Shown piece after piece: positions 1-54,831 of a stretch of 54,831 bases of DNA. The notes below the pieces were generated by a model that was not told the origin of the DNA, searched no databases, and was given only the letters and a program-made list of their open reading frames with translations. A program made the translations under genes and the position numbers. The DNA comes from an uncultured Syntrophomonas sp. (GTDB lineage: Bacteria; Bacillota; Syntrophomonadia; Syntrophomonadales; Syntrophomonadaceae): contig CAZTZX010000004.1 of the NCBI GenBank assembly GCA_964618175.1, positions 1 through 54,831 on the forward strand, read 5' to 3'. Within the stretch, counting starts at the first letter, position 1, and each line of letters begins with the position of its first letter.

Positions 1-1
1 A

Positions 2-412
2 TTATTTGGCGTATCACCCAGGGATAATGATGATGCCCTTATCCGTTTAACAAACTTGTCACCAACGGCACCCAATATTGATCTTGCCATTGAGGGCGGA
101 GTCACCTTATTTAATGATGTAGGATACAGTCAGGTAACGGAATTTGAAATAATTGAACCTGGAACCTACATTTTGCAACTGCGTATAGGCAATGACGATG
201 ACACCGTTCTAGCTTCAGGAACTATGAAAGTTAAACCTAGAAACGCTTATACAGTATATGCTATTGGACTTGTCGAAGAGAACCCGCCTTTAGAAATTGG
301 TTTCTTTACCGACCAAATCCCATTTTTCTCCCAACAAATAAATCCAACGGTATTTAGGAAAGACAACTGGTCTATTAGTAGAGTTCCCCGAATAACACTG
401 GTCTATAAGTAG
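2..412 (+). CDS. DUF4397-like cell-surface/secreted domain protein, C-terminal part (5' end lies outside the window)
   Basis: The frame is open from base 2 (LFGVSPRDNDDALIRLTNLSPTAPNIDL...), so the listed start at 56 is only an internal TTG. The pattern IRLTNLSPTAPNIDL...G...L is typical of DUF4397 repeats. A hairpin follows the stop. Confidence 0.55.
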   Translation, partial: LFGVSPRDNDDALIRLTNLSPTAPNIDLAIEGGVTLFNDVGYSQVTEFEIIEPGTYILQLRIGNDDDTVLASGTMKVKPRNAYTVYAIGLVEENPPLEIGFFTDQIPFFSQQINPTVFRKDNWSISRVPRITLVYK

Positions 413-419
413 AAGAACA

Positions 420-461
420 CAGCCCTTGGCATGCGGAAGCATCTTGCATCGCCAAGGGCTG
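420..461 (+). terminator. Hairpin downstream of the DUF4397 gene (11-bp stem)
   Basis: CAGCCCTTGGC (420-430) pairs perfectly with GCCAAGGGCTG (451-461). The loop has an extra ATGC/GCAT pairing. The downstream tract is only moderately T-rich. Confidence 0.4.
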
Positions 462-789
462 TTACGTGCCCTTTAACTTACTTTTATAAGAGGGCAGGGG
501 AGCAACTAGCCCGCCACCAACCACCGAATCATCATGTTGGCGACATAATGACGCATTGGACGCCTTTTCGTTGTTGTTGGATGGATTATTCCACCATTGA
601 TTTTCCAAGGGTCTTAAAAGCCAAAATATTAGGCCTATCAGAGAGTGACATCTTTTCACTTTACATTAATGGCAAGTATGATAGCATATCACGCCTCGCT
701 GGCCGTAGCGGCACGGTGATTAATTGATTGATTTAATTGTTGAATTGATTGTCATGAATAATAGTTCGTATCTGATCTACAGAACAGAA

Positions 790-867
790 AATGAACATTC
801 TGTAAACTAGCCTCACTGTAAAACAGGTAACTAAAAGGATTTCATGCTAGTTTACATAATGTTCATT
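790..867 (-). terminator. Long inverted repeat, probably the terminator of the minus-strand GLUG gene
   Basis: AATGAACATTCTGTAAACTAGC (790-811) matches the reverse complement of 846-867 at 21 of 22 positions. The spacer is 34 nt. On the minus strand the stem is followed by TTTTCTGTT. Confidence 0.4.
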
Positions 868-947
868 ATCGGAAGTTGGGGAAGGACTATGAAAGGAGCC
901 AATAATTTTTACGGTTCAGCTAATTGAATTAGCATCTTAAATATCTC

Positions 948-2867
948 CTATGGCCATAAACCAACCATGACCGGTGCCAGAAGCATTGTCCAACGGCTTA
1001 GCTGTACCCAGGGCTTTATAATCGGAATCATTTGAGTCAACATCGCTGAATTGGTAGTTGTAGTTGTATCCTTAGCCGTCGAACTACTACCGTCCTGCTC
1101 CGAAGACCTGCCAGACGGCGGATTATACTGTGTGGGAGGAGTAACTGGCTGGGGCTCGACTCGCACGATGGCAACTACTTGGAGATCAACGGGGGGTTCA
1201 GCCTGTTGAACTTCGGAGGGTAGCAAAAAGGTTCCCTCAGTCAAATATGCTCCCGTTTGATAAGCATTGTAATTACTTAAATCCCAGGTAATATTCACTA
1301 GGTGAATGTCGCCATTACTGTCGGTTATGGTAGTTGTTTCCGGTAAGGCTGCTATGACCTCGGCTAAACTTGCTCCGTAAGCAACCGTAATACTATCTAC
1401 CCCATTAATAGATGCAATAATGGGTTCCTTTTCTTTGATTGTCACCGTTACTGTATATGTTTGTTGACTTTGGTCTTCAGCTATTACGGAGTACGGTACT
1501 TGATCACTAAAATCTTGGGCTTCTTCTGTATCCGGAATTATAGTTTTGCCAGAGTACTTTACGGTGGGTATCAAATTAGTGACGTCAGTTCCATCAGGCA
1601 CCAACACCCTTATAGTCTTATTTTCTTGATCAATAATCCCTCTAACCGTTGGAGATAGCTTATTAAACTCAAATGCGGTTATTATTTTAGGGTCTCTTAA
1701 GGTGTAGCCGGGGTCAGGATCCTGCCTATTATTGATAAGATAAGGATAGGAATAATGAGTTGGGGTGTTGACTATACCCCATATGACATCTTCGCCGACA
1801 AAGTTCCAATCTATAAATGTCTCCATTGATTTCATATCCGCTGTGGTTTTCGGTTCCCCCCTGTCACTATCAGTATTTATTGCAACTGTCGAATCGTAAT
1901 ATGAATTAACAACTTCAGGATCATTAGTGCAGTAACCAACTATTCCGCCAGCTGTCCACGGTTCAGTTATAGGCGGACGTGCCGTTACGCTTCCGACAGC
2001 GAAGCAATTTCGTATTATACCTTTAGAATCTAATCCGATCAGTCCACCCGCATACGGGCCGATTGCGGAAATCACACCACTAGCATAAGAATTGCTTGTA
2101 ATGCTATTGGTGTGATTTCCAACCAATCCTCCTACTGAGCCGATTCCTTCTACAGTAACCAATGCGTAAGATTCACTGATACTTCCCCCTGCAACAGAGT
2201 ACCCCACCAGACCGCCAATACTTCGTCCAACACCAATCACAGTTCCGACCATGCTTGATGCCAGGATGTTGCCTTGGTTTTGCCCAACTAAACCGCCGAT
2301 AAAACTGGTACCATATACTTCCCCTTGCACATAAAAGTTGCTTATTTTTCCGCAGTTAAAACCGACCAGTGCACCGGTATAAAACTTTCCATTTACCGAA
2401 GCATTCTCGAGTTTACCATTAGTTATATGGCACTTTTCGCCAGTGTAGCCGAACAAACCTTGATAATCCTTATCGCTATTAATATATAAGCCTTTAATAG
2501 TATATCCATTAGCATTAAAGGTTCCTGTAAATTCATTCTTATCATCGGCTCCGATCGGTACCCACCCGTTATCTGTGATCCAAGCCGTCTTATTATCGCC
2601 ATGTAAGTAGTCATTAGGTGAAGTAAAGTTTAAGTCGTTCATTAAGATATAATGTTTGTCCAGGTGATCTCGAACATAATCGAGATGCTCAATTTTTCTT
2701 ATCTGATAGGGATCAGCTTCTGTGCCGGTACCACCAGCAAATTCTTCTAAACTAAAATTATTGGTGCTAGCACACGCTACATTATCGGCTCCATATGCCC
2801 ATACCATTGTTATGACTAATAAGCTAATAGCCAGGCATAGTCTGCTAAGTTTGATTAATCGCCACAT
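948..2867 (-). CDS. Secreted GLUG-motif repeat protein with Ig-like C-terminal modules (adhesin- or protease-like surface protein)
   Basis: - Signal peptide: MWRLIKLSRLCLAISLLVITMVWAYG.
- Array of Gly-rich repeats: GALVGFN, GGLVGQN, GGLVGYS, GGLVGNH, GGLIGLD, GGIVGYC.
- Beta-sandwich-like modules: ITAFEFNKL...YTVTVTI and ITWDLSNYN.
- Ser/Thr-rich stalk and a terminal hydrophobic segment (MLLAPVMVGLW). Confidence 0.7.
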   Translation of the reverse strand: MWRLIKLSRLCLAISLLVITMVWAYGADNVACASTNNFSLEEFAGGTGTEADPYQIRKIEHLDYVRDHLDKHYILMNDLNFTSPNDYLHGDNKTAWITDNGWVPIGADDKNEFTGTFNANGYTIKGLYINSDKDYQGLFGYTGEKCHITNGKLENASVNGKFYTGALVGFNCGKISNFYVQGEVYGTSFIGGLVGQNQGNILASSMVGTVIGVGRSIGGLVGYSVAGGSISESYALVTVEGIGSVGGLVGNHTNSITSNSYASGVISAIGPYAGGLIGLDSKGIIRNCFAVGSVTARPPITEPWTAGGIVGYCTNDPEVVNSYYDSTVAINTDSDRGEPKTTADMKSMETFIDWNFVGEDVIWGIVNTPTHYSYPYLINNRQDPDPGYTLRDPKIITAFEFNKLSPTVRGIIDQENKTIRVLVPDGTDVTNLIPTVKYSGKTIIPDTEEAQDFSDQVPYSVIAEDQSQQTYTVTVTIKEKEPIIASINGVDSITVAYGASLAEVIAALPETTTITDSNGDIHLVNITWDLSNYNAYQTGAYLTEGTFLLPSEVQQAEPPVDLQVVAIVRVEPQPVTPPTQYNPPSGRSSEQDGSSSTAKDTTTTTNSAMLTQMIPIIKPWVQLSRWTMLLAPVMVGLWP

Positions 2868-3082
2868 TTCCCTCTCCCCAGTCCCCCATTACTGGTATCA
2901 TATACATTATATCCCCTTATTATAACATAAATGCATAAAAATACCCGTGGCTTAGACGGGCGAAAAGAGACTAGGTTAAATTGTAATTGTTAGAATTAGT
3001 CAGGTAGGTAGGACAATACTGCACACATTAGGAAACCTTCATAACTACAATTTATGTTATGAGGTGACGTTTACAAAATTAT

Positions 3083-3120
3083 ATAAAGATTGGCCCGGCT
3101 GAGGCGGGCCCAATCTTTAT
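3083..3120 (-). terminator. GC-rich hairpin flanked by A/T runs, overlapping the LysR stop codon (could act in both directions)
   Basis: ATAAAGATTGGCCCGGCTGAGGCGGGCCCAATCTTTAT. The arms ATTGGCCCG and CGGGCCCAAT pair with one bulge, and AAAGA/TCTTT extend the stem. Confidence 0.55.
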
Positions 3121-4064
3121 ATAAATCTCATTTTTTGATTTTGATTATAGTCGGTTTCCGCTTTCCACATTGAATTGGGATCAGTTAAAAACTCCAAGAA
3201 GTCCTCTTTCATCCCGGTTAAGTTCTCATTAGCTCGGGTCACTACTCGCATATCCCAGACTAAACTTAGCCCTTTTACTTCCATACGTACCAAATGCCCT
3301 TCCTGAATCTCTCTCTGAACTACCGGCAGGGGTACCAGCGATATTCCCTTATTCCTTAAAACTGCTTCTTTGATTGCTTCGAAGTTGCTTATCTCGGTTA
3401 CAATATTAAAGTCTTCGAAAGAAACTCCTTTAGTTTTTAAATACGAATCTACAAAATGGCGAATACTGGATTCTTCTTCCCGAGCGATAAAGGGGGTTTG
3501 CATTAACTCCTCTAAAGAAACTATCCGGCTACTAAACCATCGATTAAAGGCCGGAGCAATTAGTACCAGTTCATTACTTTTAACTGTATATACGTCCAGA
3601 TCTTTATCCAAGAAAGAATCACCTTCTATTACTCCCAGGTCAAGGGAACGATCTTTGATGGAGTTTATAATGTCGTTGCTGTGGCCAATATCCAACCTAA
3701 TATGAACGTTATCATGTAGTTCTTTAAAGGTTATTATAGATGAAGGCAAGAAATAATTGCCTGCTGTATAGTTGGCACCTACATTAATAAATTCTTTATT
3801 ATTTCCGGAAATATTGGCGATTTCACGTTCCATCTCAGCATAAACAGCTAAGATACGTTCACCGTATTCGTAAAACTTTCTCCCAGCTTCAGTAAGTTTA
3901 ACTCCGGTGTTACAGCGTTCAAATAGCGCTACATTGAAGTTCTGTTCCAATATTTTCACCTGAGAACTGATAGCTGGCTGGGTAAAATTCAGTATTTTAG
4001 CAGCTTTAGTAAAGCTCTTGGCCTGGGCTATAGTGCGAAATACTTCAAACTGTTCTATATTCAT
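3117..4064 (-). CDS. LysR-family transcriptional regulator
   Basis: N-terminal winged HTH (FEVFRTIAQAKSFTKAAKILNFTQPAISSQVKILE) followed by a LysR substrate-binding fold of typical length (315 aa). Confidence 0.9.
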   Translation of the reverse strand: MNIEQFEVFRTIAQAKSFTKAAKILNFTQPAISSQVKILEQNFNVALFERCNTGVKLTEAGRKFYEYGERILAVYAEMEREIANISGNNKEFINVGANYTAGNYFLPSSIITFKELHDNVHIRLDIGHSNDIINSIKDRSLDLGVIEGDSFLDKDLDVYTVKSNELVLIAPAFNRWFSSRIVSLEELMQTPFIAREEESSIRHFVDSYLKTKGVSFEDFNIVTEISNFEAIKEAVLRNKGISLVPLPVVQREIQEGHLVRMEVKGLSLVWDMRVVTRANENLTGMKEDFLEFLTDPNSMWKAETDYNQNQKMRFI

Positions 4065-4199
4065 CCAAAAATCCCCCTGGTCACGAACCTATTAAATATT
4101 TTTATACTCTTATAATAATATCAAACTTAGGACATTTTACAATAGATTTCGATCTGCAAGGGTTGTCCTCGAAGTTTTAGAAAGGTGGTATCTTCAATC

Positions 4200-4490
4200 A
4201 TGTTTGTCGTTTATGGAACCATTGACCTGCATTTACCCTATTCATCTTCATTGAAAGAAAAACGCAAGACGGTACAGGCTATCATCTCACGAGTTAGAAA
4301 ACGCTTTAATGTTTCTATTAGCGAAGTTGATCATCACGAGCTTTGGCAGCGCTCTACTATTGGATTTGCCGCAGTAAGTGCCAGCTTCGCAGAATCCGAA
4401 TTGATATTGTCAGCCTTAAAAGAAACCATTTATCAACATAGCGATCAAGCGGAACTAATTGACTTCCTTTATAGCCAAATCTCGGAATAA
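4200..4490 (+). CDS. DUF503 (YlxP-like) family protein
   Basis: LPYSSSLKEKRKTVQAIISRVRKRFNVSISEVDHHELWQRSTIGFAAVS matches the DUF503 signature (SLKEKR ... FNVSxxEV ... WQR). The ATG at 4200 gives the family-typical N-terminus. The track start at 4185 is a GTG lying inside the likely SD (GAAAGGTGG). Confidence 0.8.
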   Translation: MFVVYGTIDLHLPYSSSLKEKRKTVQAIISRVRKRFNVSISEVDHHELWQRSTIGFAAVSASFAESELILSALKETIYQHSDQAELIDFLYSQISE

Positions 4491-4603
4491 ATTTCCATGA
4501 TATTCCATGGTTATAATAAAGGATATTGTCATTTAATGTTGAATTCTGGGTAGTAATTACTTTTCTGTAAAGAAAACTTTGCAAAGGAAAGGAGTGATAA
4601 TCT

Positions 4604-6121
4604 TTGCAAAAAGTAAGAGCTACCATTTCACGTTGTATAGCAGTACTCATTATTGCGGTTCTAGCCTGGTCCGCGATCATGGTACTGCCAAAGGATGCCG
4701 AGGGACTGACTATATCGTATCAACAAGCAACCACCATTGCTTCGCCCCAGCAGCCAGCCGGGATTGATGGCAATCCTTCTTCAGAAGCTGTCACCATTAG
4801 GGTTAACGGAGTTCCCTATACATATTACACTTCGGTGTCAGGATCCACCCCACTACCGAACTTAAAACCGCTGGTAACTACACCGAAAGTACCTACCGGA
4901 TTAAAGGTTGTTTCGATAGGTAATGGTCGACTTGATCTGTCCTGGAACAGAAACTCCGAATCCGACTTAAAGCAGTATCGTCTGGCCTATAAGCCGGCAG
5001 GTGGTTCTTATAAGTCTGTGTTTACCACTGGTACAAGCTATAGTTTAAGCGGCTTGGAGAACGGCAAAAAGTACACTCTGAAGGTCAAAGCTATCAGTAA
5101 TAGCGGTGGAGAATCCAGTTACTGTAGCTTTGTATACGCTACTCCCAAGTTAACAGCCCCCAGTGTGCCCAAAGGATTAACAGTTGTGTCGGTTGGTGAC
5201 GGCCAACTGGACGTTGCCTGGAACAAGAATTCCGAATCCAATTTAAAGCAGTATCGTCTGGCTTATAAACCAGAAGGTGGATCCTACAAGTCTGTTTATA
5301 CTACTGGTACAAGCTGTAGCTTGATCGGCCTTGAAAACGGCAAGAAATACACTCTGAAAGTCAAAGCTATCAGTAATAGCGGTGAAGAGTCCAGTTACTG
5401 TAGCTTTGTCTATGCAAAACCAGCTAGTTCTGCTACGCCCCCATCTCAGTCAAACGTTGAAGTAAAAACGCTGGCATCCGGAACTAAACAGGCGACTTCA
5501 CTGTATGTGATCAAGAGTGGTAAACCGGGACCAGTTGTTATGGTTGTGGGCGGTGTACACGGTAATGAAAAGGCTGGTTATACTGCAGCCCGAAAAATAT
5601 CCGAATACCAGGTCAGCCGTGGTACTCTCCTGGTTCTACCTGAAGCTAACCAATTAGCTATTAAGGCCGGTCGTCGAGCAGCCTCAGGCTATAGTGATCT
5701 GAACCGTTCATTCCCCCAATCATCCAGCCAGGCACCCAAGACGGCTTTATCTCGTGCTATTTACAGTGCGATCAAGGACCATAAAGTTGACTGGTTAATA
5801 GATCTTCATGAGGGGTACGACTACTACAAAAACTCCAGCACTAATTCTGTCGGTCAGACCATGATTTATTATCCAGCTAATTCTACCCGACCCACAGCTC
5901 AAGCTATAGTGAATGATCTAAATAAGGGTATCAGCACTTCAAGCCAGAAATTCACCCTACTACGTTATCCGGTCAAAGGTAGTTTGACCCGGGCAGCTGG
6001 CGAATATCTAGGGGTTCGTGCTATGATCTTTGAGACCTATTCTAAACCTGCCTTGTCGACCCGGGTTAAATACCAAACCCAGGCGGTCAATAAACTGTTG
6101 AGCAGTCTAAATATGCGCTAG
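4604..6121 (+). CDS. Secreted protein: signal/anchor segment, two tandem fibronectin type III domains, and a C-terminal M14/succinylglutamate-desuccinylase-like zinc carboxypeptidase domain
   Basis: - TTG start 8 nt after GGAGTG.
- Hydrophobic N-terminus: CIAVLIIAVLAWSAIMVL.
- Two 92-aa FN3 units (LxxSWNxN...YRLAYKP...KKYTLKVKAISNSG).
- Peptidase motifs: VVGGVHGNEKAGYTAA, DLNRSFP, WLIDLHEG. Confidence 0.75.
   Translation: MQKVRATISRCIAVLIIAVLAWSAIMVLPKDAEGLTISYQQATTIASPQQPAGIDGNPSSEAVTIRVNGVPYTYYTSVSGSTPLPNLKPLVTTPKVPTGLKVVSIGNGRLDLSWNRNSESDLKQYRLAYKPAGGSYKSVFTTGTSYSLSGLENGKKYTLKVKAISNSGGESSYCSFVYATPKLTAPSVPKGLTVVSVGDGQLDVAWNKNSESNLKQYRLAYKPEGGSYKSVYTTGTSCSLIGLENGKKYTLKVKAISNSGEESSYCSFVYAKPASSATPPSQSNVEVKTLASGTKQATSLYVIKSGKPGPVVMVVGGVHGNEKAGYTAARKISEYQVSRGTLLVLPEANQLAIKAGRRAASGYSDLNRSFPQSSSQAPKTALSRAIYSAIKDHKVDWLIDLHEGYDYYKNSSTNSVGQTMIYYPANSTRPTAQAIVNDLNKGISTSSQKFTLLRYPVKGSLTRAAGEYLGVRAMIFETYSKPALSTRVKYQTQAVNKLLSSLNMR
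4889..5422 (+). repeat. Tandem in-frame duplication of 276 nt (two FN3 domains) inside the peptidase gene
   Basis: Unit 1 is 4889-5164 and unit 2 runs from 5165 to about 5422. Long identical DNA runs are shared, for example AAAGCAGTATCGTCTGGC, GTCAAAGCTATCAGTAATAGCGGTG and TCCAGTTACTGTAGCTTTGT. Confidence 0.85.
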
Positions 6122-6132
6122 TCTTTAGACGT

Positions 6133-7782
6133 TTAACGAATAATATTAGTTCGGCTGGTTCCGCGAATGGGACCGGAGGTTATTCGACCACGTTGGGTAG
6201 TAGTCGATACTGACCTCCGGTCTCGACTTGCATTTACAGAAGCACGCGACCTGGTAGTGCGCATATCAGTTACGCCAACTCGCGAGCTGCTTCTGGAATA
6301 ATAGGAGGATCGACCAGGTCGGCTACTGCCTGATGTACCTCCTAAAGGGCTCATGGTACTGCTGGTAGCTGATAACACTGAGGATGGTCTGTTGCGTGAC
6401 TTACTGGCACTGTTATATTCCCTTTTAGCAGGTTGATTTAGCTTCCAGCCTTTTCTTAGATCAGTTTTTTCATCCCAGATCACCTGGTTCATTATCATTT
6501 CCGGTATAATTTGCAGCTCTCCCTGGTATTCTTGATACAAATCCAATTTCTCTATATTAGCCCATAAGGAATCAAACATGGGCCGAAAATAATCCTGGTC
6601 CCCTTTATAAAAAGCCTTTTGAGCCTCGGCAGTATTTAGATAGTTCTGGGGAATTTCCGCGTAACGATTAGCAACGATCTTGGCCAGACATAACACTGCG
6701 GTAGTCACTTTTTGACTCATCAACCAACTTCCCGGAGTGCGATATTCAAAACCTCCATGCTCTTTTATTCGATAGTCTCCCATGAAACCATATTTTCTTC
6801 TTCGCCGGGCGGCTGAGGTAGGATTTTCGATCAAGAAGATGGGGATGCCCAGATAGTTGTCAAGAGCTCTGAGTAGACCCCCGTCCAACTTAATGTTACT
6901 GAAGTGTATGTGTCCACCTATAGAGTAACCTTTTACCGGCTGGCTTCCTGCGATCCAACGGGTATTCCGATAAGGTGCCATCCTGGAGGCACTGATAAGA
7001 GCCTGCCTTATATTTGAACTAAGTTCTAAAGGTGACAAAGTTGGGCGGGGTCTTACCTCGGCAATAGGCCGCTGCTGCCGGTTGGGAACTCGAATATTAT
7101 CGCAGCCGATTATGCCATCTCGCGGAAAGAACTCCGAGGCCGATAGCATTTTGCCCGTCTTGCTATTTAGGATCATGAACTCAGGATCAGCTCCCATTTT
7201 AACCTGTATGCTTCTGAGTTCGACTTCCCTTTCAGCCATGTTTTTAATCTTATCCATGATGTGATTAAAATCTTTATCGCGAGGTTCGGGAGAGGAGTTT
7301 ATATTGACCACCTTATAACGGCGCTTAGCGGTCAGCACTATAGTCACCATAGCTATATCCAATCCTACCAAATAGGCTACCCTTCTGGCTAAATCAGCAA
7401 TCTTTTGGTTATCTCTTTCCCGAATATACTTGGACTGCTGTTTACCTCTTATAAAGGTGGAAACTTTTATTGAAACTGCCTCCAGGTCCACTATCAACAC
7501 GTCATAGCTTCGATTTACGGTTTCCTCTTCTGATAATCCATGATAAATACTGTTAGCACTAAGGATTCCAGTAGCTTTATCAATATCTAAGCTGTTGCGT
7601 ACTGCGCGGGGGGTATTAATAATACGTCGTACCGATGAAAAGCGGTCAATGCGATCGATCTGATAATAATCTATATTATTAATGGCCAAGACCCTGTATT
7701 CTACTTCCTCAAACAGTTTTTGCATGGCATTCAGCAGCTTTTCTCCAACCGAATTCATTTGGTATAGTATAGTCAGATTCAT
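6133..7782 (-). CDS. phiEco32-like COOH-NH2 ligase type 2 (amidoligase) with an ATP-grasp-like N-terminal region and a Ser/Arg-rich C-terminal tail
   Basis: - The ATG at 7782 is preceded by AAGGAAGG. The track start at 7824 would overlap the upstream gene.
- Central motifs: GADPEFMI, GYSIGGHIHFS, GGFEYRTPGSW.
- The N-terminal part ends ARRVAYLVGLDIAMVTIVLTAKRRYKVVNINSSPE.
- The last 101 aa are low-complexity and rich in S, R and T. Confidence 0.6.
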   Translation of the reverse strand: MNLTILYQMNSVGEKLLNAMQKLFEEVEYRVLAINNIDYYQIDRIDRFSSVRRIINTPRAVRNSLDIDKATGILSANSIYHGLSEEETVNRSYDVLIVDLEAVSIKVSTFIRGKQQSKYIRERDNQKIADLARRVAYLVGLDIAMVTIVLTAKRRYKVVNINSSPEPRDKDFNHIMDKIKNMAEREVELRSIQVKMGADPEFMILNSKTGKMLSASEFFPRDGIIGCDNIRVPNRQQRPIAEVRPRPTLSPLELSSNIRQALISASRMAPYRNTRWIAGSQPVKGYSIGGHIHFSNIKLDGGLLRALDNYLGIPIFLIENPTSAARRRRKYGFMGDYRIKEHGGFEYRTPGSWLMSQKVTTAVLCLAKIVANRYAEIPQNYLNTAEAQKAFYKGDQDYFRPMFDSLWANIEKLDLYQEYQGELQIIPEMIMNQVIWDEKTDLRKGWKLNQPAKREYNSASKSRNRPSSVLSATSSTMSPLGGTSGSSRPGRSSYYSRSSSRVGVTDMRTTRSRASVNASRDRRSVSTTTQRGRITSGPIRGTSRTNIIR

Positions 7783-7786
7783 AAGA

Positions 7787-9127
7787 CTACCTTCCTTTAG
7801 AATTGTGTTCAGCTGCAAAAACAAAATAATCTATTAAGAGTTCCATATGTCTATGGCGGATATCAGTTTCATCAAATCTAGCCGGCTTGGAGTTAATTTC
7901 TAATATCCATAATTTACCTGATGAGTCCACCCCGATGTCCAAGGATAAAACACCCAACGTAATCTTTAATCCTTTCTCTAGAACACCGGGCACACTACGG
8001 CAAATGTTATGCAATTCTTGCTCAATAGAATTCTGCAATTTTTGAGTAGGAAACACCTCCTTAATCACAGTATGGAAATTGGCTCGTGAACCACCATTTG
8101 GTACGTGGGTTACGAATCGGTTACGAGCAGCAACGCGCACCCCTACTCCAGTTAATACCCATTCTCCCTGTCGGTTTTTTTGGGCCTGGGCACGTAAATC
8201 AAACACTCTCCCATCCAAGCGAGCGAGCTCTATCCCCTGTTGAAGAATATATCGCCGTGGATGATCGACGCTTTGCCTCAATCTCATGTGGAGTCGGTGA
8301 TAATTGGGTACGTAAATCCAGTTCTTGCCCTTCCATTCTGTGCGACCATAACGAAATCCACGCCCATAGACACGCTCAACTTTTAAGATCCCCTGGCCTT
8401 TGCTGCTGTGGCAGGGCTTTAGAAATAGTTCCTTATGTCGATGCAGCAGTGATTGGAGACTGGTTCCACTGAAAGGTGTAGTCTCAGGAAGCCAAAATCG
8501 CGCCTGGGGGTCTTGTTCTAATACCCTGAAGACTTCCCATTTATTAAGAAAGCGCCGATTGAATAGATAAACTCCCGGATATTTATCGAAACCTGCCAAT
8601 ACTTTTTGAACCGCCCTTTGATTTTCTGTACTTCGATATAGAATGCGGTTGTATACCACATCAGGTATAGGAAAACTACCGCTGATCCATTTGCCATTAG
8701 GAGTAAAGGTTTGTCCGCGAATAAGGCCTCGTCCCCAAGAAATGTCCTGAGGAAAGAAGTAATAGATGAATATGCCTTCTTTCCAGCCCTGGAGTATGAG
8801 CTGTTTGTACAATCGGCCGACTTTTGAATTTATGGTAGTCTCACCGGGTTTACCTGCAGTCAGTACTCCCACTATCGGACCGATCCTTATGCTTTTTTCA
8901 TCTTGCCTTAAGATACGATGTGAATAGGCGGGAATATTGAGAGCTCGCCCTACTGCCGGTGGTATCTTAAGTAGGCGGGCAGAATCAGACGAAGCTTGGG
9001 GATCAATTTGGGCTTGAATGGTAAGGGAACGATTGCCAGCCTGAAGCAGAATAGCGTCCGGAAGTTTTGAAGCAATGATAGAAGGGATTAAAACTGATGG
9101 TTTTTTACTGTGTGCACTTCGCATCAT
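7787..9127 (-). CDS. YheC/YheD-family ATP-grasp protein (endospore-coat-associated family)
   Basis: Motifs IRIGPIVGVL, PIPDVVYNR, FLNKWEV, FLKPCHSSKGQGI, ILQQGIEL...FDLR and LWILEINSKPA. SD GAAGGAG lies before the ATG. Confidence 0.8.
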   Translation of the reverse strand: MMRSAHSKKPSVLIPSIIASKLPDAILLQAGNRSLTIQAQIDPQASSDSARLLKIPPAVGRALNIPAYSHRILRQDEKSIRIGPIVGVLTAGKPGETTINSKVGRLYKQLILQGWKEGIFIYYFFPQDISWGRGLIRGQTFTPNGKWISGSFPIPDVVYNRILYRSTENQRAVQKVLAGFDKYPGVYLFNRRFLNKWEVFRVLEQDPQARFWLPETTPFSGTSLQSLLHRHKELFLKPCHSSKGQGILKVERVYGRGFRYGRTEWKGKNWIYVPNYHRLHMRLRQSVDHPRRYILQQGIELARLDGRVFDLRAQAQKNRQGEWVLTGVGVRVAARNRFVTHVPNGGSRANFHTVIKEVFPTQKLQNSIEQELHNICRSVPGVLEKGLKITLGVLSLDIGVDSSGKLWILEINSKPARFDETDIRHRHMELLIDYFVFAAEHNSKGR

Positions 9128-9239
9128 GAGACTCCTTCACTGTTTTATAATGCATAATATGTCTCATGGATGAAGTAAGTGCAAAGCACCCTCTTATGTC
9201 GATAATAATAATTGTCTAAAAAGTGGGTCTAAAATAGAT

Positions 9240-10682
9240 TCACTCTCGCCAGTAAGCAGGGACAAGGAGCAGTATAAAAGTATATAGCTCTAGGCGGCCT
9301 AGCAGCATTAACAAACACAAAAAGTATTTGCCGATGTCGGATATAAAGCCATAGTTTACCATGGGACCTACTGCAGCAAATCCTGGACCTACATTCCCTA
9401 AGCAAGCAATCGATGCGCTTAACCCACTGAGCAAGTCAAGTCCAAGCGCATTCATAACCAAAGCCCCCAACAAGGCTATTAAGAGGTAAAGAAAAATGAA
9501 CTGCAGAACACTAATAACCAATGATTCGTCCAAATGTTTGTCACCAAATTTTTGAGATATCATGGCCCGGGGATGTAGCATGTGTTTCAACTCGATTTTG
9601 ACCCTCTGCAAAGCAATCAAATGACGAATTACCTTAATTCCACCTGCAGTGGAACCGGCACTTCCCCCTGTCAGCATTAACAACAACAGTACCCCTTTAC
9701 CAATAGGGGCCCATTGATCATAATCCATGGTTACATAACCGGTAGTCGTCATTACAGATATCACTTGAAAAGCAGCCGCCCGCAAGTTTTCAACCATCCC
9801 ATTTACTGCATTGATGCCGAACATCGCTAGGGCAACTGCTACTATAACTATGCAAGTATATAGTCGAAATTCCCCATCCAGCAGATACTGCTTAAAAGAC
9901 TTTTTGGAGTATATTTGATAATGGAGAGCAAAATTAGCCCCGCATAAAAACATGAATATCGTAATAACCCACTGTATGGCTGCACTATCCCAATAACCTA
10001 TGCTCTGATTCTTCGTGGAGAACCCCCCGGTAGCAACCGTACCAAAGGCATGACATATTGCATCAAAGAGATCCATCCCAAAAACCAGCAATAAAACGAG
10101 CAAAATTACGGTAAGAACAACATAGGTTAACCAAAGGAAGCGGGCCGTTTCCTTAATTCTTGGACTAAGCTTGTCAGAAACTGGTCCAGTCACTTCCGCT
10201 TTGAACATCTGATTGGCCTGAACCCCAATGCCACCAATTAAAGATACGAACAATACTATGATGCCCATTCCACCCAACCAGTGGGTCAGGCTCCTCCAGT
10301 ACAATAAACTGTGTGGCAGAGCCTCAACATCAGACAAAATGCTGGCTCCGGTAGTTGTGAACCCAGATACGGTTTCAAATAGTGCATTGGCAAAGGAAGG
10401 AATATAGCCGGTTAAAATGAATGGCAAGGTACCTAACACAGAAGCAGCTAACCAACCCAGAGTCACTACTGCAAATCCTTCTCGGTAATTCAGGGTATTA
10501 TTACGCTTATTAAATCTGCTTAGAATGATTCCCAGGCCGATGGTAAATAAAGCAGCCATTAATAATTGAGCGATTATTTGCTCCCCAAAAGCTAAAGCAC
10601 AGATCACATTTGATAACATGGCAATGCCAATAATGACAATGATCTTGCCGGTGTAATTGAGAACAACCACAGGTCGAACCAA
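9240..10682 (-). CDS. trkH: TrkH-family potassium uptake membrane subunit
   Basis: Multi-pass membrane protein with selectivity-filter-like repeats (SGFTTTGASIL, MTTTGY, GGSAGSTAGGIKV). The TTG start directly follows the trkA stop. Confidence 0.9.
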   Translation of the reverse strand: MVRPVVVLNYTGKIIVIIGIAMLSNVICALAFGEQIIAQLLMAALFTIGLGIILSRFNKRNNTLNYREGFAVVTLGWLAASVLGTLPFILTGYIPSFANALFETVSGFTTTGASILSDVEALPHSLLYWRSLTHWLGGMGIIVLFVSLIGGIGVQANQMFKAEVTGPVSDKLSPRIKETARFLWLTYVVLTVILLVLLLVFGMDLFDAICHAFGTVATGGFSTKNQSIGYWDSAAIQWVITIFMFLCGANFALHYQIYSKKSFKQYLLDGEFRLYTCIVIVAVALAMFGINAVNGMVENLRAAAFQVISVMTTTGYVTMDYDQWAPIGKGVLLLLMLTGGSAGSTAGGIKVIRHLIALQRVKIELKHMLHPRAMISQKFGDKHLDESLVISVLQFIFLYLLIALLGALVMNALGLDLLSGLSASIACLGNVGPGFAAVGPMVNYGFISDIGKYFLCLLMLLGRLELYTFILLLVPAYWRE

Positions 10683-12035
10683 TTAGTGCTTCCCTCCATT
10701 AACAAACAGTCTTTCTACTTGATGAACACTGTTGAGAAGAGTAAATATCATAAGCCTATCCCCGGCTCTGATCACACTTCCTCCACTTGGAATAATGACC
10801 ATGTCACCACGCACAATAGCCCCCAAAACTGAGCCTTTGGGAAATTTGATTCTTTTCAGTTCTTTATCGACGGCAGTGGAGCCAGGCTGAGCTATCAGTT
10901 CTATCATCTCCGCCCTATCCTCCCCAAAAACTGTTACTGATATGATATCCCCATACCTAATATATTTTAAGATAGCACCGGCGGTAAGCATGCGTGGACT
11001 AAACACTACATCAATACCGACTTGCTGCATTAATGGCATAATATCAGATCGCTTTACTTTGGCAATAGTCTTGGGCACACCCAAGTTGCTGGCAATCAAC
11101 GAAGAAAGAAGGTTGAGTTTGTCATCATTGCTGACCGCAATATACATGTCAGCCTGACCAACATTTTCACTTTCCAGTAGATCCAAGTCACTTCCATCTC
11201 CATTGATCACCAGGGCGTTTTTCACTAAATTAGATGCTTCCCGCGCTCTTTTGGCGTCCTTTTCGATAATTTTAATATTGATAGGTAAGCGCTTTTTCTC
11301 AAGGATTTGAGCCACATAGCACCCGGTACGTCCTCCCCCTAGAATGATGATATTTTCAGCGCGACGTCGCTTGATGCCTAGTGACTTCAAAACCTCCGGC
11401 ATATCATGAGTATTGGCAACCAAAAAGATCCGATCTCCAGCATATAAGGTGTCTTTGCCCCCCGGAACAATAGTCCGGTGCTTTCTGGTCATGGCAACAA
11501 TTACATACTTGGTACTATCCAAAGTGTTGATTCTCACACCGGCAATAGGTGATAGTTCCTCTACTAGTAACTCTAAAAGCTGGACACGACCCTGCGAGTA
11601 ATATTCAACATTCAGTGCTTCCGGATTCATCACGATTTTGGCGATTTCCATGGCCGTAACCCGCTCCGGATTAATGATCAGATCTATACCCAGCAAAGAC
11701 TCTGGAGAAAAGTGAGGAGTTTCGACATATTCGGTGTTACGAACCCTGGCAACGGTTGTTTCAACACCATACTGTTTGGCCAATAGACAGGCGATCATAT
11801 TTAATTCGTCTAATTCAGTAACTGCCACTACCATGTTGGCATGGCGAACACCAGCAGACTCCAGTACCCTCCAGGAGGCGCCACTGCCGTTAATGACCTG
11901 AACATCCAGAGCTTGATCGATCAATTGGGCTCTTTCTTCCTCCAGCTCGATTACTACCACATCATGATTCTCACTGGAAAGTAATTCAGCAATACTAAAA
12001 CCAACTTTACCTGCACCAATAATAATGGCCTTCAT
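10683..12035 (-). CDS. trkA: Trk system potassium uptake protein TrkA (double RCK/NAD-binding)
   Basis: Two Rossmann motifs, MKAIIIGAGKVG and IIILGGGRTGCYVA. The ATG at 12035 follows GGGGGA. The GTG at 12047 is an alternative start that overlaps the ychF stop. Confidence 0.9.
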   Translation of the reverse strand: MKAIIIGAGKVGFSIAELLSSENHDVVVIELEEERAQLIDQALDVQVINGSGASWRVLESAGVRHANMVVAVTELDELNMIACLLAKQYGVETTVARVRNTEYVETPHFSPESLLGIDLIINPERVTAMEIAKIVMNPEALNVEYYSQGRVQLLELLVEELSPIAGVRINTLDSTKYVIVAMTRKHRTIVPGGKDTLYAGDRIFLVANTHDMPEVLKSLGIKRRRAENIIILGGGRTGCYVAQILEKKRLPINIKIIEKDAKRAREASNLVKNALVINGDGSDLDLLESENVGQADMYIAVSNDDKLNLLSSLIASNLGVPKTIAKVKRSDIMPLMQQVGIDVVFSPRMLTAGAILKYIRYGDIISVTVFGEDRAEMIELIAQPGSTAVDKELKRIKFPKGSVLGAIVRGDMVIIPSGGSVIRAGDRLMIFTLLNSVHQVERLFVNGGKH

Positions 12036-12046
12036 AGCATCCCCCA

Positions 12047-13111
12047 CTAAACGTTGAAGCGAAAATGAACAATGTCCCCGTCTTTCACCATATATTCTTT
12101 ACCTTCCAGCCGAAATAGTCCATGCTCCTTTACAACTGCCATAGAGCCATGTTCTTTAAAAGCCTGATACTCCACCACTTCAGCTCTTATAAAACCACGT
12201 TCAATGTCAGAATGGATTTTACCGGCGGCTTTGCGAGCTGGAGTGCCTTTCTCGATAGTCCAAGCTTTAACTTCATCCTCACCTACCGTAAAAAAGGATA
12301 TCAGGCCCAGACGTTCGTACATACTACGAGAAACCTTGACCAGGCCAGGTTCGTCAATGCCAGCTTCCTGGATAAATAGGTCGCGTTCATCTTCTTCCAG
12401 TTCGGCTATATCACGTTCTATGCTGGCTGACAATTCCACTACCGGTATGCCGTATTGCTGGGAATACTCTTCCACTTGCACACGGTCTGGATACTGACCT
12501 GACAGTAGGTCTTTTTCCGAAAGATTGAGACAGATCAGCATCGGCTTATTGGTCAGAAACTGATAGGTTTTCATAATGTCTTGTTCCTCATCATCAAGCT
12601 CTATGTTGGAGAGAGGTTGCTGATTTTCTATAGCTTCACGTAAACGCGCCAATAAATGAATTTCTTTCTCAGCCTGAGCCTTACGTTTGCCGGCATTTAT
12701 GCGTTCCACTCTCTTATCAATTAAATCTAAGTCGGCTAGTAATAGTTCGTAATTAACCAGTTCAATGTCTCCTAGGGGATCAACTTTATCGCCCACCATA
12801 GGTACCTGGGCATCGGCAAATACCCTAACCACATGCAGTAAGGCATCCGCCTGCCTGACAGCATCCAAGAAAACAGAAGCGCCTTTATCATTACTAGGGG
12901 CCAGGCCAGGAATATCTACTACTTCCAGTTGGGCGTAAGTGGTCTTTTTCGGTCTATACGATTCAGATAAGTAATCAATGCGATAGTCGGGGATCCTTGA
13001 CATCGCTGAGTTAGCTTTGTTGGGTACCCCTCCTTTATGGCGTCCTTCAGTTAACAATTCAAAAATAGTAGTTTTCCCTACCATAGGTAAGCCGATAATT
13101 CCTAGCTGCAT
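12047..13111 (-). CDS. ychF: Ribosome-binding/redox-regulated ATPase YchF
   Basis: P-loop GIIGLPMVGKTTIF, then VDIPGL, and a C-terminal TGS-like region (IHSDIERGFIRAEVV). Confidence 0.9.
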   Translation of the reverse strand: MQLGIIGLPMVGKTTIFELLTEGRHKGGVPNKANSAMSRIPDYRIDYLSESYRPKKTTYAQLEVVDIPGLAPSNDKGASVFLDAVRQADALLHVVRVFADAQVPMVGDKVDPLGDIELVNYELLLADLDLIDKRVERINAGKRKAQAEKEIHLLARLREAIENQQPLSNIELDDEEQDIMKTYQFLTNKPMLICLNLSEKDLLSGQYPDRVQVEEYSQQYGIPVVELSASIERDIAELEEDERDLFIQEAGIDEPGLVKVSRSMYERLGLISFFTVGEDEVKAWTIEKGTPARKAAGKIHSDIERGFIRAEVVEYQAFKEHGSMAVVKEHGLFRLEGKEYMVKDGDIVHFRFNV

Positions 13112-13196
13112 AGACTACCACCCTCCTAAAACATCAAATCATATTATATCCCTGTAGTGTATAGAATGCCAGCAGTTTTCAATCTGCAATAATTAA

Positions 13197-13220
13197 GGCC
13201 TCTTCGATCCTGAAAAGGCC
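13197..13220 (-). terminator. Weak hairpin between the membrane-protein gene and ychF
   Basis: GGCCTCTTC / GAAAAGGCC pair at 8 of 9 positions with a 6-nt loop. On the minus strand the stem is followed by an A/T-rich tract. Confidence 0.3.
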
Positions 13221-13291
13221 ATATTGGGTCTTTTTAATTTTAAGCATACAAGTGCTGGCAGTGGTTTGCTAATGGTATGGGCGAAATAATG

Positions 13292-14134
13292 CTATAAAGT
13301 GATTTCTGACAAAGCTAGTATCAGAAATAGGCCGGTCACTGCAAGGCCAATGACTAATAGTGTATATCCTCCCATTTCGCTAAACTGATATAGCCTCCCC
13401 GCATTACCAATATTAAAGAAGAACAGGGCTACGGCCAGTACTAATAATAGTATTATAAAAGGAGGCGCCCCCGATCCAGGGAAACAAATGGCTAAATAAA
13501 TAGCGAAGGCCAACAATAAAAGTATATTCAGGATATATAGCAAGCGGTAAAAACCATCATCCTGCATGCTTCTGCCCTTGATTTCCGCGGGCATTTTATC
13601 CATATCTATTACGGTGATTTCCTTTTCCGTTTCCTCGGCAATCCTATCTATCAAGGCGTCATCAGAAGGAGTAATCCCAAAAAAGCCCCGATTTGTCTTT
13701 AGGTATACAAAACCCTGATGTGTCTGAGTAGCGTACATTTTTGTAGCGCCCAGGCCTTTGGCAGAATAAAGTCCCACCATATATCCGGGCCAACTTGCTC
13801 CCAAAATAGAGTATAGATTACTTTTTCCTGAAACCTTAATAACCTCGTTAATTTCATTTAATGGGATTCTTATTTTAAGCAAACCCCAGCATATCAACAG
13901 AGTGTCATCTTGGATCCGATAGTGGAGAGAAAATGAACCCACTAACAAGACTATAAATATCCCTGCGAATAAATAGGCCGGCAAAACCAATGCTACCTTC
14001 AGAGCCTCATCTCCTGGTCCAAGTGAAAAGTCGATACCCCAAAATACTAGAGTAAATACAATGGTACCAAAAAGCAAACCCAGCCAAAAAGCTTTGGTAG
14101 GCTTAGCTTTAACTCTCAATACTTCTGAATTCAA
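13292..14134 (-). CDS. Membrane protein with a central bacterial-PH-like domain (function unknown)
   Basis: Two N-terminal and about three C-terminal hydrophobic helices. The central soluble segment (YRIQDDTLLICWGLLKIRIPLNEINEV...FFGITPSD) resembles bacterial PH domains. The gene is co-directional with hbd and 4 nt downstream of it. Confidence 0.45.
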   Translation of the reverse strand: MNSEVLRVKAKPTKAFWLGLLFGTIVFTLVFWGIDFSLGPGDEALKVALVLPAYLFAGIFIVLLVGSFSLHYRIQDDTLLICWGLLKIRIPLNEINEVIKVSGKSNLYSILGASWPGYMVGLYSAKGLGATKMYATQTHQGFVYLKTNRGFFGITPSDDALIDRIAEETEKEITVIDMDKMPAEIKGRSMQDDGFYRLLYILNILLLLAFAIYLAICFPGSGAPPFIILLLVLAVALFFFNIGNAGRLYQFSEMGGYTLLVIGLAVTGLFLILALSEITL

Positions 14135-14138
14135 CTAT

Positions 14139-15008
14139 TTACACCCCCTTGTTTTTCTCGTTAGAGTATTTATAGAATCCGCGCCCACTCTTTCTACCCA
14201 GATATCCGGCCCTTATCATGGTCGAGAATAAGTGATGGGGACGATATTTGGGATCGCGAAATTCATTATAAAAAACCAGAATGACTGCATAGACAATATC
14301 AAGTCCTATCATGTCAGCCAGCTCCAGGGGACCCATGGGCATCCCAGCGCCTAGTTTCATAGCCATATCTATTTCTTCTGCACTGGCCAGACCCTCCCCT
14401 TTAATAAATATCGCTTCATTTATATAAGGAATCAGAATACGGTTAACTATATATCCAGGACTGTCTCGATGTACAACTACTTCTTGCTTGCCTATTTGCC
14501 TGGTAAACTGGCGGGCGCTCTCAATAGTATTCTGACTGGTTTCCATCCCTTGAATCAATTCTACTAACTTCATTATCGGTACCGGATTAAAAAAATGCAT
14601 GCCCAGTACTTTGTCCTCTCGTCTGGTAGCTGAGGCGATCTCGGTTATTGATAGTGATGAGGTATTGGTGGCCAATAAGGTGTGAGGTTGACACAAATGA
14701 TCCAGCTCAGCAAATATCTGCTTTTTTACAGCCATGTTTTCTACTACCGCCTCAATAACCAAATCGGCATCATGTACTTCAGCCAAGTCCGTACAAGTTT
14801 GAATACGGCTGAGAATATCATCACGCTGCTGGATGTTTATGTGCTTCTTGTTGATAGCCTTAGCCAAATTTTTTTCTACCGTAAGCAATCCATCATGCAC
14901 AATGCTCTTTTGAAGGTCACGCAGGAGTACCTGGTAGCCACCCTGAGCTGCTACCTGAGCAATACCGGCGCCCATGATGCCGGCTCCCAGAACGGCAATT
15001 TTTTTCAT
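14139..15008 (-). CDS. hbd: 3-hydroxybutyryl-CoA dehydrogenase
   Basis: IAVLGAGIMGAGIAQV Rossmann motif, TNTSSLSIT, HFFNPVPIMKLVE, and typical length (289 aa). Confidence 0.9.
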   Translation of the reverse strand: MKKIAVLGAGIMGAGIAQVAAQGGYQVLLRDLQKSIVHDGLLTVEKNLAKAINKKHINIQQRDDILSRIQTCTDLAEVHDADLVIEAVVENMAVKKQIFAELDHLCQPHTLLATNTSSLSITEIASATRREDKVLGMHFFNPVPIMKLVELIQGMETSQNTIESARQFTRQIGKQEVVVHRDSPGYIVNRILIPYINEAIFIKGEGLASAEEIDMAMKLGAGMPMGPLELADMIGLDIVYAVILVFYNEFRDPKYRPHHLFSTMIRAGYLGRKSGRGFYKYSNEKNKGV

Positions 15009-15025
15009 TACCTTTCCTCTCCCGT

Positions 15026-16708
15026 CTATCCTATATTATGTTTATGCATTTTTTTATAAAGTAACGACCGATGAATATTAAGAAGTTGAGCAGCCTTTTT
15101 TCGGTTTCCTTCCGAGCGGTTTAATGCCTCTAATATAGCATTCTTCTCCGCTAGCAGCATAGTTTCTTCTAGAGTTGTTGCCGCCGTTTCTGGCATCGTG
15201 TTGTTATCTACTGAACTTAAACTAAATCCTGTGCTCATTCCTAATAGGGATAGATTCTCTGGCTGAATAGTATCTGTGTTGCCAATAATTACATTTATAG
15301 CTCGTTCCAGAACGTTTTCTAGTTCACGGACATTGCCCGGAAAATCATATTCCCTCAGCCGTCGTCGTGCCTCATCACTAATTCCCACCAAAGGCACATG
15401 CAAACGGTCGGTAATCTTCTCCAGTAAATAATCGGTCAGGTAGTCAATGTCTTCGCGGCGTTCTCGTAAGGGAGGAGCCGTTAAGTCGATAACATTAAGA
15501 CGATAGTATAAGTCGCTTCTAAATTTTCCTTGCTTGATCAACTCGATCAAATCACGATTAGTTGCGGCAATCACCCTTACATCAACATTAATAGTATTGG
15601 TACCACCTAATCGTTCGATCTCAAACTCTTGTAGAACTCGCAAAAGTTTCGATTGTAACCCGAGGTGAAGATCTCCAATTTCATCTAATAATATGCTTCC
15701 CCCATTAGCTAGTTCGAACTTCCCTGGCTTTCCGCCCCGGATAGCGCCAGTAAAAGCTCCTTCACAGTATCCAAACAGTTCTGACTCCATCAGGCTTTCC
15801 GGAATAGCCGCACAGTTCACTTTAATAAAAGGCTGGTTACTGCGCGAACTGGCATTATGGATGGCATTAGCCAGTAGTTCTTTACCAGTTCCGCTTTCCC
15901 CTCTGATCAGTACAGTAGAAGTCGTTTTAGCTGCCTGAGAAGCCAGATTGCGCACCCTTTTCATCTGTGGTGACATTCCCACTATTTCATTAAAGGTATA
16001 CTTACTGCGCACCGTTTCCAGTTCGCTGCGATAGTATTCTATTCGGTTCAGAGCAATGTTTAACTGATGAGAAAGATGTTTTGCTTTTTGGGCATCCATA
16101 ACCATCTCTTTCGCCAGATTTTCCATGAGGGGAATAGTCTCCATCACATGCTTATTCAGCAATGTTGAAGCTTGGGGTCCCAGCACCTCTATCGCACTCG
16201 GGCTCACCGATCGAATATACCCTTTGCAATCAATGCCAATCAGGGCATTGCCCAGGTTATCAAAGCGATTGGGACCCATTACCCTATACAGTTCCTGAGC
16301 CCCTACCCCCAATAAGTCAGAAGATAATACCAATCCGATCAGAAGACCGGATTCATCGCGGACTGGGTAATGATGAAAACCAGTGTCCACAAACATTTTC
16401 ATAGCTTCGCTTATATCCCTATCAGGTTCCAGGGTAACTACTAGCCGCTGCATGAGATCTAGAAGTAAGGTGTTCTCATCTCTATTCTCGATCAAGGCTC
16501 TTATCAAGTGAGGCCGGGTAAATACACCACGAATATAACCTTGATCATCCACTACCGGAGCACCATATAATTTATGATCGTTCATGCTCTCACAGGCTGA
16601 TGCCAGAGTATTATTGATATTAAATGCATAAAACTCAGTGCGCATAATGTCTTTAACCAGCACAGTATCAGACCTCACTTCACCTAATAGAGGGGCGTTA
16701 ACCACCAA
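15026..16708 (-). CDS. Sigma-54-dependent transcriptional activator (CBS pair, PAS-like region, AAA+ domain, Fis-type HTH)
   Basis: VLIRGESGTGKELLANAIH, GAFTGA, ILLDEIGDL, RVIAATNRDL, FRSDLYYRLNV, NVRELENV, and a C-terminal HTH (KAAQLLNIHRSLLYKKM). The N-terminal CBS pattern is VKDIM...GAPVVDDQG. The start (TTG at 16708 or GTG at 16705) is uncertain. Confidence 0.9.
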   Translation of the reverse strand: MVVNAPLLGEVRSDTVLVKDIMRTEFYAFNINNTLASACESMNDHKLYGAPVVDDQGYIRGVFTRPHLIRALIENRDENTLLLDLMQRLVVTLEPDRDISEAMKMFVDTGFHHYPVRDESGLLIGLVLSSDLLGVGAQELYRVMGPNRFDNLGNALIGIDCKGYIRSVSPSAIEVLGPQASTLLNKHVMETIPLMENLAKEMVMDAQKAKHLSHQLNIALNRIEYYRSELETVRSKYTFNEIVGMSPQMKRVRNLASQAAKTTSTVLIRGESGTGKELLANAIHNASSRSNQPFIKVNCAAIPESLMESELFGYCEGAFTGAIRGGKPGKFELANGGSILLDEIGDLHLGLQSKLLRVLQEFEIERLGGTNTINVDVRVIAATNRDLIELIKQGKFRSDLYYRLNVIDLTAPPLRERREDIDYLTDYLLEKITDRLHVPLVGISDEARRRLREYDFPGNVRELENVLERAINVIIGNTDTIQPENLSLLGMSTGFSLSSVDNNTMPETAATTLEETMLLAEKNAILEALNRSEGNRKKAAQLLNIHRSLLYKKMHKHNIG

Positions 16709-17789
16709 AACTTATGCCTACGGCTCGACCAGTTCTTATCATATCGCTGTCTAGCGGCACCTTTCGAATCTCACTTATGGCATCCTGTAAGGTCACCGTA
16801 GTAATAGAAGTGCCCTGCAGGCTCACCATAACTCCGGAATTGCCTTCTATCAGCTGCTCGGCAGCTGCCACTCCATACCTGGTAGCCAGGATACGATCAT
16901 AGGGTATAGGAGATCCTCCCCTCTGCAAATGACCAAGGACAGTGACCCGAGTTTCTATATTAGTTATTGCTTCGATTTCTTCAGCTAACTGGTTGCCGAT
17001 CCCACCCAAACGGATAGGATCATGGCTGGTGGATACCAACTTTTTCACTACCATTTCCCCGTCTTGAGGTGCTGCTCCTTCAGCTACCACGATGATACTG
17101 AATTTTTTAGTCAACTGATGGCGCTGTTTAATTTTCTCCACTACTGTTTCGATCTTGTAAGGGATCTCTGGAATAAGTATTACGTCCGCACCTCCAGAAA
17201 TTCCTGCACATAAGGCAATCCAGCCAGCATAACGTCCCATAACTTCTAATATCATGACCCGATGATGGGATTCTGCAGTAGTATGAAGCTTATCAAGTGC
17301 TTCGGAAGCAGTAGTAACTGCGGTGTGAAAGCCAAAAGTTACATCGGTAGCCGATAGATCGTTATCTATGGTCTTGGGCACCCCTACTACTGGCACACCC
17401 AATTCGACGAAACGATAAGCGATATTAAGACTGCCATCTCCACCAATGACAACCAAACCCCCAATTCCCAGTTCTTGCATATTGGCAATAGCCCGGGTTG
17501 ATTCGTCACTGAAGTAGTCTTGTCCATCCACTACTGAATGAAAATTGAAAGGGTTGTCCCGATTGGTGGTACCCAGGATGGTTCCGCCCTTATGAGCGAT
17601 CCCAGATACGCTGGCCAAGTCCAAAGGCATATAGTCATTTTCCACCAAACCCTTAAAGCCGTCACGAAAACCAACCACTTCGACTCCATATTCATTAATG
17701 GCTGTTTTTGTGACAGCTCGAATTACTGCATTTAACCCAGGACAGTCGCCGCCACCCGTCAAAACTCCAATGCGCTTAGTTTTAGCCAT
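16698..17789 (-). CDS. pfkA: 6-phosphofructokinase (group with a mixed ATP/PPi signature)
   Basis: GVLTGGGDCPGLNAVIR, VVIGGDGSLN, GVPKTIDNDL and MGRYAGWIAL. Confidence 0.9.
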   Translation of the reverse strand: MAKTKRIGVLTGGGDCPGLNAVIRAVTKTAINEYGVEVVGFRDGFKGLVENDYMPLDLASVSGIAHKGGTILGTTNRDNPFNFHSVVDGQDYFSDESTRAIANMQELGIGGLVVIGGDGSLNIAYRFVELGVPVVGVPKTIDNDLSATDVTFGFHTAVTTASEALDKLHTTAESHHRVMILEVMGRYAGWIALCAGISGGADVILIPEIPYKIETVVEKIKQRHQLTKKFSIIVVAEGAAPQDGEMVVKKLVSTSHDPIRLGGIGNQLAEEIEAITNIETRVTVLGHLQRGGSPIPYDRILATRYGVAAAEQLIEGNSGVMVSLQGTSITTVTLQDAISEIRKVPLDSDMIRTGRAVGISFGG

Positions 17790-17990
17790 ATTTGATCCCC
17801 CTGTTATGTTTTGCTATCAATATAGCATTCATTTAAAATGGCTTGATATATGGCCTATTCGGCACCCATAATAAATATTCCTGTAACTAGTTAGCTTTCT
17901 TAGGGATTCCATTACCTACAGTTTAGCTAATTTTTTAATATATACCAATTCTCGCCACTTTCCCAGTAGGGACCCTTGGCGCGAACTCGA

Positions 17991-19328
17991 TTAGAATCCT
18001 GCCAAATAAATACTGTATTCCAGAGGCCTTTTAAAAGCATTGCGCATTACTATTTTTGACATCTCAGTTACGGTAGTTTTGCGTGGTTTCGAATTGACCT
18101 CAATAAGCCATATGTTGCCACTTTTGTCCAATCCCAAATCCAGACCCAGTTCACCGTAGACCATTTGACTAGTTCTTTCAATGGTGGTGGCCACCTCGTG
18201 ACAGAATGCTTTTATCTCTTGGTTTTTTTCTTCTATTAAAGCGGCTTTGCGAAAAATTGCCCTCATAATTATTTTACTGGGTAAAGCTTTGCCTCCGCTG
18301 CTCAAATTTGCTACCGAACTTCCCCGGGGAGCAACGCGAACGAACTTTTTGCTGAGCTGCCATTCACCATTACGATTTTTTTGAAATATGATGCGGATAT
18401 CAAAAGGTGACCCATGGTACGTGGCCATATCTATTCCCTGTTGAACAATGTAGGGCTTATCAGCCCGTATGGCTCGGGTTCGATTAATAAAATCCGCCGC
18501 ATTATCAGCGGTACTGCGGAAGCGTTTGCGACGGTGCACCACATAGTGTAAGGTCTCTTTTCGGTCTTGAGTTACGCGAATAATTCCCAATCCCAGACTT
18601 CCATTGGTGGGTTTAACATATACCGTTTTATATACCCTCAACATATGGGCCAAGTTTTCTGTGGTTAATGGCCTGGTTTCCGGCAGATGTCGATGTAGTT
18701 TTGGATTAGTAAGTAGCATCTCATGAACGTTCCATTTATTGAGAAATGAGGGATTGAAATACTTCAGATAAGGCTGCTGCAGCAGGTTCATTTTTGCATT
18801 CTTGATTTGGTGGCGCGCTTCTCCCTTACGACTAGAAACTCGGTCATATACCACGTCTGGCAGTGGATAAATAGACGATATCCAACTACCCCTTCCCTGA
18901 CTAGAGTGACGATATGAATAACCCCTTACTGTGAGATTATCCCAATTAATAGAAGCCGGCGTAAATACATAGGTCTGGCCCGGCAAAGTTTTGCTGATGT
19001 GATTCAAATAAATAAGTTCTGCTTGCACACTAGTAGGATCACAATCCCCTCGGTTAGGTAGATTGGTAGCCAGGATCCCTATAGTTGGTCCCAGATGCAA
19101 CATATCCGCCTGCTTATCATACCTAATTTGCATACTCTTTCTTTTGTGAATATGAAGAGCTTGTGCCAGTGCTGGGGAAAGCATATAGGTAGCGCGTGTG
19201 TCAGGTTTAACCAGTAATTCTGCTGTAACTATCAGGCAACCCACTCTTACCTGCACCATTGGTTTTACTGTTATTCCCAGATGTTCAATCAAACGATCGG
19301 ACAGGAATATTTTGCCTACTATTTTCAT
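17991..19328 (-). CDS. YheC/YheD-family ATP-grasp protein (paralog 2)
   Basis: LHLGPTIGILA, PLPDVVYDR, FLNKWNV, YVKPTNGSLGLGI, IVQQGIDM...FDIR and IWLIEVNSKPR. Its start overlaps the stop of the upstream paralog by 4 nt. Confidence 0.8.
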   Translation of the reverse strand: MKIVGKIFLSDRLIEHLGITVKPMVQVRVGCLIVTAELLVKPDTRATYMLSPALAQALHIHKRKSMQIRYDKQADMLHLGPTIGILATNLPNRGDCDPTSVQAELIYLNHISKTLPGQTYVFTPASINWDNLTVRGYSYRHSSQGRGSWISSIYPLPDVVYDRVSSRKGEARHQIKNAKMNLLQQPYLKYFNPSFLNKWNVHEMLLTNPKLHRHLPETRPLTTENLAHMLRVYKTVYVKPTNGSLGLGIIRVTQDRKETLHYVVHRRKRFRSTADNAADFINRTRAIRADKPYIVQQGIDMATYHGSPFDIRIIFQKNRNGEWQLSKKFVRVAPRGSSVANLSSGGKALPSKIIMRAIFRKAALIEEKNQEIKAFCHEVATTIERTSQMVYGELGLDLGLDKSGNIWLIEVNSKPRKTTVTEMSKIVMRNAFKRPLEYSIYLAGF

Positions 19329-20707
19329 TTATCATACTCCTTTCCCGAAAATCCTGCCAGATAGCGACTATATAACAATGGGTTTATTATTGACTGCTGA
19401 CGCATTTGTTGCTCATCAATCAGATTAAATATTTGGCGGGCAGGACGTAAATTAGCCTCAATAAACCAGGTCTTTCCAGAAGTATCTATACCTAAGTCGA
19501 TTCCCATTTCTCCAGCCATACCGATGTTATTCTCTATAATTTGGGCTGATTCAAGTGCTATAAAGCTAAGATCCTGTTCAATTTGATCACGCTGTTCCTT
19601 TTCAGAAAAATGTCGATCCAAGACTGTGCTAAGTTTAGAGCCCCGACCACCAGAAGAAATGTTACTGGTGATAGAACCTTGTGCCCCCACGCGACATGCC
19701 ATGCCAGTGATATCCCATCGTCCGGTATGATTCTTCTGCACAATTGCTCTCACATCGGTAATATGACCCTGGAATGCTAGTAAACTAATGGGCTGTTGAG
19801 CCAGATATTCCCGTCGGCCCATTACACCGTGCAGAGCTCTTCGCAATTGACCTAAAGTCTGAGCTGTACCCCGGGCTGATTTTTGGTTTTTCTGATACTG
19901 GTATTGATAGTTGCGTTTCCGACTATTCCGGCTTACCCGTATAATATTGTTTCCTTTTGAGCCAATAATCGGCTTCAGATAAACTGCCTGGTATTTGTTT
20001 ATCATACTGTCAACGACACTGAAACTTGTGAGCAGTCTGGTATCAGGCAGATGCACCGCTAATCGGGAATGGTGGCTAATAATTTGATAAGTTAGCCATT
20101 TGCCAGCCATGGTAGGATTGATAAACTTCACTCCTAATTCATCAAACCTTTTGCGGAGGGAAAGCATAAGCCGGGAATATGAATAACTCCTCTCCCGCGG
20201 ATAAACTACATCCGGAAAAGGGTAGCTTCGTTTAGTCCAACCACCTTTTCCATATGTGTAGCCTGTGACGACCTGGTGCTGCCAATCGATACTGTGGGGG
20301 CTAAAGGCAAAACATATCTCCCCTATCTCTTGACCTCGTTTAAGAAGTTGCTTTATAAAGCCTGTCTGTCCATCATAAGGCCTATTGGGCCCGCCCAAAA
20401 TTTCGATCATAATTCCTACCATGGGACCCAGTCTGATCTCTTGACCATTACTTACATAGCCGTACTCATTATGAGCTTTCAAGCACAGCCGATGCAGGCT
20501 GGCCGGGTGCATATAGATAACCTCGGCAGTATTATTACTGTCTGATTGTATGTTTACTAAAAATGAGCCGCGCCGCTTACCAGTTCGAACCATAAGCTCT
20601 TCATTGTCTTGCAAGAACAGTCGCTTGGCTAATTGTTCAGTTATGGTAATTCTTCTTAAGCTTAGCTGGTCGTTGGCTGCAACACGAATTCTGGGAAACG
20701 AATACAT
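19325..20707 (-). CDS. YheC/YheD-family ATP-grasp protein (paralog 3)
   Basis: IRLGPMVGIMI, PFPDVVYPR, YLKPIIGSKGNNI, LAQQPISL...TDVR and TWFIEANLRPAR. Confidence 0.8.
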   Translation of the reverse strand: MYSFPRIRVAANDQLSLRRITITEQLAKRLFLQDNEELMVRTGKRRGSFLVNIQSDSNNTAEVIYMHPASLHRLCLKAHNEYGYVSNGQEIRLGPMVGIMIEILGGPNRPYDGQTGFIKQLLKRGQEIGEICFAFSPHSIDWQHQVVTGYTYGKGGWTKRSYPFPDVVYPRERSYSYSRLMLSLRKRFDELGVKFINPTMAGKWLTYQIISHHSRLAVHLPDTRLLTSFSVVDSMINKYQAVYLKPIIGSKGNNIIRVSRNSRKRNYQYQYQKNQKSARGTAQTLGQLRRALHGVMGRREYLAQQPISLLAFQGHITDVRAIVQKNHTGRWDITGMACRVGAQGSITSNISSGGRGSKLSTVLDRHFSEKEQRDQIEQDLSFIALESAQIIENNIGMAGEMGIDLGIDTSGKTWFIEANLRPARQIFNLIDEQQMRQQSIINPLLYSRYLAGFSGKEYDK

Positions 20708-20838
20708 CCAGTTATCGCCACCGTTCCTGTTTAGTATCTTATAATATGAAAATAGTTCATTCTTTGCTATTATTAAAATTACTGACTTATTTACGATTAG
20801 CAGCGATAATACTTGTAGCAGATGGAGAGATTAACATT

Positions 20839-21303
20839 ATGATTCTCGTAAGTGCTTGTTTATGCGGTTTGAACTGCAAATATGATGGCGGTAATAACGA
20901 ACACCCGATTTTTGCTGAGATGCTGGATCGAGGTGAAGTGGTTACTGTTTGTCCAGAAGTCTTGGGAGGTTTACCCATTCCCAGGAAGCCAGCGGAAATA
21001 AGCCCAGGTACTGGTGGTGATGTACTGGCAGGTACCGCCCAGGTCATCGCCCGTGATGGTGAAGACCTGACTAAATTCTTCGTGAAGGGTGCCCAGCGCT
21101 CTCTGGAACTGGCCCAAGAACATCAGGTCGATCTGGTGATCTTAAAGAGCAATAGCCCTTCTTGCGGTGTAGGGAAAATATACGACGGTACCTTTACTCA
21201 CCAATTCAAAGATGGTCATGGTGTTACGGCAGCCCTATTGAAAGAAAACGGCTTATCAGTGGTTAGTGACCTCGAATATCTCAAGGAGCGTGGTCAAGAA
21301 TGA
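20839..21303 (+). CDS. DUF523-family protein (thiouracil-desulfurase TudS-like Fe-S protein family)
   Basis: The ATG at 20839 follows GGAGAG. The track start at 20746 adds a non-homologous extension. Three conserved Cys contexts are present: ILVSACLCG, VCPEVLGGLPIPR and KSNSPSCGVG. Confidence 0.75.
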   Translation: MILVSACLCGLNCKYDGGNNEHPIFAEMLDRGEVVTVCPEVLGGLPIPRKPAEISPGTGGDVLAGTAQVIARDGEDLTKFFVKGAQRSLELAQEHQVDLVILKSNSPSCGVGKIYDGTFTHQFKDGHGVTAALLKENGLSVVSDLEYLKERGQE

Positions 21304-22289
21304 AGGCAGTCAGCCTCTTTTCAGGGGGACTTGATTCACAGTTGGCAGTACGATTAATGCAGAATCAAGGCGTAATAGTTACTGCCATTAATTTTAGTAG
21401 CCCTTTTTTTGGAGCAGACGAACGCACTAAACAAGCGGCGCGCCAATTAGGAATTGAATTGCTGATAAAACCTGTGGGCGAAGAGTACTTCGAACAAGTA
21501 CTTAAAAACCCGGTTTATGGCTATGGTAAAAATCTGAATCCCTGTATTGACTGTCACGGTTTTATGTTCAGAATGGCAGGTGATTTAATGCAGGATCTGG
21601 GAGCCTCTTTCATTGTCACTGGCGAAGTCTTAGGGCAACGCCCCATGAGCCAGAATCGTTCCGCTCTCAACGCCGTCAATAAACTATCGAGATACAAGGG
21701 ATACATAGTCCGTCCTCTATCCGGCAGCCTTCTGGAGGCTACTATACCTGAAAAAGAGGGCTGGATCGATCGTCAGAAACTACTGGATATCAGCGGTCGA
21801 GGCCGTACCCGGCAAATGCAATTGGCTGAAGAGTACGGCATTCAAGAGTATCCTTCACCGGCAGGCGGCTGTTTGTTGACCGAACAAAATTACGCACGTC
21901 GGCTCAAACAAATAATGAATCTCATTGATCATCCCCGCCCTGAAGATCTGGATATTTTGAGAATAGGACGCCATTTCTATCTCGAGGAAGGTCTTCTTTT
22001 AGCAGTAGGCCGAAACCATTCGGAAAATGAGCGTTTGGAGACAGAAGCCCGTCCAGCCGATTTACTGATAAAAGTAACGGAGCGTCCCGGTCCAGTAGGC
22101 TTACTACGACCAATTCTACCGATTGACCCTGCCAGGCATTTAGCCTACGCCGGCTCAATAGTGGCCCGCTATAGTGATGCCAAAAATGAAAAAACCGCCC
22201 GAATGAAAGTCTATACTACGGACGGTGAAGTTGCGGATACTTTTGAAGTTACTCCCCTGCCCCAGGATCAAATTCCTGCTACTGTTTAG
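21300..22289 (+). CDS. PP-loop ATP pyrophosphatase, ThiI/MnmA-like (putative thiolation enzyme)
   Basis: SLFSGGLDSQLA PP-loop, NPCIDCH, and VTGEVLGQRPMSQ. The start overlaps the DUF523 stop (ATGA). Confidence 0.7.
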   Translation: MKAVSLFSGGLDSQLAVRLMQNQGVIVTAINFSSPFFGADERTKQAARQLGIELLIKPVGEEYFEQVLKNPVYGYGKNLNPCIDCHGFMFRMAGDLMQDLGASFIVTGEVLGQRPMSQNRSALNAVNKLSRYKGYIVRPLSGSLLEATIPEKEGWIDRQKLLDISGRGRTRQMQLAEEYGIQEYPSPAGGCLLTEQNYARRLKQIMNLIDHPRPEDLDILRIGRHFYLEEGLLLAVGRNHSENERLETEARPADLLIKVTERPGPVGLLRPILPIDPARHLAYAGSIVARYSDAKNEKTARMKVYTTDGEVADTFEVTPLPQDQIPATV

Positions 22290-22831
22290 TTCGACGAGAC
22301 AAAGATACTGAGGTCTATTTGCTCAAACATGGCCTTATAACCCGAACGAGCAGGGTGTCCCCCGTCTGGTAGCAGCAGTTCAGTAAGCAGCTGACCCTCA
22401 GAATCGTAAAAGGCCTGGTGAAAGTTGATCACCTCTAATTGAAGCTGATCAGCCCTTTGATGTATCCAATCTCGCAACCGTATCAGGCTGCGCTCCCAGG
22501 GTGCATAGTCTACGGCGGTGGGAGTACCTATTATGACTATAATGCCGGCATCTAAGGCTTTATCAATCATGATCTGCAGGTTGCGAACTATTACATCATA
22601 AGGTTCCTGACCTACCACATCATTTATGCCGCCCATCAGAATTAAATGAGTAGGTTCGGCCTGCAGCACATGGCGATCAAAACGCTGCAGCATATCAGAA
22701 GTGGTGTTGCCGTTTATGCCGCGATTAATAATCTCTACCTGCAGTTTTCTTTGCAACATTTCTACCCATGATTCTTGAGGACCAAAAGGAAATCCCCAGG
22801 TAATCGAATCACCCAGACATATTATCTTCAT
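22286..22831 (-). CDS. SGNH/GDSL-type hydrolase
   Basis: Block I IICLGDSITWG, block III MGGINDV, block V DGGHP. Confidence 0.8.
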   Translation of the reverse strand: MKIICLGDSITWGFPFGPQESWVEMLQRKLQVEIINRGINGNTTSDMLQRFDRHVLQAEPTHLILMGGINDVVGQEPYDVIVRNLQIMIDKALDAGIIVIIGTPTAVDYAPWERSLIRLRDWIHQRADQLQLEVINFHQAFYDSEGQLLTELLLPDGGHPARSGYKAMFEQIDLSIFVSSN

Positions 22832-22840
22832 TTCTCCCTC

Positions 22841-23737
22841 CTATATTGCTTCGAACAAACCTAGATCGTCATGGTTTATCCTTCCCATTCTCTCCAAGCG
22901 CTCGAGATGTTTTAGAACCATAAGCTTTTCCCAAAACAAAACAAAAGGAGTAGGGTGCATACGGTAGATCAAGTGTTGGTCAGCCAATTCGCAACAATTA
23001 GCAGGTTTCTTTTTTAGATAACGGTAAATTCGCTCCTCGCGTTTGAAAATACGGGTTTTATACTCCTGCAAGGTTCCTAAAGGATCGGTGTCAATTTCTT
23101 TAGTATGGCAGGAGCATAAGCGGGGTGGCTTTAAGGCAATCAAACGGTCAATGGACTGCAGCATCTGATCTGGACTGGCAAGTACTTCTCCATACCAAGG
23201 TCCAGCATTAGTTAAACAAATATCACCGGTAAAGAGGAACTCCTGGTCAGGAAACCAGAACGAGCAATGACCAGCGGAATGTCCTGGCGTATGTAACACC
23301 TCTATTCTGGTATGGCCTAGATCTAAAACCTGACCATCTGACAGGTAATCGTGGATAGGTATGACCAGTCCTTCGGTAACCTCCATGCCAATCTGCATCG
23401 CTGCCTCATGGCAGTCAATTCCCGGCATTAATTCCCCCCAGCGATCAATCGAATTGTAGTACATAAACTCCTTCTCATTATCAAAGGCGTGGGCATCGTT
23501 GGGATGGATATAAATTTGGGCATCGGTAAATAACCGATGCCCTCGAGTGTGATCGTAATGATGATGAGTATACAGTACCTGATTTGTTCTGGCGGGTTCA
23601 ATTCCCAGCAAGGATTTGATATCTGCTCCAGTGTCAATTATGGTTCGGATATCATCCTCCACCAGTACACAGTTACAGAACATAAAACCCGCCTCACTAA
23701 AGAGCAATTTGACTCGATCGCTCACAGAAATCAGCAT
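22841..23737 (-). CDS. MBL-fold metallo-hydrolase
   Basis: YTHHHYDHTRG (HxHxDH motif) and HTPGHSAGH. Confidence 0.8.
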   Translation of the reverse strand: MLISVSDRVKLLFSEAGFMFCNCVLVEDDIRTIIDTGADIKSLLGIEPARTNQVLYTHHHYDHTRGHRLFTDAQIYIHPNDAHAFDNEKEFMYYNSIDRWGELMPGIDCHEAAMQIGMEVTEGLVIPIHDYLSDGQVLDLGHTRIEVLHTPGHSAGHCSFWFPDQEFLFTGDICLTNAGPWYGEVLASPDQMLQSIDRLIALKPPRLCSCHTKEIDTDPLGTLQEYKTRIFKREERIYRYLKKKPANCCELADQHLIYRMHPTPFVLFWEKLMVLKHLERLERMGRINHDDLGLFEAI

Positions 23738-23779
23738 ACGTCCCCCACCCCTAATATAGCAGCTAGATTCCTTCTCCTC

Positions 23780-26542
23780 TTAATTCAATGCTGCTTCCTC
23801 TAGTTGACTGATTATTTCTTCGAGCTTATCAATATTGGCTCCATAACCAGCCCAGTCGCCTTCCCGCAGGCGTTCTTCGGCTCGATCATAATAATCGCGC
23901 GCTAAACCAGCTAGTTCGGATATGCTCGAATCGGTACTCGGTTCACCTACCGACTCTTGTCCGGTATTAGGCTCATTTTGGATTTGCTGGTCACCAAATA
24001 GCTTCAACAAGGCCTGATCCAGCGAAGGCTCCATGACGATCTTATTTCCGAACGCTGCTATTACCCGTTTTAATTCCGGTATGCGCCCGTTTTCAGCCTG
24101 CAGATATAAGGGCTCCACATAAAGAGTTGAATTAGCCATCGGTATTACCAGTAGATTACCCCGATGGATTCGCGACCCCCTCTGACTCCACAAGGTAAGC
24201 TGTTGCGCTATTTCAGTATTCTGATTTATACGAGCTTCAATCTGTTCTGGTCCATATACGGTCTCCTGTTTGGGAAAGTTGTAAACCAGCATATTCCCAT
24301 AGTGATCGCCATCCATGCGCGCTGCCATCCAGGCTATCATGTTGGGACGGCTTTTGGGGGCATAAGGGAGCATCAGCACATATTCAGCTCCGGTTTCGCC
24401 CGGTAGCTGCAAAATCAGGTAATAGGGCTCCATCTGCTGAGGCTCTTCTCCTATGATTTCGTTGGGTATGATCCATAAGTCTTCTTTGTTGTAAAATACG
24501 TTAGTATCGGTCATATGGAAAGTGCGATACATATTGGCCTGAATCTGGAACATGTCGACCGGGTAACGGATGTGTTCTCTAAGGCTATCCGGCATTGATT
24601 CCAACGGTAAATACATGCCCGGGAATATTTTTTCATAAGTCTTAATAATCGGATCATTATCGTAGGCTACATAGAATTTCATATCTCCGTTGTAAGCGTT
24701 AATGGTAACTTTTACTGAGTTGCGTACATAGTTGTTACCCCGACTATCAAAGGGCTCAGAATAAGGATATTTATCAGTATAAGTATAAGCATCCAACATC
24801 CAGTACAGATGCCCCTCATCATTGATTACTATATACGGATCCTGATCATACCGCAGGTAAGGGGCTATTTTTTCAACCCGCTGCATTATATTTCTGTTCA
24901 TCAATATCTGGCTGTTACTATGAATGTCATTAGATAGTATCATTTTGTAATCTTTTAATACCCAGGCTAATATCAAACGCTTGCCGATGGAACCTACCGT
25001 GATCCCGCCTTCACCTTCATAGGTCGAAAAAACGTTTTCATCACCCATGGGATAATCAAATTCTTTTTGATGAGTATTTACCATGACGTAGGAATTAGTG
25101 CGCTCACCAAAGTATATTTCGGGACGGTTTACCTCAAGATCAGTACTAAACTGAGGTGGAATATCCTTTATGATAAACTGTGGGAATCCTTCCTCCTCCA
25201 CTTCAGTGACCGGACTGACTACTACACCATAACCATGAGTATACATTAAGCGCTGGTTGATCCAGGTCTGCGCTTCAGCGCTAAGCTCACTTTGATCTAT
25301 TTCCCGAGCCGCCAACATAACCTGCCTATAACGCCCGTCAACGGTATAGCGATCAATATCTACATCGTCAAACACATAGTAAGGGCGCAACTGCTGTAGA
25401 TTTTGATAGGTAGTTTTTAACGGCAGCCAATCCCACAGGCGGATATTATTAATGGTGCTTTCGTGTTCAGGATCGTTAATATTCAGATTATAGTCAACCT
25501 TGAACTCTCGGTTTTCTGCTCTATCCAGCGCATAGGCCTGTCGGGTAAATTCAATGGAGCTTTGCAGGTAGGGTTTTTCCTTATTAAATTCATTGGGCTG
25601 TACTACTAAACTCTGCATCAAGGCCGGATAAATGCTTCCCATTACAATGGCTATTCCCAGCCAGCCGCCCACTCCTATAAGGATCCAATTAAGCTTGCGC
25701 ACGAATATATTGGCCAGAATTATTATGGCTACTATTACTGATACAATCATCAAAACTTTTAGAGCCAGTAAACGGGCATGAACATCAGTATAGGTCGCCC
25801 CAAAGATTAGATCATTTTGCGAAAACAGAAGCTCATAGGTGTTCAGCTTATATCCCCAGGATTTGAGAGCAAAAATCAGAGCCAGAATAACGGCTAAATG
25901 CCCTTTGGCAAAAGTGAACTCTCGCCAATTACCCAGTAGGGCAGCTGAACTGGCATTCAGTATATAAACAACGATCAGAGTAACAAAGAGAAGAATTAAG
26001 GAGGACATTAAGATACTGTAGATAAACTGGTAAAAATTAAGGTTGAAAAAGTAGAAGCCCAGGTCTTTGCTGAAAATTGGATCAGTGGTGCCAACCGCCA
26101 CTCGATTGAAATATTGCTGAACTACGATCCAGTTATCTGCTGCTACTGAACTGACCAAAAAAGCTCCTAGCAAACTAACTCCTACAAATAACCAGGTAGC
26201 TGACTTGCTCCGCAGGAATTCTTTCCAGGCGTTTTGATTCGGATTAAGATATATGACATCCTGTTCAGGATCATGCTGATAAGGGGTATCTTCCTGGTCG
26301 GCCAAATTACGACGAGCAATAAAAAGATTGATGGCGAATAGCATAAACACCAGTAAAAATATAAGACAGTAAAGTCCCACTTTATTAAACAGAAAAGTAG
26401 TAAATACTTCCTTAAAATCTACGGAAGCAAACCACAGCCAATCTACATACATATTGGACAAGAATGACAACAACCATAATGCCAAGAACAGTAAAACCAG
26501 TTTAACCGTACTGCTCATCGAACCAGTTTGCCGATTATCCAT
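23780..26542 (-). CDS. UPF0182-family large membrane protein
   Basis: About 7 N-terminal transmembrane helices followed by a large soluble region of roughly 600 aa. Size and layout are typical of UPF0182. The ATG at 26542 follows GAGGAGGG and overlaps the upstream gene by 8 nt. Confidence 0.75.
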
Positions 26543-27389
26543 CAAAACCCTCCTCATACACTTCTTTCAGTAACGTCTCTTTACGTAAATCCCGGCATCC
26601 ACAGTCAGTTTCCAAAGGCAGGTCTCTGATAACTGCCCAAAGCAATCGTCCTACCTCCTGACTCTGATTGTGGAAAATGTCGGCTAATTCCTGGTGGGTC
26701 CAGGGGGTCACTATACCTTCGGCATAATTGACCACCATATATAACCCTGCATAACAAGCCCCGATCTCTCGGGCCAAATATACCTCTGGGCACAGGCTTT
26801 GACCGATGACATCACCTGCACCAATTCTATATAGGCTCACTTCCGCCGGGCTTTCAAAATGCCGGCCATCAGTGTTGACATAGATTCCTCGATTAAAAAT
26901 ACGTCCTGCCTTCCACATTTCTTGAGCCTTATCACTTAATAATGTGCGAAGCTGCGGACAAAGGGCTTCACGCATCACCAGCAAATACCGATCATCCAAG
27001 TTAACGTCCTTCCGCATGGAAACATCAATATAATCATGAGGAATCACTATATCACGGGGATCCAACATATGGTTGACCGCCCCCACGCCGCCTTCGGCCA
27101 GAATCCTTTTTACGCCGGCCTGGCCTAGTACCCAAAATACCTGCCGAGAGGCATCAACACGGGAGACGCCCCGGCGCCAACCATGCATGCGACAGGTGAG
27201 CAGCTTTCTGATCCCTTGGTCCCCTGCTATCTCCACCAGCTTAAAAGCTGGGCTATCACCAAAAGGAGTGGTAAACACCATATCTCGTTCCACAACATTA
27301 ACATAATCAAGGCTCAGATCTTCCGGAACTTGAATACTCAGTGTACTCGATCCTCCGATCAATGCCAAGGTAGCCTGAGGAATTATCAT
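26535..27389 (-). CDS. MTAP-family purine-nucleoside-phosphorylase-like protein (candidate futalosine/aminofutalosine cleaving enzyme)
   Basis: By eye it is collinear with MTAP: [59 protein letters not shown]. Its start overlaps the mqnC stop by 4 nt. Confidence 0.7.
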
Positions 27390-28468
27390 GCTGATCCTCC
27401 TGCAAAAGTTTTGATAATGCGGTATTCTGTATCACGCAAGGCGGGAACTCGCCCAGCTGAACGTATCATCTGGATCATTTCCTCTATTTTCATAGGAAAG
27501 TTTAATCCTGCTGCCCGCACCACATTTTCCTCAATCATGATACTGCCTAAATCATCTGCTCCGAAGAATTGCGACAGCTGTCCTATCTGTTTACCCTGGG
27601 TGACCCATGATCCCTGAATATGGTCGAAGTTGTCCAAGTATAAGCGGCACAGAGCCAGAAAACGAAGATATTCCAAGGACGACATTTTGTCTCCCATTAA
27701 TTCGTTATTGCCAGGTTGGTAAGTCCATACGATAAAGGCTCGAAAACCACCAGTCTCATCCTGCAAATCACGAATGCTATTCAAGTGATACAAACGATGA
27801 TCCAAGTTTTCTATAGTGCCCATCATCATGGTAGCGGTACTTCTTATTTCTTCTAAATGGGCCGCCCGCATAACATCCAGCCATTCACTGCTCTTTATCT
27901 TATGGGGACTTATTTTACTGCGTACCTCATCATGCAGGATTTCCGCACCACCACCGGGTAAAGAGTCCAGTCCGGCCTGACGCAAACGCCCTAGTGTATC
28001 CCGCAATGTCAAGCCTTCGTTACGAGCTATGAAAGCCACTTCGGGTGCAGTGAGGGAGTGGATGGTAATATTGTAGCGAGCCTTTATACCCTTGAACATA
28101 TTTTCAAAAAAAGCCAAGCCTAATTCCTTGTTCAAACCACCTTGAATCATCAATTGAGTAGCACCCAGGCCCATAGCCTCTTCGATTTTTTCGTATAGTA
28201 ACGACTCGTCTATTATATAAGCGTCTGTATCACTTTTGTCCCGGTAAAAGGCACAAAAGCTGCATTTGCACGAGCAAATATTGGTATAGTTTATATTGCG
28301 ATCTATAACAAAGGTAGTCATCCCTTCCGGAAAACGGCGATCGCGTACCTTGTTAGCCGCTCGGGCTAGATCATAAACATCAGCTTTATCGAATAATAAA
28401 CGGAATTCATCCGCATTCATCCGTTTGCCGGCTGTTATTTCTTCTAAAATATTATGCACGGTATTCAA
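27386..28468 (-). CDS. mqnC: Cyclic dehypoxanthinyl futalosine synthase (radical SAM)
   Basis: INYTNICSCKCSFCAFYR, MIQGGLN, LPGGGAEILHDEVR, LQDETGGFRAFIVWTYQP, IQGSWVTQG and GADDLGSIMIEENV. Confidence 0.8.
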   Translation of the reverse strand: MNTVHNILEEITAGKRMNADEFRLLFDKADVYDLARAANKVRDRRFPEGMTTFVIDRNINYTNICSCKCSFCAFYRDKSDTDAYIIDESLLYEKIEEAMGLGATQLMIQGGLNKELGLAFFENMFKGIKARYNITIHSLTAPEVAFIARNEGLTLRDTLGRLRQAGLDSLPGGGAEILHDEVRSKISPHKIKSSEWLDVMRAAHLEEIRSTATMMMGTIENLDHRLYHLNSIRDLQDETGGFRAFIVWTYQPGNNELMGDKMSSLEYLRFLALCRLYLDNFDHIQGSWVTQGKQIGQLSQFFGADDLGSIMIEENVVRAAGLNFPMKIEEMIQMIRSAGRVPALRDTEYRIIKTFAGGSA

Positions 28469-28483
28469 TAGTAAACCTTCCCA

Positions 28484-29311
28484 TTAGAGACTTAAAACAT
28501 TCAAAGGCGCAGCTTGTTCTATCAAGCCCATATTGTTAGCTAGCCGATAATACTCCATCAGGCCTTCCTGCTTGGACTGATCAAAATCAAAGCGCAGGGT
28601 AGTAAAATATTCCACCAGATACTCAGGTGGGAAATCCTCCCACTGACAGGCTTTGCGAGCTACATCACCTATGTTTTGCAGACTATAGGCCATGGAATCG
28701 CAGAAAGCGTCTTTTATCAGTTTTACTTGTTCCAGGTGGTTCTCAGCGAACTCGCGTCGTATAGCCCACACTGCGAATACCATAGGTAAACCCGTTAAGT
28801 CCTTCCATTCCCGGCCCAGATCATAGACATAGAGGCTGTCGGAGGTTTTATATTTGGCTCTGAGGGCATCATCACCGATCAGCAAAGCTGCATCAGCTTC
28901 CATCAACATGGCTCTTAATTCCGGTATGGAGTCAAAGTATTCAGGGACGGCTTCATACTTACGAGCCATGATTATGCGCAGCAGGTTCTGAGAAGTTGCT
29001 GAGGTATTGGTCATGGCGATCCTTTTATGGTGTAAATCCTCAATGGGAACCTTGGAAAATAGATAGATGCTCTTAACTTCACCGTCGCAACTTATAGATA
29101 TATCAGGCATGATGACATAATCACGATAGTTTTTGGCGTATTTAACAGATGGAATCGGAGCCATATCCAACAAGTTGGCTTCCAACATGCGATTGAGGTC
29201 TTTGGGATTACCCTTTATCAAGTCTATTTCCAGCAAGAATTTCTTTTCTATTAAGCCATAGAATAGAGGAAAACAATTAATAAACTGTATATGTCCAACT
29301 CTTGGTCTCAT
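28484..29311 (-). CDS. mqnA: Chorismate dehydratase (futalosine pathway)
   Basis: N-terminus MRPRVGHIQFINCFPLFYGL, periplasmic-binding-protein-like fold length (275 aa), and a position between mqnE and mqnC. Confidence 0.85.
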   Translation of the reverse strand: MRPRVGHIQFINCFPLFYGLIEKKFLLEIDLIKGNPKDLNRMLEANLLDMAPIPSVKYAKNYRDYVIMPDISISCDGEVKSIYLFSKVPIEDLHHKRIAMTNTSATSQNLLRIIMARKYEAVPEYFDSIPELRAMLMEADAALLIGDDALRAKYKTSDSLYVYDLGREWKDLTGLPMVFAVWAIRREFAENHLEQVKLIKDAFCDSMAYSLQNIGDVARKACQWEDFPPEYLVEYFTTLRFDFDQSKQEGLMEYYRLANNMGLIEQAAPLNVLSL

Positions 29312-29325
29312 AGTAATGCCTCCGT

Positions 29326-30408
29326 TTAATAGGTGTGTAGAATGTTGTAAACTGTATCCCGCTCCGTAGGTATGTAGCCAGTCTCTTGGATCAGCTTTAT
29401 CATCTGCTGTTTGCCTATTCCTGTACTGGTTTGGGCCCCGGCGGCGTGCATGATGCGTTCTTCGACAATAGTACCATCCATATCATCAGCGCCAAAATGC
29501 AAGGCAACCTGAGCTATAGAAATACCCTGCATTATCCAGAAGGCCTTAATGTGATCAATATTATCCAGCATCAATCTGGAGATAGCAATGGTTTTGAGAT
29601 CATCTACTGCTCCCGTGCGGGTTATATGCGACAATTTGGTATTGTCAGGCAAGAATGGCAGAGGAATGAAAGACTGAAAACCCGGGGCTTCATCCTGCAG
29701 TTCCCGCAACTTTATCATATGATCAATGCGGTCTTCGATTGTCTCAACATGGCCATATAACATAGTACAGTTGGTGAGAATGCCGAGTTGATGTGCAATT
29801 CTATGTACCTCTAACCACTCATCACTATTAGCCTTTTTGGGGCACAAGTCACGGCGGATCTCATCGTTGAGGATCTCTGCCCCGCCGCCTGGCATAGATC
29901 CCATTCCTGCAGCCTGCAACTCTCTTAACACTTGTTCTACGGATAGGCCGCTGATTTGAGCAAAGTAAACAATTTCTACTGCTGTAAACGCTTGAATGTG
30001 AATATCCGGGTAGGCTTTATGAAAACGTTCTACAATGCCCAGGTAATGTTCAAAAGGCATTTTGGGGTGGAGAGCACTGACGATATGGAACTCAGTTATG
30101 CCGCCTTCAACCTCCCTGCTGCCATAATCAAAAGCCTCCTGGGCCGTCATGAAGTAGGGGCCGCCCTGCCCGTCCTCATCAACTCCAAATGCACAGAACT
30201 TACAGCGCGACACACAGATGTTAGTCAGGTTGATGTGACAGTTGACATTAAAAAAAACATGCTGGCCCGTTTTGCTGATTTTAACTTCCCGAGCCAACTG
30301 CCCTATATCTAATAGTTCGGCTTCCTTATATAAGAACAATCCATCCCTTTTGTCCAACCGTACCCCGTTACTTATTTTGTCAGCAATTGCTTGCATATGT
30401 TTGTTCAT
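29326..30408 (-). CDS. mqnE: Aminodeoxyfutalosine synthase (radical SAM)
   Basis: INLTNICVSRCKFCAF, MPGGGAEILNDEIR, NCTMLYGHVET, LQDEAPGFQSFIPLPF and GADDMDGTIVEE. Confidence 0.8.
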   Translation of the reverse strand: MNKHMQAIADKISNGVRLDKRDGLFLYKEAELLDIGQLAREVKISKTGQHVFFNVNCHINLTNICVSRCKFCAFGVDEDGQGGPYFMTAQEAFDYGSREVEGGITEFHIVSALHPKMPFEHYLGIVERFHKAYPDIHIQAFTAVEIVYFAQISGLSVEQVLRELQAAGMGSMPGGGAEILNDEIRRDLCPKKANSDEWLEVHRIAHQLGILTNCTMLYGHVETIEDRIDHMIKLRELQDEAPGFQSFIPLPFLPDNTKLSHITRTGAVDDLKTIAISRLMLDNIDHIKAFWIMQGISIAQVALHFGADDMDGTIVEERIMHAAGAQTSTGIGKQQMIKLIQETGYIPTERDTVYNILHTY

Positions 30409-30555
30409 GTAATGTCTCCCCTATTAACACTTAGCAGTATTATACCAGATTTACAAAAGGGGTCCGGGTGGAAATACTCGCTTACTTGACAGTAACCAAG
30501 AATCACTCAGCTGTCATCATCCAGCAAGAGAACATTTCTATCCTGACCCCACCTG

Positions 30556-30870
30556 TTATTTGGATGCTTTCTTGATTTCCTCCATGTAACGATAATATTC
30601 TACCGGGTCAATTTCTTCGCTGAAAGCCAACGCCCATTCCAAGCGTCTTATTATCTCTTCTGTAGTACCTGTTCCCGTATAGATCAAAGGCTCGCACGAC
30701 AACTTTTCTAAAAAGAGAGCCAGCTCAACAGCTAGTTCTTCAATTTCTTGGAGCCCTTGTTTTAGGTTGTATAGATTCTGGAGGGCCAGTTCCTTTTGCA
30801 TATCACAGATTTTAGACTGGATATCCAAGATAGTATCATTTATAATGCCGGCCGGGAGAAAATTGGTCAT
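30556..30870 (-). CDS. Hypothetical small acidic helical protein
   Basis: ORF of 104 aa with SD GAGGAG upstream of the ATG. I recognise no family. Confidence 0.45.
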   Translation of the reverse strand: MTNFLPAGIINDTILDIQSKICDMQKELALQNLYNLKQGLQEIEELAVELALFLEKLSCEPLIYTGTGTTEEIIRRLEWALAFSEEIDPVEYYRYMEEIKKASK

Positions 30871-30937
30871 GGTTGTTTACTCCTCAGTAAACTCTTATTT
30901 TTAGTTTCGTTGACAGCCCCTAAAAACCTTTTTTTTA

Positions 30938-31867
30938 TTAGCCCTGTTCAGCCAACTTCACAATCCGATCCACTAGTTCGGTAAAGCTTATGCCTGCCGC
31001 CCGAGCAGCATCTGGAACCAGGCTCATTTCGGTCATACCGGGGATGGTGTTTACCTCCAGCACAAAAGGATTGCCTGACTCATCGATGCGGAAATCCACC
31101 CGGGCAAAACCGCGGCATCCCAATAGCTGATAGGTTTGCACAGCGATCTGCTCGATCTTTTGCTTAATATCCTGGCTAATTCGTGCTGGAATAATGTGCT
31201 CACATTTACCCTGAGTGTATTTGGAATCGTAATCATAAAATTCATTGACCGATGTAATTTCAATAATAGGCAAGACTTCAATATCACTATTCCCTAAGAT
31301 GGCCACCGTCACTTCCGACCCGGCAATAAACTGCTCTACCAATACTTCTCGGTCATAGAGGAAGGACTGCTCCAGAGCGGCGTCGATTTGAGATCGATCT
31401 TTGACTATCAGGGTTCCAATGCTGGAGCCCTGAGTAGGTGGCTTTACTACCAGTGGCATCCCCAGTTTATCAGCCAAATAAGATCCATTTCTACCTGCAT
31501 CTTGCTTGTAAGCACTCTGGTTGATGATTTCGTAAGGTGCGGTAGGGATTCCTTCCCCGGTCAGATACTTTTTAGTCAACACTTTATCAATACAGATTGC
31601 ACTGGTGGCCAGACCGGATCCGGTATAAGGTATTTCTAATAAATCCAACAGTCCCTGAACAGTACCATCTTCACCGGGTTTACCGTGCAGAGCAATAAAT
31701 ATAACATCTGGAGCATAGGCCTTAATGGCATTAATAGCATCACTGTTAAAATCAAGGCCTTCGGCCTGATGACCTTGGTTCAGCAGAGCCTTTACGACCG
31801 CTGCGCCGCTTCTTAAGGATATTTCCCTTTCCGCGGATGTGCCACCCATTAGTACTAATACTCTCAT
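30938..31867 (-). CDS. ddl: D-alanine--D-alanine ligase
   Basis: MRVLVLMGGTSAEREISLRSG, ALHGKPGEDGTVQGLLD and RVDFRIDESGNPFVLEVNTIPGMT. Confidence 0.9.
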   Translation of the reverse strand: MRVLVLMGGTSAEREISLRSGAAVVKALLNQGHQAEGLDFNSDAINAIKAYAPDVIFIALHGKPGEDGTVQGLLDLLEIPYTGSGLATSAICIDKVLTKKYLTGEGIPTAPYEIINQSAYKQDAGRNGSYLADKLGMPLVVKPPTQGSSIGTLIVKDRSQIDAALEQSFLYDREVLVEQFIAGSEVTVAILGNSDIEVLPIIEITSVNEFYDYDSKYTQGKCEHIIPARISQDIKQKIEQIAVQTYQLLGCRGFARVDFRIDESGNPFVLEVNTIPGMTEMSLVPDAARAAGISFTELVDRIVKLAEQG

Positions 31868-32037
31868 TATGACCCTCCATTTATCTGGTAATCGTGTCTT
31901 AAAACTCCGGGTTGAGGATTGATTTTGATCACTGATTAGTGCTAACTGCTTTCATACTCAATCACTACTCTACAATAATCTTTATTACCATATCCATAGG
32001 AAATTCAATTATTGATAAAAAATAATTAATATTGCAC

Positions 32038-32066
32038 TTTACAGAACACCTGTTCCCTTTTATAAT
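32038..32066 (+). promoter_or_regulatory. Sigma-A-type promoter (TTTACA, 17-nt spacer, TATAAT) with embedded LexA boxes
   Basis: -35 TTTACA at 32038-32043 and -10 TATAAT at 32061-32066, with an exact 17-nt spacer. Confidence 0.55.
32043..32056 (+). promoter_or_regulatory. LexA (Cheo/SOS) box 1
   Basis: AGAACACCTGTTCC is a GAAC-N4-GTTC palindrome lying in the promoter spacer. Confidence 0.5.
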
Positions 32067-32073
32067 AATATTT

Positions 32074-32087
32074 AGAACATACGTTCC
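32074..32087 (+). promoter_or_regulatory. LexA (Cheo/SOS) box 2
   Basis: AGAACATACGTTCC matches the Gram-positive consensus CGAACRNRYGTTYC at all positions except the first. It lies just downstream of the -10 element. Confidence 0.6.
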
Positions 32088-32103
32088 GTGAGGTGATAAT
32101 GTC

Positions 32104-32211
32104 ATGTTTGTAGGTTTCAGTAAGAGAGAATTTATTCAATCTTTTTTAGCTGCAGTGAGCATGGTGGGAACTGTTTACTTCATTAGTGTTGGCTTTTTGT
32201 TGCTTTTTTAG
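32104..32211 (+). CDS. 35-aa hydrophobic small protein under the LexA-box promoter (not on the ORF track)
   Basis: SD GAGGTGA lies 7 nt before the ATG. Translation: MFVGFSKREFIQSFLAAVSMVGTVYFISVGFLLLF, with one predicted C-terminal membrane helix. Confidence 0.45.
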   Translation: MFVGFSKREFIQSFLAAVSMVGTVYFISVGFLLLF

Positions 32212-32296
32212 TAGCTAAGAATACGGCCCCGATTACTTATCATTTACTTCACTTGCCATCAGCCACAATTCAAGCCATACAATTCGCGAAGCACTC

Positions 32297-32325
32297 TTGA
32301 AGCTTCCCCAAATGTATGGTAGAAT
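32297..32325 (+). promoter_or_regulatory. Putative promoter of tRNA-Trp
   Basis: TTGAAG, 17-nt spacer, TAGAAT. The -10 element ends 21 nt before the tRNA 5' end. Confidence 0.4.
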
Positions 32326-32346
32326 AAATTTCGCTGAGTACAGTAC

Positions 32347-32422
32347 AGGGGAGTAGCTCAATTGGCAGAGCACCGGTCTCCAAAACCGGGGGTCGCAGGT
32401 TCGAGACCTGTCTCCCCTGCCA
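32347..32422 (+). tRNA. trnW: tRNA-Trp (anticodon CCA), with encoded 3' CCA
   Basis: A full cloverleaf can be folded by hand:
- acceptor AGGGGAG / CTCCCCT;
- D stem GCTC / GAGC;
- anticodon stem CCGGT / ACCGG with loop CTCCAAA;
- T stem GCAGG / CCTGT with loop TTCGAGA;
- discriminator G followed by CCA. Confidence 0.92.
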
Positions 32423-32434
32423 TATGAATTTTAG

Positions 32435-32466
32435 AGGCCTTGCGTTTCGCAAGGCCTTTTACTTTT
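32435..32466 (+). terminator. Rho-independent terminator after tRNA-Trp
   Basis: AGGCCTTGCG / CGCAAGGCCT stem followed by TTTTACTTTT. Confidence 0.75.
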
Positions 32467-32497
32467 CTGCGAAATCATCTATAGGTGCGCCTGGCCA

Positions 32498-33325
32498 TCA
32501 CGACCTGGATTTATTGTAAATCTTCAGGGTTTCGCCACTGTCGTAGACCAAATCAATTAGATGCACACAACCACTTTGGGCCCCCAATCGGTGGGCCAGT
32601 TCTTTTTTACTCAGCTGTAGTATATTAATTCCAGCTAAGTACTGTAGATAAGCGTTAGACTCCCGACAAACCTGATCTGGTGCTTTGAGCAATTGTCCCT
32701 GGGCATCTATTACACATTGGTCGGGTCTTCTCAACCGCAAAAAAGTATTTACCTGATGGAAGGGGTCACTCAGTGAGCCGATCAGCCAATACTCCTCTTC
32801 AGTTGCCATCAATTGTTGGTTCTTAAAGCGGTTAAACAAGTATTCACTTCTTTCGGGCTGACCAATATAATTTGACCAGGAATTATTTATGCGCTCCAAG
32901 TTGCTGTAATAGCGACAGGTTCCTTTTAGATACTCATCGCCAGCCTGGGAATATTTTTCAGCACTGACAAAGCCGCGCTCGTTATAAATAAAGGTCTCGG
33001 ATTGAAATGCTCCAATAATACACTGATTAATCAATTCCGTATCCTGGGCCGAGAGAATAGGTTGCAAAATTCTCCTCACCTCAGGCCCACTACCTGTATA
33101 GGCTGATACTCCGTGGAGCCCGTCCAGGTATAGGGTACTCTCGGTGAAATGTTCAGGGTATCCCAGTTGCATTAATTTGGCTTCCTGGATAGAATAATCA
33201 CTTATGTTGACTATTAATTCGGTACTCTTTTCTTCAAAGGAGTCCAGGTAGTGACAGCTTGATATTAGCCTATCATTAACCCGTTCCACCTGCACATGCC
33301 ATGATCTTTGATAAAGAAATTCCAT
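32498..33325 (-). CDS. Hypothetical protein, possibly DUF2889 family
   Basis: ORF of 275 aa. A C-terminal GCVHLIDL-type motif and the overall length recall DUF2889, but the assignment is weak. Confidence 0.4.
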   Translation of the reverse strand: MEFLYQRSWHVQVERVNDRLISSCHYLDSFEEKSTELIVNISDYSIQEAKLMQLGYPEHFTESTLYLDGLHGVSAYTGSGPEVRRILQPILSAQDTELINQCIIGAFQSETFIYNERGFVSAEKYSQAGDEYLKGTCRYYSNLERINNSWSNYIGQPERSEYLFNRFKNQQLMATEEEYWLIGSLSDPFHQVNTFLRLRRPDQCVIDAQGQLLKAPDQVCRESNAYLQYLAGINILQLSKKELAHRLGAQSGCVHLIDLVYDSGETLKIYNKSRS

Positions 33326-33408
33326 CTTTACTCCTTAAATAATCTTTGCCTTTAATATTAACATTGGGTTAAATAAGAAGAAAGCATTATGAATTGAGAG
33401 GTGCTAGC

Positions 33409-34236
33409 ATGCGTGTAGGTGTTTTTTACCACCCGGACTTTGCGAAGCGCGGCTATATCACGCTTCTTCACCGAGTAAAACCAGCTTATGATGCGCTTCG
33501 TAAGCAGCCCTATGCAGATAAACTACAGTATTTTGAACCTTCAGTAAGTAAGCTGCACCAGAGTTTATTAAATCAGGTTCACACTGAAAGTCATATTAAG
33601 GCAGTTCAGGCGGAAGGATTCCACGAAGTGGCTTTATTAAGTGCTGCCGGCGTCGTAACTGCCAGCGAATTATTAGCAGCCCAGCAATTAGACAGTGCTT
33701 TTTGCTTTGTGGGCACAGCCGGTCATCATGCGGGTCGTAATTATAGTTGGGGTTTTTGTTACTATAACGATGTTGCCATGGCCGTTGTTCGACTTAGGCA
33801 GCTGGGAGTGCAGCAGATTTTGATACTGGATATGGATCCCCATTCAGGTGATGGAACCCGCGACATACTGGCATTAGATCCACAGATAATACATATCAAC
33901 TTTTTCGCGGATGAGGACAATTCCTATCAAGATGACCACCATCATAATTATGGCCTACTTCTCGATAATGCTACCGATGAAGTATTTATGGAAGCGTTGG
34001 AGATGGCTCTTCCGAAAGCCGCCAACGTGGATTTTATTATGGTAATATTCGGACATGACTCTCATGCCGAAGACTATGGCGACTTTTACCTTACTGTAAA
34101 CGGATATCGAGAATTTACTCGCCGCATGAAAAAATTCGCTGCGAGCAGACCTCTATTATTTGTGTTGTCAGGAGGATCAAATCCGCAGGTTGCTGCTTTG
34201 GCTATCCCAACAGTAATTGAGTCCTTGCTTTACTGA
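33409..34236 (+). CDS. Compact histone-deacetylase/acetoin-utilization (arginase-deacetylase fold) family protein
   Basis: The ATG at 33409 follows GAGAGGTG. Motifs: GTAGHHAGRNYSWGFCYYND, ILDMDPHSGDGT and FGHDSHAEDY. Confidence 0.8.
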   Translation: MRVGVFYHPDFAKRGYITLLHRVKPAYDALRKQPYADKLQYFEPSVSKLHQSLLNQVHTESHIKAVQAEGFHEVALLSAAGVVTASELLAAQQLDSAFCFVGTAGHHAGRNYSWGFCYYNDVAMAVVRLRQLGVQQILILDMDPHSGDGTRDILALDPQIIHINFFADEDNSYQDDHHHNYGLLLDNATDEVFMEALEMALPKAANVDFIMVIFGHDSHAEDYGDFYLTVNGYREFTRRMKKFAASRPLLFVLSGGSNPQVAALAIPTVIESLLY

Positions 34237-34248
34237 CAGCGAATATCA

Positions 34249-35175
34249 CTAGCTGTTCATCTTTTTTTGGGAGAGCTCTTCTTGAAGCTTGGTAATTTCT
34301 TTGACAGCAATCTCCCCTTTAATAGCAACCAATTCTTGGGTGTTATTATTGACAGCTCGGGTCAGGTCTTGAATGGCTATTTCCGCACAGCTAACTGTTG
34401 TTCTTTCAGCCTTGTCGGCTTGGTGTTTCAAGGTATCCCATTCATCTAGCATACTAACTGATTGGGTTTGGGCTAAGTCCCATTCCCCCTGCCGCCCCAT
34501 AGCAGTTACTAGCATGACCTGATATTTTGTATCGTAGAATGTAGGGGGCAGTTCATCCTCAAATAAACGAGCTATTTCAGCAAACTGGCCATACAAATTA
34601 ACAGCCGCCAGCAGACTTTTGATATCATTCTCTGTATTGATTTCTGCGGTCAGCTTATCCAAAGCCTCATCAAATTGGCTTTTGATACTGTTGTTCATAC
34701 CAGCTTGCATAGCTTGCGCCTGCAGCGTTGTCCAATTTTCATGGATCTCCATCAAGCTTTTCGTCTCCTTTTCCCAGGAAACCTGATTTTCATTGTTCGA
34801 TCCGGATTGCTTTGGCTGGCTTTGCTGATTGTCCTGCTGTCCGCTCTGTCCCTGGCCTTCGCTACTTTGTTTTTCGGATCCTTGTTTTCCCCCTGATTCC
34901 CCACTTTGTCCACCCTGACCGGTTTGTTCGCCCTCTTGGGGATGAATGGGGGTAGATTTCCGCAGCAGGGAAGGTTGCCGCATCTTCCATTTCTCATCGG
35001 TCTGCAGTATTATTTCTTCGGTTGCTGAGACTATTTTCTTAAATTCAGACGGCAGTTCTGCCCGCTGGTTTTTTTGTTGGTCGGGCTTTTGGGCAGACTC
35101 CGATTGACCCGAGCACCCTGAAAGTATTAAAAAGACGGTGATAATAAGTAATGTTGCCCATAATTTTTTGGTCAC
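34249..35175 (-). CDS. Lipoprotein with a Gln/Gly/Ser-rich linker and a helical C-terminal domain (function unknown)
   Basis: Lipobox LILSGC after a hydrophobic signal peptide. Low-complexity stretch: GEQTGQGGQSGESGGKQGSEKQSSEGQGQSGQQDNQQSQ. The GTG at 35175 is better spaced from GAGGTGA than the TTG at 35178. Confidence 0.6.
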   Translation of the reverse strand: MTKKLWATLLIITVFLILSGCSGQSESAQKPDQQKNQRAELPSEFKKIVSATEEIILQTDEKWKMRQPSLLRKSTPIHPQEGEQTGQGGQSGESGGKQGSEKQSSEGQGQSGQQDNQQSQPKQSGSNNENQVSWEKETKSLMEIHENWTTLQAQAMQAGMNNSIKSQFDEALDKLTAEINTENDIKSLLAAVNLYGQFAEIARLFEDELPPTFYDTKYQVMLVTAMGRQGEWDLAQTQSVSMLDEWDTLKHQADKAERTTVSCAEIAIQDLTRAVNNNTQELVAIKGEIAVKEITKLQEELSQKKMNS

Positions 35176-35247
35176 CAAGGTATCACCTCACCATATAGTC
35201 ACCAAGTAGGTTATCCTTTTTTGGCCAAATTCATGCAGAAACACTAA

Positions 35248-35267
35248 TAGCGGCCATTCGGCCGCTA
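35248..35267 (-). terminator. Hairpin downstream of mscS
   Basis: TAGCGGCC ATTC GGCCGCTA forms a perfect 8-bp stem. Confidence 0.4.
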
Positions 35268-35326
35268 CTGAAGATGCAAGAAGAGATGGTTCTTTGTTCA
35301 TCATTCGTTGCTTTATGTTGGTTATT

Positions 35327-36409
35327 CTAACCAGGTTCCTTATTTTCGTGATACAAGACTCGGCTAGGTACGGCTAGGCTAAGGCCCATATCTGTGACAA
35401 TCGCCATTATTTTTAAATTGACATCTTCTCGTACCTCTAAATATTCACTCCACACCGTGGTATTGGTAAAGCAATAGATCATAATATCCAATCTACTATC
35501 CCCGAATTTTTCGAAATTTACCATTATAGTTTGCGGATGGATTTCGGGATGATCGTTCAACATTTGTCTAATACGGTTGACACAGGTTTCCATTTCCTGG
35601 CCGGTGGTTGCAAATGATAGACCCAGATAATAAAAAATACGCCGTCTTCCCATACGGGTATGATTGGTTATTGGCTCATTGGCCAGAGTAGCATTGGGGA
35701 CGGTGATAACTGCCTGATCAAATCCCCTTACCAGAGTGCTACGAAAGGTAATGGTCTCCACGGTACCTTCCACACTGGGAGTTGCTATCCAGTCACCAAT
35801 GCTAAATGGCTTTTCCAGTATTATAACCAGACCACCGAATAGATTAGCCAAGGCATTCTGGGCCGCCAGGGCTAAAGCCAATCCGCCCAAACCTAATCCA
35901 GCGATAAAGCCATTTACATCGTAACCCCATTCAGTGGCCACGATGACAATGACCAGGGCAATAATAATAAAGTGTATCACTTTGGATAGAATAGGAATTA
36001 ATATTTCATCTACATCAAGTCGTTCTTGAACTTCTCGAGAGATGATTGACTCAGGACTACAAAATTTATATATCGCCCATCCTATTATCAAAATAATCGC
36101 CGAACGAAACAGTTTTAATATAGCCGCATCTGCCGTAATAGTTAACGGCAAAATACGCAGAGCCAAAAAAATCCCCACTACCAGTATGAAAAGACGCAGG
36201 GGGGCTTCTAAGGCATCAATAATTCTGGGATAGACTTTGTCACTATCAGAAGTCCAGCGTCTTATTAATTTGAAAATATACTGTACCACGTATTTGCGCA
36301 CCAATGTAAACAGCACAACAATTAAGAGTGCTGCCGATATCGAGTACAAATGTTCGTATGAGAGCCAGTTTGTCACCCACACGTGGATCATATTCATAAT
36401 TCGCTCCAT
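35327..36409 (-). CDS. mscS: Small-conductance mechanosensitive channel (MscS family)
   Basis: Transmembrane helices followed by NLFGGLVIILEKPFSIGDWI and a beta-domain. The true start may be the ATG at 36397, which is preceded by GGAGC. Confidence 0.85.
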   Translation of the reverse strand: MERIMNMIHVWVTNWLSYEHLYSISAALLIVVLFTLVRKYVVQYIFKLIRRWTSDSDKVYPRIIDALEAPLRLFILVVGIFLALRILPLTITADAAILKLFRSAIILIIGWAIYKFCSPESIISREVQERLDVDEILIPILSKVIHFIIIALVIVIVATEWGYDVNGFIAGLGLGGLALALAAQNALANLFGGLVIILEKPFSIGDWIATPSVEGTVETITFRSTLVRGFDQAVITVPNATLANEPITNHTRMGRRRIFYYLGLSFATTGQEMETCVNRIRQMLNDHPEIHPQTIMVNFEKFGDSRLDIMIYCFTNTTVWSEYLEVREDVNLKIMAIVTDMGLSLAVPSRVLYHENKEPG

Positions 36410-36505
36410 AAGTCAACTGGATCAACGGTGACCCTTTCCGCCCTCCTTAATAATTCTATGACGATCAGCGCGGGTCGGTATGAAATCGCCCTCAAATAGT
36501 CAATA

Positions 36506-36529
36506 CTCCTGAAAAGACATGTTCAGGAG
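36506..36529 (+). promoter_or_regulatory. Hairpin that sequesters the SD of the downstream small membrane-protein gene
   Basis: CTCCTGAA (36506-36513) pairs with TTCAGGAG (36522-36529). The right arm is part of CAGGAGG, which lies 5 nt before the ATG at 36535. Confidence 0.35.
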
Positions 36530-36534
36530 GTTAT

Positions 36535-36810
36535 ATGGACAGGTTGGCTCGTTTCTTAATGGGAGGAATACTAATCACAACACTGCTCTTGCAGTTGTCT
36601 ATTTATGGTTTATGGCAAACCGACAATCCGCTTTATCTGTTGTCCCTGACTTGCTGTCTATGTACTTTAGGGTTTATGGCTTATCACTTAGTCCTACTCT
36701 GCATGCCCCCCCAAGACTCCCCAACTAATATATGCTTAGTAGTTGTGCAGATAACTGAACCCGAAACTTTTCCGGACCCTCTTTATGCAAAAGTAAGGGA
36801 ACGTATGTAA
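36535..36810 (+). CDS. Hypothetical small membrane protein (91 aa, Cys/Leu-rich)
   Basis: Strong SD (AGGAGG), two hydrophobic helices, and a strong terminator directly after the stop. Confidence 0.5.
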   Translation: MDRLARFLMGGILITTLLLQLSIYGLWQTDNPLYLLSLTCCLCTLGFMAYHLVLLCMPPQDSPTNICLVVVQITEPETFPDPLYAKVRERM

Positions 36811-36813
36811 ATA

Positions 36814-36840
36814 AGGGCCGCATGGGCGGCCCTATTTGTT
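36814..36840. terminator. Bidirectional terminator between convergent genes
   Basis: AGGGCCGC ATGG GCGGCCCT is followed by ATTTGTT on the plus strand and by TATTTAC on the minus strand. Confidence 0.7.
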
Positions 36841-36843
36841 AGT

Positions 36844-38889
36844 CTATTTCTCTTTTTCTTCTCGTTCTTTCTTGGCCTGTTCCACGATTTTTTCAGTGTT
36901 CTGAGCCGGGACTTCTTCATAATGGGAGAATTCCATCTTGAATTTCCCCCGACCTTGAGTAATCGACTTCAGGTCAATGGTGTATCGGGCCATCTCCCCC
37001 AGAGGAACCTGGGCTTTAATGATCTGCTTCTTACCCGATGGTTCCATGCCCTGAACCCGGCCCCGTTTGGTATTAAGATCACCAATAATGTCCCCCATAA
37101 AGGAATCAGGAACCAGAATTTCTACATTCATAATAGGCTCCAGTAGAGCTGGTTTGCCAGTCTCTACACCTTTCCTGAAAGCAAGGCGAGCAGCCATCTT
37201 GAAAGCCATCTCCGAGGAGTCCACTGAATGGTAAGAACCATCATACAAAGTCGCCTTTACATTAGTGACCTTGTAACCGGCCAAAACACCATCCTCCATA
37301 GCTTCGATCAAGCCTTTTTCTACTGCTGGGAAGTAGTTGCGCGGTACTGATCCGCCAAACACCTTTTCCTCGAAGGCAAAGTCTCCTTCTGTATAGGGCT
37401 CAAATTTTATCCATACGTGACCATATTGGCCATGCCCACCGGTTTGTTTCTTATGTTTGCCTTCCACTTCCACTGTCCCGCGAATGGTCTCCCGGTAGGG
37501 TATGCGCATGTCGCGGGTGACTACATCTACTCCGTATTTACGGGTCAACTTTTCAATGACGTTGTCAATATGGGTATCTCCCATGGCCGTTAAAATAGTC
37601 TGCTTGGTTTCCGGGTTCTTTACCACGGTTATAGTCGGGTCTTCCTCTACTATCCGCTGTATGGCCCCGCTGAGTTTATCCTCGTCACCTTTGCTCTTGG
37701 GTTCTATAGCTACACTGAGAGTAGGTATGGGGAATTCAATAGCATCCAAAACTACTGGATCAGCTTTCGTACTAAAGGTATCACCGGTTCCGGTTACCGA
37801 CAATTTAGCAACGGCACCGATATCCCCGGCATACAGCTCCGGTACGTTGGCTTGGTCCTTACCGGTCATAATCAATATTTGAGCAATTTTTTCATCTTTT
37901 TCTTTAGTGGAGTTATAGACCACCGAGTCAGCTTTAAGACGACCCGTAAACAATCTAAACATATTAAGGCGTCCAATATAAGGGTCAGCTATAGTCTTAT
38001 AGACCTGCGCACACAACGGCTCGCTCTCCATGTTCTTATCAGCGACAAATGGATGCACTTCAGGTGTGGTTCCGCAATCAACAATAAAGTCCATTAATGA
38101 GGTGATGGCAATGTTGGCTGTGGAAGAACCGCAGAAAACAAACACAGCTGTTCCTTTAGAGCAGGCTGCTTTTATACCTTGCAGTACTTCACTATCAGTT
38201 AACTCTTCCCCTTCCAGATACTTGCCCAGCAAATCGTCATCGGCTTCTGCTGCGGCTTCCACCAGGGATTCCTTATATTTTTCCGCCTCATCCATCATGT
38301 CAGCAGGGATCTCCTGTTCCTTACCCTGACCAGAACCATCGAAAATGTAAGCTTTCATTTTAATAAGATCAACCACGCCCTTAAAACTATCTTCCGCACC
38401 GATCGGAAGTTGGACTGGCACGATATTATCGGAAAAGGCTCCTTTTATTTGGTCTAAAACCTTATAGAAATTAGCATTTTCGCGATCCATTCTGTTGATA
38501 AAAGCTATTTTGGGAGTATCAGGAAAGTCTTCCCAGACTATTTCGGTCTGAACTTCGACTCCTGCGGTAGCTGACATTACCACTATCATGCTGTCAACCA
38601 CTCGCAACGCACCCATTACTTCAAAATAAAAGTCTGCATAACCAGGAGTGTCGATCACATTTATTTTATGATCCTTATATTCACACGGAACTAGCGAACT
38701 GCTAATTGTAATCTTACGTTTAATCTCCTCGGGAAGATTATCGCTGACAGTATTACCATCATCTACTTTTCCCATCCGCTTGATAGCCCCAGTGTTAAAA
38801 AGCATGGCTTCTGCCAGCGAGGTTTTCCCTGTACCTCCATGGCCCACTAGAGCAACGTTCCGAATATTACCGCTTGGGTAAACCTTCAT
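36844..38889 (-). CDS. Elongation factor G family GTPase (paralog located outside a str-type operon)
   Basis: VALVGHGGTGKTSLAEAM, DTPGYADF and NRMDRE, with the five-domain EF-G length (681 aa). Confidence 0.85.
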   Translation of the reverse strand: MKVYPSGNIRNVALVGHGGTGKTSLAEAMLFNTGAIKRMGKVDDGNTVSDNLPEEIKRKITISSSLVPCEYKDHKINVIDTPGYADFYFEVMGALRVVDSMIVVMSATAGVEVQTEIVWEDFPDTPKIAFINRMDRENANFYKVLDQIKGAFSDNIVPVQLPIGAEDSFKGVVDLIKMKAYIFDGSGQGKEQEIPADMMDEAEKYKESLVEAAAEADDDLLGKYLEGEELTDSEVLQGIKAACSKGTAVFVFCGSSTANIAITSLMDFIVDCGTTPEVHPFVADKNMESEPLCAQVYKTIADPYIGRLNMFRLFTGRLKADSVVYNSTKEKDEKIAQILIMTGKDQANVPELYAGDIGAVAKLSVTGTGDTFSTKADPVVLDAIEFPIPTLSVAIEPKSKGDEDKLSGAIQRIVEEDPTITVVKNPETKQTILTAMGDTHIDNVIEKLTRKYGVDVVTRDMRIPYRETIRGTVEVEGKHKKQTGGHGQYGHVWIKFEPYTEGDFAFEEKVFGGSVPRNYFPAVEKGLIEAMEDGVLAGYKVTNVKATLYDGSYHSVDSSEMAFKMAARLAFRKGVETGKPALLEPIMNVEILVPDSFMGDIIGDLNTKRGRVQGMEPSGKKQIIKAQVPLGEMARYTIDLKSITQGRGKFKMEFSHYEEVPAQNTEKIVEQAKKEREEKEK

Positions 38890-38966
38890 CTAATAACCTC
38901 CTCGTTCAAACGTAACTGTACAAATGGTACTATAATTTATTGTCAGGCGCAAAATTATTTTCCCGG

Positions 38967-39227
38967 CTACCTGGATGCTGCTAAAACATAGAATATCCAG
39001 TATAAAAGCAGGGCTGCAGCTGCAAACAATGCCAGTTGATATATCATAACTCCCTTAAAACCGTCTACAATCAGGGTAAAGACGATACCTAAAGCCAGCG
39101 GAAAAATCACTAATTTGCTGAATGGCTTGTCAGGATAATCTGGATTTTCACGCTTCTTCCTCATATAACCGATATTTAGAACTAGGAAAATGATTAGGGT
39201 GTTAATGATCAGACTCACTATTATCAT
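38967..39227 (-). CDS. Hypothetical small membrane protein (86 aa)
   Basis: Three hydrophobic segments. SD GGAGAAG precedes the ATG. The gene overlaps the surE 3' end by 26 nt. Confidence 0.45.
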   Translation of the reverse strand: MIIVSLIINTLIIFLVLNIGYMRKKRENPDYPDKPFSKLVIFPLALGIVFTLIVDGFKGVMIYQLALFAAAALLLYWIFYVLAASR

Positions 39228-40008
39228 TATTACTTCTCCATCCGGATAGATATTGGCTGAATGAATTCCGATAGGTCTCCATAAGTCGATAATCAGTCAA
39301 ATCCAGATGGATGGGAGTAATACTGATGTAACCTTCCTGAACAGCGGCTACATCACTCTCTGGTTCCTGATCCTCTTCTACAACTCCTCCACCCATCCAA
39401 TAATAAGTGTTGCCACGGGGGTCGCGTCGTTCCTCAAATAAATTATCGTAATTGCGCACTCCCAGTCGGGTAATGCGCACTCCTTTAATTCTATCTTCCG
39501 TTAAAGCCGGAACATTAATGTTGACCAAAGTAGTCGGTTCAATGCCTTCTTTCATCACCAGTTGGATCATTTGTCTCGTAAAACGAGCTGCTGTAGCAAA
39601 GTCCAGCCCTCCCCCTTCAGCATTGAGTGAGACAGCTATAGAAGGACATTTCATAACAACGGCTTCTGCTGCTGCTGACACAGTTCCTGAGTATAACACA
39701 TCAGTACCCAGGTTAGGTCCATGGTTTATTCCCGAAACTACTAGGTCTATCTCTTCTTCAACAAGACGGGCTAAAGCCAATTTTACACAATCAACCGGAG
39801 TACCTCCTACGATCCAAGCCTTTTTCACCCCGGGCAAACTAGTGGGTACTGCTTTAATCGGCTCAAATACCGTAATAGAATGACCGGTTCCGCTTCTCTC
39901 CCGATCGGGTGCGATCAGATACAATTCTGCTATACGACTTAGTTCTCGTATTAAGCTGTGTAAGCCTTGAGCTTGAATACCATCATCATTGGTCAGTAAA
40001 ATTCTCAT
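39202..40008 (-). CDS. surE: 5'/3'-nucleotidase SurE
   Basis: MRILLTNDDGI, SGINHGPNLG and YSGTVSAAAEA. Confidence 0.9.
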   Translation of the reverse strand: MRILLTNDDGIQAQGLHSLIRELSRIAELYLIAPDRERSGTGHSITVFEPIKAVPTSLPGVKKAWIVGGTPVDCVKLALARLVEEEIDLVVSGINHGPNLGTDVLYSGTVSAAAEAVVMKCPSIAVSLNAEGGGLDFATAARFTRQMIQLVMKEGIEPTTLVNINVPALTEDRIKGVRITRLGVRNYDNLFEERRDPRGNTYYWMGGGVVEEDQEPESDVAAVQEGYISITPIHLDLTDYRLMETYRNSFSQYLSGWRSNNDNSESDH

Positions 40009-40568
40009 TCTTGGAAAGTAACACCCCGCTCCAGCAATCCTATATGATTAATTGGCCAATAGGTCAAAAATGCTTTACCTTTTATCCGATCTTCGGTCAA
40101 CCAAGCATTCCAATAATGACTGTCAAAACTGTGGTTGCGATTATCTCCTAAAACCAAGAGACTATTAGCAGGCACTTCCACCGGCCCAAATTCATAGTTT
40201 ATTGGCTCTAACAGGTATGGTTCATTAAGAGCCTTCCCGTCTATGTAAACCTTACTATCTTTGATTTCAACCTGTTCTCCCGGCAAAGCAATTATTCTTT
40301 TAATATAATCCTCATCCGTGTTCAGTACATCTGGAGGATCCAGAACTACAATATCGCCCCGTTGCGGTTCGGTAAAGTAGTATAAAAACTTATTGACCAT
40401 GACCCGATCCTGCAGCTGTATGGTCGGCAGCATGGAACCGCTGGGAATGATCCTGCCTTCAATAACGAAGGTTCGCAAAATCATGGCTAGAATAAATGCG
40501 ATAACTATTATGCTAAGAGTTTCTTTAATAAAGTTTCCAATTTCCTTGTTCATAGCCCACCCCGTCAA
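40005..40568 (-). CDS. lepB: Signal peptidase I
   Basis: N-terminal transmembrane helix, catalytic Ser box SGSMLPT, Lys box IKRIIALPGE, and GDNRNHSFDS. Confidence 0.9.
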   Translation of the reverse strand: MTGWAMNKEIGNFIKETLSIIVIAFILAMILRTFVIEGRIIPSGSMLPTIQLQDRVMVNKFLYYFTEPQRGDIVVLDPPDVLNTDEDYIKRIIALPGEQVEIKDSKVYIDGKALNEPYLLEPINYEFGPVEVPANSLLVLGDNRNHSFDSHYWNAWLTEDRIKGKAFLTYWPINHIGLLERGVTFQE

Positions 40569-40747
40569 AATTCGTAAATATTAATAGTCATTTCTTCTTT
40601 GTCTTTGTCACGGTCTTTAGTCAAACCAAACATTATTTGCTTGTCTTTGAGAGCTTTATTTAAGAAGTCAACAATGTAGACCAGTTCGGGATCAGCCTTA
40701 AAGGTTTTATGAGCAATTATCACTAGCTTTCCCTGTTGATCATCCAT
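40565..40747 (-). CDS. Small conserved protein, YpmA/DUF4264-like
   Basis: The ATG at 40747 follows GGAAGGAG. The resulting 60-aa product contains LVYIVDFLNKALKDKQIMFGL...INIYEF, which resembles my recollection of B. subtilis YpmA. The stop overlaps the lepB start. Confidence 0.4.
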   Translation of the reverse strand: MDDQQGKLVIIAHKTFKADPELVYIVDFLNKALKDKQIMFGLTKDRDKDKEEMTINIYEF

Positions 40748-40817
40748 AAGTGGTTCTCCTTCCCAATTAATTGTAGTGGAAGCGGTATTCATTTACAAGC
40801 AATCGAATTTTACAGCC

Positions 40818-41549
40818 CTAGGGTATTCCCAAGCAGGGATGGATCTGAGGAACAATCCGAACGTGGATAAGAGTATGCAAAGCCTGGGTTTGATAATCCA
40901 ATATAGTATCAATGTCGGCTGCATCGCCGTTCGAACAAGCCGTAACCGGTTGCAGGAATAAAGGTATATCTTGACTAACTGAACTAATGATCTGAACGGC
41001 CTGCTCAACTTCTTCCCGGCGAGTTTCCGGTGTTATTACTAGCTTTACATAGCAAGGTTTAGAGCTAGCCCGGATCAGAAAACGCCTGTGATGATCCCAA
41101 AGATCTTTTCCAGTAGCCGAGGGAAGCTTAAAATCAATACTTACCATATCCAAATAAGGTAGGCATCTATCCAATTCTTCCAGTAAAGTAGCATTGGTTT
41201 CCAGGAAATTTTTACGATGCATTAATTGGGTCTGCTGAACTACCTCCCTAAGATAGTCGCCGGCTAACAGTGGTTCACCCCCAGTAAAGCTGATCCAAGA
41301 TGCAGTGAATTCCGCTAAGATTTGCAGCAGCTGTTGACTGGAGAGGGGGTTTTCTATCTGCCTGACTTTTTCCTTTGTACATGGTTGAAAATAGATCAGG
41401 CACGATGAACTAGGCTGTCGGCTGTCCAAGGTATCACAATAGCTGCAGTGAAGGTTGCAACCACTAAAACGTACAAATACTTGACGGGTTCCTACCAATA
41501 ATCCTTCGCCTTGTACGCTCTCAAAAACTTCCGCCAGATTAGCTTTCAA
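40818..41549 (-). CDS. queE: 7-carboxy-7-deazaguanine synthase (radical SAM)
   Basis: ESVQGEGLLVGTRQVFVRFSGCNLHCSYCDT. The TTG start lies 6 nt after AGGGAG. Confidence 0.9.
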   Translation of the reverse strand: MKANLAEVFESVQGEGLLVGTRQVFVRFSGCNLHCSYCDTLDSRQPSSSCLIYFQPCTKEKVRQIENPLSSQQLLQILAEFTASWISFTGGEPLLAGDYLREVVQQTQLMHRKNFLETNATLLEELDRCLPYLDMVSIDFKLPSATGKDLWDHHRRFLIRASSKPCYVKLVITPETRREEVEQAVQIISSVSQDIPLFLQPVTACSNGDAADIDTILDYQTQALHTLIHVRIVPQIHPCLGIP

Positions 41550-42105
41550 TGACTACTCCCTTGACTTTGCAGCGGGCCAGATAAATCTGCTCCAATTCAT
41601 TCTGATAGCGCCGCATAACCTTTTGGGCAAAGGCATTTATGTCTTTGATGCCTATTTCCTCTAGCCCGGCAGTCTTTATTGGGGTTCCTTCCGTGCGGAT
41701 ATTTAGTCCCACATGAATTAGGGTTGATGTTATAGAACAGGTCGCTATGGAAACCGACAATTTACCACGGTTGACAAATAGATCATCACCTACTCTAGTT
41801 ACCGGTACTTCAAACAATTCTAATTCTTCTTTGATGCCAGTAATAAAAGCGCGTTGCCGATAGACAGCCAATTCTAAATCGGTAGAAAAGTGCTCAATAA
41901 TGAAGCTAAGCATTAGGGGCGAATAAATATGATTTTTCTCTTTAACATCATATAAATCCACCATATGCTCCAGCGGAACATTACTCGGCCCCATGAAGGC
42001 TACGACAGCATCACCAGTTAAGTCGAAGTTTCGATAGATCCAATGCGGAGCCAGTTCCTTGCCAGTGTATTCAATTTGTTTCTCAGTCACTAAAATTTTC
42101 AACAC
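41539..42105 (-). CDS. DUF366-like protein embedded in the preQ0 operon
   Basis: A GTG or TTG start (42105 or 42102) after GGTGGGAG overlaps the queC stop. About 189 aa. The family is recalled from que-cluster context, so the name is tentative. Confidence 0.5.
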   Translation of the reverse strand: MLKILVTEKQIEYTGKELAPHWIYRNFDLTGDAVVAFMGPSNVPLEHMVDLYDVKEKNHIYSPLMLSFIIEHFSTDLELAVYRQRAFITGIKEELELFEVPVTRVGDDLFVNRGKLSVSIATCSITSTLIHVGLNIRTEGTPIKTAGLEEIGIKDINAFAQKVMRRYQNELEQIYLARCKVKGVVIES

Positions 42106-42707
42106 TTTACTCCCACCTTTCGAAAAGCATTTTGATTGGTAACACAGGATGGACACTCTCCACATGGCTTGTCTCCATCCTGATAGCAACTCCAAAGTGA
42201 ATTCAAGTCCAGGCCAAAACTGAGAGCCTGATAGGCAATATCTTCTTTTGTCATATTCTGAACAAATGATTTGGCATAAACATGATTACGGGTCGAGTAA
42301 TACAAGGCTTGATTCAGTGCCTCCATAAATATAGCGGAATTATCCGGAAATCTAAGTGCTTCTTCACGGTTGAAACCGCAAATTATCATCTGCGCTCCCA
42401 TATTCTCAGCTAAACAGGCCGCCAGGTTAACTAATAAACCATTACGATTGGGAACCCAGGGATCAGTTATGGGCGACTGGTTCGGTGATAACAAATCGGA
42501 GTTAAGATCATGCACAAAAGGTAGACTAATGACCTGATGGGGTATGACCATGTTGCGAGCAATACGTTGTGAAGCATCGATCTCTTGCTGAGCCGCTTTT
42601 TGTCCATAGTCCACCGTTAGAGCTAATACTATTTCCACCTCTTTTTGACCTATTAACATGGAGACCACAGAATCCAAGCCTCCTGAGAGAAGCGCCACCG
42701 CCTGCAT
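42099..42707 (-). CDS. queC: 7-cyano-7-deazaguanine (preQ0) synthase
   Basis: PP-loop LLSGGLDSVV and a C-terminal zinc cluster (CGECPSCV). Confidence 0.9.
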   Translation of the reverse strand: MQAVALLSGGLDSVVSMLIGQKEVEIVLALTVDYGQKAAQQEIDASQRIARNMVIPHQVISLPFVHDLNSDLLSPNQSPITDPWVPNRNGLLVNLAACLAENMGAQMIICGFNREEALRFPDNSAIFMEALNQALYYSTRNHVYAKSFVQNMTKEDIAYQALSFGLDLNSLWSCYQDGDKPCGECPSCVTNQNAFRKVGVKC

Positions 42708-43078
42708 TATTTTTCCTCCCTATAGGTTGCCCAAGTATGATCGGATTCCCATACTTTGACTGATTCAAGTCGATAACCAGCAAACTGACCTTTCATATGC
42801 TGATAAATAAAAGAAGCCAGATTCTCTGAGGTGGGGTTGATTTTATCAAATGGAGGAACTTCATTTATCAAGACATGATCGAACTGATCTAAAACCGCAG
42901 TCAGCTCAGCACGAATATCACGAAAATCAACTAGCATACCTATTGAATCCAGCTGCGAACCGGCAATTGTGATTTCGACCTTCCAGGTATGACCATGTAT
43001 GTTAGCACAATTACCAGAGTATCCAGATAGGTAATGGGCGGCATCGAAATCCTGGGAAACGGTTAAATAATAAGGCAT
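42707..43078 (-). CDS. queD: 6-carboxy-5,6,7,8-tetrahydropterin synthase
   Basis: DAAHYLSGYSGNCANIHGHTWKVE (His/Cys catalytic motif), 123 aa. Its stop shares one base with the queC ATG (TAATG). Confidence 0.9.
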   Translation of the reverse strand: MPYYLTVSQDFDAAHYLSGYSGNCANIHGHTWKVEITIAGSQLDSIGMLVDFRDIRAELTAVLDQFDHVLINEVPPFDKINPTSENLASFIYQHMKGQFAGYRLESVKVWESDHTWATYREEK

Positions 43079-43113
43079 ACTTCCTCCTAAATTTTCCTGT
43101 CGATACGCATTCT

Positions 43114-43142
43114 ATTTTAGCACCATATTTGTGAAATCCCAA
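43114..43142 (-). promoter_or_regulatory. Putative que-operon promoter
   Basis: On the minus strand: TTGGGA, 17-nt spacer, TGcTAAAAT (extended -10). This leaves a leader of only about 30 nt. Confidence 0.35.
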
Positions 43143-43204
43143 ACAGAAGTCATCATGCAATAAGGCAATATTCGTACTAGCAGATAGCTTGATGTCTTCA
43201 GTTC

Positions 43205-43220
43205 CATGCAAAACTGCATG
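43205..43220. promoter_or_regulatory. Palindrome CATGCA-N4-TGCATG within a cluster of ATGCA cores; candidate enhancer (UAS) for the sigma-54 promoter
   Basis: Perfect 6-bp arms. Further ATGCA/CATGC cores occur up to 43238. The palindrome lies 109-124 nt upstream of the -24 element. Confidence 0.35.
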
Positions 43221-43328
43221 CAACCAATGCAGCCATGCGTTTTGTCACGGCAGATATTTGGGCACCACATTAGCTTGGAGGCTCTGTAACTCAGCTCAAT
43301 GGGGGCTTATGCCGTGTTAGTGCTATTA

Positions 43329-43344
43329 TGGCACACTTATTGCT
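43329..43344 (+). promoter_or_regulatory. Sigma-54 (-24/-12) promoter
   Basis: TGGCAC-ACTTA-TTGCT is an exact match to TGGCAC-N5-TTGCW with GG-N10-GC spacing. It lies about 105 nt upstream of the ATG at 43451. Confidence 0.75.
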
Positions 43345-43450
43345 TTATCTATCAGCAAATAGTTGACCACGTATTGGAGAGGTGAACGCAAAATGATGTG
43401 GTCTTTCTATTGATACCACGTTTTGCAAGAGAACATAAGGAGGGGTATAA

Positions 43451-44821
43451 ATGGGTTTATCGTTAACTAAATACAATAATTATAAGAGTCTATACCAATC
43501 AAAACTAGTAGAGGCTGACGAGGCCGTGAAAGTCGTGAAATCTGGTGATTGGGTTCAGTATGGGGAATTTGTTATGCAGCCACGGGAACTTGATGCTGCG
43601 CTGGCTAAACGTGTCAATGAACTCCATGATGTAAAGGTTCGCGCTGTAACCATAACTATGGTTCCGGAAATCGTTAAAGCCGATCCGAAAAGAGAGCACT
43701 TTCGCTTTAATGATTGGCATTTCTCTGGGTTCTCCCGCGCTTTGCATGAACAAAACCTATGCAACTATATTCCCATTACCTATCACGAAGCCAAAAAAAT
43801 AATTAGTGAATTTGTTAGTATCGATGTTGCTTTTGTATTGGTGGCGCCCATGGATCGCAATGGCTATTTCAATTTGGGTACTTCCAACTCTATAACATCA
43901 TATGTGCTCGATAAAACCAAAACTGTAATCGTTGAGGTGAATAAATCTGTACCCGTATGCTTAGGCGGCAATAGTGAAGCGGTGCATATTTCGCAGGTTG
44001 ATTATATAGTGGAGAGTCAGGATAATACCAAACTTTTAAATCTTCCTAAGGTAAACATCAGCGATGAAGACCGTAAAGTTGCTCTTAATGTAATGGAGAA
44101 ACTGGAAGATGGTGCCTGCTTACAACTAGGCATCGGCGCCATGCCCAATGCCATTGGCGCCATGATTGCAGAATCTGGGCTCAAAGATCTAGGGATTCAT
44201 ACCGAAATGCTGGTGGACTCCTTTGTGGATATGTATAATTCCGGAGTTGTAACTGGTAAACGCAAGCAAATCGATAAGGGAAAAATCGTGTATACCTTTG
44301 CCATGGGAACTGATAAGCTTTACGATTTTTTAGATTTGAATCCGGTTTGTGCTAGTTATCCGGTTCATTATACCAATGATCCATTTATTATCGCCCAAAA
44401 TGATAAGGTTTTCGCCATAAATAACGCTATTGAAGTAGATCTTTTTAGCCAAGTAGCTTCGGAAGCTTCTGGGACCAGGCAAATATCAGGAACTGGTGGT
44501 CAGCTTGATTTTATGTTCGCTTCTTTCCGCTCCACAGGCGGCAAAGGTTTCATATGCCTTAGCTCTACCAAGAAGTTGTCAGATGGTACGGTGATTTCAC
44601 GCATTCGCCCCACCTTATCACCCGGCACAATTGTAACTATCCCCCGCTCCCTAAACTACTATGTAGCAACTGAATATGGAATCGCTTTGATGAAAGGACA
44701 AAGCACTTGGCAGCGTGCTGAAGAACTCATAAAAATAGCCCATCCGGACTTTCAAGATGAGTTGATCAAAGAAGCGGCCCGAATGAAAATTTGGGTACGT
44801 ACCAATAAACAAAATGATTAA
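43451..44821 (+). CDS. Acetyl-CoA hydrolase/transferase family protein (butyryl-CoA:acetate or 4-hydroxybutyrate CoA-transferase-like)
   Basis: YKSLYQSKLVEADEAVKVVKSGDWV, QLGIGAMPNA, GIHTEMLVDS, SGTGGQLDFMFAS. SD AAGGAGGGG. Confidence 0.85.
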   Translation: MGLSLTKYNNYKSLYQSKLVEADEAVKVVKSGDWVQYGEFVMQPRELDAALAKRVNELHDVKVRAVTITMVPEIVKADPKREHFRFNDWHFSGFSRALHEQNLCNYIPITYHEAKKIISEFVSIDVAFVLVAPMDRNGYFNLGTSNSITSYVLDKTKTVIVEVNKSVPVCLGGNSEAVHISQVDYIVESQDNTKLLNLPKVNISDEDRKVALNVMEKLEDGACLQLGIGAMPNAIGAMIAESGLKDLGIHTEMLVDSFVDMYNSGVVTGKRKQIDKGKIVYTFAMGTDKLYDFLDLNPVCASYPVHYTNDPFIIAQNDKVFAINNAIEVDLFSQVASEASGTRQISGTGGQLDFMFASFRSTGGKGFICLSSTKKLSDGTVISRIRPTLSPGTIVTIPRSLNYYVATEYGIALMKGQSTWQRAEELIKIAHPDFQDELIKEAARMKIWVRTNKQND

Positions 44822-44851
44822 TTCCCTTAAGCATTAAGATTTTTATCTTTT

Positions 44852-44878
44852 AGCGGGTGCTTAACCTTTGCACCCGCT
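44852..44878. terminator. Hairpin between the convergent CoA-transferase and activator genes
   Basis: AGCGGGTGC / GCACCCGCT form a 9-bp stem with a 9-nt loop. Confidence 0.6.
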
Positions 44879-44900
44879 TCATTGTGTAAACTAGGTCACA

Positions 44901-46994
44901 TTATCCTTTAGGGGTGACCTGATATTTTCGAGCTTTACGGGATATAGTTGAGGCATCTACCTCTAATATCTGGGCAGCTTTATAATAGGAGTCAGTAATC
45001 AAAAAGGTCTTTTCCAGCATTATTTTTTCCACGTATTCCACCGCGTTTTTCAAGGGTACGATTCTATTCACAGTAACAGGCCGATCATCATCATTAAAGG
45101 GTTCATCACTGTTAAATAAATAAGAAGGTAAGTGATTTAAGCCGATTTTCTCAGTACTTGAAGTAACTAGCAATCTTTCGATCAGATTTTCCAGCTCTCT
45201 AATATTTCCCGGCCAATCATAACGCATTAAAATTTCATAAACTTCAGGTTCAATTTCTTTTCTGTAATTATAATGATGGTTAAAGTGTATCAAGAAATGT
45301 CGTACTAGAAGAGGTATGTCTTCCAAGCGATCACGCAGGCTGGGCACATGAATCGGAATAACATTTAGACGGTAGTATAGATCCTCACGAAAATCTCCCT
45401 GTTTCACCATCTGTTCCAAGTTCTTATTAGTAATCGCAATAATCCGCACATCTATTTTTATCGGTTTAGTGCCTCCGACTCGAAAGATATCTCTCTCTTG
45501 GATAGCTCGTAATAGTTTAACCTGCAAATGCAAGGGAATGTCACCTATTTCATCCAGAAGTAATGTCCCCTCATGAGCTAACTCAAATAGTCCCGGCTTT
45601 CCCTCTTTCTTGGCTCCAGTAAATGCTCCCCCTTCATAGCCAAATAACTCAGACTCAATCAAGTTTTCGGGAATGGCTGTACAGTTCACCTTAACAAACG
45701 GCCCGTTTTTTCGGGCACTATGGCATTGAATAATTTCCGCTATGCGCTCTTTGCCCACTCCCGATTCACCCGATATTAATACCGTAGAATCAACTTCGGC
45801 AATTTTCATGGATTGGTAGACCAGGTTTTCCATCTCGGGATTTTTGAAGACCATTTCTCCGGACAACTGGACCTGCATTTGCTTCATTTGAAACTCGAAA
45901 TGAGCATTCAGTCCTTCTAATTGCTCGACCCGTTGCTTAAGCATATTCAATTCACTAACATCACGAACACTGGTGACAATCCGAAAAATATTGCCGTCCT
46001 CATCAAATACAGGAGTGGCCGACACCAATAAATTTGTGCCGGTCACTGTTGATAAGGTTATAGTAATTGATTTTCGTTGCTCTAATACCAGTATGGAAGC
46101 AGATCGAGATAAGATGCCCTGATCTACCAACTCATACATAGTTTTATTGACCAGCTCTTCCTCTCCTAAACCTGTCATACGTTTAATGGCCTGGTTTATG
46201 CGCAGTGTTAGTCCTTCCCCATCGGTAATATACAACCCATCGTAACTGGAATCAATGATAGCGTCCAGTTCTGCATTCAACGACTTTACATAAGCTAATT
46301 CCCGGGTAACTTTCTCCAGCTCCGAAGTGTCATATAACACGGCTACGGCACCGGTCACTTCACCATTATTAATGATGGGAGCACGATTAGTTATAAAGGA
46401 AGTATCACCAACCCGAATCTTAATTCCATACTCACATTTTTTACTCCTGATTATGTCAAATAGGTGACTCTCGGGAATAGCATCATTAATAAATGACCCC
46501 AGGACATCGCTACGTGGCAAACCGGTATATCGTTCTGCCGCACGATTCCATATTCGAATGATACCCTGGCAATCGATGGCTACAATTGGATTATAGGCGG
46601 AGTTAATTACTGTTTCCATCTGTCCAGCTAACTCATCGATAATACTGTTTAAGGCCACCATTATATCTGACTTGGTAAGGAATCCAATTACCTGATTATT
46701 TTTCACCACAGGATAACGACCAGTGTAGAAAATATCAACATCCCGAATGTCTTGTTCAGGATGCAGATACTTAACCTGTTGGGTCATATATTCTTTAATG
46801 GGATTCTCCATATCGATCCGATCAACTATAGCTCGAACAAGATGTGTTTTGGTTAACAATCCAACCATTTGGCCATTTTTCATGACCGGTGCCCCATCTA
46901 TTTTGTTTTTCATGAACAACCTTGCTGTCTCCCACAGGCTGCTGTCTGTATCCAGTACAATCGGATCAACGGTCATGAATTCATCGACCTTCAT
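44901..46994 (-). CDS. Sigma-54-dependent transcriptional activator (CBS pair, two PAS domains, AAA+ domain, HTH)
   Basis: VLISGESGVGKERIAE, GAFTGA, LLLDEIGDI, RIIAITNKNL, FREDLYYRLNV and NIRELENL. PAS cores: VAIDCQGIIRIWNRAAERYTG and GLYITDGEGLTLRINQAIKRMTG. SD GGAGGTGG. Confidence 0.9.
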   Translation of the reverse strand: MKVDEFMTVDPIVLDTDSSLWETARLFMKNKIDGAPVMKNGQMVGLLTKTHLVRAIVDRIDMENPIKEYMTQQVKYLHPEQDIRDVDIFYTGRYPVVKNNQVIGFLTKSDIMVALNSIIDELAGQMETVINSAYNPIVAIDCQGIIRIWNRAAERYTGLPRSDVLGSFINDAIPESHLFDIIRSKKCEYGIKIRVGDTSFITNRAPIINNGEVTGAVAVLYDTSELEKVTRELAYVKSLNAELDAIIDSSYDGLYITDGEGLTLRINQAIKRMTGLGEEELVNKTMYELVDQGILSRSASILVLEQRKSITITLSTVTGTNLLVSATPVFDEDGNIFRIVTSVRDVSELNMLKQRVEQLEGLNAHFEFQMKQMQVQLSGEMVFKNPEMENLVYQSMKIAEVDSTVLISGESGVGKERIAEIIQCHSARKNGPFVKVNCTAIPENLIESELFGYEGGAFTGAKKEGKPGLFELAHEGTLLLDEIGDIPLHLQVKLLRAIQERDIFRVGGTKPIKIDVRIIAITNKNLEQMVKQGDFREDLYYRLNVIPIHVPSLRDRLEDIPLLVRHFLIHFNHHYNYRKEIEPEVYEILMRYDWPGNIRELENLIERLLVTSSTEKIGLNHLPSYLFNSDEPFNDDDRPVTVNRIVPLKNAVEYVEKIMLEKTFLITDSYYKAAQILEVDASTISRKARKYQVTPKG

Positions 46995-47136
46995 ATTCCA
47001 CCTCCAAGTCCTAAATGATATATAAATATAGTGCTTAAGTATGCCAAAATGATCTATAATTAGAACTGTATATAATTAGTATATGGCTATTATTTACATT
47101 CTTTCTTTATTATCTTAGTTTATGGGAGAGGATAAA

Positions 47137-47829
47137 ATGAGCAACAACCCTTTATTCTTGCGAAAATACACTTGTCCACTATGTAAGACCCCTTTTAAGT
47201 CGCAAAGTATTCGCTCATCGGCTGTTTATGTAGAAAATCGTGAACCTGACCTTCATGTGATATACCGCGGTCACAGCCCCTTACATTACTCAATAATTGT
47301 GTGCCCAACCTGCGAATATGCGACATCTAATTCAACTTTTAGTGAGTCACTGCATGATGAGGTTGAAGTACCGCTTTCCCGTGCACTGAAAGTATTAAAA
47401 GAAGATAATCGCCCTGACTTTTGCGGTGAACGTGATGCTGAGCTTGCTTTACAGTGTTTTCGTTTGGCAGTTCGTACTGCGCAACTAAAAAAGGTTCCAC
47501 CTGGTGAATTAGCTGGGGTTTTCCTTGGTACTGCCTGGGTGGCACGTGAAACAGGCAAAACAGAGATTGAATCTCAATACCGAAAAGAAGCCCTCCAATA
47601 TTACCTTGAAGCCTATAACAGCTCATCTCAAATTGGTAATTTAAACGATTTACAGGCCGCTTATCTAATAGGTGAACTGTACCGTCAGGAGAAGAATTAC
47701 CCGCAAGCAGTCAATTGGTTCAATGTGGTTATATCCAATCCGCAAATAAAAAGCCATCCTTCCATTGAAAAGATGGCCCGGGAACAATGGGCCCTCAGTC
47801 GCGAGGAAGCCCAGCAGGAAAAAGGGTAA
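47137..47829 (+). CDS. DUF2225-family protein (zinc-ribbon plus TPR-like region)
   Basis: YTCPLCKTPFKS ... VCPTCEYA form two CxxC pairs. The ATG at 47137 follows GGGAGAGG. Confidence 0.7.
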   Translation: MSNNPLFLRKYTCPLCKTPFKSQSIRSSAVYVENREPDLHVIYRGHSPLHYSIIVCPTCEYATSNSTFSESLHDEVEVPLSRALKVLKEDNRPDFCGERDAELALQCFRLAVRTAQLKKVPPGELAGVFLGTAWVARETGKTEIESQYRKEALQYYLEAYNSSSQIGNLNDLQAAYLIGELYRQEKNYPQAVNWFNVVISNPQIKSHPSIEKMAREQWALSREEAQQEKG

Positions 47830-47835
47830 ACGGTT

Positions 47836-50800
47836 TTATAACTTAATTAGTTCGCGCTTATCAAAAAAGTAAAGATACATCTCCCGTACAGGTTTGCCAT
47901 GGATTTGTTCAAGGGCACGCCGATACCAGTAAACTTGATTCTGATAATGCTCTACTCGTTTCTCCAAGTTGTATTCGGTAATACGATCGCTTTTATAATC
48001 CACCAGTATAAAACCATCATTTTCCTCAAAGTACAGATCGATAACTCCCTGCACCAATAGAGTCTCATCACTGATATTCTCTCCGCTTATAACTTCATTA
48101 GCCGGGCAAATCAAATTAAATGGTGCCTCGCGATATACTCGGGCAGCACTTTTAATACGTTGACCCAAGGGTGAGTTTACAAAAACTTGAATGGCCTCTA
48201 AATCTACAGTCTCCGCCTCCAACTCAGATAGTATTTCTCGGTTCACCAGGCTTTCCAATAAAGCAGACAGCGAGGCAAGCGAGCCGTCCATATTGATCTG
48301 GCCAAGGTGCTGCATAACTTTATGCATGGCTGTACCCCGCTGTAGTGCATTGAGCCGCGGGGCTGGATCGATAAACTGAGGTTGGGTTATGACCTCCGGA
48401 ACTTGTATGGCTATTTGCTGACGGTCGGCTTTATAGTTTTCCCGGATTTGGGTTACGAAGAGTTTGGAGGGCAAGGTTTCACTTTCCTTAAAAGGATAAT
48501 TCCAATTGAGGATAGCAAATATTTTTTCTTGTTCATCGGAAACCGGCATCTCCTGCTCCGCTTTCCAAAGCTGTCCGGTTATTTCAGCCCTTTGTCGCTT
48601 ACGCTTCAGCTTCTCTCCCAGACTGAAACGGCTTAATATCTGTACCTGCCAACAGCAGGTGTCTTGAATTATAGGTTCTTCCCAGGCAGTGGTCATACGA
48701 TCTCGCAGCTGACTTCCTTGGGAATGACGCATTATTACCGGTACCACCCAGTCCAAAAAGCAGCGGGCCTGAGCCAGTTGATGATGTGCCATTGGCCGAG
48801 CCCAGCGCTTCACCGCAGTGTCGATTCGCCTCACTGAGCCCACTAAAATAAGCTTATTCTTGGGGCGCGTGCAAGCCACGTAGAGAATACGCATCTCTTC
48901 TGATAAATTCTCGGAACGGATCCTCTGTTTTACAACATTACGAGCAATAGTATCCATACTAGCTCTTAACTGCAGGTTTACAAAACGCGGCCCCAGTCCC
49001 AGATCCTTATGCAGCAACAGAGGATTGGTCAGATCACGCAGATTAAACTGTCGACCCATCCCGGCCACTATAACTATTGGAAATTCCAGGCCTTTGCTTT
49101 TATGAATGCTCATCAACCGCACCACATTATCGTTTTCTCCCAGAATCTTAGCCATATCCATGTCTCCGCTACTGGCTTGAATTTGTTCTATGTAACGCAA
49201 GAATTGAAATAATCCCTTAAAGGAGGTATTTTGAAACTGTCTGGCCCGGTCATGCAGTATGCGTAAATTAGCCTGTCGTTGAATACCCCCTGGCATAGCG
49301 CCTACGTAGTGATAGAACCCGGTTTCCAGTAAGACCTGCCACAGAAAAGTGTCCATCGGTAACAAACGAGCTTCCTTTTTCCACCGATTAAGCTGATCGA
49401 TCATAGCCACCAGGCGTTGGCCTAATTGATTATTATTACTGTCTCCGTACTTTTTGACCGCTTCATAAAAGGTTCCTTTCGGGCTATCTGCACGGATAGT
49501 TATCAAGTCGTCCACCGAAAAATCAAAAATGGGTGAGCGCATAACTCCTGTCAGTGGAATATCCTGGCGTTTATTATCTACTAGACGGAGCAGATCCAGA
49601 AAAATGCCTACTTCCACGGTATCAAAATAGCCACTATTTACATCTGCATAACAAGGAATATTCTCGGCCAAAAATATTTCCTGAAACACCCCGACCCACT
49701 TGGCGGTAGATCGCATAAGAATGACAATGTCACGATAATTGACCGGGCGACAATCATTCAGCCTCGTGTCCCAGATCTGTTGAGTCAACAGTTTTTTGAT
49801 GCGTTCCGTTACCAGACGGGCTTCTATTTCTATCTGGTCAGCTTCTTCCAGTATATCTTCCTCATCAGGATCAGCTTGAGCGTCACGGTCAATTATTAAT
49901 AATTCAACATCTCCCGGGCTTAACGGTCTTTCCAGGGTGCCATGTACCAATTTTACTTCCTCATCATAGACTACTTCACCCAGCTGTGCGGACATTATAT
50001 GCTCAAAAATGCAGTTAACTGCGTCAATGATCGGCTGGCTGCAACGGAAATTTTGATCCAGGTTTATACGGCGGTCAATGCTTGCGTCTTGCACCTTAAA
50101 ATCGTGATATTTTTCTATGAACAAACTAGGGTCAGAGAGGCGAAATCGATAAATGCTCTGTTTAACATCACCCACCATAAACATATTGTCCTGCCTTTTA
50201 ATCTGATTGAGCAGGGTTTCTTGAACGGGATTACTGTCTTGATATTCATCAACAAAAATATATGCAAATCGCTGGCGATAGTCGTCAGCCGCCTCAGGAA
50301 ACCGAAGTATAGATAGAGCACAGTGCTCCAGATTATTAAAATCCAACAGACTCTTTTCCATCATGTGCTGATGGTATAGATCAGCAAATCGTTCTACGAT
50401 TTGATAAAGCGATAGCATAACCTTATGGAGCTGGTTTAACTCATCGATAAGTTCCTCAGGATGACGCGGCAATATTTCGGTGATGCTTTTGAGTATGTCC
50501 CGAGCCTCCTGGCGCAGTTCCTTTACTTCCGCAACCAAGCCGGGATCAGCATCCTTTTCGGCGGGTTTCAAACGAGAAAGTGCAAAACCCTTAATAAAAG
50601 TATAAAATTCGCTGAGGTCATGCTGGAAGTATGCAGTTTTCAAATCCTTCATCTGCTGCAGATCCAAGCTTAGAGTCTCCAGTTGGCGCTGTGACCCTCC
50701 CGGCATCAGGCATTTCGCCTGTGCTATTTCCAAAAGCTGCTCGACTGCCGTTAGCCGCTGTTCAAGTATCATATGCAGCTCTGATCCCCAACTGCTCTGT

Positions 50801-51411
50801 TCAAATTGAGCTTTATCCGCCGTAAACATGGCCGTTTTCTCCTGTAACCAGATCAACGGATCAGGTTGGCTTTGCATAAAATCATATATCTGTAGAACAA
50901 GGTCTCTAAGCGGGCTGTCATCACGGCTGGAAGAAAATATTTCCACTAGTTCAATAAAGCCGGGGTCACTTTGTTCATATTGCTCTTCCATCAGTTCTTC
51001 CATAACTTCCATTTTTATTAATCCTGCCTCAGTTTGGTCGGCGATGCGATAACGGGGATCAAGATCAATCAGATGAAAATAGTTGCGAACTATCTGGTTA
51101 CAGAAAGAGTGCAGAGTGCTTATTTGGGCGTGATTTAGCAAGAGCAACTGTTTGCGCAGATGAAGGTCATGGCCATCCTTTTCGATTGTTTCCATCAAAG
51201 CAGTACTGATGCGTTCTCTCATTTCCGCAGCAGCGGCCTGGGTAAAGGTGACCACCAACAGGCGATCAATATCTACTTTTTGATTAATAATTATATGTAA
51301 AATGCGCTGCACTAGGACAGCAGTTTTTCCAGAGCCAGCCGAAGCGGCCACCAATAAATTACTACCTTGGGCTTCAATAGCTTGCTGCTGTTGAGGAGTC
51401 CATTCAGTCAT
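47836..51411 (-). CDS. addA: Helicase-nuclease AddAB, subunit A
   Basis: UvrD-type motifs VAASAGSGKTAVLVQR, IFVDEYQDSNPVQE and SIHKSKGLEFPIV. C-terminal RecB-type nuclease: GVIDLYFEENDGFILVDYKSD. Confidence 0.92.
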   Translation of the reverse strand: MTEWTPQQQQAIEAQGSNLLVAASAGSGKTAVLVQRILHIIINQKVDIDRLLVVTFTQAAAAEMRERISTALMETIEKDGHDLHLRKQLLLLNHAQISTLHSFCNQIVRNYFHLIDLDPRYRIADQTEAGLIKMEVMEELMEEQYEQSDPGFIELVEIFSSSRDDSPLRDLVLQIYDFMQSQPDPLIWLQEKTAMFTADKAQFEQSSWGSELHMILEQRLTAVEQLLEIAQAKCLMPGGSQRQLETLSLDLQQMKDLKTAYFQHDLSEFYTFIKGFALSRLKPAEKDADPGLVAEVKELRQEARDILKSITEILPRHPEELIDELNQLHKVMLSLYQIVERFADLYHQHMMEKSLLDFNNLEHCALSILRFPEAADDYRQRFAYIFVDEYQDSNPVQETLLNQIKRQDNMFMVGDVKQSIYRFRLSDPSLFIEKYHDFKVQDASIDRRINLDQNFRCSQPIIDAVNCIFEHIMSAQLGEVVYDEEVKLVHGTLERPLSPGDVELLIIDRDAQADPDEEDILEEADQIEIEARLVTERIKKLLTQQIWDTRLNDCRPVNYRDIVILMRSTAKWVGVFQEIFLAENIPCYADVNSGYFDTVEVGIFLDLLRLVDNKRQDIPLTGVMRSPIFDFSVDDLITIRADSPKGTFYEAVKKYGDSNNNQLGQRLVAMIDQLNRWKKEARLLPMDTFLWQVLLETGFYHYVGAMPGGIQRQANLRILHDRARQFQNTSFKGLFQFLRYIEQIQASSGDMDMAKILGENDNVVRLMSIHKSKGLEFPIVIVAGMGRQFNLRDLTNPLLLHKDLGLGPRFVNLQLRASMDTIARNVVKQRIRSENLSEEMRILYVACTRPKNKLILVGSVRRIDTAVKRWARPMAHHQLAQARCFLDWVVPVIMRHSQGSQLRDRMTTAWEEPIIQDTCCWQVQILSRFSLGEKLKRKRQRAEITGQLWKAEQEMPVSDEQEKIFAILNWNYPFKESETLPSKLFVTQIRENYKADRQQIAIQVPEVITQPQFIDPAPRLNALQRGTAMHKVMQHLGQINMDGSLASLSALLESLVNREILSELEAETVDLEAIQVFVNSPLGQRIKSAARVYREAPFNLICPANEVISGENISDETLLVQGVIDLYFEENDGFILVDYKSDRITEYNLEKRVEHYQNQVYWYRRALEQIHGKPVREMYLYFFDKRELIKL

Positions 51412-54400
51412 TTATTTCACCTCATTTCTGCGCATAAGTTCCATAGCCTGATCGTTACTATAACTGGGCAGATAGCGGTAGTGGTTGCCTTCAAATAATG
51501 GATCGAACTGACAGATGGAATGATAAGGGCAGAAGGTACAAGCGTTGTCCTTATCCCGTCGATAAGGTTCTATAGATGCATTACCCTGGATAATCTCTTG
51601 GGCAAGTCGGCTTACCTTACTATCGGCGTAGTTCAGCAGTATGGGCCATTCGTCTTCTGCCACCACCGAGGATGTTTCCCGCACTGTATCGTTGAGATTG
51701 ACCGCTGCGGGTATAATCAGTGAATCGCCTTTAATATCATGATCCATGCTTTTAAGTAGACGAAGATCTTTGAGCACTAATCCCTTCATGCGAAACTGTT
51801 TTTGCATTTCTTGTTGGACTTTCTCAGCGATCATATCATCGGTTCGAACTAAAGGGTCATGGATGTGAAAATAAAAAATACCGGCTGGTTTTAGACTATC
51901 TAAGCCCCAATAACTAGCCTGCTCCAAAATCGCCTGCAGGTATACCACTAACTGCAGCGATAATCCATGATACATTTCGTCCAGATACAGACTTTGGTTA
52001 CCGGTTTTATAATCTATGACCTTAACATAACTGTCCTCACCATTATCCAGAATATCTATACGATCCACCCGACCTTCCAGCAACACTTTGGTCCCATCCG
52101 CCAATTCCACTGTGATGGGAGGAAATTGACCTTTCAAACCAAAGCTAACCTCAAAGGCGGCCGGTTGAAAATCTCCTTTTTGGACGTGATTTACTACCGC
52201 TTGCACGGTAGTTCTTCCCATGCGTTTCAATCTTTCTACCATATAGAGATAGCGATGGCTGCTGGCAAATACCCCTTCACCAAATTCCTCTACCAAGCTG
52301 TCCATTATCGAATCCACTAAGACATCACTCTGCTCGCTGGTAAGGTCATTCCAGGGCAGTTTCTGGCGAGCCACTTCTTCACCAAAGGAAGACAAGCATT
52401 GGTGTAAAAGTTCCCCTATATCAGGCATGGCTACCGAGTATTCCACGCGTTCCCAAGGACGCAGGCCATAGCGCACCAAATGAGCAAACGGGCAGGCCGC
52501 AAACTGCTCTAAGCGGGATACACTACTTTTAAAAGGTTGCGGATAAATAGCGGAAATGTTCTGGCTGGTCAAACCAGATACAGCATTGCGATGAAATAAG
52601 GCTTGTTGAGTACGCTCGATAATAGGCTGCCACTGGGGGTGTTGTTGATACCAATACAGAATTTGCCACCAAAAGTCCTCCAGGGATTCTCCATCCAAGT
52701 ACTGGCGCATCTGTTGAATCAAGTGTTTGAAAGTGCTCCTGGGAGGGCCGACTATGGCTAACTGGTTTTCACGATCCTGTAAAACATCACTGTGGATCTG
52801 TAATCCAGGAAACAATCTGGTTAAGCGGTCAATTAGTATGGATGGCCTTAAAGAATGCCCTTCCCCATCGGCCCGAGCATAAGATATCCACAACACATCA
52901 TCGGGTTTGCTCAGCATACTGTAAATGGATAATCGTTCTTCCTCTAGTTTTCGCTGGCGTGCCCCCGGAAGTTCAAGACCTTTTTCGATCAATGCACTGC
53001 GTTCTTCCTCCAGTAGCAGACCGTCTAAAACAGATACCGAAGGGAGCAAGCCATCGTTAATTCCTAATACAAATAGGGCTTTGACGCCCCGGCTTTTTAA
53101 ATGTTCAATGTTGCCGATAAGGACCTGATCTACGGTAGTTGGTATCAGTCCCAACTGGTAAGAAGCAAAACCGGCCTCCAGAATGCGGCGATATTCCGCA
53201 AGTGTGCCAGGTTGATCCCCCATAATATCAACGGTCTGGTCGAAGATCCGCATGACGATATTCCAGATTTGAGTATGTTCATATACCTGCTCATATTTGC
53301 CCTGTGCTTTTAGCTCATCGATCCACTCTTCTAAGCGAACAAATATATCCTGGTGTTGAAGATAATCATAAAGACCTGCCGTATAGTCGCCCACAGTGGT
53401 GGCCTGACGCACCACCTCTTCCATGTTAGCTACCGGATCCATAAAACTGTGCCGCCAGAGATTAAGCTCTTCCAGGGGTTGATCTTTACCCAAATTGAAT
53501 TCCCGCTTCCACTGTCCACCTTTAATACCGTAAGTGATAGCATAATTTTCCAGGATTTCGACTTCGTCAATCTGTAAATCGGTCAAAGCGGTTTTCAGGT
53601 AGCGCAATACATCCAAAGGCCGATAATTCTTAATGAACATATCCAGCAACGACAGAATGTATTCCACCAGTGGATGGGTCATGATGTCCCGTTTGTTATC
53701 TGTGAAGAAAGGAATGCCATATTCCTGGAAACTTCGGCCGATCAAATGGCCGTACCGGTCCATATCCGAACAGATCACCACCATATCACGCCAGCGCAGT
53801 TGGGCCTCACGAGCCAGACGCATGATCTCGGCAGCGGCCCGTTCTACTTCTTGATATATGGTAGTAGCTGCAAATATCCCAAGTCCAGAGACATCTCCCT
53901 GGTACCCATGATGAGGATAAGCATAAATCTCCCGTTGCAGATGGGACAGCGATCTATTGCGATTAGATGGCTCACCACTAAGGTGAATATATTCCTGAGG
54001 CAATTGCAGATCAAAGGCCAACCGCTCGATGGCGTCATAGGCACGGCGGGTTGATGCAAACAATTCTTGGTCGCGGCATTTGTTACTCAAATCCAGGGTA
54101 TAGGCACAAGTTAGCTGGGAGGAGATCTGCATCATTTTATGTATTATGCTCAGCTGTTGGGGTGTCAAAGTAGTAAACCCGTCCATCCAGATCAGACTGT
54201 TACGCAAAAAAGTTGATTCATGAATTCTTTCCAAGACTAGATTGAAGCGCTCATCTAAATCCAAATAGCGGGTGCCTAGGTAATTATTGAAATGCTCATA
54301 GATCAAAGCGATATCATGCAGTTTATTTCCCAGAGTGTCAGTCAGATCCTTTGCAACTAAACCCAACATCTCTATAGTAATATTGTAATTTTTGAGCTCA

Positions 54401-54780
54401 GACAAAAAAGTGCTCACAAACTGTACGAAGCCATCCTGTCGGCTGACCTTCTGGTAGATGGTCAGTTCGGGGGCCAGATCATCAATTATTCTGCGCAAGA
54501 CCATGTGACGCCCCTGTTCATCGATCATGATCCGAGTCTTTCCGCCGACTTCATCGAGAATGCGTTCCGCCAACCGGTCAAAACTCAGCACTTCCACCTG
54601 CATAATACCGGGAAGCTGCAAAGATTGGATCAAGTCTCTTTCCGATTGTAGTGTAAACTGTTCCGGAACCAATAATATTAACTTACGGCCATCATTCTTG
54701 TCTAACTGGTCTTTGATCTGATTAAATATTAGGCGGCTTTTGCCACTTCCAGCCCGGCCGGCTATATGGACAACTTTCAT
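51412..54780 (-). CDS. addB: Helicase-nuclease AddAB, subunit B
   Basis: The ATG at 54780 follows GGGAGGTGAGGGGA. Motifs: IAGRAGSGKS, nuclease GRVDRIDIL...VIDYKTG, and Fe-S staple cysteines in FAACPFAH and NACTFCPYHSIC. Confidence 0.92.
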   Translation of the reverse strand: MKVVHIAGRAGSGKSRLIFNQIKDQLDKNDGRKLILLVPEQFTLQSERDLIQSLQLPGIMQVEVLSFDRLAERILDEVGGKTRIMIDEQGRHMVLRRIIDDLAPELTIYQKVSRQDGFVQFVSTFLSELKNYNITIEMLGLVAKDLTDTLGNKLHDIALIYEHFNNYLGTRYLDLDERFNLVLERIHESTFLRNSLIWMDGFTTLTPQQLSIIHKMMQISSQLTCAYTLDLSNKCRDQELFASTRRAYDAIERLAFDLQLPQEYIHLSGEPSNRNRSLSHLQREIYAYPHHGYQGDVSGLGIFAATTIYQEVERAAAEIMRLAREAQLRWRDMVVICSDMDRYGHLIGRSFQEYGIPFFTDNKRDIMTHPLVEYILSLLDMFIKNYRPLDVLRYLKTALTDLQIDEVEILENYAITYGIKGGQWKREFNLGKDQPLEELNLWRHSFMDPVANMEEVVRQATTVGDYTAGLYDYLQHQDIFVRLEEWIDELKAQGKYEQVYEHTQIWNIVMRIFDQTVDIMGDQPGTLAEYRRILEAGFASYQLGLIPTTVDQVLIGNIEHLKSRGVKALFVLGINDGLLPSVSVLDGLLLEEERSALIEKGLELPGARQRKLEEERLSIYSMLSKPDDVLWISYARADGEGHSLRPSILIDRLTRLFPGLQIHSDVLQDRENQLAIVGPPRSTFKHLIQQMRQYLDGESLEDFWWQILYWYQQHPQWQPIIERTQQALFHRNAVSGLTSQNISAIYPQPFKSSVSRLEQFAACPFAHLVRYGLRPWERVEYSVAMPDIGELLHQCLSSFGEEVARQKLPWNDLTSEQSDVLVDSIMDSLVEEFGEGVFASSHRYLYMVERLKRMGRTTVQAVVNHVQKGDFQPAAFEVSFGLKGQFPPITVELADGTKVLLEGRVDRIDILDNGEDSYVKVIDYKTGNQSLYLDEMYHGLSLQLVVYLQAILEQASYWGLDSLKPAGIFYFHIHDPLVRTDDMIAEKVQQEMQKQFRMKGLVLKDLRLLKSMDHDIKGDSLIIPAAVNLNDTVRETSSVVAEDEWPILLNYADSKVSRLAQEIIQGNASIEPYRRDKDNACTFCPYHSICQFDPLFEGNHYRYLPSYSNDQAMELMRRNEVK

Positions 54781-54831
54781 TCCCCTCACCTCCCTGAGCA
54801 CATTGGATATTAGTCTATTATAACAGCAATT

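Follow-up and report, generated by a model that had tools for sequence, protein, structure and literature searches.

A candidate spore-coat-associated multi-ligase system in Syntrophomonadaceae built on a YheC/D-type ATP-grasp gene and an adjacent COOH-NH2 ligase gene

By analyzing a 54,831-nt stretch of a Syntrophomonadaceae chromosome (hereafter the window), we found a YheC/D-type ATP-grasp gene (gene 1) directly followed by a COOH-NH2 ligase gene (gene 2), and this locus belongs to a larger, spore-coat-linked ligase system of an already predicted kind found across spore-forming Bacillota; the chemistry of that system is itself a prediction. The reading that we favour, with moderate confidence, is a late mother-cell, spore-coat-associated multi-ligase system that would add or cross-link amino acids on a macromolecule of the spore surface. 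The features discussed below are, by position in the window:

9154 to 9181, minus strand: candidate sigmaK-type promoter of the operon, CAC-N17-CATATTAT (conserved motif)
9132 to 9138, minus strand: Shine-Dalgarno sequence GAAGGAG of gene 1 (direct sequence reading)
7787 to 9127, minus strand: gene 1 (Y1), predicted YheC/D-type ATP-grasp ligase, 446 aa (PF14398)
7207 to 7782, minus strand: gene 2 residues 1-192, truncated ATP-grasp-like domain (AF2 and Foldseek)
6439 to 7197, minus strand: gene 2 residues 196-448, COOH-NH2 ligase type 2 core, GS/GCS2 fold (PF14395)
6133 to 6420, minus strand: gene 2 residues 455-549 and stop, basic Ser/Arg/Thr-rich disordered tail (AF2)
4604 to 6121, plus strand: exported M14-like (AstE/AspA, Csd4/Pgp1-like) zinc carboxypeptidase with two fn3 domains (Pfam)
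17991 to 19328, minus strand: Y2, second YheC/D ATP-grasp paralog, 445 aa (PF14398)
19325 to 20707, minus strand: Y3, third YheC/D ATP-grasp paralog, 460 aa (PF14398)

Gene 1 (9127..7787) and gene 2 (7782..6133) are both on the minus strand with an intergenic gap of 4 nt (TAG tctt ATG), and the Shine-Dalgarno sequence of gene 2 (AAGGAAGG) is embedded in the final codons of gene 1, whose own Shine-Dalgarno sequence is kept as aaGGAG in orthologous leaders. The coordinates, strand, gap and Shine-Dalgarno placement given in the initial annotation were all confirmed on the sequence, and each of the motifs quoted there for both genes was found in the translations. A mechanical list of open reading frames offers an alternative start for gene 2, a TTG at 7824 upstream of the ATG at 7782; the ATG is backed by 29 homologues, each beginning with M-N/K/E-L. 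Throughout the ~55 kb around the pair, the content is that of an ordinary chromosome.

Upstream of gene 1, a putative promoter combines a -35 element CAC, whose discriminating position is C, with a spacer of 17 nt and the -10 element CATATTAT, and ends 27 nt before the ATG. In B. subtilis, sigmaE and sigmaK promoters have a common -10 element and differ at position 4 of the -35 element, which is C for sigmaK and T for sigmaE (PMC517825). By this B. subtilis rule, applied here to a host of a distant class, the promoter is predicted to be of the sigmaK type. In 27/27 Syntrophomonadaceae loci, the orthologous YheC/D gene is immediately preceded by AC-N16-18-CATA[TC]NAT, and CAC-N17-CATAT(T/C)AT is likewise found in 27/27, while the background of the motif measured over 1.08 Mb is 0.056 per kb per strand. 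The intergenic sequence around it has diverged between loci, and the motif is likewise present in S. wolfei (CP000448). The earlier proposal that the pair forms one unit with its own upstream region thus gains a promoter motif kept at that place in every one of these related loci.

Gene 1 matches PF14398 (ATPgrasp_YheCD) far above the curated cutoff (E 5.3e-69; 232.7 bits for a cutoff of 26.8; residues 186-434), and its assignment to YheC/D stands after this HMM check. Two more genes of the window, Y2 (E 1.2e-80, 270.9 bits, with weak TTL and ATPgrasp_ST matches) and Y3 (E 1.4e-78, 264.1 bits), match the same profile and share a 4-nt overlap, and Y2 orthologues occupy the same position in Syntrophomonadaceae loci. 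Both had been overlooked when the locus was described as a two-ligase module: the system consists of 3-5 YheC/D paralogs and one amidoligase. In Syntrophomonadaceae it is broken up over about 13 kb by housekeeping genes; here trkHA, ychF, a bPH-domain gene, hbd, a sigma54-activator gene and pfk lie between the pair and Y2/Y3. K196, K237, Q296, D310, R312, D397, E410 and N412 are invariant in 14 YheC/D paralogs from four lineages, and Y1, Y2 and Y3 all keep the complete ATP-grasp catalytic set, checked as the ATP-binding Lys, the hinge Gln/Glu, D-x-R, and the Mg-binding D and E-x-N. Y1 clusters with the short YheC/D paralogs that adjoin amidoligase genes, and its residues 1-80 form an extension restricted to its clade. 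Long paralogs start with a MazE/AbrB-like barrel (PF04014, E 4.5e-6 in Effusibacillus), which we infer to be a macromolecule-binding module.

Gene 2 had been described as a protein of three parts, and this anatomy holds: an ATP-grasp-like N-terminus, a GS/GCS2 core and a disordered Ser/Arg tail. The assignment of the core to the phiEco32-type ligases is borne out by a match to the whole PF14395 profile (COOH-NH2_lig; E 1.5e-103; 345.9 bits for a cutoff of 25; residues 196-448, profile positions 1-254 of 254). In the AF2 model, which has an overall pLDDT of 81 and of more than 85 over most of the core, the core resembles glutamine synthetases, YbdK (1r8g, 1tt4) and GshF (3ln7, aligned with gene 2 over 385 columns), with Foldseek E values of 1e-6 to 1e-5. 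Residues invariant in 30 homologues include D199, E201, H291, H293, E319, R327, R328, E346 and R348, the conserved acidic, His and Arg residues falling in GADPEF, GGHIHFS and GGFEYR. The core is a carboxylate-amine ligase of the GS/GCS2 fold whose catalytic-type residues are invariant, and its activity is predicted on that basis. In comparison with phiEco32-like COOH-NH2 ligases type 2, GCS2 and YbdK, with which it shares the full-length HMM match and the fold, the gene 2 subfamily differs in being chromosomal (Bacillota) and in having an extra truncated ATP-grasp N-terminus, to which the Syntrophomonadaceae proteins add the basic disordered tail. We know of no member of the phiEco32-like type 2 family with a known substrate.

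The N-terminal domain of gene 2 is modelled with a pLDDT of 93.8, and its best Foldseek matches in the PDB are PsnB, MdnB/C, RimK, LysX/ArgX and Ddl (E 2e-6 to 2e-4; query-normalised TM about 0.5). Its profile reaches RimK/R2K-type ATP-grasp proteins with E 1e-7 to 1e-4 among 1.8 billion proteins. First, the domain has about 193 aa, compared with about 290 for a full ATP-grasp enzyme, and does not have the full three-subdomain build (lid/Lys loop, conserved E-x-N). Second, the E position of its E-x-N motif is variable and the N position is D, N or E, only N56, N77, Y93, G140-L-D142 and P165 being invariant. Third, hhalign against the YheC/D profile gave a probability of 1.9%. Given its short length, the unconserved E-x-N and the hhalign result, we treat the domain as ATP-grasp-like rather than as an active enzyme; it is probably non-catalytic, with a role in docking or substrate binding. 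Of the half ATP-grasp proposed earlier, the fold is therefore retained and the working ligase is probably not, and the domain gives no reason to count a third ligase. Among ATP-grasp proteins it is most like those that modify peptides or proteins (PsnB, MdnC, RimK, LysX).

The tail has a pLDDT below 50, 26% Ser, 18% Arg and a pI of about 12; over 30 homologues, Ser mostly makes up 14-31% of the residues and Arg mostly 10-24%, with a pI of 10-12, and the tail terminates in the conserved motif GR[IV]xxSxQ[IV]RRTxxxR. It is specific to Syntrophomonadaceae, the roughly 470-aa homologues of other lineages being devoid of it.

Of 28 assessable Syntrophomonadaceae loci, 27 have gene 1 and gene 2 side by side, S. 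wolfei CP000448 among them. Outside the family, the amidoligase adjoins at least one YheC/D gene in 10/10 loci of other Bacillota lineages (L030-L037, Effusibacillus dendaii AP023366 and Phosphitispora CP156677), so that the pairing, once checked, proved to extend to Bacilli (Effusibacillus) and to Desulfotomaculia-like lineages (Phosphitispora). All ten clusters have cotE at their head (PF10628, E 1e-37 to 1e-43), followed at once by 3-5 co-directional YheC/D genes with the amidoligase among them, which strengthens the spore-coat connection suggested earlier. A tblastn search gave no CotE homologue, either in the window or in L001-L029, the 29 loci of the family; in Syntrophomonadaceae, cotE, if present, sits elsewhere in the genome and the cluster is split.

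[quoted passage not shown] Like YheC and YheD, the three paralogs of the window have PF14398 with complete ATP-grasp motifs, and there is again a tandem pair (here Y3-Y2) and a tie to mother-cell sporulation, here a putative one through the promoter motif. However, the promoter is predicted to be of the sigmaK type here and is of the sigmaE type in B. subtilis, and a YheC/D paralog is coupled here to a COOH-NH2 ligase. To our knowledge, no COOH-NH2 ligase lies beside yheCD in B. subtilis, and YheC and YheD have figured for two decades in lists of conserved spore-coat proteins with neither a reaction nor a phenotype described for them. For the Syntrophomonadaceae locus, the coat link would come from orthology, the promoter and the example of B. 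subtilis.

According to the reading that we favour, sigmaK RNA polymerase would transcribe the operon in the mother cell late in sporulation. Each ligase would use ATP to convert a carboxylate into an acyl-phosphate, which would then be joined to an amine, and the ligases of gene 1 and gene 2 might, with Y2 and Y3, add amino acids to a spore coat protein or other macromolecule, or cross-link it. The degenerate ATP-grasp domain of gene 2 could serve as a docking or substrate-holding module and may pair with the adjacent YheC-like enzyme, and the Ser/Arg tail of Syntrophomonadaceae, with its end motif, might target or anchor the gene 2 enzyme at the spore surface. The two successive amide ligations and the protein tagging proposed earlier are likewise hypothetical. 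A more specific version, which we put forward only tentatively, is a dedicated ATP-driven, non-ribosomal amide-bond system acting at the spore surface late in sporulation, which would equip coat proteins with peptide tails or isopeptide cross-links; the amidoligase and the YheC-like enzyme beside it would be joined in a hetero-complex via the degenerate ATP-grasp domain. The Pup ligase PafA, an amidoligase of the GS superfamily, links a carboxylate to an amine of a protein and illustrates that this fold can modify proteins. No sequence-level relationship of gene 2 to PafA was detected, nor any PDB sequence match, and, unlike in the PafA system, genes for a Pup-like protein or a proteasome are absent here.

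If the non-ribosomal version were true, it would give coat cross-linking or decoration a second enzymatic route beside the transglutaminase Tgl and would provide YheC and YheD with their missing function. YheC and YheD are placed in a sharper frame by the fixed partnership of a YheC-like ATP-grasp and a GS-fold amidoligase, by the physical proximity of these genes to cotE in spore formers of several classes and by the predicted late mother-cell promoter. The puzzle of the coat ATP-grasps thereby becomes a testable hypothesis, ATP-dependent peptide ligation on the spore surface, and Effusibacillus and Phosphitispora are tractable genomes with a compact cluster. If this hypothesis were true, coat assembly would gain a new type of covalent chemistry; if it were false, the product being for instance a cell-wall precursor or a small peptide, the system would still represent a widespread uncharacterised Bacillota pathway.

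Glutathione synthesis relies on an enzyme of the GCS fold combined with an ATP-grasp enzyme, and the pair could accordingly make a small peptide, the GCS2-like amidoligase forming a gamma-glutamyl-type dipeptide that the ATP-grasp extends, as GshA and GshB or GshF do; its product would be a soluble metabolite of the spore or mother cell or a short poly-amino acid, and not a modified protein. YbdK and the bifunctional GshF are indeed among the fold matches, and the surroundings of the pair show no evident gene for a precursor or a substrate protein. We nevertheless consider this unlikely. In gene 2, the domain order is reversed compared to GshF, and the ATP-grasp part is truncated and degenerate, without conserved Mg- and ATP-binding residues, and thus is probably not a GshF-like second active site. 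Moreover, several separate ATP-grasp paralogs and a cotE/sporulation context distinguish the system from glutathione synthesis: 3-5 paralogs per cluster exceed the needs of a di- or tripeptide, cotE heads the clusters, and YheD of B. subtilis is a physical component of the coat (PMC7725329). The MazE/AbrB-like N-terminal domains and the long disordered tail also suggest macromolecular partners.

Convergent with gene 2, and with 11 nt between its end and the gene 2 stop, lies the carboxypeptidase gene (fn3, E 9e-23; AstE_AspA_cat, 2.5e-15; Peptidase_M99, 1.3e-10), whose product has an HxxE motif and a hydrophobic N-terminus (signal peptide or anchor). The earlier statement that neither a precursor-peptide nor a peptidase gene is adjacent thus stands for the precursor and falls for the peptidase. 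Its closest solved structures are 4wcm, 4wck and 4q6m (E 6e-9), which we take to be Csd4/Pgp1 peptidoglycan carboxypeptidases. Of 27 assessable Syntrophomonadaceae loci, 25 carry the gene in this convergent orientation, and a homologue with 51% identity is a neighbour of cotE and of a YheC/D gene in L033, a distant locus; the gene is missing from L023, L026 and most cotE-linked clusters. Its upstream region is a conserved block unlike that of the pair, in which no consistent mother-cell CATA motif was seen by eye. The carboxypeptidase is possibly associated with the ligase system. An M14-like carboxypeptidase gene next to ligases, together with the weak TTL match of Y2 and the RimK match of the gene 2 N-terminal domain, recalls the tailing systems of RimK (ribosomal protein S6) and of TTL/TTLL with CCP carboxypeptidases (tubulin), but here the carboxypeptidase is exported while the ligases are cytoplasmic, and its nearest relatives act on peptidoglycan.

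This neighbour raises the possibility that the ligases work on peptidoglycan or cortex stem peptides: in the cytoplasm of the mother cell they would add amino acids to muropeptides or re-attach them, while on the outer side of the membrane the exported Csd4-like enzyme would trim stem peptides. The cluster borders directly on an NlpC/P60 gene in Effusibacillus and on a Mur-ligase gene in Phosphitispora, so that neighbours acting on peptidoglycan peptides in three lineages point towards cell-wall chemistry rather than a coat protein; the Pfam description of PF14398, action on "spore-wall and capsular proteins", counts in the same direction. We regard this explanation as improbable, slightly more so than small-peptide synthesis, since these genes lie on the strand opposite to the ligases and are not the same from one lineage to the next, and conserved synteny inside one family says little, the nearby ychF, hbd and pfk being just as conserved. 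The different upstream block of the carboxypeptidase gene and its absence from L023, L026 and most cotE-linked clusters argue in the same sense. Finally, a prophage remnant or chance adjacency, with a phage-derived gene 2 functionally unrelated to gene 1, is effectively refuted: the family is named after a phage and two phage records match the core, but only with 28-36% identity over 17-30% of the protein, the surrounding 55 kb are ordinary chromosome, and adjacency, translational coupling and promoter are conserved in dozens of genomes from several classes.

Two minor observations concern other copies of these genes. Upstream of Y3, CATATTATA at 20748..20740 provides a -10 element that fits the mother-cell sigma type, with a -35 element (TAGCA) that fits only partially. 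Counting against the favoured reading, one Syntrophomonadaceae MAG (L021) has a second amidoligase copy that stands without a YheC/D partner.

The two ligase genes lie on the minus strand:

9127..7787, minus strand: gene 1, ORF of 446 aa, YheC/D-like ATP-grasp (PF14398, E 5.3e-69)
7782..6133, minus strand: gene 2, ORF of 549 aa, phiEco32-like COOH-NH2 ligase type 2, here called amidoligase (PF14395, E 1.5e-103)

The ORF positions, the 4-nt gap from the TAG of gene 1 to the ATG of gene 2 and all the peptide motifs cited in the initial annotation were borne out in the sequence and translations, and its two family assignments agree with the Pfam matches, that of gene 2 spanning the entire profile. 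AAGGAAGG lies within the final codons of gene 1, and the N-termini of 29 homologues place the start of gene 2 at ATG 7782, not at the upstream TTG 7824. By aligning 14 YheC/D paralogs from four lineages, we found that the ATP-grasp catalytic positions are all invariant (K196, K237, Q296, D310, R312, D397, E410 and N412); in gene 2, D199, E201, H291, H293, E319, R327, R328, E346 and R348 are invariant in GADPEF, GGHIHFS and GGFEYR. Two intact carboxylate-amine ligase catalytic domains are encoded in one translationally coupled operon. NCBIfam contained a model for neither protein, and PDB sequence searches with both gave no match.

The nearest proteins are from Syntrophomonadaceae, with up to 88% identity (Syntrophomonas sp. 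UBA1376) and 50% in S. wolfei. Phage proteins of the Pfam family of gene 2 share just 28-36% identity with part of its core, and the remaining genes in the window are those of an ordinary chromosome: trkHA, ychF, hbd and pfk, menaquinone genes of the futalosine pathway, ddl, a gene of the EF-G family, queuosine genes and addAB. Because of this low, partial identity and these surroundings, a prophage origin was rejected.

The pairing of the two genes is widely conserved, the check on related genomes that had been proposed. Among the window and 27 other Syntrophomonadaceae genome loci, a YheC/D gene stands directly 5' of the amidoligase in 27 of the 28 that could be assessed; S. wolfei Goettingen (CP000448) has the same arrangement. 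The single exception (L021, 1613..3052) is an additional amidoligase copy (479 aa) from the same MAG as family locus L008, with no YheC/D or carboxypeptidase neighbour. In loci of distant Bacillota/Clostridia MAGs (L030-L037), YheC/D genes flank the amidoligase in one co-directional cluster (8/8), and a CotE gene (PF10628, E 1e-37 to 1e-43) is found close upstream of the amidoligase in all eight. Two cultured genomes show the same association: the order is cotE, yheCD, yheCD, amidoligase, yheCD in Effusibacillus dendaii (Bacilli), followed downstream by miaB, mutS and mutL, and cotE, cotE, four yheCD genes, amidoligase in Phosphitispora sp. TUW77. Neither the window nor any of the family loci yielded a CotE homologue, and the ancestral cluster appears to have been split by housekeeping genes in Syntrophomonadaceae.

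Four of the MAG clusters (L034-L037) carry a GNAT gene at their 3' side, and 3' of it an unannotated protein of 440-560 aa is encoded:

L034, 13558..15069
L037, 7909..9267
L036, 13263..14936
L035, 13628..14956

A globular part is conserved among these proteins, as is a WKPFPRPL-like motif, and their tail is acidic and rich in Glu and Pro; a Pfam search with the L034 copy gave no match. They might represent either a coat component or a substrate. In the MAG locus L033, genes for a family 2 glycosyltransferase and a sugar nucleotidyltransferase (14250..16284) lie downstream of the YheC/D cluster, an arrangement similar to that of the genes for spore-surface polysaccharide in B. subtilis.

The window holds two other YheC/D paralogs, about 9-13 kb away from the gene pair:

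17991..19328, minus strand: Y2, YheC/D (E 1e-80)
19325..20707, minus strand: Y3, YheC/D (E 1e-78), overlapping Y2 by 4 nt

In the 14-paralog alignment, gene 1 clusters with the short amidoligase-adjoining paralogs of Effusibacillus and Phosphitispora and with a short paralog of the L034 cluster, all of which share with it a 5-residue gap after KPxR. Long YheC/D paralogs begin with a domain of some 80 aa; that of Effusibacillus (L038, 7217..7480) passes the MazE/AbrB model PF04014 (E 4.5e-6), and the extension in the others gives weak matches to Molydop_binding and CDC48_N domains. An AbrB-like call for residues 1-84 of gene 1 was rejected, as it had no HMM support and just the Effusibacillus paralog passes. 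In the S. wolfei type strain (L041, 1..1541), the Y3 orthologue is just 186 aa long and adjoins a DDE transposase gene; one YheC/D paralog may be disrupted there.

An AlphaFold model of gene 2 was built from 30 homologues (mean pLDDT 81, residues 455-549 disordered). Its core resembles glutamine synthetases, the GCS2 enzyme YbdK (1r8g, 1tt4) and the bifunctional GshF (3ln7). Residues 1-192 alone reached a pLDDT of 93.8, and Foldseek with this N-domain returned ATP-grasp ligases only (PsnB, MdnB/C, RimK, LysX/ArgX, Ddl and cyanophycin synthetase; E 2e-6, TM about 0.5). When its profile was searched against 1.8 billion cluster representatives, amidoligase fusions predominated, and Pfam-assigned RimK/R2K/Ddl-type ATP-grasps of ~250 aa were also matched (E 1e-7 to 1e-4). 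Between the N-domain and the YheC/D profile, hhalign found no significant similarity (probability 1.9%); we assign ATP-grasp homology because of the structure and the large-library profile search. The initial annotation was thus right in seeing here the C-terminal half of an ATP-grasp, though the domain is truncated, with 193 residues versus about 290 in a full ATP-grasp enzyme. The E of its Mg-binding E-x-N varies, and invariance is limited to N56, N77, Y93, GLD(140-142) and P165. The N-domain is probably a degenerate module for docking or substrate binding rather than a third active site. At the other end, the tail of gene 2 is of low complexity (26% Ser, 18% Arg, pI 12) and variable in sequence, yet a terminal motif GR[IV]xxSxQ[IV]RRTxxxR is conserved; gene 2 homologues of ~470 aa in other lineages are without the tail.

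Upstream of gene 1 we found CAC ttacttcatccatgaga CATATTAT (9181..9154, minus strand), followed by GAAGGAG and, 27 nt beyond the end of the CAC-to-CATATTAT stretch, by the ATG. The two-block motif AC-N16-18-CATA[TC]NAT is present just 5' of the gene 1 orthologues in 27/27 family loci, almost always as CAC, and is also found in S. wolfei, and the intergenic DNA around it has diverged among these loci; the background of the motif is 0.056 per kb per strand over 1.08 Mb. In the window alone, matches to a strict sigmaK motif were not significant (2 versus 0.56 expected), so the case for the promoter is its conservation across genomes. A sigma-70 and terminator scan gave no excess over shuffled controls. 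The trkHA genes (9240..12047 in the window) lie between ychF and gene 1 only in the window and in five family loci (L002, L003, L013, L017 and L018), and therefore the operon must have its own promoter; their absence at this spot from L001, the closest relative (88% identity), points to a recent insertion or loss here.

In B. subtilis, sigmaE and sigmaK promoters have a common -10, and position 4 of the -35 is C for sigmaK versus T for sigmaE (PMC517825). Under this rule, which comes from a distant class, the conserved C at the -35 points to sigmaK and to late mother-cell expression. Also in B. subtilis, yheC and yheD are mother-cell genes dependent on sigmaE/SpoIIID (PMC517825), and YheD belongs to the basement layer of the coat and depends on SpoIVA (PMC7725329). 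Upstream of Y3-Y2, CATATTATA at 20748..20740 is a -10 of mother-cell type, and the -35 (TAGCA) is imperfect, matching in part; just 38 nt separate Y3 from the divergent gene at 20746. Relaxed mother-cell sigma matches (AC-N16-18-CATA...), of a kind common by chance, occur in pairs just 5' of cotE in both cultured genomes:

Effusibacillus (L038), 6321 and 6427
Phosphitispora (L040), 3083 and 3167

The cotE gene of B. subtilis has two promoters.

A mother-cell-type promoter is conserved at the operon, and in other lineages the pair clusters with cotE and further YheC/D genes. We propose that, late in the mother cell, the ligases would act on a macromolecule of the spore surface, with each enzyme making first an acyl-phosphate and then the amide bond. 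The truncated ATP-grasp domain of gene 2 might serve in assembly with a partner ATP-grasp enzyme or in holding the substrate, and the basic tail might anchor the enzyme. The GCS2 and GshF fold matches of the gene 2 core would also fit glutathione-like small-peptide synthesis by the ligases, which we consider unlikely; modification of a spore-surface macromolecule is the reading we prefer.

Both families were reportedly defined by Iyer et al. in 2009, with a likely peptide-ligation role predicted by comparative genomics. The literature searched (Pfam accessions, YheC/D, spore coat with ATP-grasp) contained no paper tying the amidoligase to YheC/D or cotE and no reaction for either family. The window genes are plain orthologues of genes annotated as 'putative amidoligase domain-containing protein' and YheC/D family. 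Five features sharpen the existing prediction rather than define a new system type: linkage to cotE, a promoter of the sigmaK type, one YheC-like orthogroup paired specifically with the amidoligase, an ATP-grasp domain that is truncated and a Ser/Arg tail specific to the family.

Contrary to the earlier statement that no peptidase gene adjoins the pair, one ends 11 nt from gene 2:

4604..6121, plus strand: carboxypeptidase gene, convergent with gene 2

Its protein starts with a hydrophobic signal or anchor and carries two fn3 domains together with an M14-like domain that has an HGNE motif (AstE_AspA_cat, E 2.5e-15; Peptidase_M99, E 1.3e-10); the closest solved structures are 4wcm, 4wck and 4q6m (E 6e-9), which we take to be Csd4/Pgp1 peptidoglycan carboxypeptidases. 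In 25 of the 27 family loci that could be assessed, the gene occurs in this convergent position, and in the distant L033 a homologue with 51% identity lies between a YheC/D gene and cotE. Together with NlpC/P60 and Mur-ligase neighbours, the carboxypeptidase would suit a role of the ligases in peptidoglycan or cortex peptide chemistry, which we also consider unlikely. By sequence the carboxypeptidase is predicted to be exported and its gene not to be co-transcribed with the pair, and family-level synteny of unrelated genes is as strong as its own. It is at most possibly associated with the ligase system.

The number of fn3 domains varies: the window protein (505 aa) has two, those of L001 and L002 (about 410 aa) have apparently one, by length, and most other orthologues (about 260 aa) apparently none. 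Across 20 family loci the leader of the gene (4495..4603, plus strand, about 110 nt) shows strong conservation; its invariant blocks include ..CCATAATTTAC.., AGG, TGT.GAA and TTACTT, and its Shine-Dalgarno region (GGAAAGGAATGA) is unusually fixed. No Rfam family, no RNAalifold consensus structure and, by eye, no fitting sigma type was found for it; a promoter or a site for regulator binding is more probable here than a structured RNA.
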